From the NCBI GenBank assembly GCA_965232515.1, contig CBDDPY010000002.1, forward strand, positions 3,872,001 through 3,936,000: a DNA stretch of 64,000 nucleotides, in the 5' to 3' direction. Position 1 is the stretch's first letter, and each line of letters opens with the position of its first letter. Position numbers and translations under genes: made by a program. Origin of the DNA: Alphaproteobacteria bacterium (lineage in GTDB: Bacteria; Pseudomonadota; Alphaproteobacteria; GCA-2731375). The notes under the pieces were generated by a model. The model worked only from the letters and a program-made list of their open reading frames with translations, was not told the origin of the DNA and did not search any database. Of this stretch, positions 1 through 64,000 are shown one piece after another.

Positions 1-527
1 TCGATCCGCATCGCGACCGCCTGTGCCTGATACAGTTGTCGGCCGGTGACGGCGCCGCGCATCTGGTGCAGTTCGGCCAAGACCAATACGACGCGCCGAA
101 CCTGAAAGCTCTGCTGACCGATCCCGAGGTCGTCAAGCTGTTCCATTTCGCGCGCTTCGACATGGCGGTGATCCGCCAGTACCTGCAGGTCGATTGCCGG
201 CCGGTCTATTGCACGAAGATCGCCTCGAAGCTGGTCCGCACCTACACCGACCGGCACGGCCTCAAGGATCTTTGCCGCGAGCTGCTCGGCATCGACATCT
301 CCAAGCAGCAGCAGTCCTCGGATTGGGGCGCCGATACGCTGACGCAGGAGCAATTGGAATACGCCGCCGCGGACGTGCTGCATCTGCATGAATTGCAGGC
401 ACGACTGGATGACATGCTCGGTCGCGAGGGACGTCGCGACCTGGCCGAGGCCTGTTTCGGCTTTCTGCCGACCCGGGTTCGACTCGATCTCGACGGCTGG
501 CAAGGCGAGGACATTTTTGCGCATTAG
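1..527 (+). CDS. rnd: Ribonuclease D-like 3'-5' exonuclease (5'-truncated by window edge)
   Basis: Frame is open from position 3 (DPHRDRLCLIQLS). Motifs KLFHFARFD, CTKIASKLVRTYTDRHGL, QQSSDWG and YAAADV. Typical position upstream of lptCAB. Confidence 0.9.
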   Translation, partial: DPHRDRLCLIQLSAGDGAAHLVQFGQDQYDAPNLKALLTDPEVVKLFHFARFDMAVIRQYLQVDCRPVYCTKIASKLVRTYTDRHGLKDLCRELLGIDISKQQQSSDWGADTLTQEQLEYAAADVLHLHELQARLDDMLGREGRRDLAEACFGFLPTRVRLDLDGWQGEDIFAH

Positions 528-547
528 CACGGACTTTGGCCGGCTGT

Positions 548-576
548 TTGACCTGACCGGACGAGTTGTCCATACT
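548..576 (+). promoter_or_regulatory. Putative sigma70-type promoter for lptCAB-rpoN
   Basis: TTGACC-N17-CATACT in the rnd-lptC intergenic region. Confidence 0.5.
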
Positions 577-590
577 GGCCTTGGGATAGT

Positions 591-606
591 TGGCATGAAT
601 TTCGCT
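591..606 (+). promoter_or_regulatory. Putative sigma54 -24/-12 site
   Basis: TGGCATG-AATT-TCGCT, GG-N10-GC spacing, close to consensus TGGCACG-N4-TTGCW. Confidence 0.35.
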
Positions 607-740
607 TGCAGAAAAAATTTCGTTTAGGTATCCGTCGAACAACCTCAAAAAGAAACTGGTCGAAGCGGTAGCCAACTCCCAAATCTGCCGCTGGGATAGG
701 TAGTTTGAACGAATGAGGCGGGGGCGCATCGACGGACGTC

Positions 741-1412
741 ATGACTGACGGTAATCAGCCCGTATCGACGGCCGACCGCGGTTATGTGGCGGCGCAGAGC
801 CGTCCAATGGCCGGCAGTTTGAGTCAGCGCTACAGCCGCTTCGTCGGCATGATGAAGGTGTTTCTGCCAGCGCTGGCCGCGACCCTGGTCATCGTCGTCA
901 TCGCCTGGCCCGGCGCTTTCGATCAGGACGACGGCTTCCACCTGTCGTTCTCGAAGATGCAGGCCGACGGCGCCGACCGGCTGAGCATGCTCAACCCCCG
1001 CTACTACGGCACTGACAAGGAGAACCGGCCCTTCACCGTGACCGCCAAAGAGGCCGTGCAGGACGCTGACGACAGCCGCCAGGTCACCCTTAGCGACCTG
1101 CAGGCCGACATGACCATGAACGACGGCACCTGGATCAGCATGATGGCGAACCAGGGCGTCTATCATCAGGCCACGATGATCCTGCGGCTGACCGGCGCCA
1201 TCAGCATCTTCTCCGACCGCGGTTATGAGTTCCACGCCAGCGTCGCCGATGTCGACTTCTCCGACGGCAGCGCGCGCAGCGCCCGGCCTGTCAGCGGTCA
1301 CGGCCCGTTCGGCTCGCTGAGGGCCGACCGCATGCAGATCGAAGATCGCGGCCAGCGCATGCTGTTCGAAGGCAACGTTAAAATGACCCTCAACCCCCAG
1401 GCGCAAGGCTGA
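741..1412 (+). CDS. lptC: LPS export protein LptC
   Basis: YSRFVGMMKVFLP, a single N-terminal TM segment, NPRYYGTD..RPFTVTA..A and GPFGSLRAD; directly upstream of lptA/lptB. Confidence 0.88.
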   Translation: MTDGNQPVSTADRGYVAAQSRPMAGSLSQRYSRFVGMMKVFLPALAATLVIVVIAWPGAFDQDDGFHLSFSKMQADGADRLSMLNPRYYGTDKENRPFTVTAKEAVQDADDSRQVTLSDLQADMTMNDGTWISMMANQGVYHQATMILRLTGAISIFSDRGYEFHASVADVDFSDGSARSARPVSGHGPFGSLRADRMQIEDRGQRMLFEGNVKMTLNPQAQG

Positions 1413-1419
1413 TCGCACG

Positions 1420-1971
1420 ATGGCAAAGAGACATGCAGTGCTGGTTGCGTTGTTTGTCGGTCTGTTGATGTCGCCACCGCTCGCGTCGGACGCGGCGGAC
1501 AATCGCCCGCAGATTCAGCACGACACCGATCAGCCGATCGAAATCAATGCCGACAGCCTCGAGGTCGAGCAGAATCAGCAGATCGCGACCTTCCGTGGCA
1601 ACGTCGACGCTGTTCAGGGCGAGATCCGGCTGCGGGCGGACGAGTTGAAGGTGCACTACCGCAACGGCGGCGACAGTTCGGAAAGCGCGGCCGGCGCGGC
1701 TGGCGCCATTGTCCGTATCGATGCCGTCGGCAATGTCTTCGTCTCCTCGCCGACCGAAACCGCCCAGGGTAATGCCGGCGTTTACGACATCGACAATCGC
1801 CAGATCACGCTGACCGGACAGGTCGTCCTGACACGTGGCGAAAACGTGCTTCGCGGCGAGCGTCTGGTGCTGAACATGGCGACGGGACGCAGTGTGATCG
1901 AAGCGGGCGGTCAACGAAGCGGCGAACGTGTTCGCGGCATCTTCGTACCGTCGCAGAAAAAAACAAACTAG
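1420..1971 (+). CDS. lptA: LPS transport periplasmic protein LptA (OstA family)
   Basis: Signal peptide, PIEINADSLEV, ATFRGNVDAVQG, C-terminal RVRGIFVP. Confidence 0.92.
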   Translation: MAKRHAVLVALFVGLLMSPPLASDAADNRPQIQHDTDQPIEINADSLEVEQNQQIATFRGNVDAVQGEIRLRADELKVHYRNGGDSSESAAGAAGAIVRIDAVGNVFVSSPTETAQGNAGVYDIDNRQITLTGQVVLTRGENVLRGERLVLNMATGRSVIEAGGQRSGERVRGIFVPSQKKTN

Positions 1972-2043
1972 GAATATTATCCGATAAATAAGAAAAAATG
2001 TTGAGACATCGATGATCTGGCGACGACTCTACACGGATTTTTA

Positions 2044-2844
2044 ATGGCGGAAAGCAAACACTTAGGCTCTATGACCGACGCCCCCGAACAGAACGATCGG
2101 ACGCCACGGCTGGTCGCCGAAAACGACGGTCTGGCCGTCCGCAAGATCGGCAAGCAGTTCAAGAAGCGCCCCGTGGTGCGCGACGTTTCGCTGCAGCTGC
2201 AGCGCGGCGAGGCCGTCGGTCTGCTTGGCCCGAACGGCGCCGGCAAGACGACCTGCTTCTACATCATCACCGGCCTGATCTCGCCCGATGCCGGTTCGAT
2301 CCATCTGGACGGCCACGACATCACCGAGCTGCCGATGTACCGCCGGGCCCGCCTCGGCATCGGCTACCTGCCGCAGGAGGCCTCGATCTTCCGCGGGCTC
2401 TCGGTGGAGAACAATGTCCGCGCCGTGCTGGAGGTGGTCGAGCCGATCCGCGAAAAGCGCGAGACGCTGTTGGACGACCTGTTGGCCGAGTTTTCGATCA
2501 CGCACATCCGGCGCACGCCGGCGCTGGCGCTGTCGGGCGGCGAACGCCGGCGCGTCGAGATCGCCCGGGCGCTGGCTTCGCGGCCGGCCTTTATTCTGCT
2601 CGACGAGCCGCTGGCCGGCATCGACCCGATCGCCGTCGGCGAGATCCGCGACCTGGTCTCGCACCTGAAGGATCGTGGCGTGGGTGTTTTGATCACCGAC
2701 CATAACGTGCGCGAGACCCTCGACATCATCGACCGGGCCTACATCATCCACGAGGGCCGTGTGCTGATGCAGGGCGCGCCGTCGGAAATCGTCGCCCACG
2801 AAGACGTGCGGCGCGTCTATCTCGGAGACGGCTTCAGGCTGTAG
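2044..2844 (+). CDS. lptB: LPS export ABC transporter ATP-binding protein LptB (start may be 2071)
   Basis: Walker [54 protein letters not shown]. Confidence 0.97.
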
Positions 2845-2854
2845 GCCGGCAAAG

Positions 2855-4438
2855 ATGGCAATTTCCCCCAAACTGGAGATCCGGCAGTCACAGACGCTCG
2901 TGATGACGCCGCAGCTGCAGCAGGCGATCAAGCTGCTGCAACTCTCCAATTTGGAATTGACCGCCTTCGTCGAGCAGGAGCTGGAGCGCAATCCCCTGCT
3001 GGAACGCCAGGACGACGGCGACGGCGAGCCGCGCGCGCAGGCCGACGAGGCGCCCGGCGCGGGCGAGACCGTCAACGGATCCGCCGACGGCATCAATGAC
3101 GACGGCACCGCCGGCGACGTCGCCGCCATCGAACTGGACGGCGTCACGCCGCCGGACGGTGGCGATGTGGCGGGCGCCGAAGGCCCGCTCGATACCGACT
3201 ATGAGAATGTCTACAACAACGATTCCGCGCCCGATATGCCGGCGCCGGCCGAGCCCGAGCCGGCCATGTCGGGTCTCGGCGCCGGACTCGGCGCGGGTCC
3301 CGGCGGTCGTGACAGCGACAGCGGGTTCGGTCTCGAGCAGAGCCTGAGCCGCGATATCAGCCTGAAGGAGCATCTCGCTGGCCAATTGAACGTGGCGCTG
3401 AGCGATCCGGCCGACCGCATCGTCGGCGCCCACATGATCGAATGCATCGACGAGGCCGGTTATCTGATTGAGAGTATCGCGACCATCGCCGATCGCATGG
3501 GCTGTGACGAGGACCGCGTCGAAACCGTACTCGAGGCATTGCAGCGCTTCGATCCGGCCGGCGTGTTCGCGCGCGATCTGGGCGAATGCCTGGCCCTCCA
3601 GCTACGCGAGCGCAACCGCTTCGATCCGGCCATGCAGACGCTGATCGAAAACCTGCATCTGCTTGCCGAGCACGACATCCCCGCCCTGATGCGGATCTGC
3701 CATGTCGACGACGAGGACATGGCCGAGATGGTGCAGGAGATCAAGGCGCTGAACCCGAAGCCCGGGCTGGTCTACGACTACGATGTGGCGCAGCCGGTCG
3801 TGCCCGACGTGTTCGTCCGCGAGAACCCGGACGGCGGATGGATGGTCGAACTGAACAGCGATACGCTGCCGCGGGTCCTGGTCAACGCGCGCTACTATGC
3901 CGAAGTCCTTGACGTGACGAAGTCGAAGGACGAGCGCAACTACCTGACCGACTGCGTCAACAACGCCAACTGGCTGGTCAAGTCGCTGGACCAGCGGGCG
4001 CGGACGATCCTGAAGGTCTCGACCGAGATCGTCCGGCAACAGGACGCCTTCTTCGCCCACGGCGTTCAGCATCTGCGGCCGCTGAACCTGCGCACTATCG
4101 CCGAAGCGATCGACATGCACGAAAGCACGGTCAGCCGCGTGACCGCCAATAAGTACATGTCGACACAGCGCGGCATCTTCGAGCTGAAATACTTCTTCAC
4201 CGCCGCGATCCAGTCGACGGCGGGCGGCGACGCCCATTCGGCCGAGGCCGTCCGTCACAAGATCCGCGAGCTGATCGACCGCGAACCGATCGACAACGTG
4301 CTGTCGGACGATAAGCTGGTCGAGTTGCTGAATGCGACAGGCATCGATATTGCCCGCCGCACGGTGGCAAAGTATCGCGAAGCCATGGGCATCCAGTCGT
4401 CCGTGCAACGACGACGGATGAAACGCCTCTCGGCCTGA
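2855..4438 (+). CDS. rpoN: RNA polymerase sigma-54 factor
   Basis: MTPQLQQAIKLLQL region I, HESTVSRVT HTH, RpoN box ARRTVAKYRE. Confidence 0.98.
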   Translation: MAISPKLEIRQSQTLVMTPQLQQAIKLLQLSNLELTAFVEQELERNPLLERQDDGDGEPRAQADEAPGAGETVNGSADGINDDGTAGDVAAIELDGVTPPDGGDVAGAEGPLDTDYENVYNNDSAPDMPAPAEPEPAMSGLGAGLGAGPGGRDSDSGFGLEQSLSRDISLKEHLAGQLNVALSDPADRIVGAHMIECIDEAGYLIESIATIADRMGCDEDRVETVLEALQRFDPAGVFARDLGECLALQLRERNRFDPAMQTLIENLHLLAEHDIPALMRICHVDDEDMAEMVQEIKALNPKPGLVYDYDVAQPVVPDVFVRENPDGGWMVELNSDTLPRVLVNARYYAEVLDVTKSKDERNYLTDCVNNANWLVKSLDQRARTILKVSTEIVRQQDAFFAHGVQHLRPLNLRTIAEAIDMHESTVSRVTANKYMSTQRGIFELKYFFTAAIQSTAGGDAHSAEAVRHKIRELIDREPIDNVLSDDKLVELLNATGIDIARRTVAKYREAMGIQSSVQRRRMKRLSA

Positions 4439-4447
4439 GCGCCGTGG

Positions 4448-4476
4448 TTGACAGGGCCGGGGCCCGGCCATATTTT
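4448..4476 (+). promoter_or_regulatory. Putative sigma70-type promoter for hpf-ptsN
   Basis: TTGACA-N17-TATTTT, about 75 nt upstream of the hpf ATG. Confidence 0.45.
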
Positions 4477-4550
4477 CGCGCCTTCCCCGGATGGGGCGTT
4501 GGCCCCAATTTCCGAGCGTTCGGACGAGGTATGTCCGGTACGACGAGCTG

Positions 4551-5138
4551 ATGAAGATCCAGATTTCTGGCAAACAGACAGAACTCTCCGATTCGTTGCG
4601 TCAGCATGTCGAGCGTCGACTGCGTGCGGGGGTCGAGAAGTATTTTGGCGACGGTATCGAGGCGAGCGTGGTGTTTTCGCGCGAAGCCCGAAACCATCGC
4701 GCGGACTGCGCGGTGCATATCGGACACGGTATCCAAGTCCAGAGCCATGCCGAGACGGACGACATTACGACCTGTTTCGACACGGCGGCCGATCGCCTGG
4801 AGAAGCAGCTGCGCCGTTACAAGCGGCGGCTGCGGAACCACCACAGCCGGCAAAACAAGCGGCCGGACGATGGGCAGGAGGCACAGACTTACGTTCTGGC
4901 GCCGGAAGACGGAGACGAAGAAGGAGACGAAACCGAGACGTTCCAGCCCGTCATTGTCGCGGAGTCGACGACGCGCATTCACACGCTGACGGTGGGGGAA
5001 GCTGTCATGCGCATGGATCTCGCCGATCTGCCCGTGATGATGTTTCGCAACAGCGGCAGTGGACGTCTGAACGTTGTATATCGTCGGAACGACGGCCATA
5101 TCGGCTGGGTCGATCCGTCCGATTCAGAGAATAATTGA
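4551..5138 (+). CDS. hpf: Ribosome hibernation promoting factor (long HPF/RaiA)
   Basis: MKIQISGKQ, LEKQLRRYKRRL, C-terminal LNVVYRRNDGHIGWVDP; follows rpoN. Confidence 0.95.
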   Translation: MKIQISGKQTELSDSLRQHVERRLRAGVEKYFGDGIEASVVFSREARNHRADCAVHIGHGIQVQSHAETDDITTCFDTAADRLEKQLRRYKRRLRNHHSRQNKRPDDGQEAQTYVLAPEDGDEEGDETETFQPVIVAESTTRIHTLTVGEAVMRMDLADLPVMMFRNSGSGRLNVVYRRNDGHIGWVDPSDSENN

Positions 5139-5149
5139 AGGATTGCCAT

Positions 5150-5617
5150 ATGGAGATCGCCGAACTGTTGCAACAGGACGGCGTCGTCGCGAACCTGAAG
5201 GTCACGAGCAAGAAACAGGCGCTGCAGGAACTGGCGCAGAAAGCCGCTCACTTGACCGATTTGCACGAACGCAAAATTTTCGATGTGCTGCTCGAGCGGG
5301 AGCGTCTGGGTACGACCGGCGTGGGCCAGGGCATCGCCATACCGCACGGCAAGCTGAACGAGCTGGCTCAGCTGCACGCCGTATTCGCCCGGCTGGAAAC
5401 GCCGATCGACTTCGATTCGATTGACGACGAACCGGTCGATCTTATTTTCTTGCTGCTGGCGCCTGAATCGGCCGGCGCCGATCATCTGAAGGCGCTGGCC
5501 CGCATCTCGCGGCTGCTGCGTGACCAGAACATTTGCGCCAAGTTGCGCGGCACGTCCGAGTCGGACGCGCTTTACGCACTGCTGACGGACGCATCCGTCT
5601 CGTCAAACGCGGCTTAA
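5150..5617 (+). CDS. ptsN: PTS EIIA-Ntr
   Basis: RERLGTTGVGQGIAIPHGK phospho-His motif, GADHLKALARISR. Confidence 0.96.
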   Translation: MEIAELLQQDGVVANLKVTSKKQALQELAQKAAHLTDLHERKIFDVLLERERLGTTGVGQGIAIPHGKLNELAQLHAVFARLETPIDFDSIDDEPVDLIFLLLAPESAGADHLKALARISRLLRDQNICAKLRGTSESDALYALLTDASVSSNAA

Positions 5618-5625
5618 CGCATCCC

Positions 5626-5650
5626 CGGCGCGACCGTTGCGGTCGCGCCG
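5626..5650. terminator. GC-rich hairpin between convergent ptsN and DUF1150 genes
   Basis: CGGCGCGACCG-TTG-CGGTCGCGCCG, a perfect 11-bp stem; no canonical downstream U-tract. Confidence 0.5.
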
Positions 5651-5675
5651 CAAAAAACCACTTGATTCGTTGGGG

Positions 5676-5894
5676 TCAGTGGACGCTGACGGGTTCCAGA
5701 TCGTTCTGGCGCACGGCGGCGAAGGCGAGTTCGCGGCTGTCGAAGGCCGCGATCCGCGTGCCGTCGGCCGAATACACGCCGTAAATCGGCCGGCCGTCCA
5801 CCGTGATCTGCTTCACGAAGGCGATGTCTTCGGCGCCGAGCGCCGCCAACGACTTGGCGCTGAGCTGCCGCAATTGCTCGACCGAAAGTATCAT
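5676..5894 (-). CDS. DUF1150 family protein
   Basis: LAALGAEDIAFVK, YSADGTRIA, AFAAVRQNDLEPVSVH; typical partner downstream of hsp20. Confidence 0.88.
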   Translation of the reverse strand: MILSVEQLRQLSAKSLAALGAEDIAFVKQITVDGRPIYGVYSADGTRIAAFDSRELAFAAVRQNDLEPVSVH

Positions 5895-5935
5895 GACGAC
5901 TCCTCTACACTGTCATATCGGATTGGCCGGCCGGA

Positions 5936-6406
5936 CTAGCCGTCGTTGCGATCATCGACATCGATCGTCGGGATCGCGCCGCCGTCTTTCCTGGACGCGC
6001 CCGATTTGATCTCGATTGTCCGGGTCACGACCTCTGGCCGCGGCCGCATCAGGTCGATGCTCAGCAGGCCGTTGTCCAGATCGGCGCCGGCGACCTCGAT
6101 GCCCTCGGCCAGAACGAAAGCGCGCTGGAACTGGCGGGCGGCGATACCGCGATGCAGATAGACCCGGTCGGGATCGTCGGTCTGCTTGCCGCGCACGATC
6201 AACTGGTTGTCTTCCAACACGATCTGCAGATCGTCGTTTGAGAAACCGGCAACGGCAAGCGTGATGCGCAACCCGTCGTCGCCAACCTGCTCGATATTGT
6301 AGGGAGGATAGCCGTCGCTCGCCGACTTCGTGACCCGGTCGAGCACCTGCTCAAAATGGTCGAAGCCCAGAACCAGCGGGCTGCTGAAAACCGATACGCG
6401 AGTCAT
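5936..6406 (-). CDS. Small heat-shock protein (Hsp20, IbpA-like class A)
   Basis: SPLVLGFD, GYPPYNIE, LAVAGF, YLHRGIAARQFQRAFVLA, NGLLSIDL. Confidence 0.95.
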   Translation of the reverse strand: MTRVSVFSSPLVLGFDHFEQVLDRVTKSASDGYPPYNIEQVGDDGLRITLAVAGFSNDDLQIVLEDNQLIVRGKQTDDPDRVYLHRGIAARQFQRAFVLAEGIEVAGADLDNGLLSIDLMRPRPEVVTRTIEIKSGASRKDGGAIPTIDVDDRNDG

Positions 6407-6480
6407 GCCGACCAACCCCTCAAATTCGAGCAAGCATGGTTTATCTATGACCGGCCGGACCCTTGCTCAGGCGTCCGAAT
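6407..6480 (-). promoter_or_regulatory. Putative ROSE-like RNA thermometer in the hsp20 5' UTR
   Basis: Minus strand shows an upstream hairpin GGACGCC-TGAGCAA-GGGTCC, then a TTGCT motif able to pair with the SD GAGGGG (CTTGCTCGAATTTGAGGGG). Confidence 0.55.
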
Positions 6481-6509
6481 GCAGCCCGGAACGGCGCTGC
6501 GTGACCTAG

Positions 6510-6538
6510 ATGTAGGTCGCGTACCGGTTTCGTTCAAG
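6510..6538 (-). promoter_or_regulatory. RpoH (sigma32)-type promoter of hsp20
   Basis: CTTGAA-N16-CCTACAT on the minus strand, matching the alphaproteobacterial RpoH consensus CTTGAA-N16-CCTATAT. Confidence 0.7.
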
Positions 6539-6623
6539 GTCGCCCGATCCGGGGCTTTCCGCCGCGCGCGCCATGTGGTCTACATGGCCTAAATCAGTCG
6601 TTCAGAGGAAAAGGGGTTACCCG

Positions 6624-8132
6624 ATGGGACGGGATTTCCAGTCCGGCAACGTCATGGTCGGCGTGATCGGCGCCGGCGCGATGGGCCGCGGCATCGCACA
6701 GGTCACCATCACCGGCGGCATGACCGCATTGTTATACGATTCCGCCGATGGCGCCGCCGAGGCCGCGCGAAGCTTCATTTTCGGCATGCTGGACCGAAGC
6801 GTCGAAAAGAACCGCATGAGCGCCGAGGACGCGGCGGCGGCCAAGGACCGGTTGCAGGTGATCGACAGCCTCGACGCCATGGCCGACGCGGATGTGGTCA
6901 TCGAGGCCATTGTCGAGAACCTCGAGGTCAAGCGCGCCGTGTTCGCGGATCTCGAACGCGCCGTCGGCGACGACGCGATCCTCGCCTCCAACACCTCCTC
7001 GCTGCGCATCGCGTCGATCGCCGCCCGCTGCGAGCGCAAGCACCGGGTCGCCGGCCTGCACTTCTTCAATCCCGTGCCGCTGATGAAGCTGGTCGAGGTC
7101 GTGCGCGCGCCGGCCACGGACGAGGACGTGGTCGCGGCGCTCGACGCGCTCGGCCGCCGCATGGGCCGGGTGCCGGTCGTGGTTCGGGACGGCCCGGGCT
7201 TTCTGGTCAATCTCGGCGGCCGCGCCTTCACCACCGAGGGCCTGCGCCTGGCCCACGAGGGCATCGCCACGCCGGCCCAGGTCGACGCCGTGATGCGGGA
7301 TGCCTGCGGCTTTCGCATGGGGCCGTTCGAGCTGATGGACCTGACCGGGATCGACGTCAACTTCCCGGCCAGCATGGCGATCTACAACGGCTACTTCCAG
7401 GACCGCCGCATGGCGACCTATCCGCTGCACGAGAGCCTGCTGGAAGCCGGCCGGCTGGGCCGGAAAACGGGCCAGGGCCATTACCGTTACGACGATAAGG
7501 GCGGCAAGATCGCCGACAGCGCGGACGCCGACACTTCGGCCGAACCGGCGCGCCGGGTAGCGCTGGCCGCGCCGGACGAGCGGCTCGGCAAACTGCTGCG
7601 CGAGGCCGGCGCCGAGGTCATCGAGGACAACGGCGCCTGCCCGATCCTGGCGGCGCCGCTCGGCGAGGACGCAACCGCGGTCGCCGTACGCACCGGCGCC
7701 GACGCCCGCCGCCTGGTGGCGGTCGACCTGACCGGCGATATCGGCCGCCGCATCACCATCATGACTGCGCCCGGCGCCGATCCGGCGCAGCGCGACCGGG
7801 TCGCGGCCCTCCTGGCCGGCACCGGGGCGGCGGTTACCGCGATCCACGATTCGCCCGGCTTCATCGCCCAGCGCATGCGGGCCATGGTCGCCAATCTCGG
7901 CTGCGAGATCGCCCAGATCGGTGTCGCCGCGCCGGCGGATATCGACACCGCCATGACGCTCGGCCTCAACTACCCGCTGGGGCCCTTGGCGCTGGCGGAC
8001 GAAATGGGCGCCGGCACGGTGCTGACCATCCTGACCCACCTGCAGCACATCACCGGCGAGGAGCGCTACCGCCCCAGCCAATGGCTGCGCCGCCGCGCCC
8101 TGCTCGGCCTGCCGGCGACAACGCCGGACTGA
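6624..8132 (+). CDS. 3-hydroxyacyl-CoA dehydrogenase (PaaH-like, duplicated C-terminal domain)
   Basis: GVIGAGAMGRGIAQ Rossmann motif, LASNTSS, GLHFFNPVPLMKLVEV, GFRMGPFELMDLTG, LGLNYPLGP. Confidence 0.9.
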   Translation: MGRDFQSGNVMVGVIGAGAMGRGIAQVTITGGMTALLYDSADGAAEAARSFIFGMLDRSVEKNRMSAEDAAAAKDRLQVIDSLDAMADADVVIEAIVENLEVKRAVFADLERAVGDDAILASNTSSLRIASIAARCERKHRVAGLHFFNPVPLMKLVEVVRAPATDEDVVAALDALGRRMGRVPVVVRDGPGFLVNLGGRAFTTEGLRLAHEGIATPAQVDAVMRDACGFRMGPFELMDLTGIDVNFPASMAIYNGYFQDRRMATYPLHESLLEAGRLGRKTGQGHYRYDDKGGKIADSADADTSAEPARRVALAAPDERLGKLLREAGAEVIEDNGACPILAAPLGEDATAVAVRTGADARRLVAVDLTGDIGRRITIMTAPGADPAQRDRVAALLAGTGAAVTAIHDSPGFIAQRMRAMVANLGCEIAQIGVAAPADIDTAMTLGLNYPLGPLALADEMGAGTVLTILTHLQHITGEERYRPSQWLRRRALLGLPATTPD

Positions 8133-8190
8133 GGACAACGGATAGGTTAACTGGATCTTGATATATTGCCCGGCGAAGTTGCGCCGGGCC

Positions 8191-10065
8191 ATGTGGAAAC
8201 CGACCAAGTCTTATCATCGAGCGTCCGTCCGCCGACCGTTGCGGCGCATGGTTGTTGCCGCCTGGTCGGCCCTTTGCATTCTCGCTGCGCCGGCATCGGC
8301 GCAGACCGCCAGTCACCCACCGCCCGACATCGGATTGCTCGAGGATCCGACGACCCGGCTGCGGATCGACGAGGTCGCCGCGGCAGATAGCGCCAACGCC
8401 TTCCGGTCGGTCGACGCGTTGCCGATCAATATCGGCATTTCCGCCTCGGCGTTCTGGTTGCGTGTTCGATTGGCCGCCATGCCTTCGGCGCCCGATGACT
8501 GGCTGCTGCAGATCGGCACGCCGGCGCTCGACGCTATCCGTGTCCATGTCGCGCGCGGCGACGGCGCCTGGGAAACCATGCACGGCGGGGACCTGACACC
8601 GTTCGATGCGCGGCCATACCCGCATCGCAGCTTCGTGTTTCCCCTGCCGCGGCGCGACCGGGAGACCGTGATCTATGTCAGGGTCGCGAGCGAGGGCGGC
8701 ATCACCCTGCCGATCCGGGTTCTGCGGCGGTCCGAACTGCTGGCGGGCGATGTCACGAGCGTCGCCTTCTACGCCGCCTATTTCGCCATTTTGCTGACGC
8801 TGCTGGTTTACAACGCCTTCCTGCTGATGTCGGTGCGCGACGCCAGCTATCTGTTCTATGTGCTTTACCTCGGCTGCTTCGGCCTGCTGCAGTTTTCGCT
8901 CGCCGGCCTGGCGGCCCAGTTCCTCTGGTCCGACGCCGGCGGCTATGCGAATCAGCTCTACCTCCTGATGCTGGGCGGATCGATCGCGGCCGGCGGTGGC
9001 TTCGTTCGGTCGTTTCTGCAGACCGGGCAGCGCCGGGACTGGCTGCATTGGCTGTTGACGGCATGCTGTCTTGCCGCCCTGCTGGTCATCGTGCTGGCGC
9101 CGCTCCTGCCGTATCGGCCGCTGCTCGTCGCCCTGCTGCTGATCGCGGCCGTGTTGCTGCCGACCATCGTCGTTGCCATCGTGCGCGCGCATTGGCGCGG
9201 CTATCGCCCGGCGCGCTATCTGCTGCTGGCGTTCGGCGCCCTATTGCCCGGCTGCCTGCTCTATCTGCTGCGCACGGCCGGCATCATCGAAAGTTCGCCG
9301 CTGACGGAACACGCCATCGAGGTATCGACCGCGCTGGAGGCGCTGCTGCTGTCGTTCGCGCTCGCCGACCGCATCAACATCCTGGAAGCGGACAAAAGGG
9401 CGGCCGAAATCACGACGGCGCGCATGCGCGAACGCTTCTCACAGCAACTCATCCGTTCGCAGGAAGCCGACCGGCGGCGGATCGCCGGCGAGCTGCACGA
9501 TTCCATCGGGCAGAACCTGCTGGTGATCGCCAATACGCTGCGGCGGTTGACCGGCGGCGACGAGGCCCGGAACGACCCGGCCCGGCTGGCGTCGACGACC
9601 GAGCTGGCCCAGCAGACCATCGACGAGGTCCGCGAGATCGCCCGAGAGCTCCATCCGCATCAGCTCGAGCGTCTCGGCCCGTCGGAGGCCATCCGTGCCA
9701 TGCTGCATCAGGTATTCGATGCCAGCGCCGTATCGGTCGACAGCCGCATCGACGACATCGACACGCTGCTGCCGGCGGAGCGGGCGATTCACCTCTACCG
9801 CATCGCCCAGGAAGCGGCGACGAATGTCTTGCGGCATGCCGAGGCCACGACCTGCAGCTTCCGGCTGCAAAAGGATGGTCCAAGCCTGCGGCTACTGGTC
9901 GCCGACGATGGTCGCGGTATGATGCCCGGCAACGGCGCGGCCGAGGGCTTCGGCCTCGCCGGTCAGCGCGAGCGGGTCAACATGCTGGGGGGTCGGATGC
10001 GGCTTGGCGCCCGGGACGGCGGCGGGACGGTTCTGGAAGTCGATCTTCCGATCGACAACGGCTGA
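8191..10065 (+). CDS. Sensor histidine kinase with 7TM-DISM input domains and HisKA_3/HATPase (start uncertain, 8191 or 8248)
   Basis: Periplasmic DISMED2-like region (AFWLRVRL, RPYPHRSFVFPL), about 7 TM helices (YNAFL..YLFYVLY, EALLLSFALADRI), RRRIAGELHDSIGQ, EAATNVLRHA, DDGRG. Confidence 0.9.
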   Translation: MWKPTKSYHRASVRRPLRRMVVAAWSALCILAAPASAQTASHPPPDIGLLEDPTTRLRIDEVAAADSANAFRSVDALPINIGISASAFWLRVRLAAMPSAPDDWLLQIGTPALDAIRVHVARGDGAWETMHGGDLTPFDARPYPHRSFVFPLPRRDRETVIYVRVASEGGITLPIRVLRRSELLAGDVTSVAFYAAYFAILLTLLVYNAFLLMSVRDASYLFYVLYLGCFGLLQFSLAGLAAQFLWSDAGGYANQLYLLMLGGSIAAGGGFVRSFLQTGQRRDWLHWLLTACCLAALLVIVLAPLLPYRPLLVALLLIAAVLLPTIVVAIVRAHWRGYRPARYLLLAFGALLPGCLLYLLRTAGIIESSPLTEHAIEVSTALEALLLSFALADRINILEADKRAAEITTARMRERFSQQLIRSQEADRRRIAGELHDSIGQNLLVIANTLRRLTGGDEARNDPARLASTTELAQQTIDEVREIARELHPHQLERLGPSEAIRAMLHQVFDASAVSVDSRIDDIDTLLPAERAIHLYRIAQEAATNVLRHAEATTCSFRLQKDGPSLRLLVADDGRGMMPGNGAAEGFGLAGQRERVNMLGGRMRLGARDGGGTVLEVDLPIDNG

Positions 10066-10712
10066 TGAACGCGACCACCGTTCTGATCGCCGATGACCAC
10101 CCCGTGTTCCGGCACGGCCTGCGGGAAATCATCGAGGAATCCGATCGGTTCCATGTCGTGGCCGAAGCCGACGACGGCCAATCCGCGATCGGGCAGATCG
10201 ACCTGCTGCGGCCCGACGTCGCCATCCTGGATCTGTCCATGCCGGCGCGCGACGGCTTCGAGGTCGCCGAGTGGATCCGCGACAACGCCGCATCGGTGCG
10301 GACCGTGATCATGACCATGCATAACGAGCCGGCCTTTCTGCAGCGCGCCTGGGCCCTGAACGTGGCGGGCTATCTGCTGAAGGACGACGCGCATGACCAG
10401 GTGCTGAAATGTCTGGCCGCCGTGGCGCGTGGCGAGCGCTATGTCAGCCCCTCCATAGGCGCCGAGCGGCCGGTCAAGCATCCCGAGCCTGCAGCAGACA
10501 CCGATGCCGCGCTGATCGCGCGCCTGACGCCGGCCCAGCGGTCGATTCTCCGCCAGGTCGCCGAGTACAGAACAAGCAAGGAAATCGCCCGTAACCTGGG
10601 CCTCAGCCACCGCACGGTGCAGAACCACCGCACCAATATCGCCGGCACGCTCGGCCTCCAGGGCCGTAACCGGCTGCTGGAATTCGCGGTTCGCAACAAA
10701 TCGCTGCTCTGA
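10065..10712 (+). CDS. NarL/FixJ-family response regulator (REC + LuxR HTH)
   Basis: TGATG overlap with the kinase stop; LIADDHPVFRHGL, DLSMP, GYLLKD, TSKEIARNLGLSHRTVQNHRTNI. Confidence 0.93.
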   Translation: MNATTVLIADDHPVFRHGLREIIEESDRFHVVAEADDGQSAIGQIDLLRPDVAILDLSMPARDGFEVAEWIRDNAASVRTVIMTMHNEPAFLQRAWALNVAGYLLKDDAHDQVLKCLAAVARGERYVSPSIGAERPVKHPEPAADTDAALIARLTPAQRSILRQVAEYRTSKEIARNLGLSHRTVQNHRTNIAGTLGLQGRNRLLEFAVRNKSLL

Positions 10713-10741
10713 CGGCGCCGCGACGGGGCGGCGCCCCGACC

Positions 10742-10757
10742 TGAGTACATGTGCTCA
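10742..10757. promoter_or_regulatory. Imperfect palindrome, candidate response-regulator binding site
   Basis: TGAGTAC-AT-GTGCTCA between the response regulator and the downstream surface-protein gene. Confidence 0.4.
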
Positions 10758-10915
10758 TGCGCCGGGTATCCACCTCCATTCAGTCCCGCCGTCGCCAAGC
10801 CTAGGCTCTTGCCAAGCCGACAAAGCGTGCCGTGCCGCCTCGTAGGCGACGGTCACGCCGGTCTGGCCAAATCCAAGGAGGGCAATCCAGTACCACCACG
10901 GGAGGAGTTTCCCCC

Positions 10916-11779
10916 ATGTACCGTAGCAATCGATTCCTGATCGCCATCGCCGTCGCGTCGGCGCTGTTTGCCGCCGCCACGGCGCGCGCCGGCGTGATAA
11001 CGGCCAGCACCCAGCCCGGCCTTTCCTACACCTATACGCCGATGTTCGGCTTCCTCAACTATCTCGCCACGGGCTTTCCCGTCAGCCGGGATGTCTGCCG
11101 CAACAGCGTTTCCGGTCAGCGTTGCTCGTTGACGGCCGGCACGACGATCAACCTGCCGAAATTCGACGCCGGGCTCGGGACGCTGACGCAGGCCGAGCTC
11201 ACATTCACGCTCAGCCACAGCTATCTGGCCGTCGTCAGCAACAACCGGTTCGGCACCACGCATTCGGGCCCGATCACGGTGAACGATGTCGGCAGCGGCT
11301 TCCGCGTCGCCTTGAGCCGCATCACCAATGCCGACTTGGGATTGGACCGGTTTGTCCTGAACCGCTCCGAAGGCCCGGCGACGGTGTCGGCGTTCCTGCG
11401 GTTCGGCAACGCGACAACCCGGTTCGGGCCGGGCTTGCGGGCTGAGACATTCAGCATCGTGTTGACCGATGCGGCTTCGCTCGCGGCCCTGACCGGACCC
11501 GGCGCGTTGGGCTTCGACGTCTCGTCGACCGGCGACCAGACCGTCACCGGCATCAACGACCTGACCCTGCGCGGCGTCTCGGTCAACCCGTCGACGCTGG
11601 CGGTGGGCGAGTTTTCAAGGACGTTCTTCCCGGTCATCGAGGCCAGCTACACCTTCGAGGAACCGGTGGTCGAACCGCCGGTCGCGGCGGTGTCCGAGCC
11701 TTCCTCCGCCGGCCTGATGGCGATGGGACTCCTCGGCATCGGCCTGGCCCGCGTCCGCCGGCGTCGTCGAACCGTCTGA
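10916..11779 (+). CDS. Exported choice-of-anchor E-like protein with PEP-CTERM-like (VSEP) sorting signal
   Basis: RBS GGAGGAG, signal peptide ending ATARA, LPKFDAGLGTLTQ motif, C-terminus VSEPSSAGLMAMGLLGIGLARVRRRRR (motif + TM + Arg cluster). Confidence 0.8.
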   Translation: MYRSNRFLIAIAVASALFAAATARAGVITASTQPGLSYTYTPMFGFLNYLATGFPVSRDVCRNSVSGQRCSLTAGTTINLPKFDAGLGTLTQAELTFTLSHSYLAVVSNNRFGTTHSGPITVNDVGSGFRVALSRITNADLGLDRFVLNRSEGPATVSAFLRFGNATTRFGPGLRAETFSIVLTDAASLAALTGPGALGFDVSSTGDQTVTGINDLTLRGVSVNPSTLAVGEFSRTFFPVIEASYTFEEPVVEPPVAAVSEPSSAGLMAMGLLGIGLARVRRRRRTV

Positions 11780-11785
11780 TCCGGG

Positions 11786-12253
11786 TCAGTTGCGGCGCGG
11801 GATGAACCTGTCGGCCTTGAGGCGGGCCGCGATGATCTCCACCGGCGTCATGGCGCCGGCGATCTCGTCGCGGCGGCCGGCGGCCCAGGCATGGTCCTGC
11901 CGCGCCGCCAGCTCCAGCCACATATAGGCCTGCACCAGATCATGCGGCACGCCATGGCCGCGGGCGTAGTAGTCGCCCAGATTGAGCTGTCCCGTGACGT
12001 TGCCCTGATCGGCCGCCCGGGCGTACCAGCGGGCGGCTTCGGCCGGATCGAGGGGCACGCCCGTGCCCTGGGCATAGAGGTTGGCCAGCGCCACCTGGGC
12101 CAGCGGATCGCCGGCCTCGGCGAGCGGACGCCACTCGGCATAGGCCGTCGCATAGTCGCCGGCGTCGAACGCCTGCAGCCCGTCTGCCAGGTCCGCATCG
12201 ACGGACGTCAGCGGTGTCAGAACGAATACGATGGCCAGCAGATACCGGCGCAT
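11786..12253 (-). CDS. Sel1-like repeat exported protein
   Basis: Signal peptide, LAEAGDPLAQVALANLYAQGTGVP, AARWYARAADQG, GVPHDLVQAYMWLELAA. Confidence 0.9.
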   Translation of the reverse strand: MRRYLLAIVFVLTPLTSVDADLADGLQAFDAGDYATAYAEWRPLAEAGDPLAQVALANLYAQGTGVPLDPAEAARWYARAADQGNVTGQLNLGDYYARGHGVPHDLVQAYMWLELAARQDHAWAAGRRDEIAGAMTPVEIIAARLKADRFIPRRN

Positions 12254-12373
12254 GGCCGCACCTCCATATCGGCGATCGAACGGTGATCATAAGCCAATCC
12301 GCGATGCGGACCCGGCTCACGCTTCGGTGTGCCGGAACACATCCGCGTGACCGGCCGGGCCGGTCGACGAAGC

Positions 12374-12721
12374 TCAGAACAGCGGTTTCCGAATAACCAA
12401 TTGGCCGTCGGCGCCCAGCTTGCCGCGTGCCTGGCTGCGGCGGTTGAGCTTGGCCTGCGCGGCGTCCGAGAAATCGGTTAGGCCGATCACGTTCTTCGAG
12501 ATCAGGATGTCGACCAGATCCTCGATCAGGCGGGCCATCTCGCCATCGCTATTGGCCAGGAAGGCCAGCGCCGCGGCGCGGCCGGCATCGTGGTCGAGCC
12601 CGGCGAACAGAAACGACTGCAGCGCCGGATCGTCGGCCGCCACCGCCTCGTCGGCCTCTGAACAGGGGGCGGCGAACAGCGCTTCGATGCTGCCGTCGGT
12701 GGCCCGTTTCGCGTATGGCAT
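12374..12721 (-). CDS. Conserved hypothetical protein (family often labelled tryptophan synthase beta-like)
   Basis: MPYAKR..DGSIEAL N-terminus and SDGEMARLIEDLVDILISKNVI..TDFSDAAQAKL..R pattern. Confidence 0.65.
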   Translation of the reverse strand: MPYAKRATDGSIEALFAAPCSEADEAVAADDPALQSFLFAGLDHDAGRAAALAFLANSDGEMARLIEDLVDILISKNVIGLTDFSDAAQAKLNRRSQARGKLGADGQLVIRKPLF

Positions 12722-12839
12722 GCGGATCCTCGATTGGCGACGCAGGTCCCCCGATCATCGCCGGCAACCGGTTTCGGTTCAGTTAAACGCGGTAGGGCCA
12801 CCCGGTAGGGGCACGCGGTAGGATGCAAGGTAGGGCTAA

Positions 12840-14452
<1,613 letters not shown>

Positions 14453-14459
14453 CGCCACC

Positions 14460-15239
14460 TCACCTGTCGAGGAAGCGCAGCACGGTGTCCGCCACCTTGT
14501 CCGGCGCATCCAGATCCGCCAGATGGCCCGCGTCGGGAACGATTTCAATGCTGACATCGCCGGCGATCCGCTCGGCGAAACGCCCGGCATAGTCCGGCGA
14601 GACGACATTGTCGGCATCGCCCCACATCAGCAGGACTCGCTGCCGCAAGCGGTGCAGCCGCTTGCCCAATCCCGTATCCGAAATGGGCCAGAGCAGCCGG
14701 GCCGCCGCCTCGCTGGCGCGGGTTTGGATGATCGACCACTCCGCCGCGTCCGCGCCATCCGGTGGAACGCCAAGACGGGCGTAGTTCTCGGGATCCCGGC
14801 ACAGCAAACCGGCGGCCTCGCCCGGTCGCTGGGCAAAGATGTCGGCCACCGGATCGTCCGGGTCGAACAGGCCGAGCGGCGCGATCAACACCAGGCGCCC
14901 GGCGGACGGCCAGAGCGCCGCCACATCGGCCAGCAGCGCGCCGCCGACCGACGCGCCGATCATATCGGCGCCGTCCAGCCCCGCGGCCCGCAGCAGATCG
15001 TGGGTCGCCAGCAGCCAGTCGAGCTGACTGTCCAGCAGGTCGTGCCCCTCGCCGCCCGGGAACCCCGGCAGCGACGGCACCACGACCCGGCGGGTTTCGG
15101 ACAGGCGATCGAGGAACGGCGTCCAGGCCTGCAGCCCACCGATGCCGGCGAGATAGCCGACCGCCGGCCCCTCGCCCTTCTCCCAGACCCGGCAGGTCCG
15201 GTCGTTGACCGTGACAGACCGCTCGCGGAGCCCGCTCAC
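14460..15239 (-). CDS. Alpha/beta fold hydrolase
   Basis: GTG start overlapping the LLM stop (GTGA); PSLPGFPG, nucleophile elbow GASVGG, WGDADNVV, AGHLADLD. Confidence 0.88.
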   Translation of the reverse strand: MSGLRERSVTVNDRTCRVWEKGEGPAVGYLAGIGGLQAWTPFLDRLSETRRVVVPSLPGFPGGEGHDLLDSQLDWLLATHDLLRAAGLDGADMIGASVGGALLADVAALWPSAGRLVLIAPLGLFDPDDPVADIFAQRPGEAAGLLCRDPENYARLGVPPDGADAAEWSIIQTRASEAAARLLWPISDTGLGKRLHRLRQRVLLMWGDADNVVSPDYAGRFAERIAGDVSIEIVPDAGHLADLDAPDKVADTVLRFLDR

Positions 15240-16495
15240 GACGCCAGCACCGCCGGCCGCGCCGCCGCGCCGGTCATGCGCCGCGGGCCCGGCATCGGCT
15301 GCGGCCACCAATGATCCTGCCAGCGGTCGTCGAACAGATCGCGCAGCTGCGGCATCACCTTCTCGGCGAACAGTCTGGTGTTGTTGTCGACGACGTCGCG
15401 GCCCATGTTGCCGAACTGCATCAGCAGCATCAGATGGCCGACATTCAGGTCGCTCGCCACCTCGCGCAGCCGAGCCGCGACCTCGTCGGGATTGCCGACG
15501 ATCACATAGCCGTTCTCGAGAATGCCCTCGAAATCGCGCGAGATACCGGAGACACGCTCGTAATTGCTGGCAAGCTTGCTGGCCGAGCGGGCCCGCGCGC
15601 GCAGCGTTTCCTCGCTCGTATGCCCCGGCGGCGTGGCGTAGCGCGGATCGACATGCAGGCAGCGGCCGTAGAAGTATTCCGCCGGCTCGCGGTAAAGACG
15701 GTGCGCCTCCTCGGTGGTCTCGGCCACGCCGACGAATTGCAGGAAGCCGGCCCGATACGGATTCCGGTCCTTGCCCAGCCGGTCCATCTCGTCCCAGAAG
15801 CCGTCCATGGTCTTCTGCGCGGCCTTGTAGCCGAAATACGAGAGATAGCAGTAGACGTAGTCCATCTCGGCGCACCAGCGCCAGGTCTCGACCGACCCGC
15901 CGCCCGGAATCCAGATCGGTGGATGCGGTTTCTGCAGCGGCCGCGGCCAGACATTCACATAGCGCAGCTGGTTGAAGCGGCCATTGAAGGCGAACGGCGC
16001 CTCTTCCTGCCAGGCTCGCATGACCAGATCGTGCGCCTCGTAGTAGCGCTGCCGCAGCATGCTCGGGTTCTGGCCATAGGCGTAGCAGGTGTCCATGGGC
16101 GAGCCGACCGGAAAGCCGGCGATAACGCGGCCGCCGGAGATGCAGTCGATCATCGCCATCTCCTCGGCGACACGGATCGGCGGGTTATAGAGCGCCAGCG
16201 AATTGCCGAGGATGCAGAGCGCGGCGTCGTCCGTCCGGCGGGCGAGCGCGGCGGCGATCAGGTTCGGTGACGGCATCATGCCGTAGCCGTTCGAATGATG
16301 TTCGTTGACGCAGATGCCGTCGAAACCGCAATCGGCGGCGTATTCGAGCTCGTCCATGAAGTCGTTGTACATCAGGTGCGCGCGCGCCGGATCGAACAGG
16401 CCGGGATCGACGTCGACCCAGACAGACCGATGCCGTTCGCGAAAATCGTCCGGCAACTCGGTATACGGCATCAAATGGAACCAGAGCAGCTTCAT
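15236..16495 (-). CDS. LLM-class (luciferase-like) flavin-dependent oxidoreductase
   Basis: MKLLWFHLMPY, GFDGICVNEHH, MMPSPNL, PIRVAEEMAMIDCISGGR, WPRPLQKPHPPIW, LFAEKVMP. Confidence 0.93.
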   Translation of the reverse strand: MKLLWFHLMPYTELPDDFRERHRSVWVDVDPGLFDPARAHLMYNDFMDELEYAADCGFDGICVNEHHSNGYGMMPSPNLIAAALARRTDDAALCILGNSLALYNPPIRVAEEMAMIDCISGGRVIAGFPVGSPMDTCYAYGQNPSMLRQRYYEAHDLVMRAWQEEAPFAFNGRFNQLRYVNVWPRPLQKPHPPIWIPGGGSVETWRWCAEMDYVYCYLSYFGYKAAQKTMDGFWDEMDRLGKDRNPYRAGFLQFVGVAETTEEAHRLYREPAEYFYGRCLHVDPRYATPPGHTSEETLRARARSASKLASNYERVSGISRDFEGILENGYVIVGNPDEVAARLREVASDLNVGHLMLLMQFGNMGRDVVDNNTRLFAEKVMPQLRDLFDDRWQDHWWPQPMPGPRRMTGAAARPAVLAS

Positions 16496-16653
16496 ACGTC
16501 GCACCTCCCTCGCACCGCCTCGACAACAGCCGACACCCTGTCGAGAAGCGTAGGTCGCGCGATGGCCGCGAGGCAATTCGAGATTTTTGGACCGCGATCC
16601 GGGCGCATGCCATCACCATGCCGCCCGGGCCGCGGAGCATCCGAAGCAGGGGA

Positions 16654-16758
16654 TTAAGCCAGGAGGCCGACGCCGGTCAGTATGGCCAGCCAAACGCTGA
16701 TACCGGCGGCAAATACGTGCAGCGCCGTACGCCAGTCTTGGATCAGCATGAGAGTCAT
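16654..16758 (-). CDS. Putative 34-aa small membrane protein (below ORF-track cutoff)
   Basis: MTLMLIQDWRTALHVFAAGISVWLAILTGVGLLA; one hydrophobic helix, in intergenic space, weak RBS. Confidence 0.45.
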   Translation of the reverse strand: MTLMLIQDWRTALHVFAAGISVWLAILTGVGLLA

Positions 16759-16857
16759 CTCGGTTCTTCTGTTGGCTTTGTTTTTAGTAATACCTGATAT
16801 TGGGCCGACCGACCGCCGTTCACGTGAGCGTCGTCACTCCAGGTTCACATTTTTCAG

Positions 16858-16891
16858 AAAAACGGCCCCGCCGGCAGAGCCGGCAGGGCCG
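16858..16891 (-). terminator. Rho-independent terminator
   Basis: Minus strand CGGCCCTGCCGGC-TCT-GCCGGCGGGGCCG followed by TTTTT. Confidence 0.7.
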
Positions 16892-16987
16892 ATGCACACG
16901 TCACCGATTCACCCGTTCTTGGGAGGTATGCATCCAAGGCCATAATTCATCCAGGCAGTCTGCGGGGTGGGCCTGGATGAGACCCGA

Positions 16988-17293
16988 TCAGGATGCACGA
17001 ACGGCCTGTACCGGTTGCTCGCCGCCATCGAGCAGACGTGCGCCGTACTCGCGCCACCAGTATTCGAAGGCGCATTCCTGGACGCCGGCGCCATCGTCGA
17101 GCCAGTCCAGCTCGTAGGCGCCATCGCCCCAAATCTCGAGGCAAAGCTGAAATTCTTCTCCCTTGATCTCGAATTTCGCCATGCCGGTGGTCAGCTTCAC
17201 TTCAACCGCGCCGTCGAGTTTCTGTTGCTGCCCGCAGTGCATCTTCAGAACCTCATACAGCGCACTTATTCTCTCCGCAGGTGTCTGGAGCAT
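16988..17293 (-). CDS. Hypothetical protein (101 aa, acidic, Trp/Cys-rich)
   Basis: RBS-like GGGGATAGGAAG, protein-like composition unlike the GC shadow ORFs, terminator downstream. Confidence 0.65.
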   Translation of the reverse strand: MLQTPAERISALYEVLKMHCGQQQKLDGAVEVKLTTGMAKFEIKGEEFQLCLEIWGDGAYELDWLDDGAGVQECAFEYWWREYGARLLDGGEQPVQAVRAS

Positions 17294-17455
17294 TCTTCCT
17301 ATCCCCCAATGACAACATCAAACCGATGCCCCACACTTTTTGTTCCGCCATTGTTGTCGCATCCTGGTATGGCCATCTGTGAAGTGGTTCACAGACGCGG
17401 AGAAATTTCACTGAACGACCGCACGCAGATCCGAATCGATGCACAGGAATGGACG

Positions 17456-17929
17456 ATGAAATTTGTCAGCTTCGCCGCCGCCGTTTTTCTGACAACAGCG
17501 GCGTTCGCCGACCGGCCGGCCACCGCCGAAGAGGTCGGTTGCGTGACCACGGCCTGGAAACTGCTCGGCGCCAATCACAAGGTTTGCGTCGAGGCGTTCG
17601 AGGATCCGAAGGTGCCGGGCATCGCCTGCCACCTGAGCCGGGCCAAGACCGGCGGCATCAAGGGCAGCCTGGGCCTGGCCGAGGACCCGTCGCGGTTCGC
17701 CATCGCCTGCCGTCAGGTCGGGCCGATCACGCTGCCGCGCGAGATGGAGGAGAACGAGGTGGTCTTCGACGAGGACACCTCGATCCTGTTCAAGGAAACC
17801 CGCGTCGTCCGCATGTTCGACGAAGCCCACAACACGCTTGTGTATCTGGTCTACAGCACCAAGCTTATCGACGGCTCGCCGATGAACAGCGTCTCCACCG
17901 TGCCGGTACGCCCCTGGCCGGGCGGTTGA
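17456..17929 (+). CDS. creA: CreA family periplasmic protein
   Basis: Signal peptide, EAFEDPKVPGIACHLSRAKTGGIKGSLGLAEDPS..IACRQVGPI, LIDGSPMNSVS. Confidence 0.92.
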   Translation: MKFVSFAAAVFLTTAAFADRPATAEEVGCVTTAWKLLGANHKVCVEAFEDPKVPGIACHLSRAKTGGIKGSLGLAEDPSRFAIACRQVGPITLPREMEENEVVFDEDTSILFKETRVVRMFDEAHNTLVYLVYSTKLIDGSPMNSVSTVPVRPWPGG

Positions 17930-17945
17930 GCGGGTTCTTCGAGCG

Positions 17946-18929
17946 TTAGGCCAGAGCCTGCGGCCCCATGGCCGCCAGCAGCAGCAGAGCCCCAAATCCC
18001 AGCACCGCGAACGCGCCGACCGCCGCCAGACCGGTATGCAGCCGGCCGGCCCATTTCACGTTCGCGCCGGCGAGCCGCATGGCGAACTGGCGCGACATCA
18101 CCGTCATCGCCGCCAGCGCCGAGACCGTGATCGCCGTGCCGACCGACATGGCGAAGGTGGCGCCGATGCCGACCACAAACAGCCCGTGCGCCAGCGTGAA
18201 TAGCAGAATGATCACAGCGCCGCTGCAGGGGCGGATGCCGACGGCCATGACCACGGCCGCGACCCGGCCAAGCCCGCCACCCGGCTTTATGTCGACCTCG
18301 GCCACGCCGTGACTGTGCCCGCATCCGTGTCCGTGACCGTCGTGATCATGGTGGTGATGGCCATGCCGCCGGTCGGCGACGATGCCGTAAAGCATCCAAA
18401 GACCGACGCCGATCACCAGGACATAGCTGGCGATCTCGAGATAGCGGACGCTGCCCGTGGTCTCGAAGCGCGACAGATCGAGCAGGATCGCCAGCACACC
18501 GACCAGCGCGATGGCCGACAGCGCCTGCACGAACGACGCCAGGAACGAAATCGCGATACCGCGTTTCAACCGGCTGGCGTCGGCCAGCAGATAGGACGAA
18601 ATCACGATCTTGCCATGGCCCGGTCCGACGGCATGGAAAATGCCGTAGAGAAAAGCCAAGAACGCCAGGCTCAATGCCGGCAGTAACGAATCCGAGCCCT
18701 TCATCTCGCGCACGACGGCGGCCAGATCCCGCTGCAGCTTGAACTGCGCGTCGCGGACCTTTTGCAGCAGGGAAGACAGTAATCCGGGTTCCGATGCCCC
18801 GGCCGTTGTCTGACCCGACGACGGCCCCGTCAGCGACGCCTGCGCATATGCCGATGACGACGGGCCCAAAGCGACGACAAGGCCGAACAGCAGGACCGCA
18901 ACAAGAACCGTAACGCGGTCAGCCGTCAT
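17946..18929 (-). CDS. Nickel/cobalt transporter family (NicO/RcnA, ZevB-like) membrane protein
   Basis: YGIFHAVGPGHGK, His-rich loop HGHHHHDHDGHGHGCGHSH, GIRPCSGA. Confidence 0.9.
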   Translation of the reverse strand: MTADRVTVLVAVLLFGLVVALGPSSSAYAQASLTGPSSGQTTAGASEPGLLSSLLQKVRDAQFKLQRDLAAVVREMKGSDSLLPALSLAFLAFLYGIFHAVGPGHGKIVISSYLLADASRLKRGIAISFLASFVQALSAIALVGVLAILLDLSRFETTGSVRYLEIASYVLVIGVGLWMLYGIVADRRHGHHHHDHDGHGHGCGHSHGVAEVDIKPGGGLGRVAAVVMAVGIRPCSGAVIILLFTLAHGLFVVGIGATFAMSVGTAITVSALAAMTVMSRQFAMRLAGANVKWAGRLHTGLAAVGAFAVLGFGALLLLAAMGPQALA

Positions 18930-19533
18930 TGCATGCGATCCGGATCTCCCGGCCAATCCCCCAGCCGTCCATGGCCGAGCCGATCTGCACGTCCTGGCTG
19001 GTGTCGAAATAGCAATCGACCGGCCAGTCGCCGCGCACCCGGACCGGGTCGTGCTCGTCGAGGATCAAGGCGACGTAGAACGTTATGTCGAACATGGCAA
19101 ACACCAGTTCGTCGCGGCGCGGATCGACCCCGTCCGGCAGCGGCACGGTAAAGGCATAGGTGACGATCTCGTTCTTCACGTCGGCCGAGAAATCGTCGAC
19201 CGCGCTGTAGTCGAACGCCTCTCCATTCACGCGGATGTGGGTGAAATAGCCGAAATCCTTGAGCGAACCGAGGCTCTGGTCGGCGATACCGTCAACTTCG
19301 GCGGCGTTGAAACGGCGGTCCCGGTCCTTGTCGAAATCCTCCAACAGCAACAGGCTGAAAAAGTCATCGAAGGTCCAACTGACCCGGATGCCGCGGATCT
19401 CGCCGTCGCGATAGTCCAGCTCGGCGAAGGCGTTGATCCAGACATGGGGATGCGCCTGCGCTGCGCCAGCGGCAACGCCCGCGACGGCCAACACCATGGC
19501 GCCGGCCAGCCAACGACAGACGGATCGCAACAT
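18919..19533 (-). CDS. DUF1007 family periplasmic metal-binding protein (ZevA-like)
   Basis: Signal peptide then HPHVWI, WTFDDFFS, DITFYV; overlaps the NicO-family gene. Confidence 0.88.
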   Translation of the reverse strand: MLRSVCRWLAGAMVLAVAGVAAGAAQAHPHVWINAFAELDYRDGEIRGIRVSWTFDDFFSLLLLEDFDKDRDRRFNAAEVDGIADQSLGSLKDFGYFTHIRVNGEAFDYSAVDDFSADVKNEIVTYAFTVPLPDGVDPRRDELVFAMFDITFYVALILDEHDPVRVRGDWPVDCYFDTSQDVQIGSAMDGWGIGREIRIACNDG

Positions 19534-19591
19534 CTCCCCGCCTCCATCAGAAGCTCAGGCAGGTCATTATATGGCGTGTCGCGGCTTAATT

Positions 19592-20389
19592 TCACCTTAA
19601 CCAAATGCGTTTCGGCCGGACGATCAGCGAAACGCCGAACAACGCCGCCGCGGCCACGACGATCGCCGGACCCGACGGCAGATCCCAGAGCAGCGAGCTT
19701 TGCAGGCCGAGGCCGACCGTAAGACAGCCGATCAGGCTCGCCAACAAGCCCATCTGCAACGGCGTGCGCGCGAATTGCCGCGCCGCTGCCGCCGGAATGA
19801 TCAGCAGCGAGGTCACCAGCAGGATACCAACGACCTTCATGGCAAGCGCGATCACCACCGCGATCAGCAACATGAAAGCGATCTGGGTGCGCAGCACCGG
19901 CACGCCCTCGACGCGCGCCAGGTCCTCGTGCACGGTGATCGACAGCAACGGCCGCCAGAGCACCGCCATCAGACCGACCGCCGCGATACCGCCGGCATAG
20001 ATCATGTAGATGTCTGTCGTGCCGACGGCCAGGATGTCGCCGAACAGATACGACACCAGGTCGACGCGCAGGGTCTCCATAAAGGCAATCGCCACCAGCC
20101 CCAGCGACAGCGCGCTGTGCGAGAGAATCCCCAGCAGCGTGTCGTCGGCGAGCCCGCGTTGCTGCCGCAGAATCACCAGCAAGATGGCCAGCAGGACGCA
20201 GGTCGCGACGATGCCGAGGCTGACATTGATGCCGAGTAGGAATCCCAGCGCCACGCCCAGCAACGCCGAATGCGCCAGCGTGTCGCCGAAATAGGCCATG
20301 CGCCGCCAGACCACGAAGGCGCCCAAGGGCCCCATGCAGGCGGCGATCCCGACGCCGGCGACGAACGCCCGCAGGATGAAGCTATCCAT
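19592..20389 (-). CDS. znuB: Zinc ABC transporter permease
   Basis: GPLGAFVVWRRMAYFGDTLAHSALLG, DTLLGILSHSALS, YLFGDIL, LLIIPAAAAR. Confidence 0.95.
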   Translation of the reverse strand: MDSFILRAFVAGVGIAACMGPLGAFVVWRRMAYFGDTLAHSALLGVALGFLLGINVSLGIVATCVLLAILLVILRQQRGLADDTLLGILSHSALSLGLVAIAFMETLRVDLVSYLFGDILAVGTTDIYMIYAGGIAAVGLMAVLWRPLLSITVHEDLARVEGVPVLRTQIAFMLLIAVVIALAMKVVGILLVTSLLIIPAAAARQFARTPLQMGLLASLIGCLTVGLGLQSSLLWDLPSGPAIVVAAAALFGVSLIVRPKRIWLR

Positions 20390-21176
20390 GGGACGCGTCC
20401 TTGTCCCGGTCGGTGTCCTGCTCGATTGCCACGGGCGCACCAGAGATATCGTGGTCGTGGCCGTGATGGTGTGTGTAGACCGCTAGGGATTCGCCGACCC
20501 TGGGCCCGAACAGGGCCAGATATTCGGGGTGCTGGCTGACGTCGTCCGGTCGGCCGCTGCAGCAGACATGTCCGTTCAGGCACAGCACCCGATCGGTCGC
20601 CGCCATGACCAGATGCAGATCGTGCGAGACCAGCAGGATGCCGCAGTGACGGCGCCGGCGGATCGTCTGGATCAGCTCGTACAGCTCGGCCTGCCCGCCG
20701 ACGTCGACATTCGCCATCGGCTCGTCCAGCACCAGCAGGTCGGGATCGCGCAACAGGGCGCGGGCCAGCATCACGCGCCGGACCTCGCCGCCCGACAGGT
20801 CATGAAAACCGGCGGCCAGCAGGTTCGGCACGCCGACCTCCAGCAACGCCTGCTGCATGCTGTCGGTCGGCACGCGCCGGCCCAGCAACAGAAACTGCCG
20901 CACTGTAAGCGGCAGCGTCCGGTCGATCTGCAGATGCTGCGGCACGTAGCCGATGACGATGCCATCCTCCCGCTGCAACCGGCCGGCGCTCGGCTTCATC
21001 AGCCCCAGAAGAACCCGGATCAGCGTCGTCTTGCCGGAACCGTTCGGTCCGATCAGCGTGACAATCTCATCGCGATGCACGGCGATATCGACATGATCGA
21101 GGATCGCCCGGTCGCCGCGCCGGACACTGATCTCCCAGCCCGAGACGAGGGCGGGACGGCTATCGGCGTCAGGCAT
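20382..21176 (-). CDS. znuC: Zinc ABC transporter ATP-binding protein (start may extend to 21200)
   Basis: GPNGSGKTT, LSGGE, VSHDLHLVMAATDRVLCLNGHVCCSG, YTHHHGHDHD. Confidence 0.95.
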   Translation of the reverse strand: MPDADSRPALVSGWEISVRRGDRAILDHVDIAVHRDEIVTLIGPNGSGKTTLIRVLLGLMKPSAGRLQREDGIVIGYVPQHLQIDRTLPLTVRQFLLLGRRVPTDSMQQALLEVGVPNLLAAGFHDLSGGEVRRVMLARALLRDPDLLVLDEPMANVDVGGQAELYELIQTIRRRRHCGILLVSHDLHLVMAATDRVLCLNGHVCCSGRPDDVSQHPEYLALFGPRVGESLAVYTHHHGHDHDISGAPVAIEQDTDRDKDASHG

Positions 21177-21684
21177 CCCGTCCCCGCTCGTCATGCGCAT
21201 CGCTGCAATCGGGGCACATGCCGCTGACTTCGATGGTCTGGTGGCGCACCGCGAACCCCAGATCGCGGGCCTTCGCCAACACGCGTTTGGCGATGTCGGG
21301 ATCGTCCAGTTCCGCGACCGACTGACAGCCGTCGCAAATCAGGAACTGGCCGCGATGCGGCGCATCGGGCTGCACGCAGCCGATATAGGCGTTTAGCGAT
21401 TCGAGCTTGTGGATCAGGCCATGCTCCAGCAGGAAATCGAGCGCGCGATAGACCGTCGGGGGCGCGGCCCCATCGTGCTCGCTGCGCAGCTGGTCCAGCA
21501 GATCGTAAGCCCGCGTCGGCTTGTGCGCTGCCCACAGCATTTCGAATACGCGCCGCCGCAAATGGGTGAGGCGCGCGTTGCGCCGGGCGCAAACTGCCTC
21601 GGCCGCTGCCAGTGCATCGGCCACACACTGCCCATGATCGTGGCCGCGCGCCGCGAAACCCGATTCGGTATTGGATGTATCCAT
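21169..21684 (-). CDS. zur: Fur-family zinc uptake regulator
   Basis: HDHGQCV, APPTVYRALDFL, HKLESLNAYIGC, CDGC and CPDC; located within the znu cluster. Confidence 0.93.
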   Translation of the reverse strand: MDTSNTESGFAARGHDHGQCVADALAAAEAVCARRNARLTHLRRRVFEMLWAAHKPTRAYDLLDQLRSEHDGAAPPTVYRALDFLLEHGLIHKLESLNAYIGCVQPDAPHRGQFLICDGCQSVAELDDPDIAKRVLAKARDLGFAVRHQTIEVSGMCPDCSDAHDERGRDA

Positions 21685-21730
21685 CGCCAGCCTTTGACCC
21701 TGTCGGCAAATTGATTGCCGCACCTAGAGC

Positions 21731-21749
21731 AATGTTATACTGTTTCATT
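21731..21749. promoter_or_regulatory. Putative Zur box between divergent zur-znuCB and znuA
   Basis: AATGTTATA-C-TGTTTCATT, similar to the proteobacterial Zur palindrome AATGTTATA-N-TATAACATT. Confidence 0.7.
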
Positions 21750-21783
21750 AACCGTGTGAAACAGATGATCGGGAACCTAGCAG

Positions 21784-22872
21784 ATGAGGCCCTGGCTGAG
21801 CAGATGGGCAGCGCCGGCTGCCACCACCATTGTCGGTATCATGAGCGCCGGCATGGTTCACGCAGATGCGCCGGACATCGTCGTCACCATCAAACCTTTG
21901 CATTCGCTCGTCGCTGGCGTCAGCGAGGGCGTGACGACCCCCCACTTGCTGCTCAAGGGCGGCGCGTCGCCGCATACCTATGCCATGCGACCGTCGGACG
22001 CGAAAGCAACCGAGCAGGCCGATGTCATCTTCTGGGTCGGCCCGGAACTTGAAACCTTCTTCGAACGCACCGTCGATGCGCTCGGCCGCAAGGCGCGCGT
22101 CGTTGCCCTTGCCGACGATGCCGGCCTGACGCTGCTCGAGGCGCGCGAAGGCGGCACCTGGGAGGCCCATGACGATCACGCGCACGGTCACGATGATCAT
22201 GGTCACGACGACCACGGCCATGACGACCATGCAAAAAAAGATGATGACCACGACGATCATGCGCATGAGAAACATGACGATCATGCGCATGAGAAACACG
22301 ACGATCACGCGCATGAGAAGCACGCCGGCCACGACGATCATGACGGCCATCACGTCGATGCCCATGTCTGGCTCGATCCGGACAACGCCAGGAAAATCGT
22401 CGACAATGCCGTCGCGGTGTTGAGCGATATCGATCCCGAGAACGCCGGCCGTTATGCCGAGAACGGCAACCGCATGCGGGCCCGCATCGACGCCATGGAC
22501 AAGGACATCGCCACGGCGTTATCGACCGTAAAATCGAAGCCGTACATCGTGTTCCACGACGCTTATCAGTATTTCGAACGGCATTACGGTCTGAACGCGA
22601 CCGGTTCCATCACCACCAGTCCGGAAAACCGTCCCGGCGCCAAGCGGCTTTACGAGATCCGCAAGAAAATTGCGGACCTCGGCGCCGTCTGCGTGTTCAG
22701 CGAGCCGCAGTTCGAACCGGCCCTCGTCAACACGCTGATCGAGGGCACGCCGGCCCGTAACGGCGAACTCGATCCGGTAGGCGCCGCCATACCCGAAGGG
22801 CCCGACGCCTATTTCGCCATAATGACCGATCTCGCCGACTCCATTCGGACCTGCCTGCAACCCGCGACCTGA
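21784..22872 (+). CDS. znuA: Zinc ABC transporter substrate-binding protein with long His/Asp-rich loop
   Basis: VVTIKPLHSLV, ASPHTYAMRPSDA, DAHVWLDP, FHDAYQYFE, CVFSEPQF. Confidence 0.96.
   Translation: MRPWLSRWAAPAATTIVGIMSAGMVHADAPDIVVTIKPLHSLVAGVSEGVTTPHLLLKGGASPHTYAMRPSDAKATEQADVIFWVGPELETFFERTVDALGRKARVVALADDAGLTLLEAREGGTWEAHDDHAHGHDDHGHDDHGHDDHAKKDDDHDDHAHEKHDDHAHEKHDDHAHEKHAGHDDHDGHHVDAHVWLDPDNARKIVDNAVAVLSDIDPENAGRYAENGNRMRARIDAMDKDIATALSTVKSKPYIVFHDAYQYFERHYGLNATGSITTSPENRPGAKRLYEIRKKIADLGAVCVFSEPQFEPALVNTLIEGTPARNGELDPVGAAIPEGPDAYFAIMTDLADSIRTCLQPAT
22249..22320 (+). repeat. 24-bp tandem repeat x3 encoding HDDHAHEK in znuA
   Basis: CAYGACGATCAYGCGCATGAGAAR, three consecutive copies. 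Confidence 0.85.
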
Positions 22873-22930
22873 CCGAACGCGTTCCTTCGACGTCATGAGC
22901 GACGAAATCGGTTCGTCACTTTCTCATTTC

Positions 22931-22950
22931 ATTACGTTATAACATAATTA
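22931..22950. promoter_or_regulatory. Putative Zur box upstream of the outer-membrane barrel gene
   Basis: ATTACGTTATAACATAAT, a near-perfect palindrome containing GTTATAACAT, about 45 nt upstream of the ATG. Confidence 0.75.
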
Positions 22951-22995
22951 ATCGGCGTCTCTGTCCGCGCCATCAGCTCAATTGGGGGAGTATCC

Positions 22996-24528
22996 ATGCG
23001 ACACCTACGCCTTGTCTGTTTCGTGTCTGCGGTTGTGGGAATGGCGCTCGCGCCAGTCGGACTTAGCCATGCGCAAACGACGAGCGATACCGACGCGCGC
23101 CTGCGCCTGCTCGAGGCCACGCTGCAGGATCTGCTGGCGCGAGATCAGGAAAAGGACCGGTTGATCGAGCAACTGCAGGCGGAACTGGCCCGGCTGCGGG
23201 CCGGCGACCGGACGCCGCCCCATGGCGCCGCGGGTCACACCGATACCCATGCCCATACCCATGCACAGGCACCGACCGACGCGCGGTCCAAGCCCGCAGG
23301 CGAACATGGTCATGCCCACGGTGCCCATGGCGCCGATGGTGAGGGCGGCGGCGACCTGTTCGCCGTCGAGGTCGGCGACGGCGTCACCGCGCGCATGAAG
23401 CGGATCGGTGTCGATGTCGCGCTCGCGGCCGGCTACTCGTCGGAGACCGAGCAGGAGACCATCGAACAGCTACAGGGCGGCGGTCACGATCCGCGTCAAA
23501 ACGGCTTCACCGTGCGGACGGTCGACCTGTCGCTGATCGGCGGCCTCGATCCCTATTTCGACGCCGAAGTGCATATCGCCTTCTTCCTCGATCCCGAAGG
23601 CGAAACCCAGGTCGAGCTGGAGGAGGCCTTCCTGCGCACGCAGACGACGCCGGTCGAGCTCGAGGTCGGCCAGATGTTCACGGAATTCGGCGCCTTCAAT
23701 CCGAAGCACGTGCACGATTGGGACTGGCTGGATCAGCCGGTGGTGAACACGCGCATGTTCGGCGAGGACGGCATCCGCGGGCCTGGCTTCCGCCTCGGCT
23801 GGTCGCCTGTCGAGCAGATCACGCTGCATGCGGGCATGCAGAACGCCAAGGGCGAGACGATGGTCAGTTTTCTCTCGAGCGACGAGGCCTTCGAGGAACG
23901 CCCGCTCGGCGGTCGCGCCTTCAACGAGCGTAACGTCGACAGCTTCGAGGAGTTCGTCTACCTCGCCCGCGTGGCGACGCATTTCGACGTCGGCGGCGCC
24001 CATGTCGACCTCGGCGCCTCCGGCCTTTACGGTCCCAACGCCACGGGCGGCGACGGCGAGACCTATATCGTCGGCGCCGACCTGACGGTCAACGCCAAGC
24101 TCGGCGAGACGCGCTATCTGCGCTGGCAGTCGGAAGCGATGTACCGCGGCTACGATGCCGATGACGATCCCGCGAACGGCTTCGTCTCCGACGATCTCGA
24201 CGACTACGGCCTCTATACCCAGCTCTTGGTCGGCTTCAATCGCGCCTGGGCGGGCGGTCTGCGCTATGAGTATGTCAGCGGCGATGGCGCCAGCGTCGGC
24301 GACTTCGCCGACCGCGACGCGGATCCGTTCCGGTCCGACCGGCACCGCATTTCGCCGTTGCTGCAATGGCAGTTCGCGCCGACCGCCAAGATCCGGTTGC
24401 AGTACAACTACGACGATGCCGACTTCCTCGAGGACGGCAGCGACGCGCACGCGATCTGGCTCGGTTTCGACTGGTCGTTCGGCGCCGGTTCCGCCGGGCA
24501 CGGCCATGACGACGGTCATGCGCACTGA
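22996..24528 (+). CDS. Zinc-regulated outer-membrane beta-barrel protein with His-rich segments
   Basis: Signal peptide, coiled coil, His-rich linker, LDPYFDA..ELEEAF, NPKHVHDWDW, alternating beta-strand pattern, KIRLQYNYD, His-rich tail GHGHDDGHAH. Confidence 0.75.
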   Translation: MRHLRLVCFVSAVVGMALAPVGLSHAQTTSDTDARLRLLEATLQDLLARDQEKDRLIEQLQAELARLRAGDRTPPHGAAGHTDTHAHTHAQAPTDARSKPAGEHGHAHGAHGADGEGGGDLFAVEVGDGVTARMKRIGVDVALAAGYSSETEQETIEQLQGGGHDPRQNGFTVRTVDLSLIGGLDPYFDAEVHIAFFLDPEGETQVELEEAFLRTQTTPVELEVGQMFTEFGAFNPKHVHDWDWLDQPVVNTRMFGEDGIRGPGFRLGWSPVEQITLHAGMQNAKGETMVSFLSSDEAFEERPLGGRAFNERNVDSFEEFVYLARVATHFDVGGAHVDLGASGLYGPNATGGDGETYIVGADLTVNAKLGETRYLRWQSEAMYRGYDADDDPANGFVSDDLDDYGLYTQLLVGFNRAWAGGLRYEYVSGDGASVGDFADRDADPFRSDRHRISPLLQWQFAPTAKIRLQYNYDDADFLEDGSDAHAIWLGFDWSFGAGSAGHGHDDGHAH

Positions 24529-24616
24529 GACCAGACGGCTTCCGGCAGCGGCGACTTCGCGTGCTTTCCTCCCCAAGGATTGACGAAAACGCGGATGGGG
24601 CTGACTGCCAGAGCGG

Positions 24617-24650
24617 TGGCATGCGGGTGGCGTATCTCACCCGCATGCCA
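24617..24650. terminator. Hairpin between convergent genes
   Basis: TGGCATGCGGGTG-N8-CACCCGCATGCCA, a perfect 13-bp stem. Confidence 0.6.
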
Positions 24651-24661
24651 TCACCTGCTTT

Positions 24662-25126
24662 TCAGATCTTCGATTCCTGAGCCTGGTCGAGGAAAAGGTC
24701 GCTGAGATCGGCCGTCGGCACCCAGCAGACGTCTTTCTTGCCGAACCAGCGGTAGCGGCGGTTGCCGATGAAATCGTAGACCGCGTTACGGGCAAACGGC
24801 GGGATCACCAGGAATGCCGCCATCAGCGGCCAGGCGCCGCTCAGCCGCCGGCAAACCCTGAGCGCGGCCGACGACTTCACATGCACCCGTCCGTCGGCGA
24901 TCAGGATCACGGTGCTGAGGTCGGGAATCGTCGCATCGTGGGCCGCCAACAGCCGCTGGCCGATCTCGGACTGCAGCGAGGCGAAGCGGAACCGGCGGCC
25001 GGAATCGCGGGCGATCACGAACTGCACGCTCGCCTGACACAGATTGCAGACGCCGTCGAACAGGATCACGTCCGTCGCCGCCGCTGCGGCGACGTCCGGC
25101 GTCGGACTGGCGGTTGAGATCGACAT
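24662..25126 (-). CDS. DCC family thiol-disulfide oxidoreductase (DUF393)
   Basis: ILFDGVCNLC (DxxCxxC), FRFASLQS, KSSAAL, YDFIGNRRYRWFGKKDVC. Confidence 0.93.
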   Translation of the reverse strand: MSISTASPTPDVAAAAATDVILFDGVCNLCQASVQFVIARDSGRRFRFASLQSEIGQRLLAAHDATIPDLSTVILIADGRVHVKSSAALRVCRRLSGAWPLMAAFLVIPPFARNAVYDFIGNRRYRWFGKKDVCWVPTADLSDLFLDQAQESKI

Positions 25127-25174
25127 AGCCTTACGAATATGGCGACTGCCGATGCGCCTGTCCAACTGCCGGTA

Positions 25175-26539
25175 TCACTGCGGCAGCCAGTCGGGCCGTT
25201 GGTCGTGGGGCAGGAACGGCTGGTCCAGCGGCAGGATCCAATCAGCGTGCTGCAGATTGCGCTCGATTTTCGTCAGGTCGCGGGTCGGATCGACCAACGG
25301 CGCCGGCAGCCGGCCGTTCAGCGAGATCATGACCGTGGCGCGCACCTCCGGATCCTCGACGCCTTCCAGATCCTGCCAGAGCTGCTCCAGCTTGTAGGCC
25401 CATTGCAGGATCATGTCGGGATGCATGCGCATCTTGTATTTCGTAACGTCGACCTTCCACTGCCGGTTGGTGGCCGGATCGGTGACCTCGAACACTGCTT
25501 CGGTGACCCGCTTCTGCCGCAGTTTCATGCGCCAGGCGAAGCGGTGCCCCTCCTCGTTCCAGGCGACGTCGCCGGGATAGGCATAGTGCCTGAGCGGCAC
25601 CAGCACCTGCGCCGCGAACCAGAGCGCCAGGAATCCGGCGACAACGCCGAAATGCGCCCGCGACACCGGCGGTGCCACGCCCAGCGCCGCCGCGCGCATC
25701 GGCAGCCCGCGCAAGCGCTGCCAGACCTGTTTCGGCCAGTCCGGATCGAAGAAGATCAGCGTGCCGAAGAGCGTCAGCCACGGGAAGATGCCGATCTCGA
25801 AGAACGCCGCGTTCATGCCGTGGAAGAACACGTAGGACACGAAGACCCAGGCGCGCGTCTTGCGGAACAGCAGCAACGGCGCGCCGATCAGATGCAGGGC
25901 GATGGCGCCGTAGGCCGCCGCCGCCACCACCCAGGTCTCGGTGAAATAGGCGCCGATCAGTGGAAAATCGGGCTGCGCCGCCATCCACATGCGCATCGGC
26001 TCCAACCGTAGCCAGTCGGCGTTGACCTTGACGATGCCGGCGTAGAGCAGCATGACCTCGAACTGGGCCCGGATGGACCAGACCGACCAGTTCGGCACGG
26101 TCGCCTCGCGCAGGCGCGGCCACAGCCAGGCGTCCAGTGAATAGCCCCGGTGCGCCGGCGCCACGGCCAGCAGGAAGGCCAGCAGCGAGGCGAAGTAGAA
26201 GTGGTTCTTGTACTGGTTCTGGTCGATCAGGAAGATGAAGGTGAAAGCCAGAAACAGACCGATGGCGGCCAAACGATAGAACAGGCCGACCGTGACCAGC
26301 GCCGCCAGCACGCCCAGGATGGCGAAGTGCCAGTACATGCCGTCGCCGGGCCAGGGCTGGACCCATTCGAAACCGTAATATTTGAAGAACCACTGCGGCT
26401 TGACGTAGTTCTTCTCGATCCAGCCCTTGCCGAAATAGCGGCTGACCTCCCACAGCATGATGAGGCCAAAACTGACCCGGAACACCGCCAGCGAGGCGGC
26501 GTCGACGGGCCGGAACATCCACTCGCGCAGTTGCGTCAT
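25175..26539 (-). CDS. HTTM-domain / vitamin K-dependent gamma-carboxylase-like membrane protein
   Basis: FRPVDAASLAVFRVSFG, YKNHFYF, YAGIVKVNADW, FHGMNAAFFEIGIFPW, EEGHRFAWRMKLR, HPDMILQWA, SLNGR..PLVDPTRDL, WILPL. Confidence 0.9.
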   Translation of the reverse strand: MTQLREWMFRPVDAASLAVFRVSFGLIMLWEVSRYFGKGWIEKNYVKPQWFFKYYGFEWVQPWPGDGMYWHFAILGVLAALVTVGLFYRLAAIGLFLAFTFIFLIDQNQYKNHFYFASLLAFLLAVAPAHRGYSLDAWLWPRLREATVPNWSVWSIRAQFEVMLLYAGIVKVNADWLRLEPMRMWMAAQPDFPLIGAYFTETWVVAAAAYGAIALHLIGAPLLLFRKTRAWVFVSYVFFHGMNAAFFEIGIFPWLTLFGTLIFFDPDWPKQVWQRLRGLPMRAAALGVAPPVSRAHFGVVAGFLALWFAAQVLVPLRHYAYPGDVAWNEEGHRFAWRMKLRQKRVTEAVFEVTDPATNRQWKVDVTKYKMRMHPDMILQWAYKLEQLWQDLEGVEDPEVRATVMISLNGRLPAPLVDPTRDLTKIERNLQHADWILPLDQPFLPHDQRPDWLPQ

Positions 26540-26752
26540 GGCTCAACCGAATCGGTCGTCGTCAATATTCCTGCCTGATAGCGAAGCTGGAGGCCGCGAC
26601 GCAAGCATCCTCTCGGTGATTTCAACCGGTCAGGCTGGAGATTGTTGGAATTCCGCCACATATTCACCACAAAGCGAGACAAGGATACAGCCGGTCCGGC
26701 AGCGGATAGCGCCCGGATCGTGCATGACGAGCACCTCTCGGGGAGGAGCAAC

Positions 26753-28162
26753 ATGAACGAGAGGTCGATCACAACGCCAGCGCCGGACCAGGCGCAACGC
26801 CGTCCGGACGACGACATGCCCGAGCGGTTGACCGACGCGTTCCGCGCCGAGCAGCTCGCCGGCTTGCGTCTGGCGACACAGGCCCGCGTCGTCGTCATCG
26901 TGCTGGTTGCGCTATGGGTGCCGATCCAGGTCTACCGTCCCGGCGTCACGCTCTACTACGAGATCATGCTGGCGCTGTTCGCCGGCATCGGCATCTTGCA
27001 CTACACGCTTCGCAGCCGGTCGCCGGACAAGGCCTGGCTCGACTACCTGTTCGTCAGCCTGGACGTCATCCTCCTGACCTTCGCACTGGTCGCGTCGGCC
27101 TATCTGACCGAGGAAGTCTGGCCGCCGCAGGCCTATATGCGGTTCGCCAACTTCGCCTACTTCTTCGTCTTCATCGCCGTCGTCTCCTTGAGCTATTCGC
27201 CGAAGCTGATGCTCTGGGCCGGCGGCGCGATCGCCGTCTGCTGGACGATCGGCTCATATTGGGTGGCATCGCGGCCCGAGACCGTGCACTGGTTCCGCTA
27301 CGAGGGCATGGAAGAACAGCTGACCGCTGAGAGAGCGCTCGCCCTGTTCCTGGAGCCGACATTCATCGACCTTGGCGCGCGTGGCCTGGAAGTCGTCGCG
27401 ATCCTTCTTGTGACCGGCGTGTTGGCCGCTGTTGTCTGGCGGTCGCGTCGCTTGGTGATCAGCCAAGCCGCCGCGGCGCGGGAACGGACCAACCTGGCGC
27501 GCTACTTCTCACCCAACATCGTCGAAGAGCTCAGCCATGCCGACAACCCGTTGAGCGGTGAACGCGAGCAGCCGGTCGCGGTGATGTTCGTCGACATCGT
27601 CGGCTTTACCCGGCTTGCCGAACAGGCCGAGCGCGGCCGCGTGATCGAGCTGCTGCGCGAGTTCCATGCCCGGGTCGAAAGGGTTGTGTTTCAGCACGGC
27701 GGCACCCTGGACAAGTATCTCGGCGACGGTGTCATGGCGACCTTCGGCACGCCGGTCAGCGGACCGCGGGACGCGGCCAACGCGCTTGCCTGCGCGGCCG
27801 AGCTGCTACGTGTGATCGACGCCTGGAACCAGGAACGCGCGGCGCGCAATCAGCCCTTCATCGAGCTGTCGATCGGCGTCCATTACGGCACCGCCGTGCT
27901 GGGCGATATCGGCTCCGAGCGGCGTCTCGAGTTTGCCGTGCTGGGCGACGTCGTGAACGTGGCCAGCCGCCTCGAGCGTCTGACCCGCGATCTCGGTTGC
28001 CGGATCGTGATCAGCGACGATGTCGTTCACGCCGCGAACGCCACGGGCGCCGACGGTATCGGCAGATTGCTCGAGAGCTATCGGCAGGAGGCCCCGCAAC
28101 CGCTGCGGGGCCGCGATCAGCCGGTGCTGGTCTGGACCTGTCGCGAGAACGCGTCTCGATGA
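26753..28162 (+). CDS. Membrane-bound class III nucleotide (adenylate/guanylate) cyclase
   Basis: RBS GGAGGAG; about 6 TM helices; NLARYFSP, VMFVDIVGFT, DKYLGDGVMATFG, IGVHYG, GDVVNVASRLE. Confidence 0.92.
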   Translation: MNERSITTPAPDQAQRRPDDDMPERLTDAFRAEQLAGLRLATQARVVVIVLVALWVPIQVYRPGVTLYYEIMLALFAGIGILHYTLRSRSPDKAWLDYLFVSLDVILLTFALVASAYLTEEVWPPQAYMRFANFAYFFVFIAVVSLSYSPKLMLWAGGAIAVCWTIGSYWVASRPETVHWFRYEGMEEQLTAERALALFLEPTFIDLGARGLEVVAILLVTGVLAAVVWRSRRLVISQAAAARERTNLARYFSPNIVEELSHADNPLSGEREQPVAVMFVDIVGFTRLAEQAERGRVIELLREFHARVERVVFQHGGTLDKYLGDGVMATFGTPVSGPRDAANALACAAELLRVIDAWNQERAARNQPFIELSIGVHYGTAVLGDIGSERRLEFAVLGDVVNVASRLERLTRDLGCRIVISDDVVHAANATGADGIGRLLESYRQEAPQPLRGRDQPVLVWTCRENASR

Positions 28163-28164
28163 TG

Positions 28165-28881
28165 TCAGGCCTGACGACGGCGGCGGCGTGACAGCCCCGC
28201 GGTCGTCAGCAGGAACATCGACAGCAGATAGCCGGTGCCGGGTTCCGACACGACGGTGACGATATCTTCGGGTCCGGGACCGCCCGGCAGGTCATCGACG
28301 CCCGGACCGCCATCGGGATTGTCCGGATCGCCTGGGGGCAAACCGTTCGGATCTTCGCCATTCGGATCGAATCCGGGATCGCCGCCGTTCTCGCCGCCTT
28401 CTTCGCCGTCGGTGCCCGGTACGAACGCCAGCGTGTTCGAGTTGCCGCCGCCGCTGTTGCTCGACCCGAAAAAGCCACCCAATCCACCGCCGCTCACCGG
28501 CCCAAGGAACGTCAGCATCGACGGCGGCGTGCCCCTGCCGCTGGAACGCCGCGCGCCGCCGGTCCGGCCGCCCGCGGCCGAAAAGGGCTGCAGACCGAGC
28601 AGGTTGCCGCCGGCTTCGGGGTCCGTTTCTTCGTCAGCCTCGTCCAACTCGGCGTTGACCGTTTCGATGTAGCAGCGCAGGTGAACGTTATCGCCCTCGA
28701 GGACGCCGAGCTCGGACAGGCCCATGGTCACGGCCCGGGAACCCGTCGGCCACAGCGCCATCTCGTCCGCCAGCACGATTTCATAGCTCGGCGCGTGCTG
28801 GACGCCGACGAAACAGGCCGAGGCCGGCGAGGCCACGGTCGCGATCAGTCCGAAACAAATCAAAGCGGTACGGTACTTCAT
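28165..28881 (-). CDS. Exported acidic Gly/Pro-rich protein with PEP-CTERM-like (VSEP) sorting signal
   Basis: Signal peptide ending ASPASA; low-complexity G/D/P/E/N region; C-terminus VVSEPGTGYLLSMFLLTTAGLSRRRRRQA. Confidence 0.75.
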   Translation of the reverse strand: MKYRTALICFGLIATVASPASACFVGVQHAPSYEIVLADEMALWPTGSRAVTMGLSELGVLEGDNVHLRCYIETVNAELDEADEETDPEAGGNLLGLQPFSAAGGRTGGARRSSGRGTPPSMLTFLGPVSGGGLGGFFGSSNSGGGNSNTLAFVPGTDGEEGGENGGDPGFDPNGEDPNGLPPGDPDNPDGGPGVDDLPGGPGPEDIVTVVSEPGTGYLLSMFLLTTAGLSRRRRRQA

Positions 28882-29016
28882 GGCGGTCAGCGGCGCTCCA
28901 CGGTGCGGTGTCGCGCCTCCTCTAAAACTTCATGTCATGGCATCCGATGCTTGCCGTTGTTCGACGCCACCCCCGCCTCGGCAAGTCTTAACGGATTGCA
29001 AATACCTCAAATGCTC

Positions 29017-29032
29017 TGCAATTGTCACGCCA
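29017..29032 (-). promoter_or_regulatory. Putative sigma54 promoter of the VSEP-CTERM gene
   Basis: Minus strand TGGCGTG-ACAA-TTGCA with exact GG-N10-GC spacing, about 135 nt upstream of the ATG at 28881. Confidence 0.6.
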
Positions 29033-29203
29033 TTGACGCAAACCGCAGTGATTGTCGTCACTTGACCCTAGAGGTCAAAAATGCGCGGAAATCCGGGGAT
29101 TCGTGTTCCAAATCGACCGCGGTCGAGCAGATTCTTCAAAACGTCTCGTATTGAAACAGCCCAATTCCGGACACGTCGGGCGGTTCGTGGGCGCTAAGCC
29201 GCG

Positions 29204-31282
29204 TCAGCCGTGCGAAATCGGCTGTTCGACGCTTGCGTCGGCCAGCCGGTCGGTCGGCAGCCGGATCAGCGCCGTGGTGCCCTGCCCCGGCGCGCTGTCA
29301 AGCGTCAGCGTGCCCCCGTGCGCCTCGACCAATTTGAGCGTCAGCGGCAGTCCCAGACCGGTGCCCTCATGACGGTGGTCGACAGCCCCCCGCACCTGGC
29401 CGAATACGGACAGTGCGGTGGCGATTTCATCTGCCGTCATGCCGACGCCTTCGTCGCTGACGCTCAACAGCAGTCCGTTGCTGTCCGTTCGGGCCGTCAC
29501 CTTGACCTGGCTGCCCGGCGGCGAAAACTTGACGGCGTTGCTGAGCAGGTTGATGAGGATCTGGCGAATCCGCCGCTCGTCCGCCCATAAGGCCGGCAGC
29601 GCCGGCTCGATGTCGGTCGCCAGGATCACCCGACCGGAATCGGCCCGCAGTTGCACGAACAGCAGCGCGCTTTCGATCACGCCCGGCAGATTGACCGACT
29701 GCTCGCGCAGATCGAGCTTGCCGGCCTCGATCTGCGACAGGTCCAGCACGTCGTTGATCAACTCGAGCAAATGCCGGGCCGAGGTGTGGATGTCCTCGGC
29801 ATACTCCCGGAACTTCTCGATGTCGATGCCGCGCGGGTCCGGCTGCATCATCAGATCCGAGAAGCCCATGATGGCATTCAGCGGCGTGCGGAGCTCATGG
29901 CTCATATTGGCCAGAAAGCGGGACTTGGTGCGGCTGGCCGCCGCGGCCTGCCGCTCGGCCTGAACCCGCATGGCGATCTCTTCCTGCAGATCCCGCGTAC
30001 GCTCCTCGACCCGCTGCTCCAGCTTGTCGCGGGCCTCGCGCAGGGCCGTCGCCATCTGGTCGAAGGCTTCGGCCGTCTGTCGCACTTCCTTGTAGCCGCT
30101 CGGGATTCCGGTCACCGGTCCCAGCTCGCCGCGCTTCATGGCCAGCGCGTTGTCGCCCAAAGCCGAGATCGGCCGGGCGATGCTGCGCCAGAGATAGATG
30201 CCGATCACGCAGGCCAGGCCGGTGATCAGGATCGCCAGATAGACGTTGTGCAGCCGGTTTTCCTTGATGGCGCCCAGGAAATCGTCTTCCGGCACGTACA
30301 CGCCCATCAGCCACGGCCACTGCGCCGATTGAAACGGCGCGAATATGGCGTGATAGGTCATGTCGTCCAATTCGAACGAGGTCGACAACGGTTCATTCAG
30401 ATCGAAGGTGTCGGCGGGCCGGCCGATCGACAGGAAGGCGGCGCGGCTCGGTCGGTCGTCCAGCTCATCGATCCGCGGAAAGCGCAGTGATCGGCCGGCG
30501 CCGCCGGCCGGCATTTGAAGTTTGGTCAGATTGGGAAATGCGATGACGTCGCCGTTCCGGTTCATGATAAAGGCGGAACCGTTCTGGCCGACTTTCTGTC
30601 GCGCCAAAAACTGTGAGATCTCGGCGATCTCGATATCGACGCCGACCACGCCGTAGATCTCGCCATTCCTGTCCAGCACCGGGCTGGCCGTGGTGATGCC
30701 GGGATTACCCGAGGCATAGAAGATGTAGGGATCCGTCCAGATCAGCGTCTCTTTTTCGACCGCGCGCTGGAACCACGGTCGGTTCCGCGGATCGTATTTG
30801 TCGGTCGGGTCGATCCGCGATCCCAGCTCTTTGAACGCGATGTCGCGATCGAGCAGCTCGACCTTCGTCTCGGCCTCAGACCGGCTGACGATTTTCGTTT
30901 GAAAGACGGCCGGCTCGCTCCCCTCGATCCGCCGGACGAACAGAAAACTGCCGTCGACGCCGCCGAAATAAAGCCCCGAGAACTGCCCGTAGAGGCGGAG
31001 CTGCTCGTAGAAGTATCGCTCCATGGCGCTCGGATTGTCGCGGGTCAGGATGGCGTTGTCGGCCAGCCGCTGCGTCAGGTCCGCCGCAACCTGGGCCGAG
31101 CTCAAGAACCGCTCCGAGCGGTCGATGGTGTCGGCCGCCACCGACTCCATCAGCTGGCGTACGTGCCCCAGAAAGACGCGCTCGGTCGTGATATAGGACC
31201 AGACCAGGATCGCGGTAACGGTCACGACCTCAAGGCCGATGATACCCGCGATGAGCACACGCTTTATCGATAGCGAGGTCAT
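29204..31282 (-). CDS. Sensor histidine kinase (dCache-HAMP-HisKA-HATPase)
   Basis: Two TM helices flanking YDPRNRPWF..WTDPYIF..GITTASPV; FLANMSHELRTPLNAI, NLLSNAVKF, GTGLGL. Confidence 0.92.
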   Translation of the reverse strand: MTSLSIKRVLIAGIIGLEVVTVTAILVWSYITTERVFLGHVRQLMESVAADTIDRSERFLSSAQVAADLTQRLADNAILTRDNPSAMERYFYEQLRLYGQFSGLYFGGVDGSFLFVRRIEGSEPAVFQTKIVSRSEAETKVELLDRDIAFKELGSRIDPTDKYDPRNRPWFQRAVEKETLIWTDPYIFYASGNPGITTASPVLDRNGEIYGVVGVDIEIAEISQFLARQKVGQNGSAFIMNRNGDVIAFPNLTKLQMPAGGAGRSLRFPRIDELDDRPSRAAFLSIGRPADTFDLNEPLSTSFELDDMTYHAIFAPFQSAQWPWLMGVYVPEDDFLGAIKENRLHNVYLAILITGLACVIGIYLWRSIARPISALGDNALAMKRGELGPVTGIPSGYKEVRQTAEAFDQMATALREARDKLEQRVEERTRDLQEEIAMRVQAERQAAAASRTKSRFLANMSHELRTPLNAIMGFSDLMMQPDPRGIDIEKFREYAEDIHTSARHLLELINDVLDLSQIEAGKLDLREQSVNLPGVIESALLFVQLRADSGRVILATDIEPALPALWADERRIRQILINLLSNAVKFSPPGSQVKVTARTDSNGLLLSVSDEGVGMTADEIATALSVFGQVRGAVDHRHEGTGLGLPLTLKLVEAHGGTLTLDSAPGQGTTALIRLPTDRLADASVEQPISHG

Positions 31283-31519
31283 GACCCCCACACTCTAGAC
31301 GAACAGGCCCAAGGATATAACTGCCGCCCTAACGCGACCGCGTCGAGGTCCGACCATATCGGTCTGGCACGCGAATGCAATTATAACAGGGTCAAACGAT
31401 CGCGACCGCCGTTTCTGCAGCAGGTCACTACAGCCCGATTGATCGCGCCGTCGAGAGGCGTATCAGGGCGCAGTCAAATCAATTGGATGGTTGAAATCGG
31501 CCGGTGGTGAGCTGGGATA

Positions 31520-31658
31520 CCGTCGGCTCCGTCCTCTTACGCCAGGGCTTCGGCCTTCGCCGACCGAAAGTCGGCTTCTGCCGACTGAAGGTCGGAGGAC
31601 ACACCTTCGTCTAACGATCTCCGGGTGGCCTGCCACCCGAAGCCCGCAGGGCGAAGGG
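31520..31658. repeat. Palindromic REP/MITE-like element abutting the tRNA 3' end
   Basis: Clustered hairpins CCGACCGAAAGTCGG, CCGACTGAAGGTCGG, CGGGTGGCCTGCCACCCG and GCCCGCAGGGC. Confidence 0.5.
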
Positions 31659-31734
<76 letters not shown>

Positions 31735-31845
31735 ACGGAGTAACTCTTCGACCCGACGCATTGCGGCGGCCGGAACGCCCGCGAACCTATGCACGCCGCG
31801 CGTCGCTTTCAAGTGGAAATTACGATAGACGCGGGGCGGCCGCGG

Positions 31846-32283
31846 CTACTTTGTAAGCTCGTCGTCCACGCCGTCACCCGTATCGACGATTCCCTTCACG
31901 TCATCGTCGTCGTCATCGTTCTCCGCCGCCAATACCGTGTCGTCCTCGTCGTCGTCATCTTCGATGTCGACATCGATATCGTCGTTGTCGACCAATGAGG
32001 TATCGACATCTTCGGAAGCGGTTTCCTCGGCGTCGTCGTCCCCATCGTCGAGCAGGAGATCTTCCTCCTGCTCCGCGGCGTCGTCATCGGGCTCGGCGAC
32101 GACGACTGGCTTGGCGGCCGGTTTCGGTTTGGCTTCGGTGCGTGACCGGCGCGACTTGACCGCCGGTTCCGGCTCGACGGTGGCGCCGCAGCTCGGACAA
32201 ACGATCGGATCGCGCTGAAAGTCGTAGAACACCGTCGCGCAACTCTGGCAGGTTCGTTTGCTGCCCCATTCTGGCTTGGCCAC
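31846..32283 (-). CDS. TIGR02300 (FYDLN_acid) family protein
   Basis: MAKPEWGSKRTCQSCATVFYDF..PIVCPSCG followed by a long acidic tail; conserved between tRNA-Ala and aroA. Confidence 0.92.
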   Translation of the reverse strand: MAKPEWGSKRTCQSCATVFYDFQRDPIVCPSCGATVEPEPAVKSRRSRTEAKPKPAAKPVVVAEPDDDAAEQEEDLLLDDGDDDAEETASEDVDTSLVDNDDIDVDIEDDDDEDDTVLAAENDDDDDDVKGIVDTGDGVDDELTK

Positions 32284-32455
32284 GTTATCCCTTCCCCGTC
32301 AAAGGTGCCTGTGCCTGAACGGCGCGCAATTGCCATGGCTTTTCGGTCCTGTCAAATGGAATTGCGCGGAAATCTCGGCGATCGACAATTGGCGGGCGCG
32401 GGCCGGCTATGATAGGGAACCGCAACGCCAATTCCTTTTCCGGCAAAACAACCCG

Positions 32456-33790
32456 ATGCCCGCCCTGATCTCGTCGCCCGCTTCCTCGTTTGCCGGCACC
32501 ATTACCGTGCCCGGCGACAAGTCGATCTCGCATCGCGCGCTGATGCTGGGCGGGCTGACCGTCGGCACGACCCGCGTTCACGGTCTGCTGGAGGGCGAGG
32601 ACGTGCTTTGCACCGCCCAGGCGATGCGCGCTTACGGCGCCAGGATCGTGCGCGGCGATGACGACGTCTGGCAAATTGACGGCGTCGGGGTCGGTGGTCT
32701 CGCCGAGCCGGAGGACGTGATCGACCTCGGCAATTCCGGCACCGGCGCCAGGTTGCTGATCGGCCTCGCCGCCAGCCATCCGGTGACCAGCATCTTCACC
32801 GGTGACGCCTCGCTCAGGCGCCGGCCGATGCGCCGGGTGACCGAGCCGTTGCGGCAGATTGGCGCCGGCTTCGTGGGCCGCGACGGCGACCGGCTGCCGA
32901 TTGCCGTGACCGGCGCCGCGAGTCCGATGCCCATCGAATACCGCACGCCGATGGCGTCGGCCCAGGTGAAGTCGGCCGTTCTGCTGGCCGGTCTCAACGC
33001 ACCGGGTGAAACCGCCGTGATCGAAGCGACGCCGACCCGCGATCACAGCGAGCACCTGCTGCGGCATTTCGGCGCGCAAGTCGCGGTGACCGAGATGCCG
33101 GACGGCGCCCGCCGGATCGCCGTGACCGGCCAACCGGAGTTGACGCCGGCCGAGGTTCGGGTGCCGGGCGATCCGTCGTCGGCGGCCTTCCCGATCGTCG
33201 CCGCCCTGTTGACGCCCGGCGCCGATATCACCATCCGGAACGTCGGTATCAATCCCCTGCGGGCCGGCCTGCTGACCACGCTGCAGGAAATGGGCGGCGA
33301 CATCGAGCTGACGAACCGGCGCGAGCAGCAGTTCGAGCCCGTCGCCGATATCCGGGTCAAGGGCAGCGAGCTCAGCGCCATCGCCGTGCCGCCGGAGCGG
33401 GCGGCCTCGATGATCGACGAATATCCGGTGCTGGCCGTGGCCGCGGCCGCCGCTGCCGGCAAGACCGAGCTGCGCGGCCTGGCCGAGCTGCGCGTCAAGG
33501 AGAGTGACCGGATCGCGGCCGTGGCGACGGGACTGTCCGCGCTCGGCGTGCCGTTGCAGGAACTGGAGGATGGCCTGATCATCGAGGGCAGCGGCAGCCG
33601 GCCGCCATCCGGCAATCAGCAGGTCACCGTGGCCACCGAGATGGACCACCGCATCGCCATGTCGTTCCTGGTCTACGGCATGGCCGCGCGCACATCGGTC
33701 GGCATCGACGATGCCGGCGTGATCGACACCAGCTTTCCCGGCTTCGTCGGCCTGATGAACATGCTCGGCGCCCGCATATCCACGCCATGA
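32456..33790 (+). CDS. aroA: 3-phosphoshikimate 1-carboxyvinyltransferase
   Basis: PGDKSISHR, LGNSGTG, ASAQVKSAVLLAG, RDHSE, ELRVKESDRI, DHRIAMSF. Confidence 0.97.
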   Translation: MPALISSPASSFAGTITVPGDKSISHRALMLGGLTVGTTRVHGLLEGEDVLCTAQAMRAYGARIVRGDDDVWQIDGVGVGGLAEPEDVIDLGNSGTGARLLIGLAASHPVTSIFTGDASLRRRPMRRVTEPLRQIGAGFVGRDGDRLPIAVTGAASPMPIEYRTPMASAQVKSAVLLAGLNAPGETAVIEATPTRDHSEHLLRHFGAQVAVTEMPDGARRIAVTGQPELTPAEVRVPGDPSSAAFPIVAALLTPGADITIRNVGINPLRAGLLTTLQEMGGDIELTNRREQQFEPVADIRVKGSELSAIAVPPERAASMIDEYPVLAVAAAAAAGKTELRGLAELRVKESDRIAAVATGLSALGVPLQELEDGLIIEGSGSRPPSGNQQVTVATEMDHRIAMSFLVYGMAARTSVGIDDAGVIDTSFPGFVGLMNMLGARISTP

Positions 33791-34428
33791 TTATCACCGT
33801 CGACGGGCCGGTCGCGGCCGGCAAGGGCACGCTGGCGCGCCGCCTGGCCGAGCGCTTCGGCTACGGCTATCTGGATACCGGCAGCATCTATCGGGCCGTG
33901 GCCCTGCGCCTGCTCAGGGCGGATACGGACCTGGACGATACCGATGCCGCCGTTGCCGCGGCCAGATCCCTCGACGAGTCCGACCTGGCCGATCCGGCCC
34001 TGCGCGACGAGGCCACCGGCGACGCCGCCAGCCACATCGCCGCGCAGCCCGCCGTCCGGGCGGCCCTGCTGGCGTTCCAGCGCGCCTTCGCCGCCAATCC
34101 GCCGGCCGGCAAGGCCGGCGCCGTGCTCGATGGCCGCGATATCGGCACCGTGGTCTGCCCGCGGGCCGACGTGAAACTGTTCGTCACCGCCAGCGCCGAA
34201 GCCAGGGCCGAACGCCGCCATGCCGAGCTGCGCCAGCGTGGCGTCGAGGTCAGCTATAACGAGGTGCTGGGCGACCTGCGCCGGCGCGACGCCCGCGACA
34301 GCGAACGCGGCGTTTCGCCTCTGCGTCCGGCCGACGACGCCCACTTGCTCGACACCACGAATTTGTCTATAGAAGCGGCCTTTAAGGCGGCTTGCGACAT
34401 CGTGGCTGGCAAACAAGCCTCGACATAG
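33787..34428 (+). CDS. cmk: Cytidylate kinase
   Basis: DGPVAAGKGT, LDTGSIYR, LDGRDIGTVVCP, RRDARDSER. Confidence 0.96.
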   Translation: MIITVDGPVAAGKGTLARRLAERFGYGYLDTGSIYRAVALRLLRADTDLDDTDAAVAAARSLDESDLADPALRDEATGDAASHIAAQPAVRAALLAFQRAFAANPPAGKAGAVLDGRDIGTVVCPRADVKLFVTASAEARAERRHAELRQRGVEVSYNEVLGDLRRRDARDSERGVSPLRPADDAHLLDTTNLSIEAAFKAACDIVAGKQAST

Positions 34429-34575
34429 GACGCCGCCGAACGTCAACCCGACAGTCCGGGCCCTCCGAATGACGGTCTCGATCGCCAAAATCGAGGGGCC
34501 GGGTCATGCAACGTTCCAAGACCACCGGAACCAACCGGTTGGCCGGAATACCAACGAAGACTAGGAGACCATTGA

Positions 34576-36402
34576 ATGAGCCAGGCCGACGTCGCCGACA
34601 GCCAGGACGGCACGCCCGATCTTCCGACCTCGACCGAGGATTTCGAGGCGCTGCTCGAAGAAAGTTTCATCGCCCAGGACAACCTTGAGGGCAAGGTCGT
34701 CAAGGGCACCGTCGTCGCCATTGAGAACGACGCCGCGATCATCGATGTGGGCCTGAAAACCGAAGGCCGCATCGCCATGCGCGAGTTCGCCAAGGCCGGC
34801 GAAGACAAGGACCTGAAGGCCGGCGACCAGATCGACGTCTTCCTGGAGCGCATCGAGAACGCGCTCGGGGACGCCGTGCTGAGCCGCGACAAGGCCCGCC
34901 GCGAGGAGGCCTGGAACCACCTCGAAGTGGCCTTCAACAAGAACGAGCGCACCGAGGGCTTCATCGTCGGCCGCGTCAAGGGCGGCTTCACGGTCGACCT
35001 CTCAGGCGCCATCGCCTTCCTGCCCGGCAGCCAGGTGGACATCCGTCCGGTGCGGGACATCACGCCGCTGATGGGCTCGAAGCAGCCGTTCCAGATCCTG
35101 AAGATGGACCGCCGGCGCGGCAACATCGTGGTATCCCGCCGCGCCGTGCTGGAAGAAACCCGCGCCGAGCAGCGCTCGGAGCTCGTCGCCAACCTGACCG
35201 AGGGCCAGGTGCTGGAAGGCGTGGTCAAGAACATCACCGACTACGGCGCCTTCGTCGACCTGGGCGGCGTCGACGGCCTGCTGCACGTCACCGACATGTC
35301 CTGGCGCCGCGTCAACCACCCGACCGAGGTGCTGAGCATCGGCGAAACCGTCAAGGTCCAGGTCATCAAGGTGAACCCGGAGACCCAGCGCATCAGCCTC
35401 GGCATGAAGCAGCTCGAGGCCGACCCCTGGGACGGCGTCGAGGCGAAATACCCGCAGCGGACCAAGTTCCGCGGCCGGGTCACCAACATCACCGACTACG
35501 GCGCCTTCGTCGAGCTGGAGCCGGGCGTCGAGGGTCTGGTGCACGTGTCCGAGATGAGCTGGACCAAGAAAAACGTGCATCCCGGCAAGATCGTTTCGAC
35601 CAGCCAGGAGGTCGAGGTCATGGTGCTGGAGGTCGACCCCGACAAGCGCCGCATCAGCCTTGGCCTCAAGCAGTGCCTGGACAACCCGTGGGAGAGCTTC
35701 GCCGCCACGCATCCGGCCGGCAACACGGTCGAGGGCGAGGTCAAGAACATCACCGAGTTCGGCCTGTTCGTCGGCCTCGATTTCGACCTCGACGGCATGG
35801 TGCATATGTCCGACATCTCCTGGGAGCGCTCGGGCGAAGACGCCATCGCCGAGTTCAAGAAGGGCGATGTGGTCAAGGCCAAGGTGCTCGACATCGACAC
35901 CGAGAAAGAGCGCATTAGCCTCGGCATCAAGCAGCTCGGCGACGATCCGTTCGGCGCCGCCGATACGCTCAAGCGCGGCGATATCGTCACCTGCACGGTG
36001 GCCAATATCCTCGACAACGGCATCGAGGTGTCGGTCGCCGACGGCCTGCGCGGCTTCATCCGCAAGGCCGAGCTGGCGCGCGACCGGTCCGAGCAGAAGC
36101 CGGAGCGCTTCGCGGTCGGCGACAAGATCGACGCCCGGATCAGCAGCATCGACCGCGCCAAGCGCAGCATCACGCTGTCGATCAAGGCGCGCGAGATCGC
36201 CGAGGAGAAGGAGGCCGTCGAGCAGTACGGCTCGTCCGACTCCGGCGCCAGCCTGGGCGACATCCTGGGCGCCGCGATCAGCCGCGCCCGTCAGCAGGCC
36301 AGCGACAAGGCCGAAGCCGAAGCCAGCGGCGATGGCGACAGCGATGGCGATGGCGACAGCGATGGCGACGACGACGCGGAGAGCAAGAAGGACGACGCCT
36401 GA
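34576..36402 (+). CDS. rpsA: 30S ribosomal protein S1
   Basis: Six S1 repeats (VKNITDYGAFVDLGG, GLVHVSEMSW), YGSSDSGASLGDILG; acidic tail containing an 18-bp tandem repeat. Confidence 0.98.
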   Translation: MSQADVADSQDGTPDLPTSTEDFEALLEESFIAQDNLEGKVVKGTVVAIENDAAIIDVGLKTEGRIAMREFAKAGEDKDLKAGDQIDVFLERIENALGDAVLSRDKARREEAWNHLEVAFNKNERTEGFIVGRVKGGFTVDLSGAIAFLPGSQVDIRPVRDITPLMGSKQPFQILKMDRRRGNIVVSRRAVLEETRAEQRSELVANLTEGQVLEGVVKNITDYGAFVDLGGVDGLLHVTDMSWRRVNHPTEVLSIGETVKVQVIKVNPETQRISLGMKQLEADPWDGVEAKYPQRTKFRGRVTNITDYGAFVELEPGVEGLVHVSEMSWTKKNVHPGKIVSTSQEVEVMVLEVDPDKRRISLGLKQCLDNPWESFAATHPAGNTVEGEVKNITEFGLFVGLDFDLDGMVHMSDISWERSGEDAIAEFKKGDVVKAKVLDIDTEKERISLGIKQLGDDPFGAADTLKRGDIVTCTVANILDNGIEVSVADGLRGFIRKAELARDRSEQKPERFAVGDKIDARISSIDRAKRSITLSIKAREIAEEKEAVEQYGSSDSGASLGDILGAAISRARQQASDKAEAEASGDGDSDGDGDSDGDDDAESKKDDA

Positions 36403-36451
36403 TTGCGGTCGCTCGATATCGGGGCCCGCGGCTTAAGGCGCGGTTGACGGT

Positions 36452-37354
36452 ATGTCGCTCGATTCCGACAATCTGCTTGACCGACGTCGACTGAAGCGGC
36501 GGCTCGTCGTTTGGCGGGTCGTCGCGATCGTCGCCGTCGTGGCCTTGATCGGCGTTGTTCTCAGCGAGCTGTTTCCGCCGAGCGAGCGTCATGTGGCGCG
36601 GCTGAACGTCGACGGCATCATTGTCGAGGACCGTGACCGCGAGGAAGCGCTCGACAAGATCGCCAGGGACGACACGACGGCGGCGCTGATCGTCCGCATC
36701 AACAGTCCGGGCGGCACCACCACCGGCAGCGAGGAGCTCTACCACGCGCTCCGCCGCGTGGCGGCGGACAAGCCGGTGGTCGCCGTGCTCGGCACCGTCG
36801 CCGCGTCGGGTGGCTACATCGCCGCCATCGGGGCCGACCATATCGTCGCGCGCGAGACCTCGCTGACCGGCTCGATCGGCGTGCTGATGCAGACCGCCGA
36901 GTTCACCGGGTTGATGGAGAAGCTCGGCATCGTGCCGCACTCGCTCAAAAGCAAGCCGCTGAAGGGCCAGCCATCGCCCCTGGAACCGCTCAGCGGCGAG
37001 GCGCGGGCGGCAATCCAGACCACCATCGACGACAGCTATCAATGGTTTTCGGAGCTGGTCGCCGCGCGGCGCAATCTCGACAGCAGCCAGACCGCCGCCG
37101 TCGCCGACGGTCGCATCTTCACCGGCCGTCAGGCGCGGGATAACCGTCTCGTCGACGCGATCGGCGGCGAGCGGGCAGCGCGCGATTGGCTGGAAGCCGA
37201 ACATTCGCTGCCGAAATCGCTTCCGGTGATCGATCTGCAGTACGGCGAGGAAGCCTCGCTGAGCCGTCGGCTGGTTATGTCGCTGGCCGGAAAAGTGTTG
37301 TCATCTGAAGTACTTATGCTTGACGGCCTGCTATCGGTTTGGCACGCTGAGTAA
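36452..37354 (+). CDS. sppA: Signal peptide peptidase SppA (S49, short form)
   Basis: INSPGG, AASGGY, TGSIGV, DGRIFTGRQA. Confidence 0.93.
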   Translation: MSLDSDNLLDRRRLKRRLVVWRVVAIVAVVALIGVVLSELFPPSERHVARLNVDGIIVEDRDREEALDKIARDDTTAALIVRINSPGGTTTGSEELYHALRRVAADKPVVAVLGTVAASGGYIAAIGADHIVARETSLTGSIGVLMQTAEFTGLMEKLGIVPHSLKSKPLKGQPSPLEPLSGEARAAIQTTIDDSYQWFSELVAARRNLDSSQTAAVADGRIFTGRQARDNRLVDAIGGERAARDWLEAEHSLPKSLPVIDLQYGEEASLSRRLVMSLAGKVLSSEVLMLDGLLSVWHAE

Positions 37355-37441
37355 AGGTTGCGATGTCCGAGCCGGGTCGCGCCGGGCATCGATTTCGACC
37401 ATATCAGCAACCATGCAGGCGCAAGCCGGGGCCGACGTTTC

Positions 37442-37732
37442 ATGATCAAGTCCGAGTTGATTGCGCGCCTCGCGGAGGCCAATCCGCATCTCTATCAGCG
37501 CGACGTGGAACGCATTGTCACGACCATCTTCGATGAGATCACCGCCGCGCTTTGCCGCGGCGATCGGGTTGAGCTGCGCGGCTTCGGCGCCTTCTCGGTC
37601 AAGCGGCGCCCCGCCCGGGTCGGCCGCAATCCGCGCACCGGCGAAGCGGTGCAGGTCGCCGAGAAGCACGTGCCGTTCTTCAAGACCGGCAAGGAACTGC
37701 GCGAACGACTGAACGGCAGCGGCGAGTCCTGA
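37442..37732 (+). CDS. ihfB: Integration host factor beta subunit
   Basis: [38 protein letters not shown]. Confidence 0.97.
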
Positions 37733-37763
37733 TCCGACAACCGAAAGGTCGCGATCCATCATC

Positions 37764-38126
37764 ATGGCGCAGCGCAAGTCGAGAATCGTCAAGCTCATTT
37801 TCTGGATCGTCCTGCTGCCGATCGCGGTCGTGCTGATCGCGTTCGCGATCGCCAATCGCGCGCCGGTCACGGTGCGGTTCGATCCGCTGCCGTTCGCCAT
37901 CGACATGCCGCTCTATGCCGTCGGCCTAATCGGCATCTTCGTTGGATTGGTGTCCGGCGGCATCATGACCTGGCTGCGCGGCGGCCGCTGGCGCAAGCTG
38001 GCCCGCGAGCGCCAGCACGACAAGGCGCAGCTGGAGCGCGAGCTGGCCCCGCACCGCGCACAAACCAGCCCGGCCGGGACGCCGCTGCCGACATCGACGT
38101 CGACGGACATCACCCGCGCGGCCTGA
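37764..38126 (+). CDS. LapA/DUF1049 family membrane protein
   Basis: FAIANRAPVTVRFDPLP between two TM helices; follows ihfB. Confidence 0.85.
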   Translation: MAQRKSRIVKLIFWIVLLPIAVVLIAFAIANRAPVTVRFDPLPFAIDMPLYAVGLIGIFVGLVSGGIMTWLRGGRWRKLARERQHDKAQLERELAPHRAQTSPAGTPLPTSTSTDITRAA

Positions 38127-38145
38127 CGGTTCCGGCCAAGACGAC

Positions 38146-39093
38146 ATGATCATTGCCTCAGCTGAACAGGTCGACACGGCGCTCGGCTACGCCGAACTGG
38201 TGGCGCACCTGCGCCAAGCCTTCGTCAAAGGCTGCGAGGCGCCGCTGCGCCATCACCATACCCTCCAGAATCCAAATGGTCCGGACACCATCCTGTTGCT
38301 GATGCCGGCCTGGCGCCCGGGCGGCGCCGCCGGGGTCAAGATCGTTAGCGTGGCGCCCGGCAACGCCGATCTCAACCTGCCGTCCGTGCTCGGCGCCTAT
38401 GTGCTGCTCGACGGCGTCACCGGCCAGGTCAAGGCGCAGATCGACGGGCCGCGCCTGACGCTGCGACGCACGGCCTGCGCCTCGGCTCTCGCCGCCAGCT
38501 ATCTCGCCCGAGCCGACGCCAGCCGCATGCTGATGGTCGGCGCCGGCGCGCTGGCGCCGCATCTGATCGGCGCCCATGCGGCCGTCCGGCCGATCCAGGA
38601 GGTGACGATCTGGAATCGCCGACGCGAGCGGGCCGAGGGACTTGCCGCCCGCCTCGCCGGCAATGGCCTGGCCGTGCGAGCGACGACCGACCTGGAGGCA
38701 GCAGCCCGGCAGGCCGACCTGATCTCCTGCGCCACCAACGCCACCGCGCCGCTGATCCATGGCGCCTGGCTGAAGCCCGGCGCCCATCTCGACCTGATCG
38801 GCGCCTTCACGGCCGAGATGCGCGAGAGCGACGACGAGGCCGTGCGCCGGGCCCGGGTCTTCGTCGACACCCGCGACGGCGCCCTCTCCGAGGGCGGCGA
38901 CATCATTCAGGCCATCGCCGGCGGCGCCATGACGGCGGACGACATCCAGGCCGACCTGTTCGACCTCTGCCGCGGCGATCATGCCGGCCGTGGCGGCGAC
39001 GACGAGATCACGCTGTTCAAGTCCGTCGGCACCGCGCTGGAAGACCTGGCCGCGGCCGAGCTGGTGGTCGAGAAGCTGACGGCCGGCCGCTGA
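38146..39093 (+). CDS. Ornithine cyclodeaminase / mu-crystallin family protein
   Basis: LLMPAW, GVKIVSV, LTLRRTACASALA, GAGALA, TLFKSVGTALEDLAAA. Confidence 0.9.
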   Translation: MIIASAEQVDTALGYAELVAHLRQAFVKGCEAPLRHHHTLQNPNGPDTILLLMPAWRPGGAAGVKIVSVAPGNADLNLPSVLGAYVLLDGVTGQVKAQIDGPRLTLRRTACASALAASYLARADASRMLMVGAGALAPHLIGAHAAVRPIQEVTIWNRRRERAEGLAARLAGNGLAVRATTDLEAAARQADLISCATNATAPLIHGAWLKPGAHLDLIGAFTAEMRESDDEAVRRARVFVDTRDGALSEGGDIIQAIAGGAMTADDIQADLFDLCRGDHAGRGGDDEITLFKSVGTALEDLAAAELVVEKLTAGR

Positions 39094-39124
39094 CGCCGCC
39101 GGATCTGCTATAACCGGCGTTGAC

Positions 39125-39772
39125 ATGACGATTGCAGCGAAAATCTGCGGCTTGAGCGATACCCAGGGTCTGCGCGCCGCCATCGAGGCCGGCGCGGCGC
39201 TTGTCGGCTTCGTGTTCTATCCGCCGTCGCCGCGCGCGGTGACGCCGGCCCAGGCCAAGGCCTTGGCCGCCGAGGTGCCGGCCGGCGTCCAGAAAGTCGG
39301 CCTGTTCGTCGATCCGGACGACGCCCTGCTGGACGAGGTGCTGGCCGCCGTGCCGCTGGACCTGCTGCAACTGCATGGGCAGGAGACGCCGGAACGCGTC
39401 GCCGAGATCGCGAAACGCACCGGCGTGCCGGTGATGAAGGTCATCAAGGTCGCCGAGCGCGCCGATATCGAGGCCGCGCACGCCTACGAGGACGTCGCCG
39501 ACCGCCTGCTGTTCGACGCCAAGGCGCCGAAGACCATGGCCGACGCGCTGCCCGGCGGCAACGGTCTGGTGTTCGATTGGAACCTGCTCGGCGGCAAAAG
39601 CTGGCGGCGGCCCTGGATGCTGTCGGGCGGCCTCGACGCCGGCAACGTGGCCGACGCCGTTCGCATCAGCGGCGCGCCGGCGGTCGACGTGTCATCGGGG
39701 GTCGAAACCGCGCCCGGCGCCAAGGATCCGGCCGCGATCAAAGCTTTTCTTGACGCCGTCAAGGCCCTCTGA
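39125..39772 (+). CDS. trpF: Phosphoribosylanthranilate isomerase
   Basis: KICGL, GFVFYPPSPR, LQLHGQE, PGGNGLVFDW, VDVSSGVE. Confidence 0.97.
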   Translation: MTIAAKICGLSDTQGLRAAIEAGAALVGFVFYPPSPRAVTPAQAKALAAEVPAGVQKVGLFVDPDDALLDEVLAAVPLDLLQLHGQETPERVAEIAKRTGVPVMKVIKVAERADIEAAHAYEDVADRLLFDAKAPKTMADALPGGNGLVFDWNLLGGKSWRRPWMLSGGLDAGNVADAVRISGAPAVDVSSGVETAPGAKDPAAIKAFLDAVKAL

Positions 39773-39787
39773 CAGAACCCGGGGGCC

Positions 39788-40995
<1,208 letters not shown>

Positions 40996-40999
<4 letters not shown>

Positions 41000-41820
41000 G
41001 CGGCGGCACGGCGCGGATCGACCGGCGTTTCACCGACCTGCGCGCCGCCGGACGGGCGGGCCTCGTCGCATACGTGATGGCCGGCGACCCGGACATCGAG
41101 ACCAGCGCGCGTATCTTCGCGGGCCTGCCGGCCGCGGGCGCCGACCTCATCGAGCTCGGCATGGCCTTCACCGATCCCATGGCGGACGGCCCGTCGGTTC
41201 AGGCCGCCGGCCTGCGCGCGCTCGAGGCCGGCATCAGCCTGCGCAAGACACTGGACATGGTCCGCGCCTTCCGGGCGAACGACGATGACACGCCGGTCGT
41301 GCTGATGGGCTACTACAACCCGATCTACAATTACGGGGTCGATGCGTTCCTGCGGGACGCCGGCGATGCCGGGCTCGACGGCCTGATCATCGTCGACCTG
41401 CCGCCGGAAGAGGATCACGAGCTCTGCCTGCCGACGCTTGCCGCCGGGCTCAGCTTTATCCGCCTGGCGACGCCGACCACAGACGACAAGCGCCTGCCGG
41501 CCGTGCTGACGAACACCAGCGGCTTCGTCTACTACGTCTCCTATACCGGCATCACCGGCGCGCGCAGCCTCGACTCCGACGCCGTCTCGACGGCCGTCAC
41601 CCGGCTCAAGCGGCACACCGACATTCCCGTCGCCGTCGGATTCGGCATCCGCACGCCCGAACAGGCCGCCGCCGTCGCCCGCGTCGCCGACGCCGCCGTG
41701 GTTGGCTCGGCGCTGGTTGAACGGGCCGGCAATGGCGACGGCGACGCCGTGGAGGGTGTGCTGGACCTGGTCCGGTCGCTCGCCGACGGCGTGCGGACGG
41801 CGCGAAACGGTGACGCATAG
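40996..41820 (+). CDS. trpA: Tryptophan synthase alpha subunit (TTG start overlapping trpB stop)
   Basis: [41 protein letters not shown]. Confidence 0.97.
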
Positions 41821-42765
41821 ATGAATTGGCTGACGAACTTCGTGCGCCCGAAAATCCGGGCGCTGGTCCGCAAGAAGGACATTCCAGACAAGCTCTGGCT
41901 GAAATGTCCGAGCTGCGATCAGATGCTGCACCACAAGGAGATCGGCGAAGCACTGCACGTCTGCCAGTATTGCGGCTATCACTTGCGCATCGGCGCGCGC
42001 GAGCGCTTCAAGCAGCTTTTCGACGACGGCGAATTCACTGTCATCGAGTTGCCGGAGGTGCCGGCCGATCCGCTGAAGTTCCGCGATGAGAAGCGCTACA
42101 CCGACCGCCTGAAGGAGAACCGGAACCGCACCGAACAGGACGACGCCGTGCTCGTGGCGCACGGCAGTCTCGGCGGCAAGCCGGCCGTGATCGGCGTGCA
42201 GACGTTCCAGTTCATGGCCGGCTCCATGGGCCTCGCCGCCGGCGAGGCCGTGATCTCGGCGGCCAAGCTGGCGGTCCTGCAGGAAGCGCCGCTGATCGTG
42301 TTCTCCGCCGCCGGCGGCGCCCGCATGCAGGAAGGCATTCTGTCGCTGATGCAGATGCCGCGGACGACCATCGCCGTCGAGATGGTGCGCGAGAAGAACC
42401 TGCCTTTCATCTCGGTGATGACCGACCCGACCACCGGCGGCGTCACCGCCTCTTACGCCATGCTGGGCGACATTGCCATCGCCGAGCCGGGCGCGCTGAT
42501 CGGCTTCGCCGGCCCGCGGGTGATCGAGAACACCATTCGCGAAAGCCTGCCCGAAGGCTTCCAGCGGGCCGAATACCTGCTCGACCACGGCATGCTGGAT
42601 ATGGTGGTGCCGCGCCGCGAGATGCGGGCAACGCTGATCCGTGTCATCGACATGCTGATGAACCCGACGCCGCCCGCGGAAGTCGTGGCGCTGCCGCAGA
42701 CCGATCTGGAGATCCCGGAACCGCAGCCGCCGGCGCCCGCCGATGACTCGAGCCCGCCTGCCTGA
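41821..42765 (+). CDS. accD: Acetyl-CoA carboxylase carboxyltransferase beta subunit
   Basis: [21 protein letters not shown] zinc finger, [17 protein letters not shown]. Confidence 0.98.
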
Positions 42766-44074
42766 TCCGCCCGCCGCCAAGGGCGACGTCATCCTCGAGC
42801 GGCTGACCCGGCTGCACCCCAAGCTGATCGATCTGACGCTCGGCCGCACCGAACGGCTGCTGGCGCGGCTCGGCCATCCCGAACGGCGGCTGCCGCCGGT
42901 CGTGCATATCGCTGGCACCAACGGCAAGGGTTCGACGTTGGCCTTCATGCGGGCTGGCCTCGAGGCCGCGGGCTACCGCGTGCACGTCTACACTTCGCCG
43001 CATCTGGTGCGCTTCAACGAGCGCATCCGGTTGGCAGGCCGGCTGATCGACGACGACGCCCTGATCGACGCGTTGGAACGCGGCGAGCGCGCCAACGACG
43101 GCGAGCCGATCACCTTCTTCGAGATCACCACGGCCGTGGCGTTTCTCGCCTTCGCCGAAACGCCGGCCGACATCCTGCTGCTGGAGACGGGCCTCGGCGG
43201 CACGACCGACTCGACCAATGTCATCGAGCGTCCGCTGCTGACCGCCATCTCGCCGATCTCCTACGACCATCAGCAGTTTCTAGGTAACAGCCTGAGCGAG
43301 ATCGCGGCGAACAAGGCCGGCATCCTGAAGCCGGGCGTCACCGGCATCATCGCCCGCCAGCCGCCGGAAGCGACGCGCGTGATCGAGACCCGCGCGAGCG
43401 AGATCGGCGCGCCGTTGCTGCGGCGCGATACCGACTGGCGGATCGAGACAGTGAACGACGGCCTGCGTTTCGAGATCGATGGCAAGGTCATGGAGCTCCC
43501 GCCGCCGACACTTCCTGGCGTGCATCAGCCGGACAATGCCGGCCTGGCGCTCGCCTGCCTCGCACGCCTCGACGGCTTCGACATCGACGAACGCGCCCTT
43601 GCCGCCGCCGTGACCGGCGTCGACTGGCCGGCGCGCCTGCAACGCCTGACTGCAGGCCCACTCGCCAAAACGCTGCCGGCCGATACCGAGCTGTGGCTGG
43701 ACGGCGGCCACAACCCGGCCGCCGCCGAATTGCTCGCCGACACGCTGTCGCGCTGGCCACCACGGCCGCTGCATCTCGTCGTCGGCATGATGAACAGCAA
43801 GGATTGCCGCAACTATCTCGAACGGCTGACGCCGTTGTCGCCGCGGGTGCACGGCATCGCCATTCCCGGCGAGGCCAACAGCCTCACGGCCGAGGAGATC
43901 GTCGCCGTCGCCCGCGACGTCGGCCTGCCGGCTGCGCCGGCTGCGGACGCGGCGGACGCGCTCTCACGCATCGCCGCCAACACAGCGGACCGGCCCGCGC
44001 GCGTCATGATCTGCGGCTCGCTCTACCTCGCCGGCGCCGTCCTTGGCGCCAGCGAAGCGCTCTATCCGACGTAG
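42743..44074 (+). CDS. folC: Folylpolyglutamate synthase / dihydrofolate synthase
   Basis: [47 protein letters not shown]. Confidence 0.97.
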
Positions 44075-44098
44075 GCCCCGATCGTCACCAACGCTGTC

Positions 44099-44569
44099 TT
44101 ACGAACGGTTGCGTTGCAGCCGCTTCTCGATTTGTCGCTTTTCCCAATCGGCGCCGAACAGGGAAAACACCTCGAACACGGCCAGCCCGTGCGATGCCAC
44201 CCCCAGTCCCCAACCCAGCGCGGGCCAGATAAACCACGGATAGTCCGTCGCCATGAAGAAATAGGCCACGATCATTGCCGCAATCGAAATCAGGTAGACG
44301 ATGAGGTGGCTGTAAAAGCCCTTGATGTCGCGAACGTATTCCAGGGCCTCGCGCTCGGCGTCCGGCAGCTCTCGTTGTTTGTACATGCTCGTCTCCGTCG
44401 ACAGCGTGGCGATATCCACATCGAATACCGAAGCCAACGCGCCGAGCGTTTCCAGGCTGGCCTTTCCGCCGCGCTCGATCCGCTGGATCGTGCGCACGCT
44501 GAGACCGCTCACCTCGGCGAGTGTCTCCTGGGACCAGCCTTTTTCCAGCCGTAGTTTGCGAACGATCAT
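44099..44569 (-). CDS. XRE-family HTH protein fused to a 2TM domain
   Basis: GWSQETLAEVSGLSVRTIQRIERG; KGFYSHL..Y, WFIWPALGWGLGVASH, WEKRQIEK. Confidence 0.9.
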   Translation of the reverse strand: MIVRKLRLEKGWSQETLAEVSGLSVRTIQRIERGGKASLETLGALASVFDVDIATLSTETSMYKQRELPDAEREALEYVRDIKGFYSHLIVYLISIAAMIVAYFFMATDYPWFIWPALGWGLGVASHGLAVFEVFSLFGADWEKRQIEKRLQRNRS

Positions 44570-44844
44570 CCGATCCGCCCTCCGGGCGCTGAGGCTTCGA
44601 TATGACGAGCATCGGGAAATATACACCCGAAGACCACGCCAGCGACCCGACATCAACCCGTCATGACGCCGACAAACGGCCCGATCTGGCCAGATTCCGC
44701 GCTTTCCGAACCACAGATGCGCGGCAGCGCGCCCGCCGCGACAATGGCGGACGGCCATCATCCATCGCTTCTCAGCCGGCGTTCCGGCCGCGAGCCAAGT
44801 CTGGTATTCGAATTGGAATCAGGCCGCCATTGGCGGCCGTTCGG

Positions 44845-45165
44845 TCAGATCGATTCTTCGATCCACTCGACGATCTTGGACTTCGTCGCCGCGCCGACCT
44901 TGGTCGCCGCGACCTCGCCGCCCTTGAACAGCATCAACGTCGGAATGCCGCGCACGCCGTACTTCGTCGGTGTCGACGGATTGTCGTCGATATTGATCTT
45001 GGCAACCGTCACCTTCTCGCCCATCTCGGCCGCGATTTCTTCCAGCGAGGGGCCAATCTGCTTACAGGGACCGCACCATTCGGCCCAGAAGTCGACGACA
45101 ACCGGTTGGTCGGACTTCAATACGTCGTCCTCGAAGGACGCGTCGGAGATCGCTTTGGTGGACAT
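44845..45165 (-). CDS. trxA: Thioredoxin
   Basis: [21 protein letters not shown]. Confidence 0.98.
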
Positions 45166-45269
45166 CTGTCGTTTCCGCCTCTTGTTTCTGAACCCGCTCG
45201 GGTTCGGCTTGCAATCGGTCGCCGCGCGCCCGGTGGGACGAGTTACGCCGGCCCGTCCGGTGCCCTTTA

Positions 45270-45298
45270 GAGTAGGAACGCGACCCCCGAGCGTCAAG
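45270..45298 (-). promoter_or_regulatory. Putative RpoH-type promoter of trxA, overlapping the addA stop
   Basis: Minus strand CTTGAC-N16-CCTACTC, same architecture as the hsp20 promoter. Confidence 0.5.
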
Positions 45299-48200
45299 GT
45301 GCGTGCCGGTCCAGCAGGCCGTCTTTCAGCGGCATCAGCCGCGGTCCGTCAGTCCACAGCAACGCGCACCGCACGAGCCGATCAGGGTAAATCTCCCGCA
45401 ACGCGGCGCGATAGGCCGCCATCTGCTTCAGATAGATGTCCGGCACCGCCTCAGCGGTCGCGGGCGGCGGCCGCTGCGTCTTGTAATCGATCACCAGCAC
45501 CTCGGCATCGCTGACCCGCAGCCGATCGACCCGGGCGGCGATGATGCGGTCGCCGATGCGCCCGGCGATCGGCGCTTCCGCCCGCGAATCAGGCCCGAAG
45601 ATATCGGCAAAGTCTGGATCGGACAGCACGGCCAGCGTTTCCTCGGCGATCTCGCGCTGCGCCTCCGGCGACAGCCCATGCGCCGGATTGGCGAGATACC
45701 GTTCGGCCGCCGCCGCCCACGCATCGGCCGGCACGTCCGGCAGTCCCTGCAGCAAGCGATGGATCAGATTGCCACGCCGGAACCGCACGCCCTTGTCGGC
45801 TCCCAGCGGCGGCTGCACCGGCGGATCGACCTCGACCGGCCGCGAGGGCACCAGCGGCCGCGGCGGATCGGCCTCCGGCGGCGCCGGCCGCAACGCCCAA
45901 TCCGGCAAAGGCGACGGCGCCCTGTGCACGGCTGTCGCCGATCCGGGCGCCGGCTCAATCTGCGGATTGCTCAGCCGCAGCCCGGTGTCGCCCCCATCGA
46001 GCGCGATTTCGCTGCCGAGGTCCCGCATCGCCGTCTCGGCGTAGTCGTACCAGCAGCCGGCCGGGCGATCCTTGGCGGTCTGCCAACCGCAGATGTAGAG
46101 CCGGTCCTCCGCCCGCGTCAGCGCCACGTAGAACAGCCGCCGGTATTCCCGCGCCCGCCGCGCGCGCGCCGCCTGTCGCGCCTCGCCCGCGACCGCTTCC
46201 TCCATCTCCCGCCGCGGCACCCAGACCAGGCCCCGGCTGATTCCGCCGTTGGCCAGCCAGAACAGCTTGCCGTCCTGCCGCGGATCGGGCGCCCGCACGG
46301 TGTCGGGCAGGAAGACGACCGGCGCCTGCAAGCCCTTGGCGCCGTGCACCGTCATCACCCGCACCTCGTCGCGACGCTGCTCCTGATCGCGCTTGACCTC
46401 GGCCGCCCCGGCCTCGAGCCAGGCGAGAAAGCCCTGCAGCGACGGTGGATGCGCCCGCTCGTATTCCAGGGCCAACCCCAGGAACTCGTCGATGGGTTCG
46501 TTCGCTTCCGCGCCGAGCCGCGCGACCAGACGCCGCCGGCCGCCTTCGGCGCCCAGTAGCCGCGCGAAAAAGGCGAACGGCGCCGCGAAATCGGCCCGCG
46601 CCAGCCAGTCGGCCAACCGGGCATGCGCGTCGGCGAAGTCCGGCCGGTCGCCACGCCGCCGCGCGAGCGTACGCCAAAGCGTGTCGTCGCCGCGGCCGTG
46701 GGCCAGGTCGAACAGCGTGTCCTCGTCGAAGCCGATCAACGGTCCCTTCAGCACCGTGGCGCAGGTCAGATCGTCCTCCGGCAACAGCAGGAACTGCGCC
46801 GCCGCCATCAGGTCCATCACCGCCAACTGGTCGGCCAGCACCATGCGGTCCAGGCCGGCGACCGGAATGTCCCGCGCCTTCAACTGCCGCACCATGGCCG
46901 GCAGGAACGGCGCCCGCCGCTGCACCAGGATCATGATGTCGCCGGCCCGGATCGGCCGGCCCGCCGATTCCAGCATCTCGCCGCTATCGAGCCAGCGCCG
47001 GATCAGTTCGGCGATCCGGCCCGCCAGGCGCTGCACCGGGCTGTCGTCCGGTTCCTGGTCCAGCGGCGGCGACCAGGGCTCGCGCTCCGGCCGTTCCTCC
47101 GGCGCCTCCGGCGGCCACAGCTCGACCAGGCCCGCGTGACCGCGACGATGCGCCAGATGCCGGATCTCGGCGTCCTCGGCGAACAGGCCGTCGCGCGCGT
47201 CCGCGTCGGCGAAGACCCGGTCGACGAACGCCAGCACCGAGGGCGTCGAACGGTACGACCGCAAAAGCTCCACTGGCCGCCAAACCGCCTGCGCCTCGGC
47301 GATGCGTTGGGCGAAGAAGGCCTGCATGTCGCTGAAGGCCTGCGGATCGGCGCGCTGAAAGGAATAGATCGATTGTTTCGGGTCGCCGACTGCGAACACG
47401 GTTCTGACGTCTTCGCGGGCGCCGCTGCCGGCGAAGAACTCTTCCGCCAGCGCCCGCACCACCTGCCACTGGTCGGGATTGGTGTCCTGCGCCTCATCGA
47501 TAAGAATATGGTCCAGGCCGCCGTCCAGCTTGTACAGCACCCAGGCCGCGGCGCGGGTCTGGGTCAGCAGGTCGCGCGTGTGCAGAATCAGATCGTCGTA
47601 ATCCAGCAGCGCCCTTCGCCGCTTCTCGTCCTCGTAGCTGTCGATCAGCCGGTCTCCAAGCCGCAACAGCGCCGCCGTCGCCTCGGCCAACCGCACCGCC
47701 TTGAGGCGCTGCCGAACGCCGTAGAGACGCTCGGCCTCCGCGCGCAAGACATCATCGGCATCCGGCGCTATATCGAGCACGGCTTTGGTGGCAAGGCGTT
47801 CGCGGATCTCGCCGGCCTGCGTCAAGAAAGCCGCGCAATAATTCTCGAAGCGATCCGGCCGGCCGGCCGGATCGTCCAGCCAGGCGGCGATCACGGCCGC
47901 CCGGCCGGCATCGGTCTTGCCGCCGTCCGCGAGCGCCGGCAGAACCCCGCGCAAGGCCGCGACATCGATCGCGAGGTCCGCGCAGGCAGCCGCCACCACG
48001 GTTGCTTCCGTGGCGTCTTCCTCGACCGACAGCGCCGCGCGGATCGCCGCGATCAGACCGTCGATGCCGGCATACTGATCCAGCAGGCGCCGCAGCCGGC
48101 CGCGCTCGTTGCTGAGCGTCGTCATGATCTCGCTGAATGCCTGCTCCTCGACATGCGCGCTCAAGGCCGCCATCAGCTTGGAGCCGGATTCGGCTTCCGC

Positions 48201-48695
48201 CGCCAGCACCCGGTCGCGCGCGTCGATCAGCAGTTCGCCCGCCGTGCGCTCGTCCATGACCTGGAAATGCGGCGCCACGTCGGCTTCCAGCGGAAAACGG
48301 CCGAGCAGCGACTCGCAGAAGGCGTGGATCGTCTGCACCTTCAGGCCGCCGGGCGTCTCCAGCACGCGGGCGAACAGCCGGCGGGCCCGGATCTGGTCGT
48401 CCGCCGCCACCGGCGCGCCGGTCAGCGCGGCGATGCTGCCGGCAAGTGCCGCGTCGTCGGCGATCGCCCATTCGCCAAGCCGCCGGTGCAGGCGGTTCGC
48501 CATTTCCGCCGCCGCCGCCTTGGTGAAAGTCAGGCACAAAATCCGCTCCGGCCGGGTGCCGCCCAGCAGCAGCCGCAGCACCCGGTTTGTCAGCACCTGG
48601 GTCTTGCCGGTGCCGGCCGACGCCGTCACCCAGACCGAGGCCTGCGGATCGGCGGCGCTGATCTGCTCGCGGGTCAGACGCTCCGGCGCGCTCAT
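45294..48695 (-). CDS. addA: Double-strand break repair helicase-nuclease AddA
   Basis: [61 protein letters not shown]. Confidence 0.97.
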
Positions 48696-51619
48696 GCCGC
48701 GCCCCCGTCCTCGCCGGCGGCCGACCATTCGCCGATGCGCGCCAGATGGTCGTAGTCGCCGAAGCGCAGCGCCATGTCGGGCCGCGGCCGCGCCCGGTAA
48801 GGCGTCGCCGGGTCGTCGAAGGCGGCGATCAAGGCCTCCAGCCCGGTCCGCGCCCGCGCCGCCGCCTCGGCCGCATCCATGTTGACGGGCTTCACCTCGC
48901 CCGGCGTCGGCCCGCCGGTCAGCCGCCAGAAGCTGAGACCGCCGACATGCGCCTCGGGCAGGCCGTCGAAGCCGCCGGCGAGCGCGATCGCCGCTTCCAG
49001 GGGCAATTGCGGCGCGCCGCCACTCTCAAGCTCGCGGTGCGTCGGCAGGCCGCCGGTCTTGTAGTCGATAATCTGCAAACCGCCGTCCGGCAGCCGGTCG
49101 ACCCGGTCGGCCGTCGCCGTCAGCAGGAAGTCGCCGCCCGGCCCCGTCAGGGCCAGCTTGCCCGCGACCTCGGTCGCCAACGGCTTGATGTCGGGCCGAC
49201 GTGCCCGCTCCAACGCCAGGAACCACCGGGCGATGCGCTCGAAACGCGGCCACCAGAAAGCGCGCACGCCGGGCCGGTTCAACATCGGTCCGAAGGCCTC
49301 GCGGCCGGCGGCCAGCAGCAGCGGCAGGGCGTCGTCCGGCAGGTCGTCCGGGTACCGACGCACGAAGGCGTCCAAGGCATGGTGCACGGCCGTGCCCCGG
49401 TCGGCGGCGCCGGGATCGGCGTCGAGCGGCTCCAGCGGCTTCAGCCTCAGGATGTAGCGCGCGTAGATGGCATAGGGATCGCGCATCCAGACCTCGATGC
49501 GCGTGACCGACAGCCGCCGCGGCCGGGCGGCCGGCGGCGGCCGCGGCGCCGGCGGGACCGGCGATTCCATTTGCGCAGGGACATCGAGCTGGCCCTGCCA
49601 GGCCGTCAGGTCGGCCGCCGCCGCGATGTCCCAGGCAAGCCCAGCGGCGGCCATGACGTTGTCCAGCCGCAGCAGCCAGCGCGACGGGACTGTCGGCGTG
49701 CCCTCGACCCGGTCGGCGCGGGTCAGCAGCACGTCCGGCGCGGCGGCGGCCTGCACGAAGTCGTGCGCCGACAGGCCGATGCGGCGCTCCGGCGACGGCA
49801 GGCCCAGGATCTGCCGCATCGGCCGGCTCAGCCAGGCGTCGGCCGGCGCCTCGGGCGGCCAGCTGCCCTCGTTCAGCCCGCCCAGGATCAGCAGGTCGGC
49901 GCGCTGCAGCCGCGCCTCCAGCGGTCCCCAGATCGACAGGCGCGGATGCGCGCCATAACGCGGCCGCAGCACCCGGCCCTCGATCAGCGTCCCGAACAGG
50001 GCCGGATAGATGCCGCCGTCGATCGGCCGCAGCCCCTCGCTCGCCGCGTGCAGCTCGCTGACAAAGGCCGCCGCCGCCTCGCCCGCGTCGCCGTCCCACA
50101 ACGTCGGCCGTCCGGTCCCGTCGGCGCTCAGCCATTCGGCGAACGCGACATGCGCGGCGATCAGTTCCGGCAGCGACGCGTCGGCCATGCCGAACAGCGA
50201 CTCGACTTCCTCGGCGGCGCCGGCCAGCGCGTCCACGAACGCATGCAGGCGTTCGCTGCACGACGCTTCCCCCACGGCTTGATGCAAACCCGAAAACCCG
50301 GGCGCCGGACGTGGACCACGGAGGACCTTGACCTCCAGCTCGCGCACCAGGGCATGGCGGGCCGCCGGCGCATGGCCGGCCGTCGCCAGCGGATGCTTCA
50401 TTGCCGCCAGCAGCGGCACCGGCGCGGCGCGCTCGCCGACAAGCTCGGCCGCCAAACGCAGCAGCGTGCCGGCCGGCGTCGCCTTCAGCGGCAGGCCGGC
50501 CGAATCGTCGACCGCCACGTCCCAGCGCAGCAGCTCCGTCGCGACCCGTCGGGCAAGGTCCCGGTCCTGCGTGATCAACGCCGCGGTCGCCGCCGGCGTT
50601 TCCAGGACCCGGCGCATGGCGAGCGCGATCACCCCGGCCTCGGCCTGGCTGTCGGCGCAGTCGACGCGGCGCAGGCCGTCGAGCGCGCCGGCCGGCAGCG
50701 GCGGCAGGTCGCGCCATTGTTCCGTGGTCTCGGCCGGCCGGGTTGCCTCCGACAGCAATTGCCGGCGGCCGACATTGCCGTCGCCCGGCGACCAGGGCCG
50801 GACGTCACGCCGATCGACACCCATGCCGGCCAGCAATTCCTTCAGGCCGAACTGCGGATGGCCGGCATCGAGCTGCCCCCATGCCGCGTCGTCCAGCGTT
50901 TCGTCGAGCCCCGGCAATACGACGGCCCCCGCCGGCAACCGCGCGACCACGCCGATCAGCTCCGCCGTCGCCGGGATGCTGCCGGTGGAGCCGGCCGCGA
51001 TCACTGGCCCGGTCGGCGGCGCGGCTTGCCAGGCGGCGGCGCGGGCGCGGATCGCCCGGTCGCGCCGCTCGGCCGGATCGAGACAGCCCTCGGCGGCCAG
51101 CAATCCGCGCCAGGGCTCGGCCAGCACCTGGAGGAAGTCGAGCGTAATCTGCCAGTGCGCCGCGAACTCGGCCGGCGCCAGATCGGCCAGCGCCTCCAGG
51201 GGCAACGCTTGCATCTGCATCTGGTCCAGCAGCCGCGCCAGCTCGGCCGCCAGCAGCGCGGCCTGGGCGGCATCGACGTCACGCAACTGCCGGATCAGCT
51301 CGGTCAGCAGCAGTTGCCGCCGCAGGCCGCCGATCGCTGGCGGCAGCGTCAGGTCGGCGTCGCCGCCCGCCTCGCCAACGTCGACCAGATCGTCCTCGAC
51401 ATCGCCGATCGGCTGCATCGTTGGCAGCAGCATGGGCCGGCCGTCGCCGATGCGCAGGAAGGCTTCGCTCAACGCCCGCGCCGCCCGCCGTGTCGGCAGC
51501 AGCACGGTGACCCGGCTCAATTGCAGCGGCTCGGCCCCGTAGCGCGCCAGCAGGCCCTGCGCCAGCGCGTCGACGAAGGCCACGCCGGCGGGAATGTTGT
51601 AGACCGTCGGGCGGTCCAT
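48692..51619 (-). CDS. addB: Double-strand break repair protein AddB
   Basis: LLPTRRAAR, AAGSTGSIPATA, IWGPLEARLQ, GLNEGSWP, RDPYAIYAR, IDYKTG, YDHLAR..EW. Confidence 0.97.
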   Translation of the reverse strand: MDRPTVYNIPAGVAFVDALAQGLLARYGAEPLQLSRVTVLLPTRRAARALSEAFLRIGDGRPMLLPTMQPIGDVEDDLVDVGEAGGDADLTLPPAIGGLRRQLLLTELIRQLRDVDAAQAALLAAELARLLDQMQMQALPLEALADLAPAEFAAHWQITLDFLQVLAEPWRGLLAAEGCLDPAERRDRAIRARAAAWQAAPPTGPVIAAGSTGSIPATAELIGVVARLPAGAVVLPGLDETLDDAAWGQLDAGHPQFGLKELLAGMGVDRRDVRPWSPGDGNVGRRQLLSEATRPAETTEQWRDLPPLPAGALDGLRRVDCADSQAEAGVIALAMRRVLETPAATAALITQDRDLARRVATELLRWDVAVDDSAGLPLKATPAGTLLRLAAELVGERAAPVPLLAAMKHPLATAGHAPAARHALVRELEVKVLRGPRPAPGFSGLHQAVGEASCSERLHAFVDALAGAAEEVESLFGMADASLPELIAAHVAFAEWLSADGTGRPTLWDGDAGEAAAAFVSELHAASEGLRPIDGGIYPALFGTLIEGRVLRPRYGAHPRLSIWGPLEARLQRADLLILGGLNEGSWPPEAPADAWLSRPMRQILGLPSPERRIGLSAHDFVQAAAAPDVLLTRADRVEGTPTVPSRWLLRLDNVMAAAGLAWDIAAAADLTAWQGQLDVPAQMESPVPPAPRPPPAARPRRLSVTRIEVWMRDPYAIYARYILRLKPLEPLDADPGAADRGTAVHHALDAFVRRYPDDLPDDALPLLLAAGREAFGPMLNRPGVRAFWWPRFERIARWFLALERARRPDIKPLATEVAGKLALTGPGGDFLLTATADRVDRLPDGGLQIIDYKTGGLPTHRELESGGAPQLPLEAAIALAGGFDGLPEAHVGGLSFWRLTGGPTPGEVKPVNMDAAEAAARARTGLEALIAAFDDPATPYRARPRPDMALRFGDYDHLARIGEWSAAGEDGGAA

Positions 51620-51632
51620 TATGCAAGGCCGG

Positions 51633-52355
51633 CTAGGCGGCTAAGGCCTGGTCGGCCGCCTCCAGGCCTTTCGGCGTGTTGATGCACATCCAATCACCCT
51701 CGTGCCGGAGTCCGAACAGCCGGCCGGCTTCCTCGGCGCGATCGTACAACAGGTTGAGGGAGAAGGCCCCCGACGGGCAATCGACGAACAGGGCGGGTGT
51801 CAGGATCTGCACGCCGGTGAACACGAACGGCGAGACCTGCGTCTCCTCGCGTCGCGTCAGCGCGCCGTCCGGCCACATGACGTAGTCGCCCATACCGGGA
51901 TAGCCGATCGCGCCGACGGTCGGATTGAGCAGCAGAATGGCGTCCATGCGGCCGGGATCGAAGCGGCGCGCCAGCCGTTGCAGCGTGTCCTTCATGCCGT
52001 CGAACCAGAGGGCGTCGGCATTGACCACGTAGAACGGATCGGTCCCCAACAGCGGCAATGCCTTGGCGACGCCGCCGCCGGTCTCGAGCAGTTCCCCGGT
52101 CTCGTCGGAGAACGTCACCGCGAGATCGCGCCGGTCTTGCAAATGCGCGCGAATCATTTCGCTCTTGTGGTGCAGGTTGACGACGGCTCGCTTCACGCCC
52201 GCCGCCGCCAGGCGATCGAGCGCGCGGTCGAGCAGGCTGCGGCCCGCCACCTCCAGCAATGGCTTGGGCCGGTCGTCGCCCAACGGCTCCATCCGCGTGC
52301 CGCGTCCGGCAGCCAGCACCATGGCGATTTCAGGTACGGGTATCGATAACGTCAT
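51633..52355 (-). CDS. murU: Nucleotidyltransferase, MurNAc-alpha-1P uridylyltransferase-like (start may be 52370)
   Basis: AMVLAAGRGTRM, PKPL, LETGGGV; conserved position upstream of addB. Confidence 0.8.
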   Translation of the reverse strand: MTLSIPVPEIAMVLAAGRGTRMEPLGDDRPKPLLEVAGRSLLDRALDRLAAAGVKRAVVNLHHKSEMIRAHLQDRRDLAVTFSDETGELLETGGGVAKALPLLGTDPFYVVNADALWFDGMKDTLQRLARRFDPGRMDAILLLNPTVGAIGYPGMGDYVMWPDGALTRREETQVSPFVFTGVQILTPALFVDCPSGAFSLNLLYDRAEEAGRLFGLRHEGDWMCINTPKGLEAADQALAA

Positions 52356-52489
52356 CAAAACCTTCTGCATCCTATGTTCATGCGCACCAACGCGCCGCGA
52401 TATTGCGATTCCTGACCGTTCGGGGCAAGCATTTGACGGCGCCCCTGCGCGGCGCAGACTGCGGCATTCGGATGACCGGATAATGACAA

Positions 52490-53512
52490 ATGGCAGCAAC
52501 AGATCGAATTGACACACCCGAGGCAGCGCTGCGCGCATTCGGCAGGTCCGGCGCGCTACGGTACGTGGAAAGCGGCCTGGTGAACCGCACTTGGGCCGTC
52601 GGCGCGCCGCCGCAATTCGCTCTGCAGCTGGTCCATGCCCGTTTCAGGGACGCGGACAACGCCCATATCGAGGCCGTCGCCCGGCGGCTGCGCAGCGGCG
52701 GGCTCCCGACGCCGGAACTGATTCGAGCCGGCGATGGCGCGCTGTCGTTCGCCGGGCCGGACAATCGTCGCTGGCGTCTGTTGACCTGGCTTGACGGCGA
52801 CGTTCACGCCCAAGCGCCGAGCGCGGACCACATCCGCTCGGCCGCCGCCTTGTTCGCGCGGTTTCATGACATCCTGTTCGGATCGCCGGAAGGCATGAAC
52901 TTGCCGCCGACCGACTTTCACGACACCGACGCCTATATGCGGCATCTCGCGACGCTGATCGAGACACGCCCCGACACCGAGGTCGGACCCGTCGCCGAAT
53001 CGATCCTGGCCCTTTGGCGAACCTGGCAGGACGCTACGGTGACGCCGCGACGGCCGGGCCACGGCGACCCGAAGCTGCCCAACGTGATCTTCCGGCCCGG
53101 CAGCGCGGACGCGCTGGCGATGATCGATCTGGACACGCTGGCGCAATACGGTCTCGACGACGAGCTCGGCGACGCCATCCGGTCCTGTTGCAATCCTCGC
53201 GGCGAGGACGCCGACGACGGCGAGATCGACACCGCCCTGTTCACGGCCTTCGTCCGAGGCTATGTCGGACGGTCCGAAACCATGACACCGGACGAACGCC
53301 GCAGCATCGTCCATGGCGTCGGCCGGATCGCACTCGAACTGGCGGCGCGATTCTGCGCCGACGCCATCGAGTGCCGCTATTTCGCCTGGAACCCGGCCGT
53401 GGCGCCGACGGCGCGTGATCACAATCTGTACCGGGCTCGCGGCCAACTGCATCTCAGCCAACAGGTCACCGCGCGTCGTGGCGAGTTGGAACGGATTGTC
53501 GCCGCGGCTTAA
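52490..53512 (+). CDS. APH/choline-kinase-fold phosphotransferase, N-acetylhexosamine 1-kinase-like
   Basis: GLVNRTW, FHDT, GHGDPKLPNVIF, IDLDT, GDAIRS, ELAARF.AD...YF, HNLYRARGQ. Confidence 0.8.
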   Translation: MAATDRIDTPEAALRAFGRSGALRYVESGLVNRTWAVGAPPQFALQLVHARFRDADNAHIEAVARRLRSGGLPTPELIRAGDGALSFAGPDNRRWRLLTWLDGDVHAQAPSADHIRSAAALFARFHDILFGSPEGMNLPPTDFHDTDAYMRHLATLIETRPDTEVGPVAESILALWRTWQDATVTPRRPGHGDPKLPNVIFRPGSADALAMIDLDTLAQYGLDDELGDAIRSCCNPRGEDADDGEIDTALFTAFVRGYVGRSETMTPDERRSIVHGVGRIALELAARFCADAIECRYFAWNPAVAPTARDHNLYRARGQLHLSQQVTARRGELERIVAAA

Positions 53513-53522
53513 CCGGCATTTC

Positions 53523-54479
53523 TCAGGCGAAGGCGTCCGGGACGTGCTCGTCGACCCAGGCGCGAACCGCCTCCAGTGACGGATGCGCCAGACGCTGCCG
53601 CAGCATGCGCCGGCAACGCGGCAGATGCCGGAGATAGCCATCTTTCCCCGCCGTCCGCGCCAGGCGCGTGAAGACGGCGATGATGCGGGTATGGCGCTGC
53701 GCCGCCAGCACCGCGCAGGCGCGCTCAAAGTCGTCACGGTCGATCTTGGGATGGGCCGCGAGATACCGGTCGACCGCCGCCGTCACGATCGCCGCCGGTA
53801 CGTCGCGACGGGCATCCTCCAACAGCGACATCAGATCGTAGGCAACCGGTCCGATACCGGCGTCCTGGAAATCCAGCAGGCCACAGGCCTTCGCGCCCGG
53901 CCGTTCGGGCAGGTGCACCAGATTGCCGGCGAAAAAATCTCGCAGCAGCAAGGATTGCGGCAACGCATCGGCCGCCGCCAGCGCCTGTCGCCAGGCGGCA
54001 ACGAACGCCGCCCTGTCCGCCGTCGGCGCGAAGAGGTCCGCGAACAGCGCCGCCTGCTCGGCGAACAGATCCGCGTCGTAGCGCGGCAAGTCCTCGGCGC
54101 CCTGAAACCGTTGATGCAACGCGATCAACATGTCGACCGCCAACGCGTACAGCGGCACGGCATCGGCGCCGGCATCCAGAAGGTTGGCGAACACGGCGTC
54201 GCCGAAGTCTTCGACCAGCAGAAAGCCCCGATCCGCATCGGCCCGCAGCACGGTCGGCACAGACAGGTCCAACCCCCGCAGCAATTCGGCTACCCGCGCG
54301 AACGCCGCCAGATCGTTGTGCGGCGGCGGCGCGTCCATCAGCACCGCGGTGTCGCCGCCTGCCCGGCGTAGGCGCACGAACCGGCGCGAGGAAGCATCGC
54401 CGGCGAGCGCTTGGTGCGCGGCCGCGGCCCAGCCCGCGTCGTCCAGGAAGGCGGCGGCCAGATCGTCGCGTTCAGTCAT
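53523..54479 (-). CDS. amgK: Anomeric MurNAc/GlcNAc kinase AmgK-like phosphotransferase
   Basis: LAGDASSRRF, VLMDAPP, LVEDFGD, RDFFAGNL, LDFQDA, YDLMSLLEDARRD; follows tsaE. Confidence 0.82.
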   Translation of the reverse strand: MTERDDLAAAFLDDAGWAAAAHQALAGDASSRRFVRLRRAGGDTAVLMDAPPPHNDLAAFARVAELLRGLDLSVPTVLRADADRGFLLVEDFGDAVFANLLDAGADAVPLYALAVDMLIALHQRFQGAEDLPRYDADLFAEQAALFADLFAPTADRAAFVAAWRQALAAADALPQSLLLRDFFAGNLVHLPERPGAKACGLLDFQDAGIGPVAYDLMSLLEDARRDVPAAIVTAAVDRYLAAHPKIDRDDFERACAVLAAQRHTRIIAVFTRLARTAGKDGYLRHLPRCRRMLRQRLAHPSLEAVRAWVDEHVPDAFA

Positions 54480-54960
54480 GCGCCGCCTCGCGCAAAACCG
54501 GCGCCAACCGCACCGCGCTCCCGAACGCGGCCCAGCTCAGCAGCCGCTGCTCGCCGCCGGGCGTGTCGTCGAAAGCCAGATCCAGCCGGTCCGGCGGCGC
54601 CAGGTCGCCGAGCCGGTCCGGCCACTCGATCAGGCAGATCGCCGATGCAAACGCGTCCTCCAGTCCCAGCTCGGTCAGCTCCTCGGGCGCGCTCAACCGG
54701 TAAAGATCGATATGCCAGACCGTGCCGGCCGCGGTGTCGTATTGCAGCATCAGGTTGAAGGTCGGGCTCGGCACCTCGTCGCTGACCCCCCGCGCCCGCA
54801 GGAAGGCGCGGGCGAAGGCCGTCTTGCCGACGCCGAGCTCGCCCGCCAGGCAGATCACATCGCCCGGCCCGGTCGCCCGCGCCAGCGCGGCGGCCAGCGC
54901 TTCGGTCGCGGCGAGATCGGCGAGGAGGAATGCGCCCCGCGTGGCGAGATCATCCGGCAT
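54472..54960 (-). CDS. tsaE: tRNA threonylcarbamoyladenosine biosynthesis ATPase TsaE
   Basis: GELGVGKTAFAR, VPSPTFNL, HIDLYRL, LIEWPDR. Confidence 0.95.
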   Translation of the reverse strand: MPDDLATRGAFLLADLAATEALAAALARATGPGDVICLAGELGVGKTAFARAFLRARGVSDEVPSPTFNLMLQYDTAAGTVWHIDLYRLSAPEELTELGLEDAFASAICLIEWPDRLGDLAPPDRLDLAFDDTPGGEQRLLSWAAFGSAVRLAPVLREAAHD

Positions 54961-55077
54961 GCGCCGCCTTGTACGCCGTTCGCCGGCGATGGGCAACGTC
55001 CGGCGGGACTTGCGAAGCCGGTGTACCCGGTCCATGTTGGCGCGCGCCAACACTTTGAACCGCCAGGGAATTCGCCG

Positions 55078-56094
55078 ATGTCGGATGCCGACGCCCAGAC
55101 TGACGTAGCCATCATCGGCGCCGGGCCGGTCGGGCTGTTCGCGGTCTTCGAGCTCGGCATGCTGAACATGCGGGCGGCCGTGTTCGACGCGCTCGACGCG
55201 CCAGGCGGCCAGTGCGCGGCGCTCTATCCGGAAAAGCCGATCTACGACATTCCGGGCTATCCACGCATCGACGCCGGCGACCTGGTCGCGCGATTGACCG
55301 AGCAGGCGGCGCCCTTCGCGCCCGGCTATCACCTCGGATCGCCGGTCACACATTTGAGCCGCGATGGCAACGGTTGGCAGGTCGGCGCCGAGAATGGCGC
55401 TAAGGTCTCGGCCAAGGCAGTGGTCATCGCCGCCGGCGGCGGCGCCTTCGGCCCGAACCGGCCGCCGCTCGACGGCATCGAGACCTACGAAGGCCGCTCG
55501 ATCTTCTACATGGTCGGCCGGCGCGAAGATTTTCGCGGCAAACGCGTCGTCATCGCGGGTGGCGGCGATTCCGCCGTCGACTGGGCGCTGTCGCTCGCCG
55601 AGATCGCCGCCAGTGTCGCGGTCGTGCACCGCCGGCCCAAGTTCCGCGCGGCGCCAGCCAGCGTCCAGCGCCTGCATAAGCTGGCCGATGCCGGCGCAAT
55701 CGAGTTGGTCGTGCCCTATCAACTCGCCGGTCTCGACGGCGGCGACGGCCAGTTGGACGCGGTCATCGTGCGGACGCTCGACGGCGACGAGCGCCGCCTG
55801 CCGGCGGACGTGTTGCTGCCGTTCTACGGCCTGTCGTCCGATCTCGGACCGATCGCCGGCTGGGACCTGGCGCTGGAGCGCCGGCAGATCGCCGTCGATC
55901 CCGCCACCTGCGCCACCAGCCAGTCGGGCATCTACGCCATCGGCGACATCGTCACCTATCCCGGCAAGCTGAAGCTGATCCTCTGCGGCTTTTCCGAGGC
56001 CGCGCTGGCCGCGCACGCCATCCACCGCCTGGTCTTCCCCGACCAGGAGCTGCACTTCGAATACTCGACCATGAAAGGTTTGCCCGGCAGTTGA
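55078..56094 (+). CDS. Thioredoxin-reductase-like ferredoxin-NADP+ reductase (YumC type)
   Basis: IIGAGPVGLF, LYPEKPIYDIPG, GGGDSAVDWAL, GDIVTYPGKLKLILCGF; lacks the TrxB CxxC. Confidence 0.88.
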   Translation: MSDADAQTDVAIIGAGPVGLFAVFELGMLNMRAAVFDALDAPGGQCAALYPEKPIYDIPGYPRIDAGDLVARLTEQAAPFAPGYHLGSPVTHLSRDGNGWQVGAENGAKVSAKAVVIAAGGGAFGPNRPPLDGIETYEGRSIFYMVGRREDFRGKRVVIAGGGDSAVDWALSLAEIAASVAVVHRRPKFRAAPASVQRLHKLADAGAIELVVPYQLAGLDGGDGQLDAVIVRTLDGDERRLPADVLLPFYGLSSDLGPIAGWDLALERRQIAVDPATCATSQSGIYAIGDIVTYPGKLKLILCGFSEAALAAHAIHRLVFPDQELHFEYSTMKGLPGS

Positions 56095-56124
56095 TCCGGA
56101 TCCAGGCCGCCGCCTGATGGCCGA

Positions 56125-56228
56125 CCCTTCGAGGCTTCGCTTCGCTCCGCGCCTCAGGGTGAGGCTTTAGCTGATATCAAGCTCCGCCTCATGCTGAGGA
56201 GCCGGCGCAGCCGGCGTCTCGAAGCATG
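56125..56228. repeat. Inverted pair of alphaproteobacterial REP/RIME-like palindromic units
   Basis: The reverse complement of 56125-56165 (GCCTCACCCTGAGGCGCGGAGCGAAGCGAAGCCTCGAAGGG) resembles 56186-56228 (GCCTCATGCTGAGGAGCCGGCGCAGCCGGCGTCTCGAAGCATG). Confidence 0.7.
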
Positions 56229-56258
56229 CGCCATCGGTCTCCGTCGTCGGGGCCGAGC

Positions 56259-58388
56259 CTACTCCGCCGCTGGTTCCTCCAGCGCCACGGGCTGCCGCAC
56301 GGGCAGGTGGCAGGTCACCTGCGTGCCGACATTGACTTCCGACTGCAGCTCGACACGGCCGCCATGCAGCTCGACCACGCTCTTGACCAGCGACAGGCCG
56401 AGCCCCACGCCCTGCCGGCGGCCGGCGCTGCTGCCGCGGTGGAACTTGTCGAAGACCAGCTCCAGATCGCGGGCGCCGATGCCGATGCCGGTGTCGCTGA
56501 TCGCGATCTGCAGCTCGTTACCGTTCTTCGCGGCGGCCAGCTTGATATGGCCGCCCGGCGGCGTGAACTTCACGGCGTTGCTCAACAGGCTGAACAGCAC
56601 CTGCTTGATGCGCCGCTCGTCGACCTCGGCCGTGCCGATATCGGCCGGGCAGTCGAAGTCGAGCCGCAGCTTCTGCTGTCGCGCCCGCTCTCGCGTCAGC
56701 GCCAGCACGCTCGCCAGCGCGGCGTGAACGTCGAGCGGCGCCGTGTCCAGCTCCAGCCGCCCGGCCTCGATGCTGGCCAAGTCCAAGATATCGTTGATCA
56801 GCGCCAGCAGCTCGTGCGACGAGGTCAGAATACCTTCGCTGTATTCCTTCTGCCGCTCGTTGAGGTCGCCGAAATACTCGTTCCCCAGGACCTCGGCAAA
56901 GCCGATGATGACGTTCAGCGGCGTGCGCAGTTCGTAGGACACGTTGGCGATGAATTCCGACTTCAACCGGTCGGCGGTCTCCAGCGCCTCGTTACGCTCA
57001 CGCAGCGCGCGCTCGATCTCGACGCTGTCCGAGACGTCGAGATAGGTGAACAGCACGTTGCCGTCCGGCAGCGGCAGGCTGGCGAAGTCGATCACCGAGG
57101 CGTTGGGCCGATCGAGCCGCCCGGTCCGCGCCACCCGGTCCGTCACCGATGCGATAAGTTCCGTGCGCTTTTCGTCCCAGGGCGTGCCATCGTCGAACAG
57201 GCCGCGCGCTTCGTCGATGATCTCGCCCACGTGCGGCTCGGTCGACAGCAGCTTCTCGTCGAGCTGCCACATCTTGGCGAAGGTCGGGTTGTGCAGTTTC
57301 AGCCGGCCGTCCCCGCCATAGACCGCGACGCCCTCATAGAGGTTCTCCAGCGTCTCCTGCTGCACCGCGATCAGCGTGTTGTAGGAGCGCTCCAGCGCCA
57401 GCCGGTCGGTCACGTCCTCGAACAGGAGCAGGATTCCGCCGAATGGATGCGGCGCGATGATGGTCCGCAGCACCCGTCCATCCGGCAGGTAGGAAAGCGA
57501 TTCCTCGGGATGCAGCAGATTGGTGTAATAGGCCAGGATGTTGGCCTTGTAGGCTGGATAGTCCGCCTGCTCCTCCAGCAACCGGTTCTCGCGCAGGGCA
57601 TCCAGCACCTCGCTGTGGCTCGGCTGCGTCGCCAGCCAGTCCTGGTCCAGATGCCACAGACGGGCATAGGCGTCATTGTGATAGGCGACCCGCTTGTCGG
57701 GCCCGAAGATCACGATCGCCGCGTTCAGGATGTTCAGAACCTCGGCATGCGCCTCGTCGTGCCGCTTCAGTTCGGCCTTGGTCTCCTCGTTCTCGGTGAC
57801 GTCGAGGGCGAAGCCGGCGATGCCGCCGTCGGGCAAGCCCGGCACCTCATGAACGCGCAGCGCCCGCCGCTGGCCGTCGACGACGAAATACCGCGTCTCG
57901 ACGCGCACCTCACCGCTGGCCTGCGCGCTCTGGGCCAATGTCTTGGCCTGATCGGGGATGATCGCGGTCTCGATCTCCAGGCCGCCGGCCAGGACCGCGT
58001 CGCGCCCACTGCCGACGGTGTTGGCGTAGGCCGCGTTGCAGTCGGTCAGCCTCAGGCTGCCGTCACGCCGCCAGGTCGGGAACGGCGCCAGATCCATCAG
58101 GGTCCGTAGGCCGTCGGCGATGGTCTGGGTGGCCTGCAGCTGCTTGGCCGCCGCGCCGGCTTGGCCGGCGGCGCGTTCCTCCAGCTCGGCATAGCGCGCC
58201 ATCAGAGTCGCGATCTCCGCCGTCCGTCGCCGGTTGCGCAGCCACAACGCCGCCGCGGCGGCGCTCGCGATGATTGCGATGGAGAGGCAGAAAAGGCTGA
58301 ACTGATCGACCGGAACCGCATCGGCCGCCAGCGCCGGCCGCGCCGTGAATGCGAGCGACAACGCGATCAGGCGCGCGAGTTTCGGCAT
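56259..58388 (-). CDS. divL: DivL-like multi-PAS pseudo-histidine kinase
   Basis: H-box has Tyr in place of His (FIANVSYELRTPL); PAS repeats; LPDGNVLFTYLDVSDS..ERALRERNEAL; synteny ahcY-divL-tsaE. Confidence 0.85.
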   Translation of the reverse strand: MPKLARLIALSLAFTARPALAADAVPVDQFSLFCLSIAIIASAAAAALWLRNRRRTAEIATLMARYAELEERAAGQAGAAAKQLQATQTIADGLRTLMDLAPFPTWRRDGSLRLTDCNAAYANTVGSGRDAVLAGGLEIETAIIPDQAKTLAQSAQASGEVRVETRYFVVDGQRRALRVHEVPGLPDGGIAGFALDVTENEETKAELKRHDEAHAEVLNILNAAIVIFGPDKRVAYHNDAYARLWHLDQDWLATQPSHSEVLDALRENRLLEEQADYPAYKANILAYYTNLLHPEESLSYLPDGRVLRTIIAPHPFGGILLLFEDVTDRLALERSYNTLIAVQQETLENLYEGVAVYGGDGRLKLHNPTFAKMWQLDEKLLSTEPHVGEIIDEARGLFDDGTPWDEKRTELIASVTDRVARTGRLDRPNASVIDFASLPLPDGNVLFTYLDVSDSVEIERALRERNEALETADRLKSEFIANVSYELRTPLNVIIGFAEVLGNEYFGDLNERQKEYSEGILTSSHELLALINDILDLASIEAGRLELDTAPLDVHAALASVLALTRERARQQKLRLDFDCPADIGTAEVDERRIKQVLFSLLSNAVKFTPPGGHIKLAAAKNGNELQIAISDTGIGIGARDLELVFDKFHRGSSAGRRQGVGLGLSLVKSVVELHGGRVELQSEVNVGTQVTCHLPVRQPVALEEPAAE

Positions 58389-58467
58389 CAAAGGGACCTG
58401 CCACGGCACATCGAGTCACCATAACCCGCTGTCCCGAAATCAGACAAGCCATGCCCATTTGATTTGG

Positions 58468-58550
58468 CTCGACCCGTCCCACGCCCTCACCCGACCAGCC
58501 ACGGAAGTATGCTCAATGGGTGGTCGGGTGAGGGCGTGGGACGGGTCGAG
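58468..58550. repeat. Perfect 30-bp inverted repeat
   Basis: CTCGACCCGTCCCACGCCCTCACCCGACCA (58468-58497) is the exact reverse complement of 58521-58550; 23-nt spacer. Confidence 0.9.
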
Positions 58551-58614
58551 AACTCAGAACAAAAACGCCGACAGGTCGCGGCCGCCCGATCCGCGATCCA
58601 TCAGCGCTGGTCAC

Positions 58615-59910
<1,296 letters not shown>

Positions 59911-60023
59911 GCTTCGGCTCCGAACAACGCGGCCGCGGCCACGTACGTATGGGTCAATTCGGTCACCGCGGACCCCTTCCGCAGCGGTGCCGGCTGAATA
60001 TCAACGGCGCCCCGTCGATGCAA

Positions 60024-60043
60024 GCATAAAGAAATCTTTATAT
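60024..60043. promoter_or_regulatory. Putative SahR (ArsR-family) operator upstream of ahcY
   Basis: GCATAAAG-AAAT-CTTTATAT palindrome (ATAAAG-N4-CTTTAT), about 115 nt upstream of ahcY. Confidence 0.7.
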
Positions 60044-60122
60044 CTTTAAGAAGGCCTTAAAATCGGGCGAAAAAGGCAAACAATTCTCATTATCCGAAAA
60101 ACATTAACGGCCAATTGCCGCC

Positions 60123-60947
60123 TCAGGCCTGGGCACTGAAGGTCGGATCGAGCGCCTCGCGCAGGACATCGCCCAGCATATTCAGCCCCAGAACGGCCAG
60201 CGCCACGGCCATGCCGGGCACCAGCGCCGTCCACGCCGCCACATCCAGATAGTCGCGCGAGGCCTGGATCATCAGGCCCCAGGATGGGGTCGGCGGCTGC
60301 GTGCCCAGGCCCAGGAACGACAGGCCCGCCTCGGCCAGGATGGCGAAAGCGACGCTGATCGTCGCCTGCACGATCACCGGCGCCATGATGTTCGGCAGAA
60401 CATGCAGCCGGATGATGCGCAGGTTGGAGGCGCCCTGCGAGCGGGCGGCTTCGACATAGGGCAGGCGGCTGACCTTCAACGTTTCGCCGCGGACGATGCG
60501 GGCGAGATAGGGCGCGAAGGCGATGCCGATGGCCAGCACGGTATTCTGGATATTGGGGCCCAAGACGGCGCTGATGGCGAGCGCCAGCAGAATTGCCGGA
60601 AAGCTGAGCAGGGTGTCGACCAACCGCATCAGCCCGTGATCGACCCAGCCCCTGAAATAGCCCGACAGGATGCCCAGCGGCAGTCCCAGCAGGATGCTGA
60701 TGGCGACGGCGGAGATCGCGATCAACAGCGAGGTATGGGCGCCGAGCAGCACCCGGTAGAACAGTTCGCGGCCAAGCTGATCGGTGCCGAGCGGATGCGC
60801 GAAGGACGGCGGCTTCAACCGCGCCGTCACGTCGATCCGGGTGCTGAGTTCTTCCGGGATCAGCACCGGCGACAGAACGGCCACCAGCGCGAACAGCACG
60901 ACCAGCGACAAGCCGATCAGGCCCTTGGGGTTCAACAACGCCCTCAT
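60123..60947 (-). CDS. Dpp/Opp-type ABC transporter permease (DppC-like)
   Basis: HPLGTDQLGR, YVEAARSQGA EAA motif, EAGLSFLGLG, PSWG. Confidence 0.93.
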   Translation of the reverse strand: MRALLNPKGLIGLSLVVLFALVAVLSPVLIPEELSTRIDVTARLKPPSFAHPLGTDQLGRELFYRVLLGAHTSLLIAISAVAISILLGLPLGILSGYFRGWVDHGLMRLVDTLLSFPAILLALAISAVLGPNIQNTVLAIGIAFAPYLARIVRGETLKVSRLPYVEAARSQGASNLRIIRLHVLPNIMAPVIVQATISVAFAILAEAGLSFLGLGTQPPTPSWGLMIQASRDYLDVAAWTALVPGMAVALAVLGLNMLGDVLREALDPTFSAQA

Positions 60948-61008
60948 GCCGCGACGGTCCGTCCAAAGCCTGTCATGCGTCCGTTTCGCGCCCTGTCCAT
61001 CGCGCCGC

Positions 61009-61950
61009 TCAATCGAAGCCGATGCGCGGATCGAGGACGGTGTAGATCAGGTCGACGATCAGATTGCTCAGCATGAACACCGCCGCGATGACGAAGACGG
61101 TGGCCTGAATCAGCGGCACGTCCCGGTTCAGCAATGCCTGATAGGTCAGCCAGCCCATGCCGGTGAAGTTGAACAGGCTCTCGACGACGATGATGCTGCC
61201 GAACAGATAGCCGAGCTGCAGCCCGGCAACGGTGATCACCGGCGCGATGGCGTTTCGCAGCGCATGCCGGACGATGACGCTGCCCTCGCCCAGGCCCTTG
61301 GCGCGACAGACCCGGATGAAGTCCTGCGAGATGACCTCGAGCATGGCCGACCGCGTCATCCGGGTCAGATGCGCCATCAGGCTCAGCCCCAGCGCGATCG
61401 CCGGCAGCAGCGCGTGTTTCAGGGCCAGCCAGAAATCTTCCGCCGGCGACACGAACCCGCTCGACGGCAGCCAGCCCAGCGCGCGCGAGAACAGCAGGAT
61501 CAGCAGGATGCCCCAGAAGAAATCCGGCAGGCTGATGCCCGCCAGCGCGGCGCCGCTGCTCAGCGCATCCTGCCATTGGTTCTGCTTGACCGCGGCGATA
61601 ACGCCGAGCGGGATGGCGAGCGCAAGCGCGATCAGCAGCGACAGGACGACCACCATGCCGCTTGCCAGCATCTTCTGGCCCATGAGCTGGCCGATCGGCT
61701 CCTTGAAGCGCAGCGAGATGCCCCAGTCGCCCTGCAGCATGCCCCAGATCCAACGGCCGTATTGCACCAGCAGCGGATCGTTGAGGCCGAGCTTCTGCTC
61801 CAGCGCGGCCAGCGTTTCCGGACTGCCGCGGGTGCCGAGGATCATCGTCGCCACATTGCCGGGCAGGATGTTCGTGATCACGAAGGTGACCACGGAGATC
61901 AGCAGCAGCGTCAGGACGAGGAGGGCTAACCGGTTGACGAGGTATCTCAT
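61009..61950 (-). CDS. Dpp/Opp-type ABC transporter permease (DppB-like)
   Basis: LPGNVA, GLNDPLLVQY, RAKGL, HALRNA, DPRI. Confidence 0.93.
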   Translation of the reverse strand: MRYLVNRLALLVLTLLLISVVTFVITNILPGNVATMILGTRGSPETLAALEQKLGLNDPLLVQYGRWIWGMLQGDWGISLRFKEPIGQLMGQKMLASGMVVVLSLLIALALAIPLGVIAAVKQNQWQDALSSGAALAGISLPDFFWGILLILLFSRALGWLPSSGFVSPAEDFWLALKHALLPAIALGLSLMAHLTRMTRSAMLEVISQDFIRVCRAKGLGEGSVIVRHALRNAIAPVITVAGLQLGYLFGSIIVVESLFNFTGMGWLTYQALLNRDVPLIQATVFVIAAVFMLSNLIVDLIYTVLDPRIGFD

Positions 61951-62097
61951 GGGGCCTGGGACGACGCCTCGAATGGGTTACGGCCACGATGGCCGACGAC
62001 CGATGTAAACGACCGAGGCGCGACGTGACGCCCGCACCTCGGTCCTGGGAATGACGGATCGGGCCGTTTCAGCCGACCGGTACGCGCGGCCGCCCGT

Positions 62098-63648
62098 TCA
62101 AGCCTTCAGCCAGACGTTCCGGAAGTTCAGGTTGCTGCCGTTCGGGTGCACCAGCTTGTCCAGTCCGCCGACATTGTTCTGCGCCGCCACGGTGCCGTTG
62201 CGGAACCACAGCACGACATCGTGGGATTCGTCATGAATACGCTGCTGGATCTGATGATAGGTCTTCGCGCGTTCGGCCTGGTCGACGGTCACGCGGGCTT
62301 TCTGCGTCAGCTCATCCAGCATGGGGTCGTTGACGTTGCGGTAATTGAACGCGCCCGTCGAATGCCAAAGGCTGTAGTACAGGAAGTCCGGCTCCCACAG
62401 CGTGAAGAAGTTCATCATCGTGACGTCGTAGTCGCGGTCGACCCAGCACTGGCTCAGCCAGTCGCTCCAGGTCAGCTGCTGCACCGTCACCTTGACGCCG
62501 GCGGCGCGGAACCATTCCTGCAGGATCTGCGTGGCTTCGACATGCCAGGGATAGTTCGTCGTCACCTTGAAGACGAATTCCAGCTCGCCCTCGCCATAGC
62601 CCGCCTGCTTCAGCAGGTTGCGCGCCTCGTCGAAATCCTGCGGGCGCACCTTGAGATCCTTGTTGCGCGAGGCGGAGCTCGGAAAGCTCGGCGACGCCGT
62701 CACCTCGCCCTGCCCCCACAGCGCGCCCTGCACCAGGACCTCCTTGTCGATCATGTGATCGAAGGCGCGGCGGACGGTTGGATTGTTGAACGGCTCCCGC
62801 TTGTGGTTGAAGTTCAGGAACGCCCAGGACAGCGGGAACCAGGTCACCACCTGGAAGTTGCCGTCTTTCTTCAACGCGTCGACGCGATCCAGCGGAATGT
62901 CGTTGATCAGATGCATTTCGCCGGTGCGCAGGCCGGTCAGCCGCACCGTCGGCTCGGTCACCTCGCGCGACGTGATGGCGTCCAGATAGGCCGGTCCCTG
63001 CCAGTAATCGTCGAACCGGACCAGCTTGACCTCGTTGCCGAACTCGCGCGACACGAACTTGAACGGCCCGGCGCCGATCGGGGTCGTGCCCTGAATGTCG
63101 CCGCTGCCTTCGGGCATGATCACGCCGGCGCCGTTTTCGGCGAGACGGCCCAGGAACGGCGCGTTCACACGCGACATCCTGACCTGCACCGTGCGGTCGT
63201 CGGGCGTGAGGATCTCTTCGACGTCGTTGAAGACCTCGAAGTTGACGGCGCCCGTATCCGGATTCTTCACGCGCTCGAACGAGTATTTGACGTCGGCCGA
63301 GGTCATCGTCTTGCCATTGTGAAAGCGCACGTTGGGCCGCAGGACGAACGTATAGGTCAGGCCGTCGTCGCTCTGCTCGAAGCTTTCCGCCAGGCTCGGC
63401 TGTATCTTGAAATTGCTATCGACGGTGACGATGGAGTCGTGAACGTTCTGCAGCAGCCGACCCGTCGACGCCGTACCGGTCTGGTGCATGTCCAGGTTCT
63501 GCGTGGTCTCCGAATGACCCCAGATCAGTGTGCCGCCCCGCGTTGGCGTGTCCGATTGCGCAAAGGCGCTGAATGCCGGCGCGCCGCCGAACATCAGTGC
63601 GCCGCCGGCCACGGCGCCTGTTTTCTTGACGAATTCTCTGCGTTTCAT
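62098..63648 (-). CDS. Family 5 ABC transporter substrate-binding protein with Tat signal
   Basis: RBS GGAGGGG; MKRREFVKK twin-arginine signal; PSLAES, LRPNVRFHNG, PIGAGPFK. Confidence 0.92.
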   Translation of the reverse strand: MKRREFVKKTGAVAGGALMFGGAPAFSAFAQSDTPTRGGTLIWGHSETTQNLDMHQTGTASTGRLLQNVHDSIVTVDSNFKIQPSLAESFEQSDDGLTYTFVLRPNVRFHNGKTMTSADVKYSFERVKNPDTGAVNFEVFNDVEEILTPDDRTVQVRMSRVNAPFLGRLAENGAGVIMPEGSGDIQGTTPIGAGPFKFVSREFGNEVKLVRFDDYWQGPAYLDAITSREVTEPTVRLTGLRTGEMHLINDIPLDRVDALKKDGNFQVVTWFPLSWAFLNFNHKREPFNNPTVRRAFDHMIDKEVLVQGALWGQGEVTASPSFPSSASRNKDLKVRPQDFDEARNLLKQAGYGEGELEFVFKVTTNYPWHVEATQILQEWFRAAGVKVTVQQLTWSDWLSQCWVDRDYDVTMMNFFTLWEPDFLYYSLWHSTGAFNYRNVNDPMLDELTQKARVTVDQAERAKTYHQIQQRIHDESHDVVLWFRNGTVAAQNNVGGLDKLVHPNGSNLNFRNVWLKA

Positions 63649-63879
63649 TGACCCCTCCTGTTGGTGACGGTTGGCCCGCAAGAATGACAGCGGCGCCATG
63701 ACTGCCGCCGCCCCTGAAGCTTTGAAAGATCCGCAAAAGAAAAATCGTACCATATTGGCCCGGTTGCGGAATGATATGATTCCTAGCGCAACCGGATGGT
63801 CACGACGCCGGCGAAACTTGCGCGGCCCGTTTTTTCCCCTACCATCCGGACGGCAATGCAGAGTCGGGACGGAGAAACG

Positions 63880-64000
63880 ATGTTGTCGGAAGGGGGTGCC
63901 GACGCCGAAACGATATCGGTCCCGGCCGATGAGACGGTCCTCGAGGTCGAGGACCTGCGCACCCATTTCCATACACCCGAAGGCGTGATCCGGGCCGTCG
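63880..64000 (+). CDS. Dpp/Opp-type ABC ATP-binding protein (DppD-like), 3'-truncated by window edge
   Basis: RBS GGAGA, then MLSEGGADAETISVPADETVLEVEDLRTHFHTPEGVIRAV; not in the ORF track. Confidence 0.8.
   Translation, partial: MLSEGGADAETISVPADETVLEVEDLRTHFHTPEGVIRAV

What the first reader, a model, noticed from the sequence alone, without database searches (positions are those of the whole stretch)
24662..26539. Full-length vitamin K-dependent gamma-carboxylase homologue in an apparent operon with a DCC thiol-disulfide oxidoreductase
Seen: the 454-aa protein has the HTTM membrane region and the C-terminal carboxylase region. It keeps motifs matching animal GGCX as I recall them: NH (YKNHFY vs WNNHSY), the Lys in AGIVKVNADW (vs AGVKKLDADW, the proposed catalytic base), HPDMILQ and SLNGR..DP..D. 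A DxxCxxC oxidoreductase follows co-directionally 48 nt downstream. Established: animal GGCX needs reduced quinone recycled through thiol chemistry (VKOR), bacterial GGCX-like proteins are largely uncharacterised, and HTTM relatives such as Bacillus SdpB act in peptide maturation. Inference: the pair may be a bacterial quinone-dependent protein modification system (Glu carboxylation or related chemistry) with DCC as redox partner.
Basis: partly seen in the sequence, partly recalled or inferred. Interest (0 to 1): 0.75.

Follow-up and report, generated by a model that had tools for sequence, protein, structure and literature searches.

The report
Bacterial GGCX-like enzyme with DCC partner
A two-gene operon encodes a compact bacterial relative of the blood-clotting vitamin K carboxylase and a small thiol-redox protein that travels with it across many bacteria, pointing to an untested bacterial quinone cycle.

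Summary
25175-26539(-) encodes a 454-aa HTTM + VKGC-lumenal protein, and 24662-25126(-) encodes a DCC1-like CxxC protein 48 nt downstream. The membrane protein matches human GGCX (E 4e-41; model TMq 0.80-0.83). It keeps the equivalents of K218, W223, N159/H160, F299, H287, H381 and M401. D263 and Y395 are both His, and clamp B and the C-terminal domain are missing.

The DCC link is real. A DCC1-like gene lies within 1 kb in 48 of 80 related loci, in four arrangements. HTTM-DCC fusions exist. In nine loci the carboxylase-like gene is split into two ORFs, and in the one locus read in full a DCC gene follows them.

The host has UbiG but no MenD, MqnA/D, VKOR or Gla domain. "Vitamin K-dependent Glu carboxylation" is therefore not supported as stated.

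Best reading (0.45): a quinol/O2-dependent oxygenase-carboxylase facing the periplasm, whose spent quinone is regenerated by the cytoplasmic DCC protein. The substrate is unknown.

Bacterial GGCX homologues, one fusion and MloH are already in print, so this is a new variant of a known kind.

The parts
25175..26539 (-). Gene for the 454-aa GGCX-like membrane enzyme (HTTM TM1-8, TM9, periplasmic clamp-A-like domain). It contains no cysteine.
   Evidence: ORF. Pfam HTTM 1.5e-85 and VKGC_lumenal 3e-37. Human GGCX E 3.5e-41. AF2 model pLDDT 88.1. Foldseek TMq 0.80-0.83 to GGCX chains.
25736..26515 (-). HTTM domain, residues 9-268.
   Evidence: Helices in the model. Basic residues cluster in loops 127-149, 223-229 and 264-293, as expected for cytoplasmic loops (read from the translation).
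26027..26029 (-). Codon of Lys171, aligned to the human catalytic base Lys218.
   Evidence: Alignment. Invariant in 47 homologues and in the window protein, 7 HTTM-DCC fusions and the Tistlia HTTM ORF. The role of K218 comes from PMC12647623, section 13.
26201..26206 (-). Codons of Asn112-His113, aligned to human Asn159-His160, which bind the substrate carboxylate.
   Evidence: both invariant. Roles.
25223..25642 (-). VKGC lumenal (clamp-A-like) domain, residues 300-439, preceded by TM9 (residues 294-320).
   Evidence: Aligns to human 384-509. Nothing corresponds to human clamp B or the CTD.
25127..25174 (-). 48-nt spacer between the two genes, with AAGG 5 nt before the ATG.
   Evidence: One promoter-like consensus match lies here (1 found against 0.4 expected), which is not evidence of function.
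24662..25126 (-). Gene for the 154-aa DCC1-like thioredoxin-fold protein. It has no signal peptide and a hydrophobic helical pair at residues 99-122.
   Evidence: Pfam 2.8e-30. AF2 model pLDDT 89.1 with beta-alpha-beta-alpha-beta-beta-alpha order. Best structural matches are all thioredoxin, glutaredoxin or GST-N folds at Z 5.8-4, which is weak.
25037..25048 (-). Codons of Cys27-x-x-Cys30 (the DxxCxxC motif), at the start of helix 1.
   Evidence: Invariant in 29 operon-linked DCC proteins. Position relative to helix 28-40.
24725..24727 (-). Codon of Cys134, a third invariant Cys of this DCC subtype.
   Evidence: Also present in the DCC domain of the HTTM-DCC fusions. Absent from the genome's second DCC paralogue and from the divergent adjacent DCC type, as in L009.
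24615..24652 (.). 16-bp-stem hairpin between the convergent genes, a likely terminator.
   Evidence: This is a consensus scan only.
26540..26641 (.). Divergent intergenic region upstream of the operon, shared with the adenylate-cyclase gene at 26642-28162(+).
   Evidence: No promoter-like site was called here.

Best explanation
The two genes form one functional module. The 454-aa protein is a nine-helix inner-membrane enzyme of the GGCX family. Its catalytic Lys171 and its C-terminal clamp-A-like domain face the periplasm.

I infer that it works like GGCX. Lys171 deprotonates a bound quinol. The quinol reacts with O2 to give a strongly basic oxygenated intermediate and ends as a quinone epoxide. 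The base removes a proton next to a carboxylate, which is held by Asn112, His113, His332 and Lys343. The carbanion is probably carboxylated by CO2 held against Phe252.

The substrate is unknown. It is not recognised by an animal-type propeptide cleft, because clamp B and the CTD are absent. In this host the quinone is most likely ubiquinol, or a quinone taken up from outside, and not home-made menaquinone.

The DCC1-like protein is a cytoplasmic, probably membrane-peripheral CxxC thioredoxin-fold protein. I infer that it uses cytoplasmic thiol reducing power to convert the spent quinone (epoxide) back to usable quinone. That is the job VKOR does in animals, in genomes that have no VKOR.

Shown here: homology, fold, conserved residues, gene linkage, fusions, and the lack of men, mqn and VKOR genes. 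Inferred: topology, every chemical step, the identity of the quinone, and the role of DCC.
For: Homology and fold:
- Pfam HTTM + VKGC_lumenal.
- Human GGCX E 3.5e-41 over query 8-442.
- All 16 Foldseek matches with E<=0.001 are GGCX chains, TMq 0.65-0.83.

Residue map from the alignment, checked against the residue names in PMC12647623 sections 12-13:
- Kept: N159>N112, H160>H113, A214>A167, K218>K171, W223>W176, H287>H240, F299>F252, H381>H318, W399>W336, M401>M338.
- Basic residue kept: R406>K343, H440>H373.
- N112, H113, A167, K171, W176, H240, F252, H318, W336, M338 and K343 are invariant in 47 homologues at about 50% identity.

Linkage:
- A DCC1-like ORF lies within 1 kb in 48 of 80 related loci: 35 downstream on the same strand, 5 downstream on the opposite strand, 6 upstream divergent, 2 upstream on the same strand.
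- Eight divergent examples exceed the Pfam cut-off.
- It is the only recurrent neighbour family.
- HTTM-DCC fusions: 8 of 70 long DCC proteins at E<=0.01, 6 of them over the cut-off. They keep the Lys and carry the same DCC subtype.
- One fusion is described in bioRxiv 10.64898/2026.08.19.745780 (passages).
- In Tistlia the gene is split into HTTM | TM9+lumenal, followed by DCC. Nine loci show the split.

Need for a recycler:
- VKOR is absent from the own genome and from 5 of 5 other carrier genomes.
- The four of those carriers without an adjacent DCC gene still have one elsewhere.

Other support:
- DCC has a thioredoxin-like secondary-structure order, with CxxC at the start of helix 1.
- Both genes differ from a 95-99% relative mostly at third codon positions: 22 of 27 and 10 of 13 listed differences (my arithmetic).
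- Published parallel: VKOR next to GGCX-like epoxidases in giant viruses (PMC13486548, passages).
Against: - Human D263 is His216 here. D263 variants other than D263E are reported inactive (PMC13486548 passage citing its ref. 66), so the deprotonation step may differ.
- Y395 is His332 and M402 is Lys339.
- No MenD over the cut-off and no MqnA/D in the own genome or in 3 of 5 other carriers. Whether ubiquinol can support this chemistry is unknown to me.
- DCC should sit on the opposite side of the membrane from Lys171 (inference).
- The membrane protein has no Cys, so there is no thiol relay through it.
- Close relatives of this DCC (49-53% identity) are also fused to unrelated domains: RNase_T, AAA_28, NmrA-like, PEMT, M50B, Wzy_C and periplasmic-binding domains. 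DCC is therefore a general module, not a dedicated GGCX partner.
- 32 of 80 loci show no adjacent DCC, although at least 8 of these have under 450 nt on one side.
- No substrate gene, no Gla domain (its control rang nowhere) and no activity data.
- The RNA-library contigs do not bridge the two genes and may derive from DNA.
Confidence: 0.45

Rival explanations
1. The enzyme is an epoxidase only. It oxygenates a quinol but does not carboxylate. The strong base, or the quinone oxidation itself, serves another reaction such as lipid modification, isomerisation or redox signalling. DCC still recycles the quinone.
For: Giant-virus GGCX-like proteins are proposed to be epoxidases coupled to desaturases (PMC13486548, passages). 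A Leptospira orthologue was reported to epoxidise without carboxylating; I recall this (Rishavy et al. 2005) and did not find it in the library. Clamp B and the CTD are absent, and Y395 and D263 are changed. No Gla domain or substrate gene was found.
Against: Unlike the viral proteins, this one keeps the human 374-418 region with H381, W399 and M401. It also keeps the CO2-stacking Phe and the carboxylate-binding Asn-His, all invariant in the family. Wu et al. argue that the CO2-fixing residues are conserved in bacterial homologues (passages).
Confidence: 0.2
2. DCC is not a cofactor recycler. It acts on the substrate or on the enzyme itself, for example by reducing or oxidising cysteines of a peptide before export, by regulating the membrane enzyme, or by binding a metal or Fe-S centre with its three Cys. 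The pair would then be a peptide-maturation and export system like SdpAB.
For: DCC domains close to this one are fused to many unrelated proteins, which suggests a generic role. This subtype has three invariant Cys. HTTM proteins such as SdpB act in peptide maturation; this is recalled and was not checked here. The complex prediction gave no verdict, so direct binding is not supported either way.
Against: No peptide or precursor gene is conserved next to the pair in 80 loci. The second, divergent DCC type that is also linked to the gene lacks the third Cys. The full GGCX catalytic set is conserved, whereas at E<=0.01 no NCBIfam model matched the membrane protein.
Confidence: 0.2
3. The membrane protein is not an enzyme of this type at all. 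It would be a structural or chaperone-like HTTM protein, with catalytic-looking residues retained for quinone or lipid binding only, and the DCC adjacency reflects shared regulation.
For: No activity is known for this clade. The D263 equivalent is changed.
Against: About ten active-site positions are invariant across homologues that are only about 50% identical, and the Lys is kept even in fusions at 16-22% identity. Listed differences from a 95-99% relative lie mostly at third codon positions. Fusion and fission of the three modules argue for joint function.
Confidence: 0.08

Closest known systems
[quoted passage not shown]
   Same: Nine-helix HTTM membrane domain plus clamp-A lumenal domain. 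E 3.5e-41 and TMq about 0.8. Equivalents of K218, W223, A214, N159, H160, H287, F299, H381, W399 and M401 are kept.
   Different: 454 against 758 aa: clamp B and the CTD are absent, so there is no two-sided propeptide cleft. D263>His, Y395>His, K217>Val, M402>Lys. No cysteines. The host lacks menaquinone synthesis, VKOR and Gla domains.
MloH, bacterial GGCX orthologue of malonomycin biosynthesis (Law et al. 2018; seen only as cited)
   Same: A bacterial GGCX-family enzyme proposed to use the same quinol/CO2 chemistry on a carboxylate-bearing substrate (Asp carboxylation).
   Different: MloH sits in a PKS-NRPS cluster, and its substrate is the pathway intermediate. Here there is no biosynthetic cluster, and the only conserved neighbour is DCC.
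HTTM-DCC1-like fusion + DUF5819 pair of Firmicutes (bioRxiv 10.64898/2026.08.19.745780, passages)
   Same: The same three modules: the HTTM catalytic membrane domain, a TM-anchored clamp-like domain, and a DCC1-like domain of the same subtype.
   Different: The modules are distributed differently. There it is [HTTM-DCC] + [TM-DUF5819]. Here it is [HTTM-TM9-clamp A] + [DCC]. In Tistlia it is [HTTM] + [TM9-clamp A] + [DCC]. The preprint does not discuss what the DCC domain does.
VKOR (vitamin K epoxide reductase), including giant-virus VKOR + GGCX-like epoxidase modules (PMC13486548, passages)
   Same: A CxxC thiol enzyme genetically linked to a GGCX-like enzyme. This is the proposed functional analogy: regeneration of the quinone.
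   Different: There is no homology. VKOR is a four-helix membrane protein whose Cys usually face outward. DCC is a soluble or peripheral thioredoxin-fold protein predicted to be cytoplasmic. VKOR was not found in this genome or in 5 other carriers.
DCC1-like / DUF393 family (PF04134; B. subtilis YuxK, Arabidopsis DCC1)
   Same: Pfam match at 106 bits, DxxCxxC motif, about 110-residue thioredoxin-like core.
   Different: This subtype carries a third invariant Cys (C134) and is the one found fused to HTTM. The genome's other paralogue lacks it. I know of no biochemical activity for any bacterial member. The library searches found none.

Membership tests
GGCX / VKGC (vitamin K-dependent gamma-carboxylase) | HTTM membrane domain | tested here: met
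   PF05090, 287 bits against a cut-off of 27.7, full profile 1-259.
GGCX / VKGC (vitamin K-dependent gamma-carboxylase) | VKGC lumenal domain (clamp A, including the conserved 374-418 region) | tested here: met
   PF22777, 128 bits. H381, W399 and M401 equivalents are present.
GGCX / VKGC (vitamin K-dependent gamma-carboxylase) | Catalytic base Lys218 with Trp223 stacking | tested here: met
   K171 and W176 are aligned and invariant in 47 homologues.
GGCX / VKGC (vitamin K-dependent gamma-carboxylase) | Asp263 next to the catalytic Lys | tested here: not met
   His216 aligns to D263. The His is invariant in the family.
GGCX / VKGC (vitamin K-dependent gamma-carboxylase) | Substrate-carboxylate and CO2 pocket residues (N159, H160, Y395, F299) | tested here: inconclusive
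   N112, H113 and F252 are kept. Y395 is His332.
GGCX / VKGC (vitamin K-dependent gamma-carboxylase) | Clamp B jelly-roll and C-terminal domain forming the propeptide cleft | tested here: not met
   The protein ends at residue 454. The alignment stops at human 509 of 758. Architecture.
GGCX / VKGC (vitamin K-dependent gamma-carboxylase) | Naphthoquinone (vitamin K) cofactor available in the cell | tested here: not met
   No MenD over the cut-off (best 71.9 against 244.2 bits) and no MqnA/D. UbiG is present. The genome is 96% complete. Uptake from outside is not excluded.
GGCX / VKGC (vitamin K-dependent gamma-carboxylase) | Gla-domain or propeptide-bearing substrates | tested here: inconclusive
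   PF00594 was not found, but the control rang in none of the 14 control genomes.
GGCX / VKGC (vitamin K-dependent gamma-carboxylase) | Carboxylase and epoxidase activity | not testable with these tools
   This needs a biochemical assay.
DCC1-like thiol-disulfide oxidoreductase (PF04134) | Profile match and DxxCxxC motif | tested here: met
   106 bits against a cut-off of 27.8. D24, C27 and C30 are invariant.
DCC1-like thiol-disulfide oxidoreductase (PF04134) | Thioredoxin-like fold with CxxC at the start of helix 1 | tested here: inconclusive
   The secondary-structure order fits. All top structural matches are thioredoxin, glutaredoxin or GST-N folds, but only at Z<=5.8, and no Foldseek hit has E<=0.001.
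DCC1-like thiol-disulfide oxidoreductase (PF04134) | Thiol-disulfide oxidoreductase activity | not testable with these tools
   None.
VKOR (considered only as the functional analogue of DCC) | VKOR fold or profile | tested here: not met
   PF07884 is absent from the genome. DCC is an unrelated family.
SdpB-type HTTM peptide-maturation proteins | Match to an SdpB-family model and an adjacent precursor/SdpA-like gene | tested here: inconclusive
   No NCBIfam family matched at E<=0.01. I did not verify that an SdpB model is in that library. No conserved precursor-like neighbour.

The most novel reading that the evidence does not exclude
DCC1-like proteins are an unrecognised class of cytoplasmic-face quinone-epoxide (or quinone) reductases that replace VKOR. 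Together with compact GGCX-like enzymes they run a ubiquinone-based 'vitamin K cycle' in Proteobacteria. This cycle carboxylates, or otherwise base-activates, an envelope substrate that is not encoded next to the pair.
Probability: 0.2. Interest if true: 0.85.

Novelty: new variant of a known kind. Interest (0 to 1): 0.55.

Why it matters
GGCX chemistry uses an oxygenated quinol as a very strong base to fix CO2 onto a carbon acid. It is known in depth only for animal clotting and bone proteins, plus one antibiotic pathway.

This family is large: 2519 proteins with E<=1e-10 among the 8000 candidates scored. It is patchily spread among Proteobacteria, with a full-length form in 2 of 401 sampled genomes. 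No function is known for this clade.

The conserved DCC partner gives a concrete hypothesis that can be tested at the bench: how such enzymes recycle their quinone without VKOR, and perhaps without vitamin K at all. It would also give the widespread DCC/DUF393 family its first biochemical role.

Cultivable carriers make the tests feasible. Examples are Marinobacter nauticus, Ferrimonas balearica, Kordiimonas species and Tistlia consotensis (record titles).

Tried and rejected
- **Complex prediction of the two proteins.** No answer: score 0.00, controls not run. This is no evidence for or against binding.
- **Foldseek of the DCC model against the PDB.** No match at E<=0.001. A sequence search of the PDB gave only a chance hit at E 0.018.
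- **Even sampling of the phylum for HTTM.** Only 10 of 401 genomes matched, and only 2 had the full-length form. This is too few for a co-occurrence test, so I relied on the 80 loci.
- **First DCC scans.** These used a narrow profile and missed the divergent DCC type. My ORF filter also hid genes under antisense ORFs, as in L009. The scan was redone with a broader profile on all six-frame ORFs.
- **hhalign of the family against a 612-aa protein with an N-terminal DCC domain.** No relation (probability 0.1), so that architecture is not an HTTM fusion. A 444-aa protein with C-terminal DCC aligned collinearly over 256 columns, but weakly (E 0.0015, probability 16.6). It is not counted as a fusion.
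- **Gla-domain search.** Nothing found, but the control rang in no control genome.
- **Leptospira carboxylase paper.** Not in the searchable library. It is cited from recall only.
- **Sequencing runs.** The polyA RNA run X21 laid 0 reads. Contigs from RNA libraries X4, X6 and X9 cover both genes at 95-99% identity but do not bridge the junction, and they may derive from DNA. This is not evidence of co-transcription.
- **Zinc-uptake genes nearby** (znuA at 21784-22872, and others). They are not conserved beside the pair in other loci, so a zinc link was rejected.
- **Earlier notes of this scan.** Searches by sequence and by place found nothing.
Full report
**1. Observation**

The window holds a 454-aa ORF at 25175-26539(-) and, on the same strand, an ORF at 24662-25165(-). 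Read from its in-frame ATG at 25126, the second ORF gives 154 aa. The first gene's stop is TGA at 25175-25177. The 48-nt spacer carries AAGG 5 nt before that ATG.

- Pfam assigns the first protein HTTM (1.5e-85, res 9-268, whole profile) and VKGC_lumenal_dom (3e-37, res 300-439).
- Pfam assigns the second protein DCC1-like (2.8e-30).
- NCBIfam has no model for either protein at E<=0.01.

Both flanking genes lie on the + strand. A His-rich porin-like protein (22996-24528) ends towards the pair, and an adenylate-cyclase-domain protein (26642-28162) starts away from it. A 16-bp-stem hairpin lies between the convergent gene ends.

**2. Relation to GGCX**

Against all PDB chain sequences, the only hits are human GGCX constructs. 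The best is E 3.5e-41, covering query 8-442 and human 55-509. An AlphaFold2 model built on 47 homologues has mean pLDDT 88.1. All 16 Foldseek matches at E<=0.001 are GGCX chains, with TMq 0.65-0.83.

I mapped residues by hand from the HMMER alignment. The numbering is self-consistent: every residue named in Wu et al. 2025 (PMC12647623; sections 6, 12 and 13 read) falls on the right letter of the aligned human sequence.

| Human residue | Window residue | Status |
|---|---|---|
| N159 | N112 | kept |
| H160 | H113 | kept |
| A214 | A167 | kept |
| K218 (general base) | K171 | kept |
| W223 | W176 | kept |
| H287 | H240 | kept |
| F299 (CO2 stacking) | F252 | kept |
| H381 | H318 | kept |
| W399 | W336 | kept |
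| M401 | M338 | kept |
| R406 | K343 | basic residue kept |
| H440 | H373 | basic residue kept |
| K217 | V170 | changed |
| D263 | H216 | changed |
| Y395 | H332 | changed |
| M402 | K339 | changed |

N112, H113, A167, K171, W176, H216, H240, F252, H318, W336, M338 and K343 are invariant, and H332 nearly so, among 47 homologues only about 50% identical to the window protein.

- The D263 change matters. A passage in PMC13486548 reports that D263 variants other than D263E are inactive.
- The protein stops where human clamp B and the C-terminal domain begin. It therefore has only one side of the clamp that grips the propeptide.
- It contains no cysteine (translation).
- Basic residues cluster in loops 127-149, 223-229 and 264-293. 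With the GGCX topology, this puts K171 and the C-terminal domain on the periplasmic side. This is an inference from the sequence and from homology.

**3. The DCC link**

The family is large. 2519 proteins reached E<=1e-10 among the 8000 candidates scored, and all 120 listed carry both Pfam domains. A scan of one genome per species found 570 relatives, of which the best 80 loci were kept.

A broad DCC profile run over all six-frame ORFs finds a DCC-like ORF within 1 kb of the GGCX-like gene in 48 of the 80 loci:

| Arrangement | Loci |
|---|---|
| Immediately downstream, same strand | 35 |
| Downstream, opposite strand | 5 |
| Upstream, divergent | 6 |
| Upstream, same strand | 2 |
| None found | 32 |

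- Of the 32 loci without one, at least 8 have under 450 nt on one side.
- Eight of the divergent examples were checked in Pfam, and all exceed the cut-off. The other 40 were not scanned individually.
- Clustering all neighbours within 3.5 kb shows no other recurrent family beyond narrow lineages.
- Carriers span Alpha-, Beta- and Gammaproteobacteria (record titles).
- Of five genomes first scored as lacking an adjacent DCC, one (L009) had simply been missed. The other four carry a DCC1-like gene elsewhere. None of the five has VKOR.

Fusions and fissions point the same way.

- Among the first 70 of 82 long proteins related to the window's DCC, 8 carry HTTM at E<=0.01, 6 of them over the cut-off. 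In these, the DCC domain directly follows the HTTM domain.
- The fusions keep the catalytic Lys. Their DCC domain is the window's subtype, including a third invariant Cys (C134 here).
- One such fusion, partnered with a TM-anchored clamp-like DUF5819 protein, is described in a 2026 preprint (passages).
- In Tistlia consotensis the gene is two overlapping ORFs, HTTM and TM9+lumenal, followed by DCC. Nine loci show a split at this boundary, with differing frame offsets.

Three modules thus recur in different packaging: the HTTM core, a TM-anchored clamp, and DCC.

Against exclusivity, close relatives of this DCC are also fused to unrelated domains: RNase_T, AAA_28, NmrA-like, PEMT, M50B, Wzy_C and periplasmic-binding domains. 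The genome also has a second, different DCC paralogue.

**4. Cofactor and substrate**

The 7.39-Mb genome is 96% complete. Its content is as follows.

| Feature | Result |
|---|---|
| HTTM genes | one |
| DCC genes | two |
| VKOR | none |
| MenD | none over the cut-off (best 71.9 vs 244.2 bits) |
| MqnA/D | none |
| UbiG | clear match (293 vs 103 bits) |
| Gla domain | none (control rang nowhere) |

Among five other carriers, MenD is present in two and absent in three, and MqnA/D is absent in all five. The system is therefore not tied to menaquinone synthesis. "Vitamin K-dependent" is a family name here, not a finding.

**5. The DCC protein**

The DCC model has pLDDT 89.1. Its secondary-structure order is thioredoxin-like, with CxxC at the start of helix 1, followed by a hydrophobic helical pair. 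Structural matches are weak (Z<=5.8), but all are thioredoxin, glutaredoxin or GST-N folds. There is no signal peptide. In fusions the domain follows TM8, so it should be cytoplasmic (inference).

**6. Expression and selection**

Contigs from RNA libraries of a 95-99% identical relative cover both genes, but they do not bridge them and could derive from DNA. Their listed differences fall at third codon positions in 22 of 27 cases in the GGCX-like gene and 10 of 13 in the DCC gene (my arithmetic). This fits purifying selection on both frames.

**7. Reading**

The most economical account is a GGCX-type enzyme facing the periplasm. It would use quinol and O2 to generate a strong base, and probably carboxylates a carboxylate-bearing substrate that is not encoded nearby. 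It is coupled to a cytoplasmic CxxC protein that restores the spent quinone, which is the role VKOR plays in animals and, as proposed, in giant viruses.

- Respiratory dehydrogenases can reduce quinone, but an epoxide needs a dedicated reductase. That would explain why the one conserved partner is a thiol enzyme, and why VKOR is missing.
- All of this is inference. I put it at 0.45.
- The rivals are an epoxidase-only enzyme, a DCC that acts on the substrate or the enzyme rather than on the quinone, and a non-enzymatic HTTM protein.

**8. Novelty**

- Bacterial GGCX homologues with conserved catalytic residues are in print (Wu et al. 2025, Fig. 6b legend and discussion).
- So is MloH (Law et al. 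2018; seen only as cited).
- So is one HTTM-DCC fusion.
- Library searches for DUF393, DCC1-like, PF04134, YuxK and HTTM domain found no paper that assigns DCC a role beside GGCX-like enzymes. Subscription journals and preprint supplements were not visible.
I did not examine that locus.

The gene itself is an ordinary member of an annotated but unstudied family. What is new is the compact clamp-A-only form with an operonic DCC partner, in a host without menaquinone synthesis or VKOR.

Noticed in passing
L070:5932-7865 (Tistlia consotensis); also L032, L038, L044, L048, L062, L063, L065, L067: The GGCX-like gene is split into two overlapping ORFs at the HTTM / TM9 boundary (query residues about 275-299). 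The frame change is +1 in 7 loci and different in L044 and L063. In L070, the one locus read in full, a DCC gene follows. This looks like a natural gene fission rather than an assembly error.
   Followed up: partly
L073:5992-7882: A second, partial HTTM ORF (profile positions 1-137) lies in tandem directly after the full-length GGCX-like gene, at the contig end.
   Followed up: no
window 22996-24528 (+): A 510-aa protein with His-rich stretches at both ends and weak porin-like matches (Porin_O_P and LbtU siderophore porin, both below cut-off). It lies next to znuA (21784-22872), a ZnuC-like ABC ATPase (20382-21200), a ZnuB-like permease (19592-20440) and a Fur/Zur-like regulator (21169-21723). 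It may be a zinc-regulated outer-membrane channel.
   Followed up: no
window 17946-19533 (-): Two further genes lie beside the zinc cluster. One is a membrane protein with a His-rich loop (HHHHDHDGHGHGCGH). The other is a 204-aa exported protein. They may belong to a metal-transport pair.
   Followed up: no
P0129, P0133, P0134 and about 30 others: A large class of 530-630-aa proteins has an N-terminal DCC1-like domain followed by a membrane region of about 450 aa. That region gives only weak DoxX/MauE-like matches and is not HTTM-like (hhalign probability 0.1). This is another uncharacterised DCC-membrane fusion.
   Followed up: partly
L019:7398-8526 (Inquilinus sp.): The DCC1-like gene, convergent with the GGCX-like gene, is followed by a glutathione S-transferase gene. 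This is a second thiol-chemistry neighbour, seen in this one locus.
   Followed up: no
L025, L029, L037, L040, L042 (Kordiimonas), about 4.8-5.8 kb: A nitronate-monooxygenase-like FMN enzyme is encoded divergently upstream of the GGCX-like gene in all five Kordiimonas loci. This is lineage-specific.
   Followed up: no
runs X1-X3 and X21-X24: The runs that hold the whole stretch share a species label with polyA RNA-Seq libraries. The bacterium may therefore have been assembled from a eukaryotic host's sequencing.
   Followed up: no
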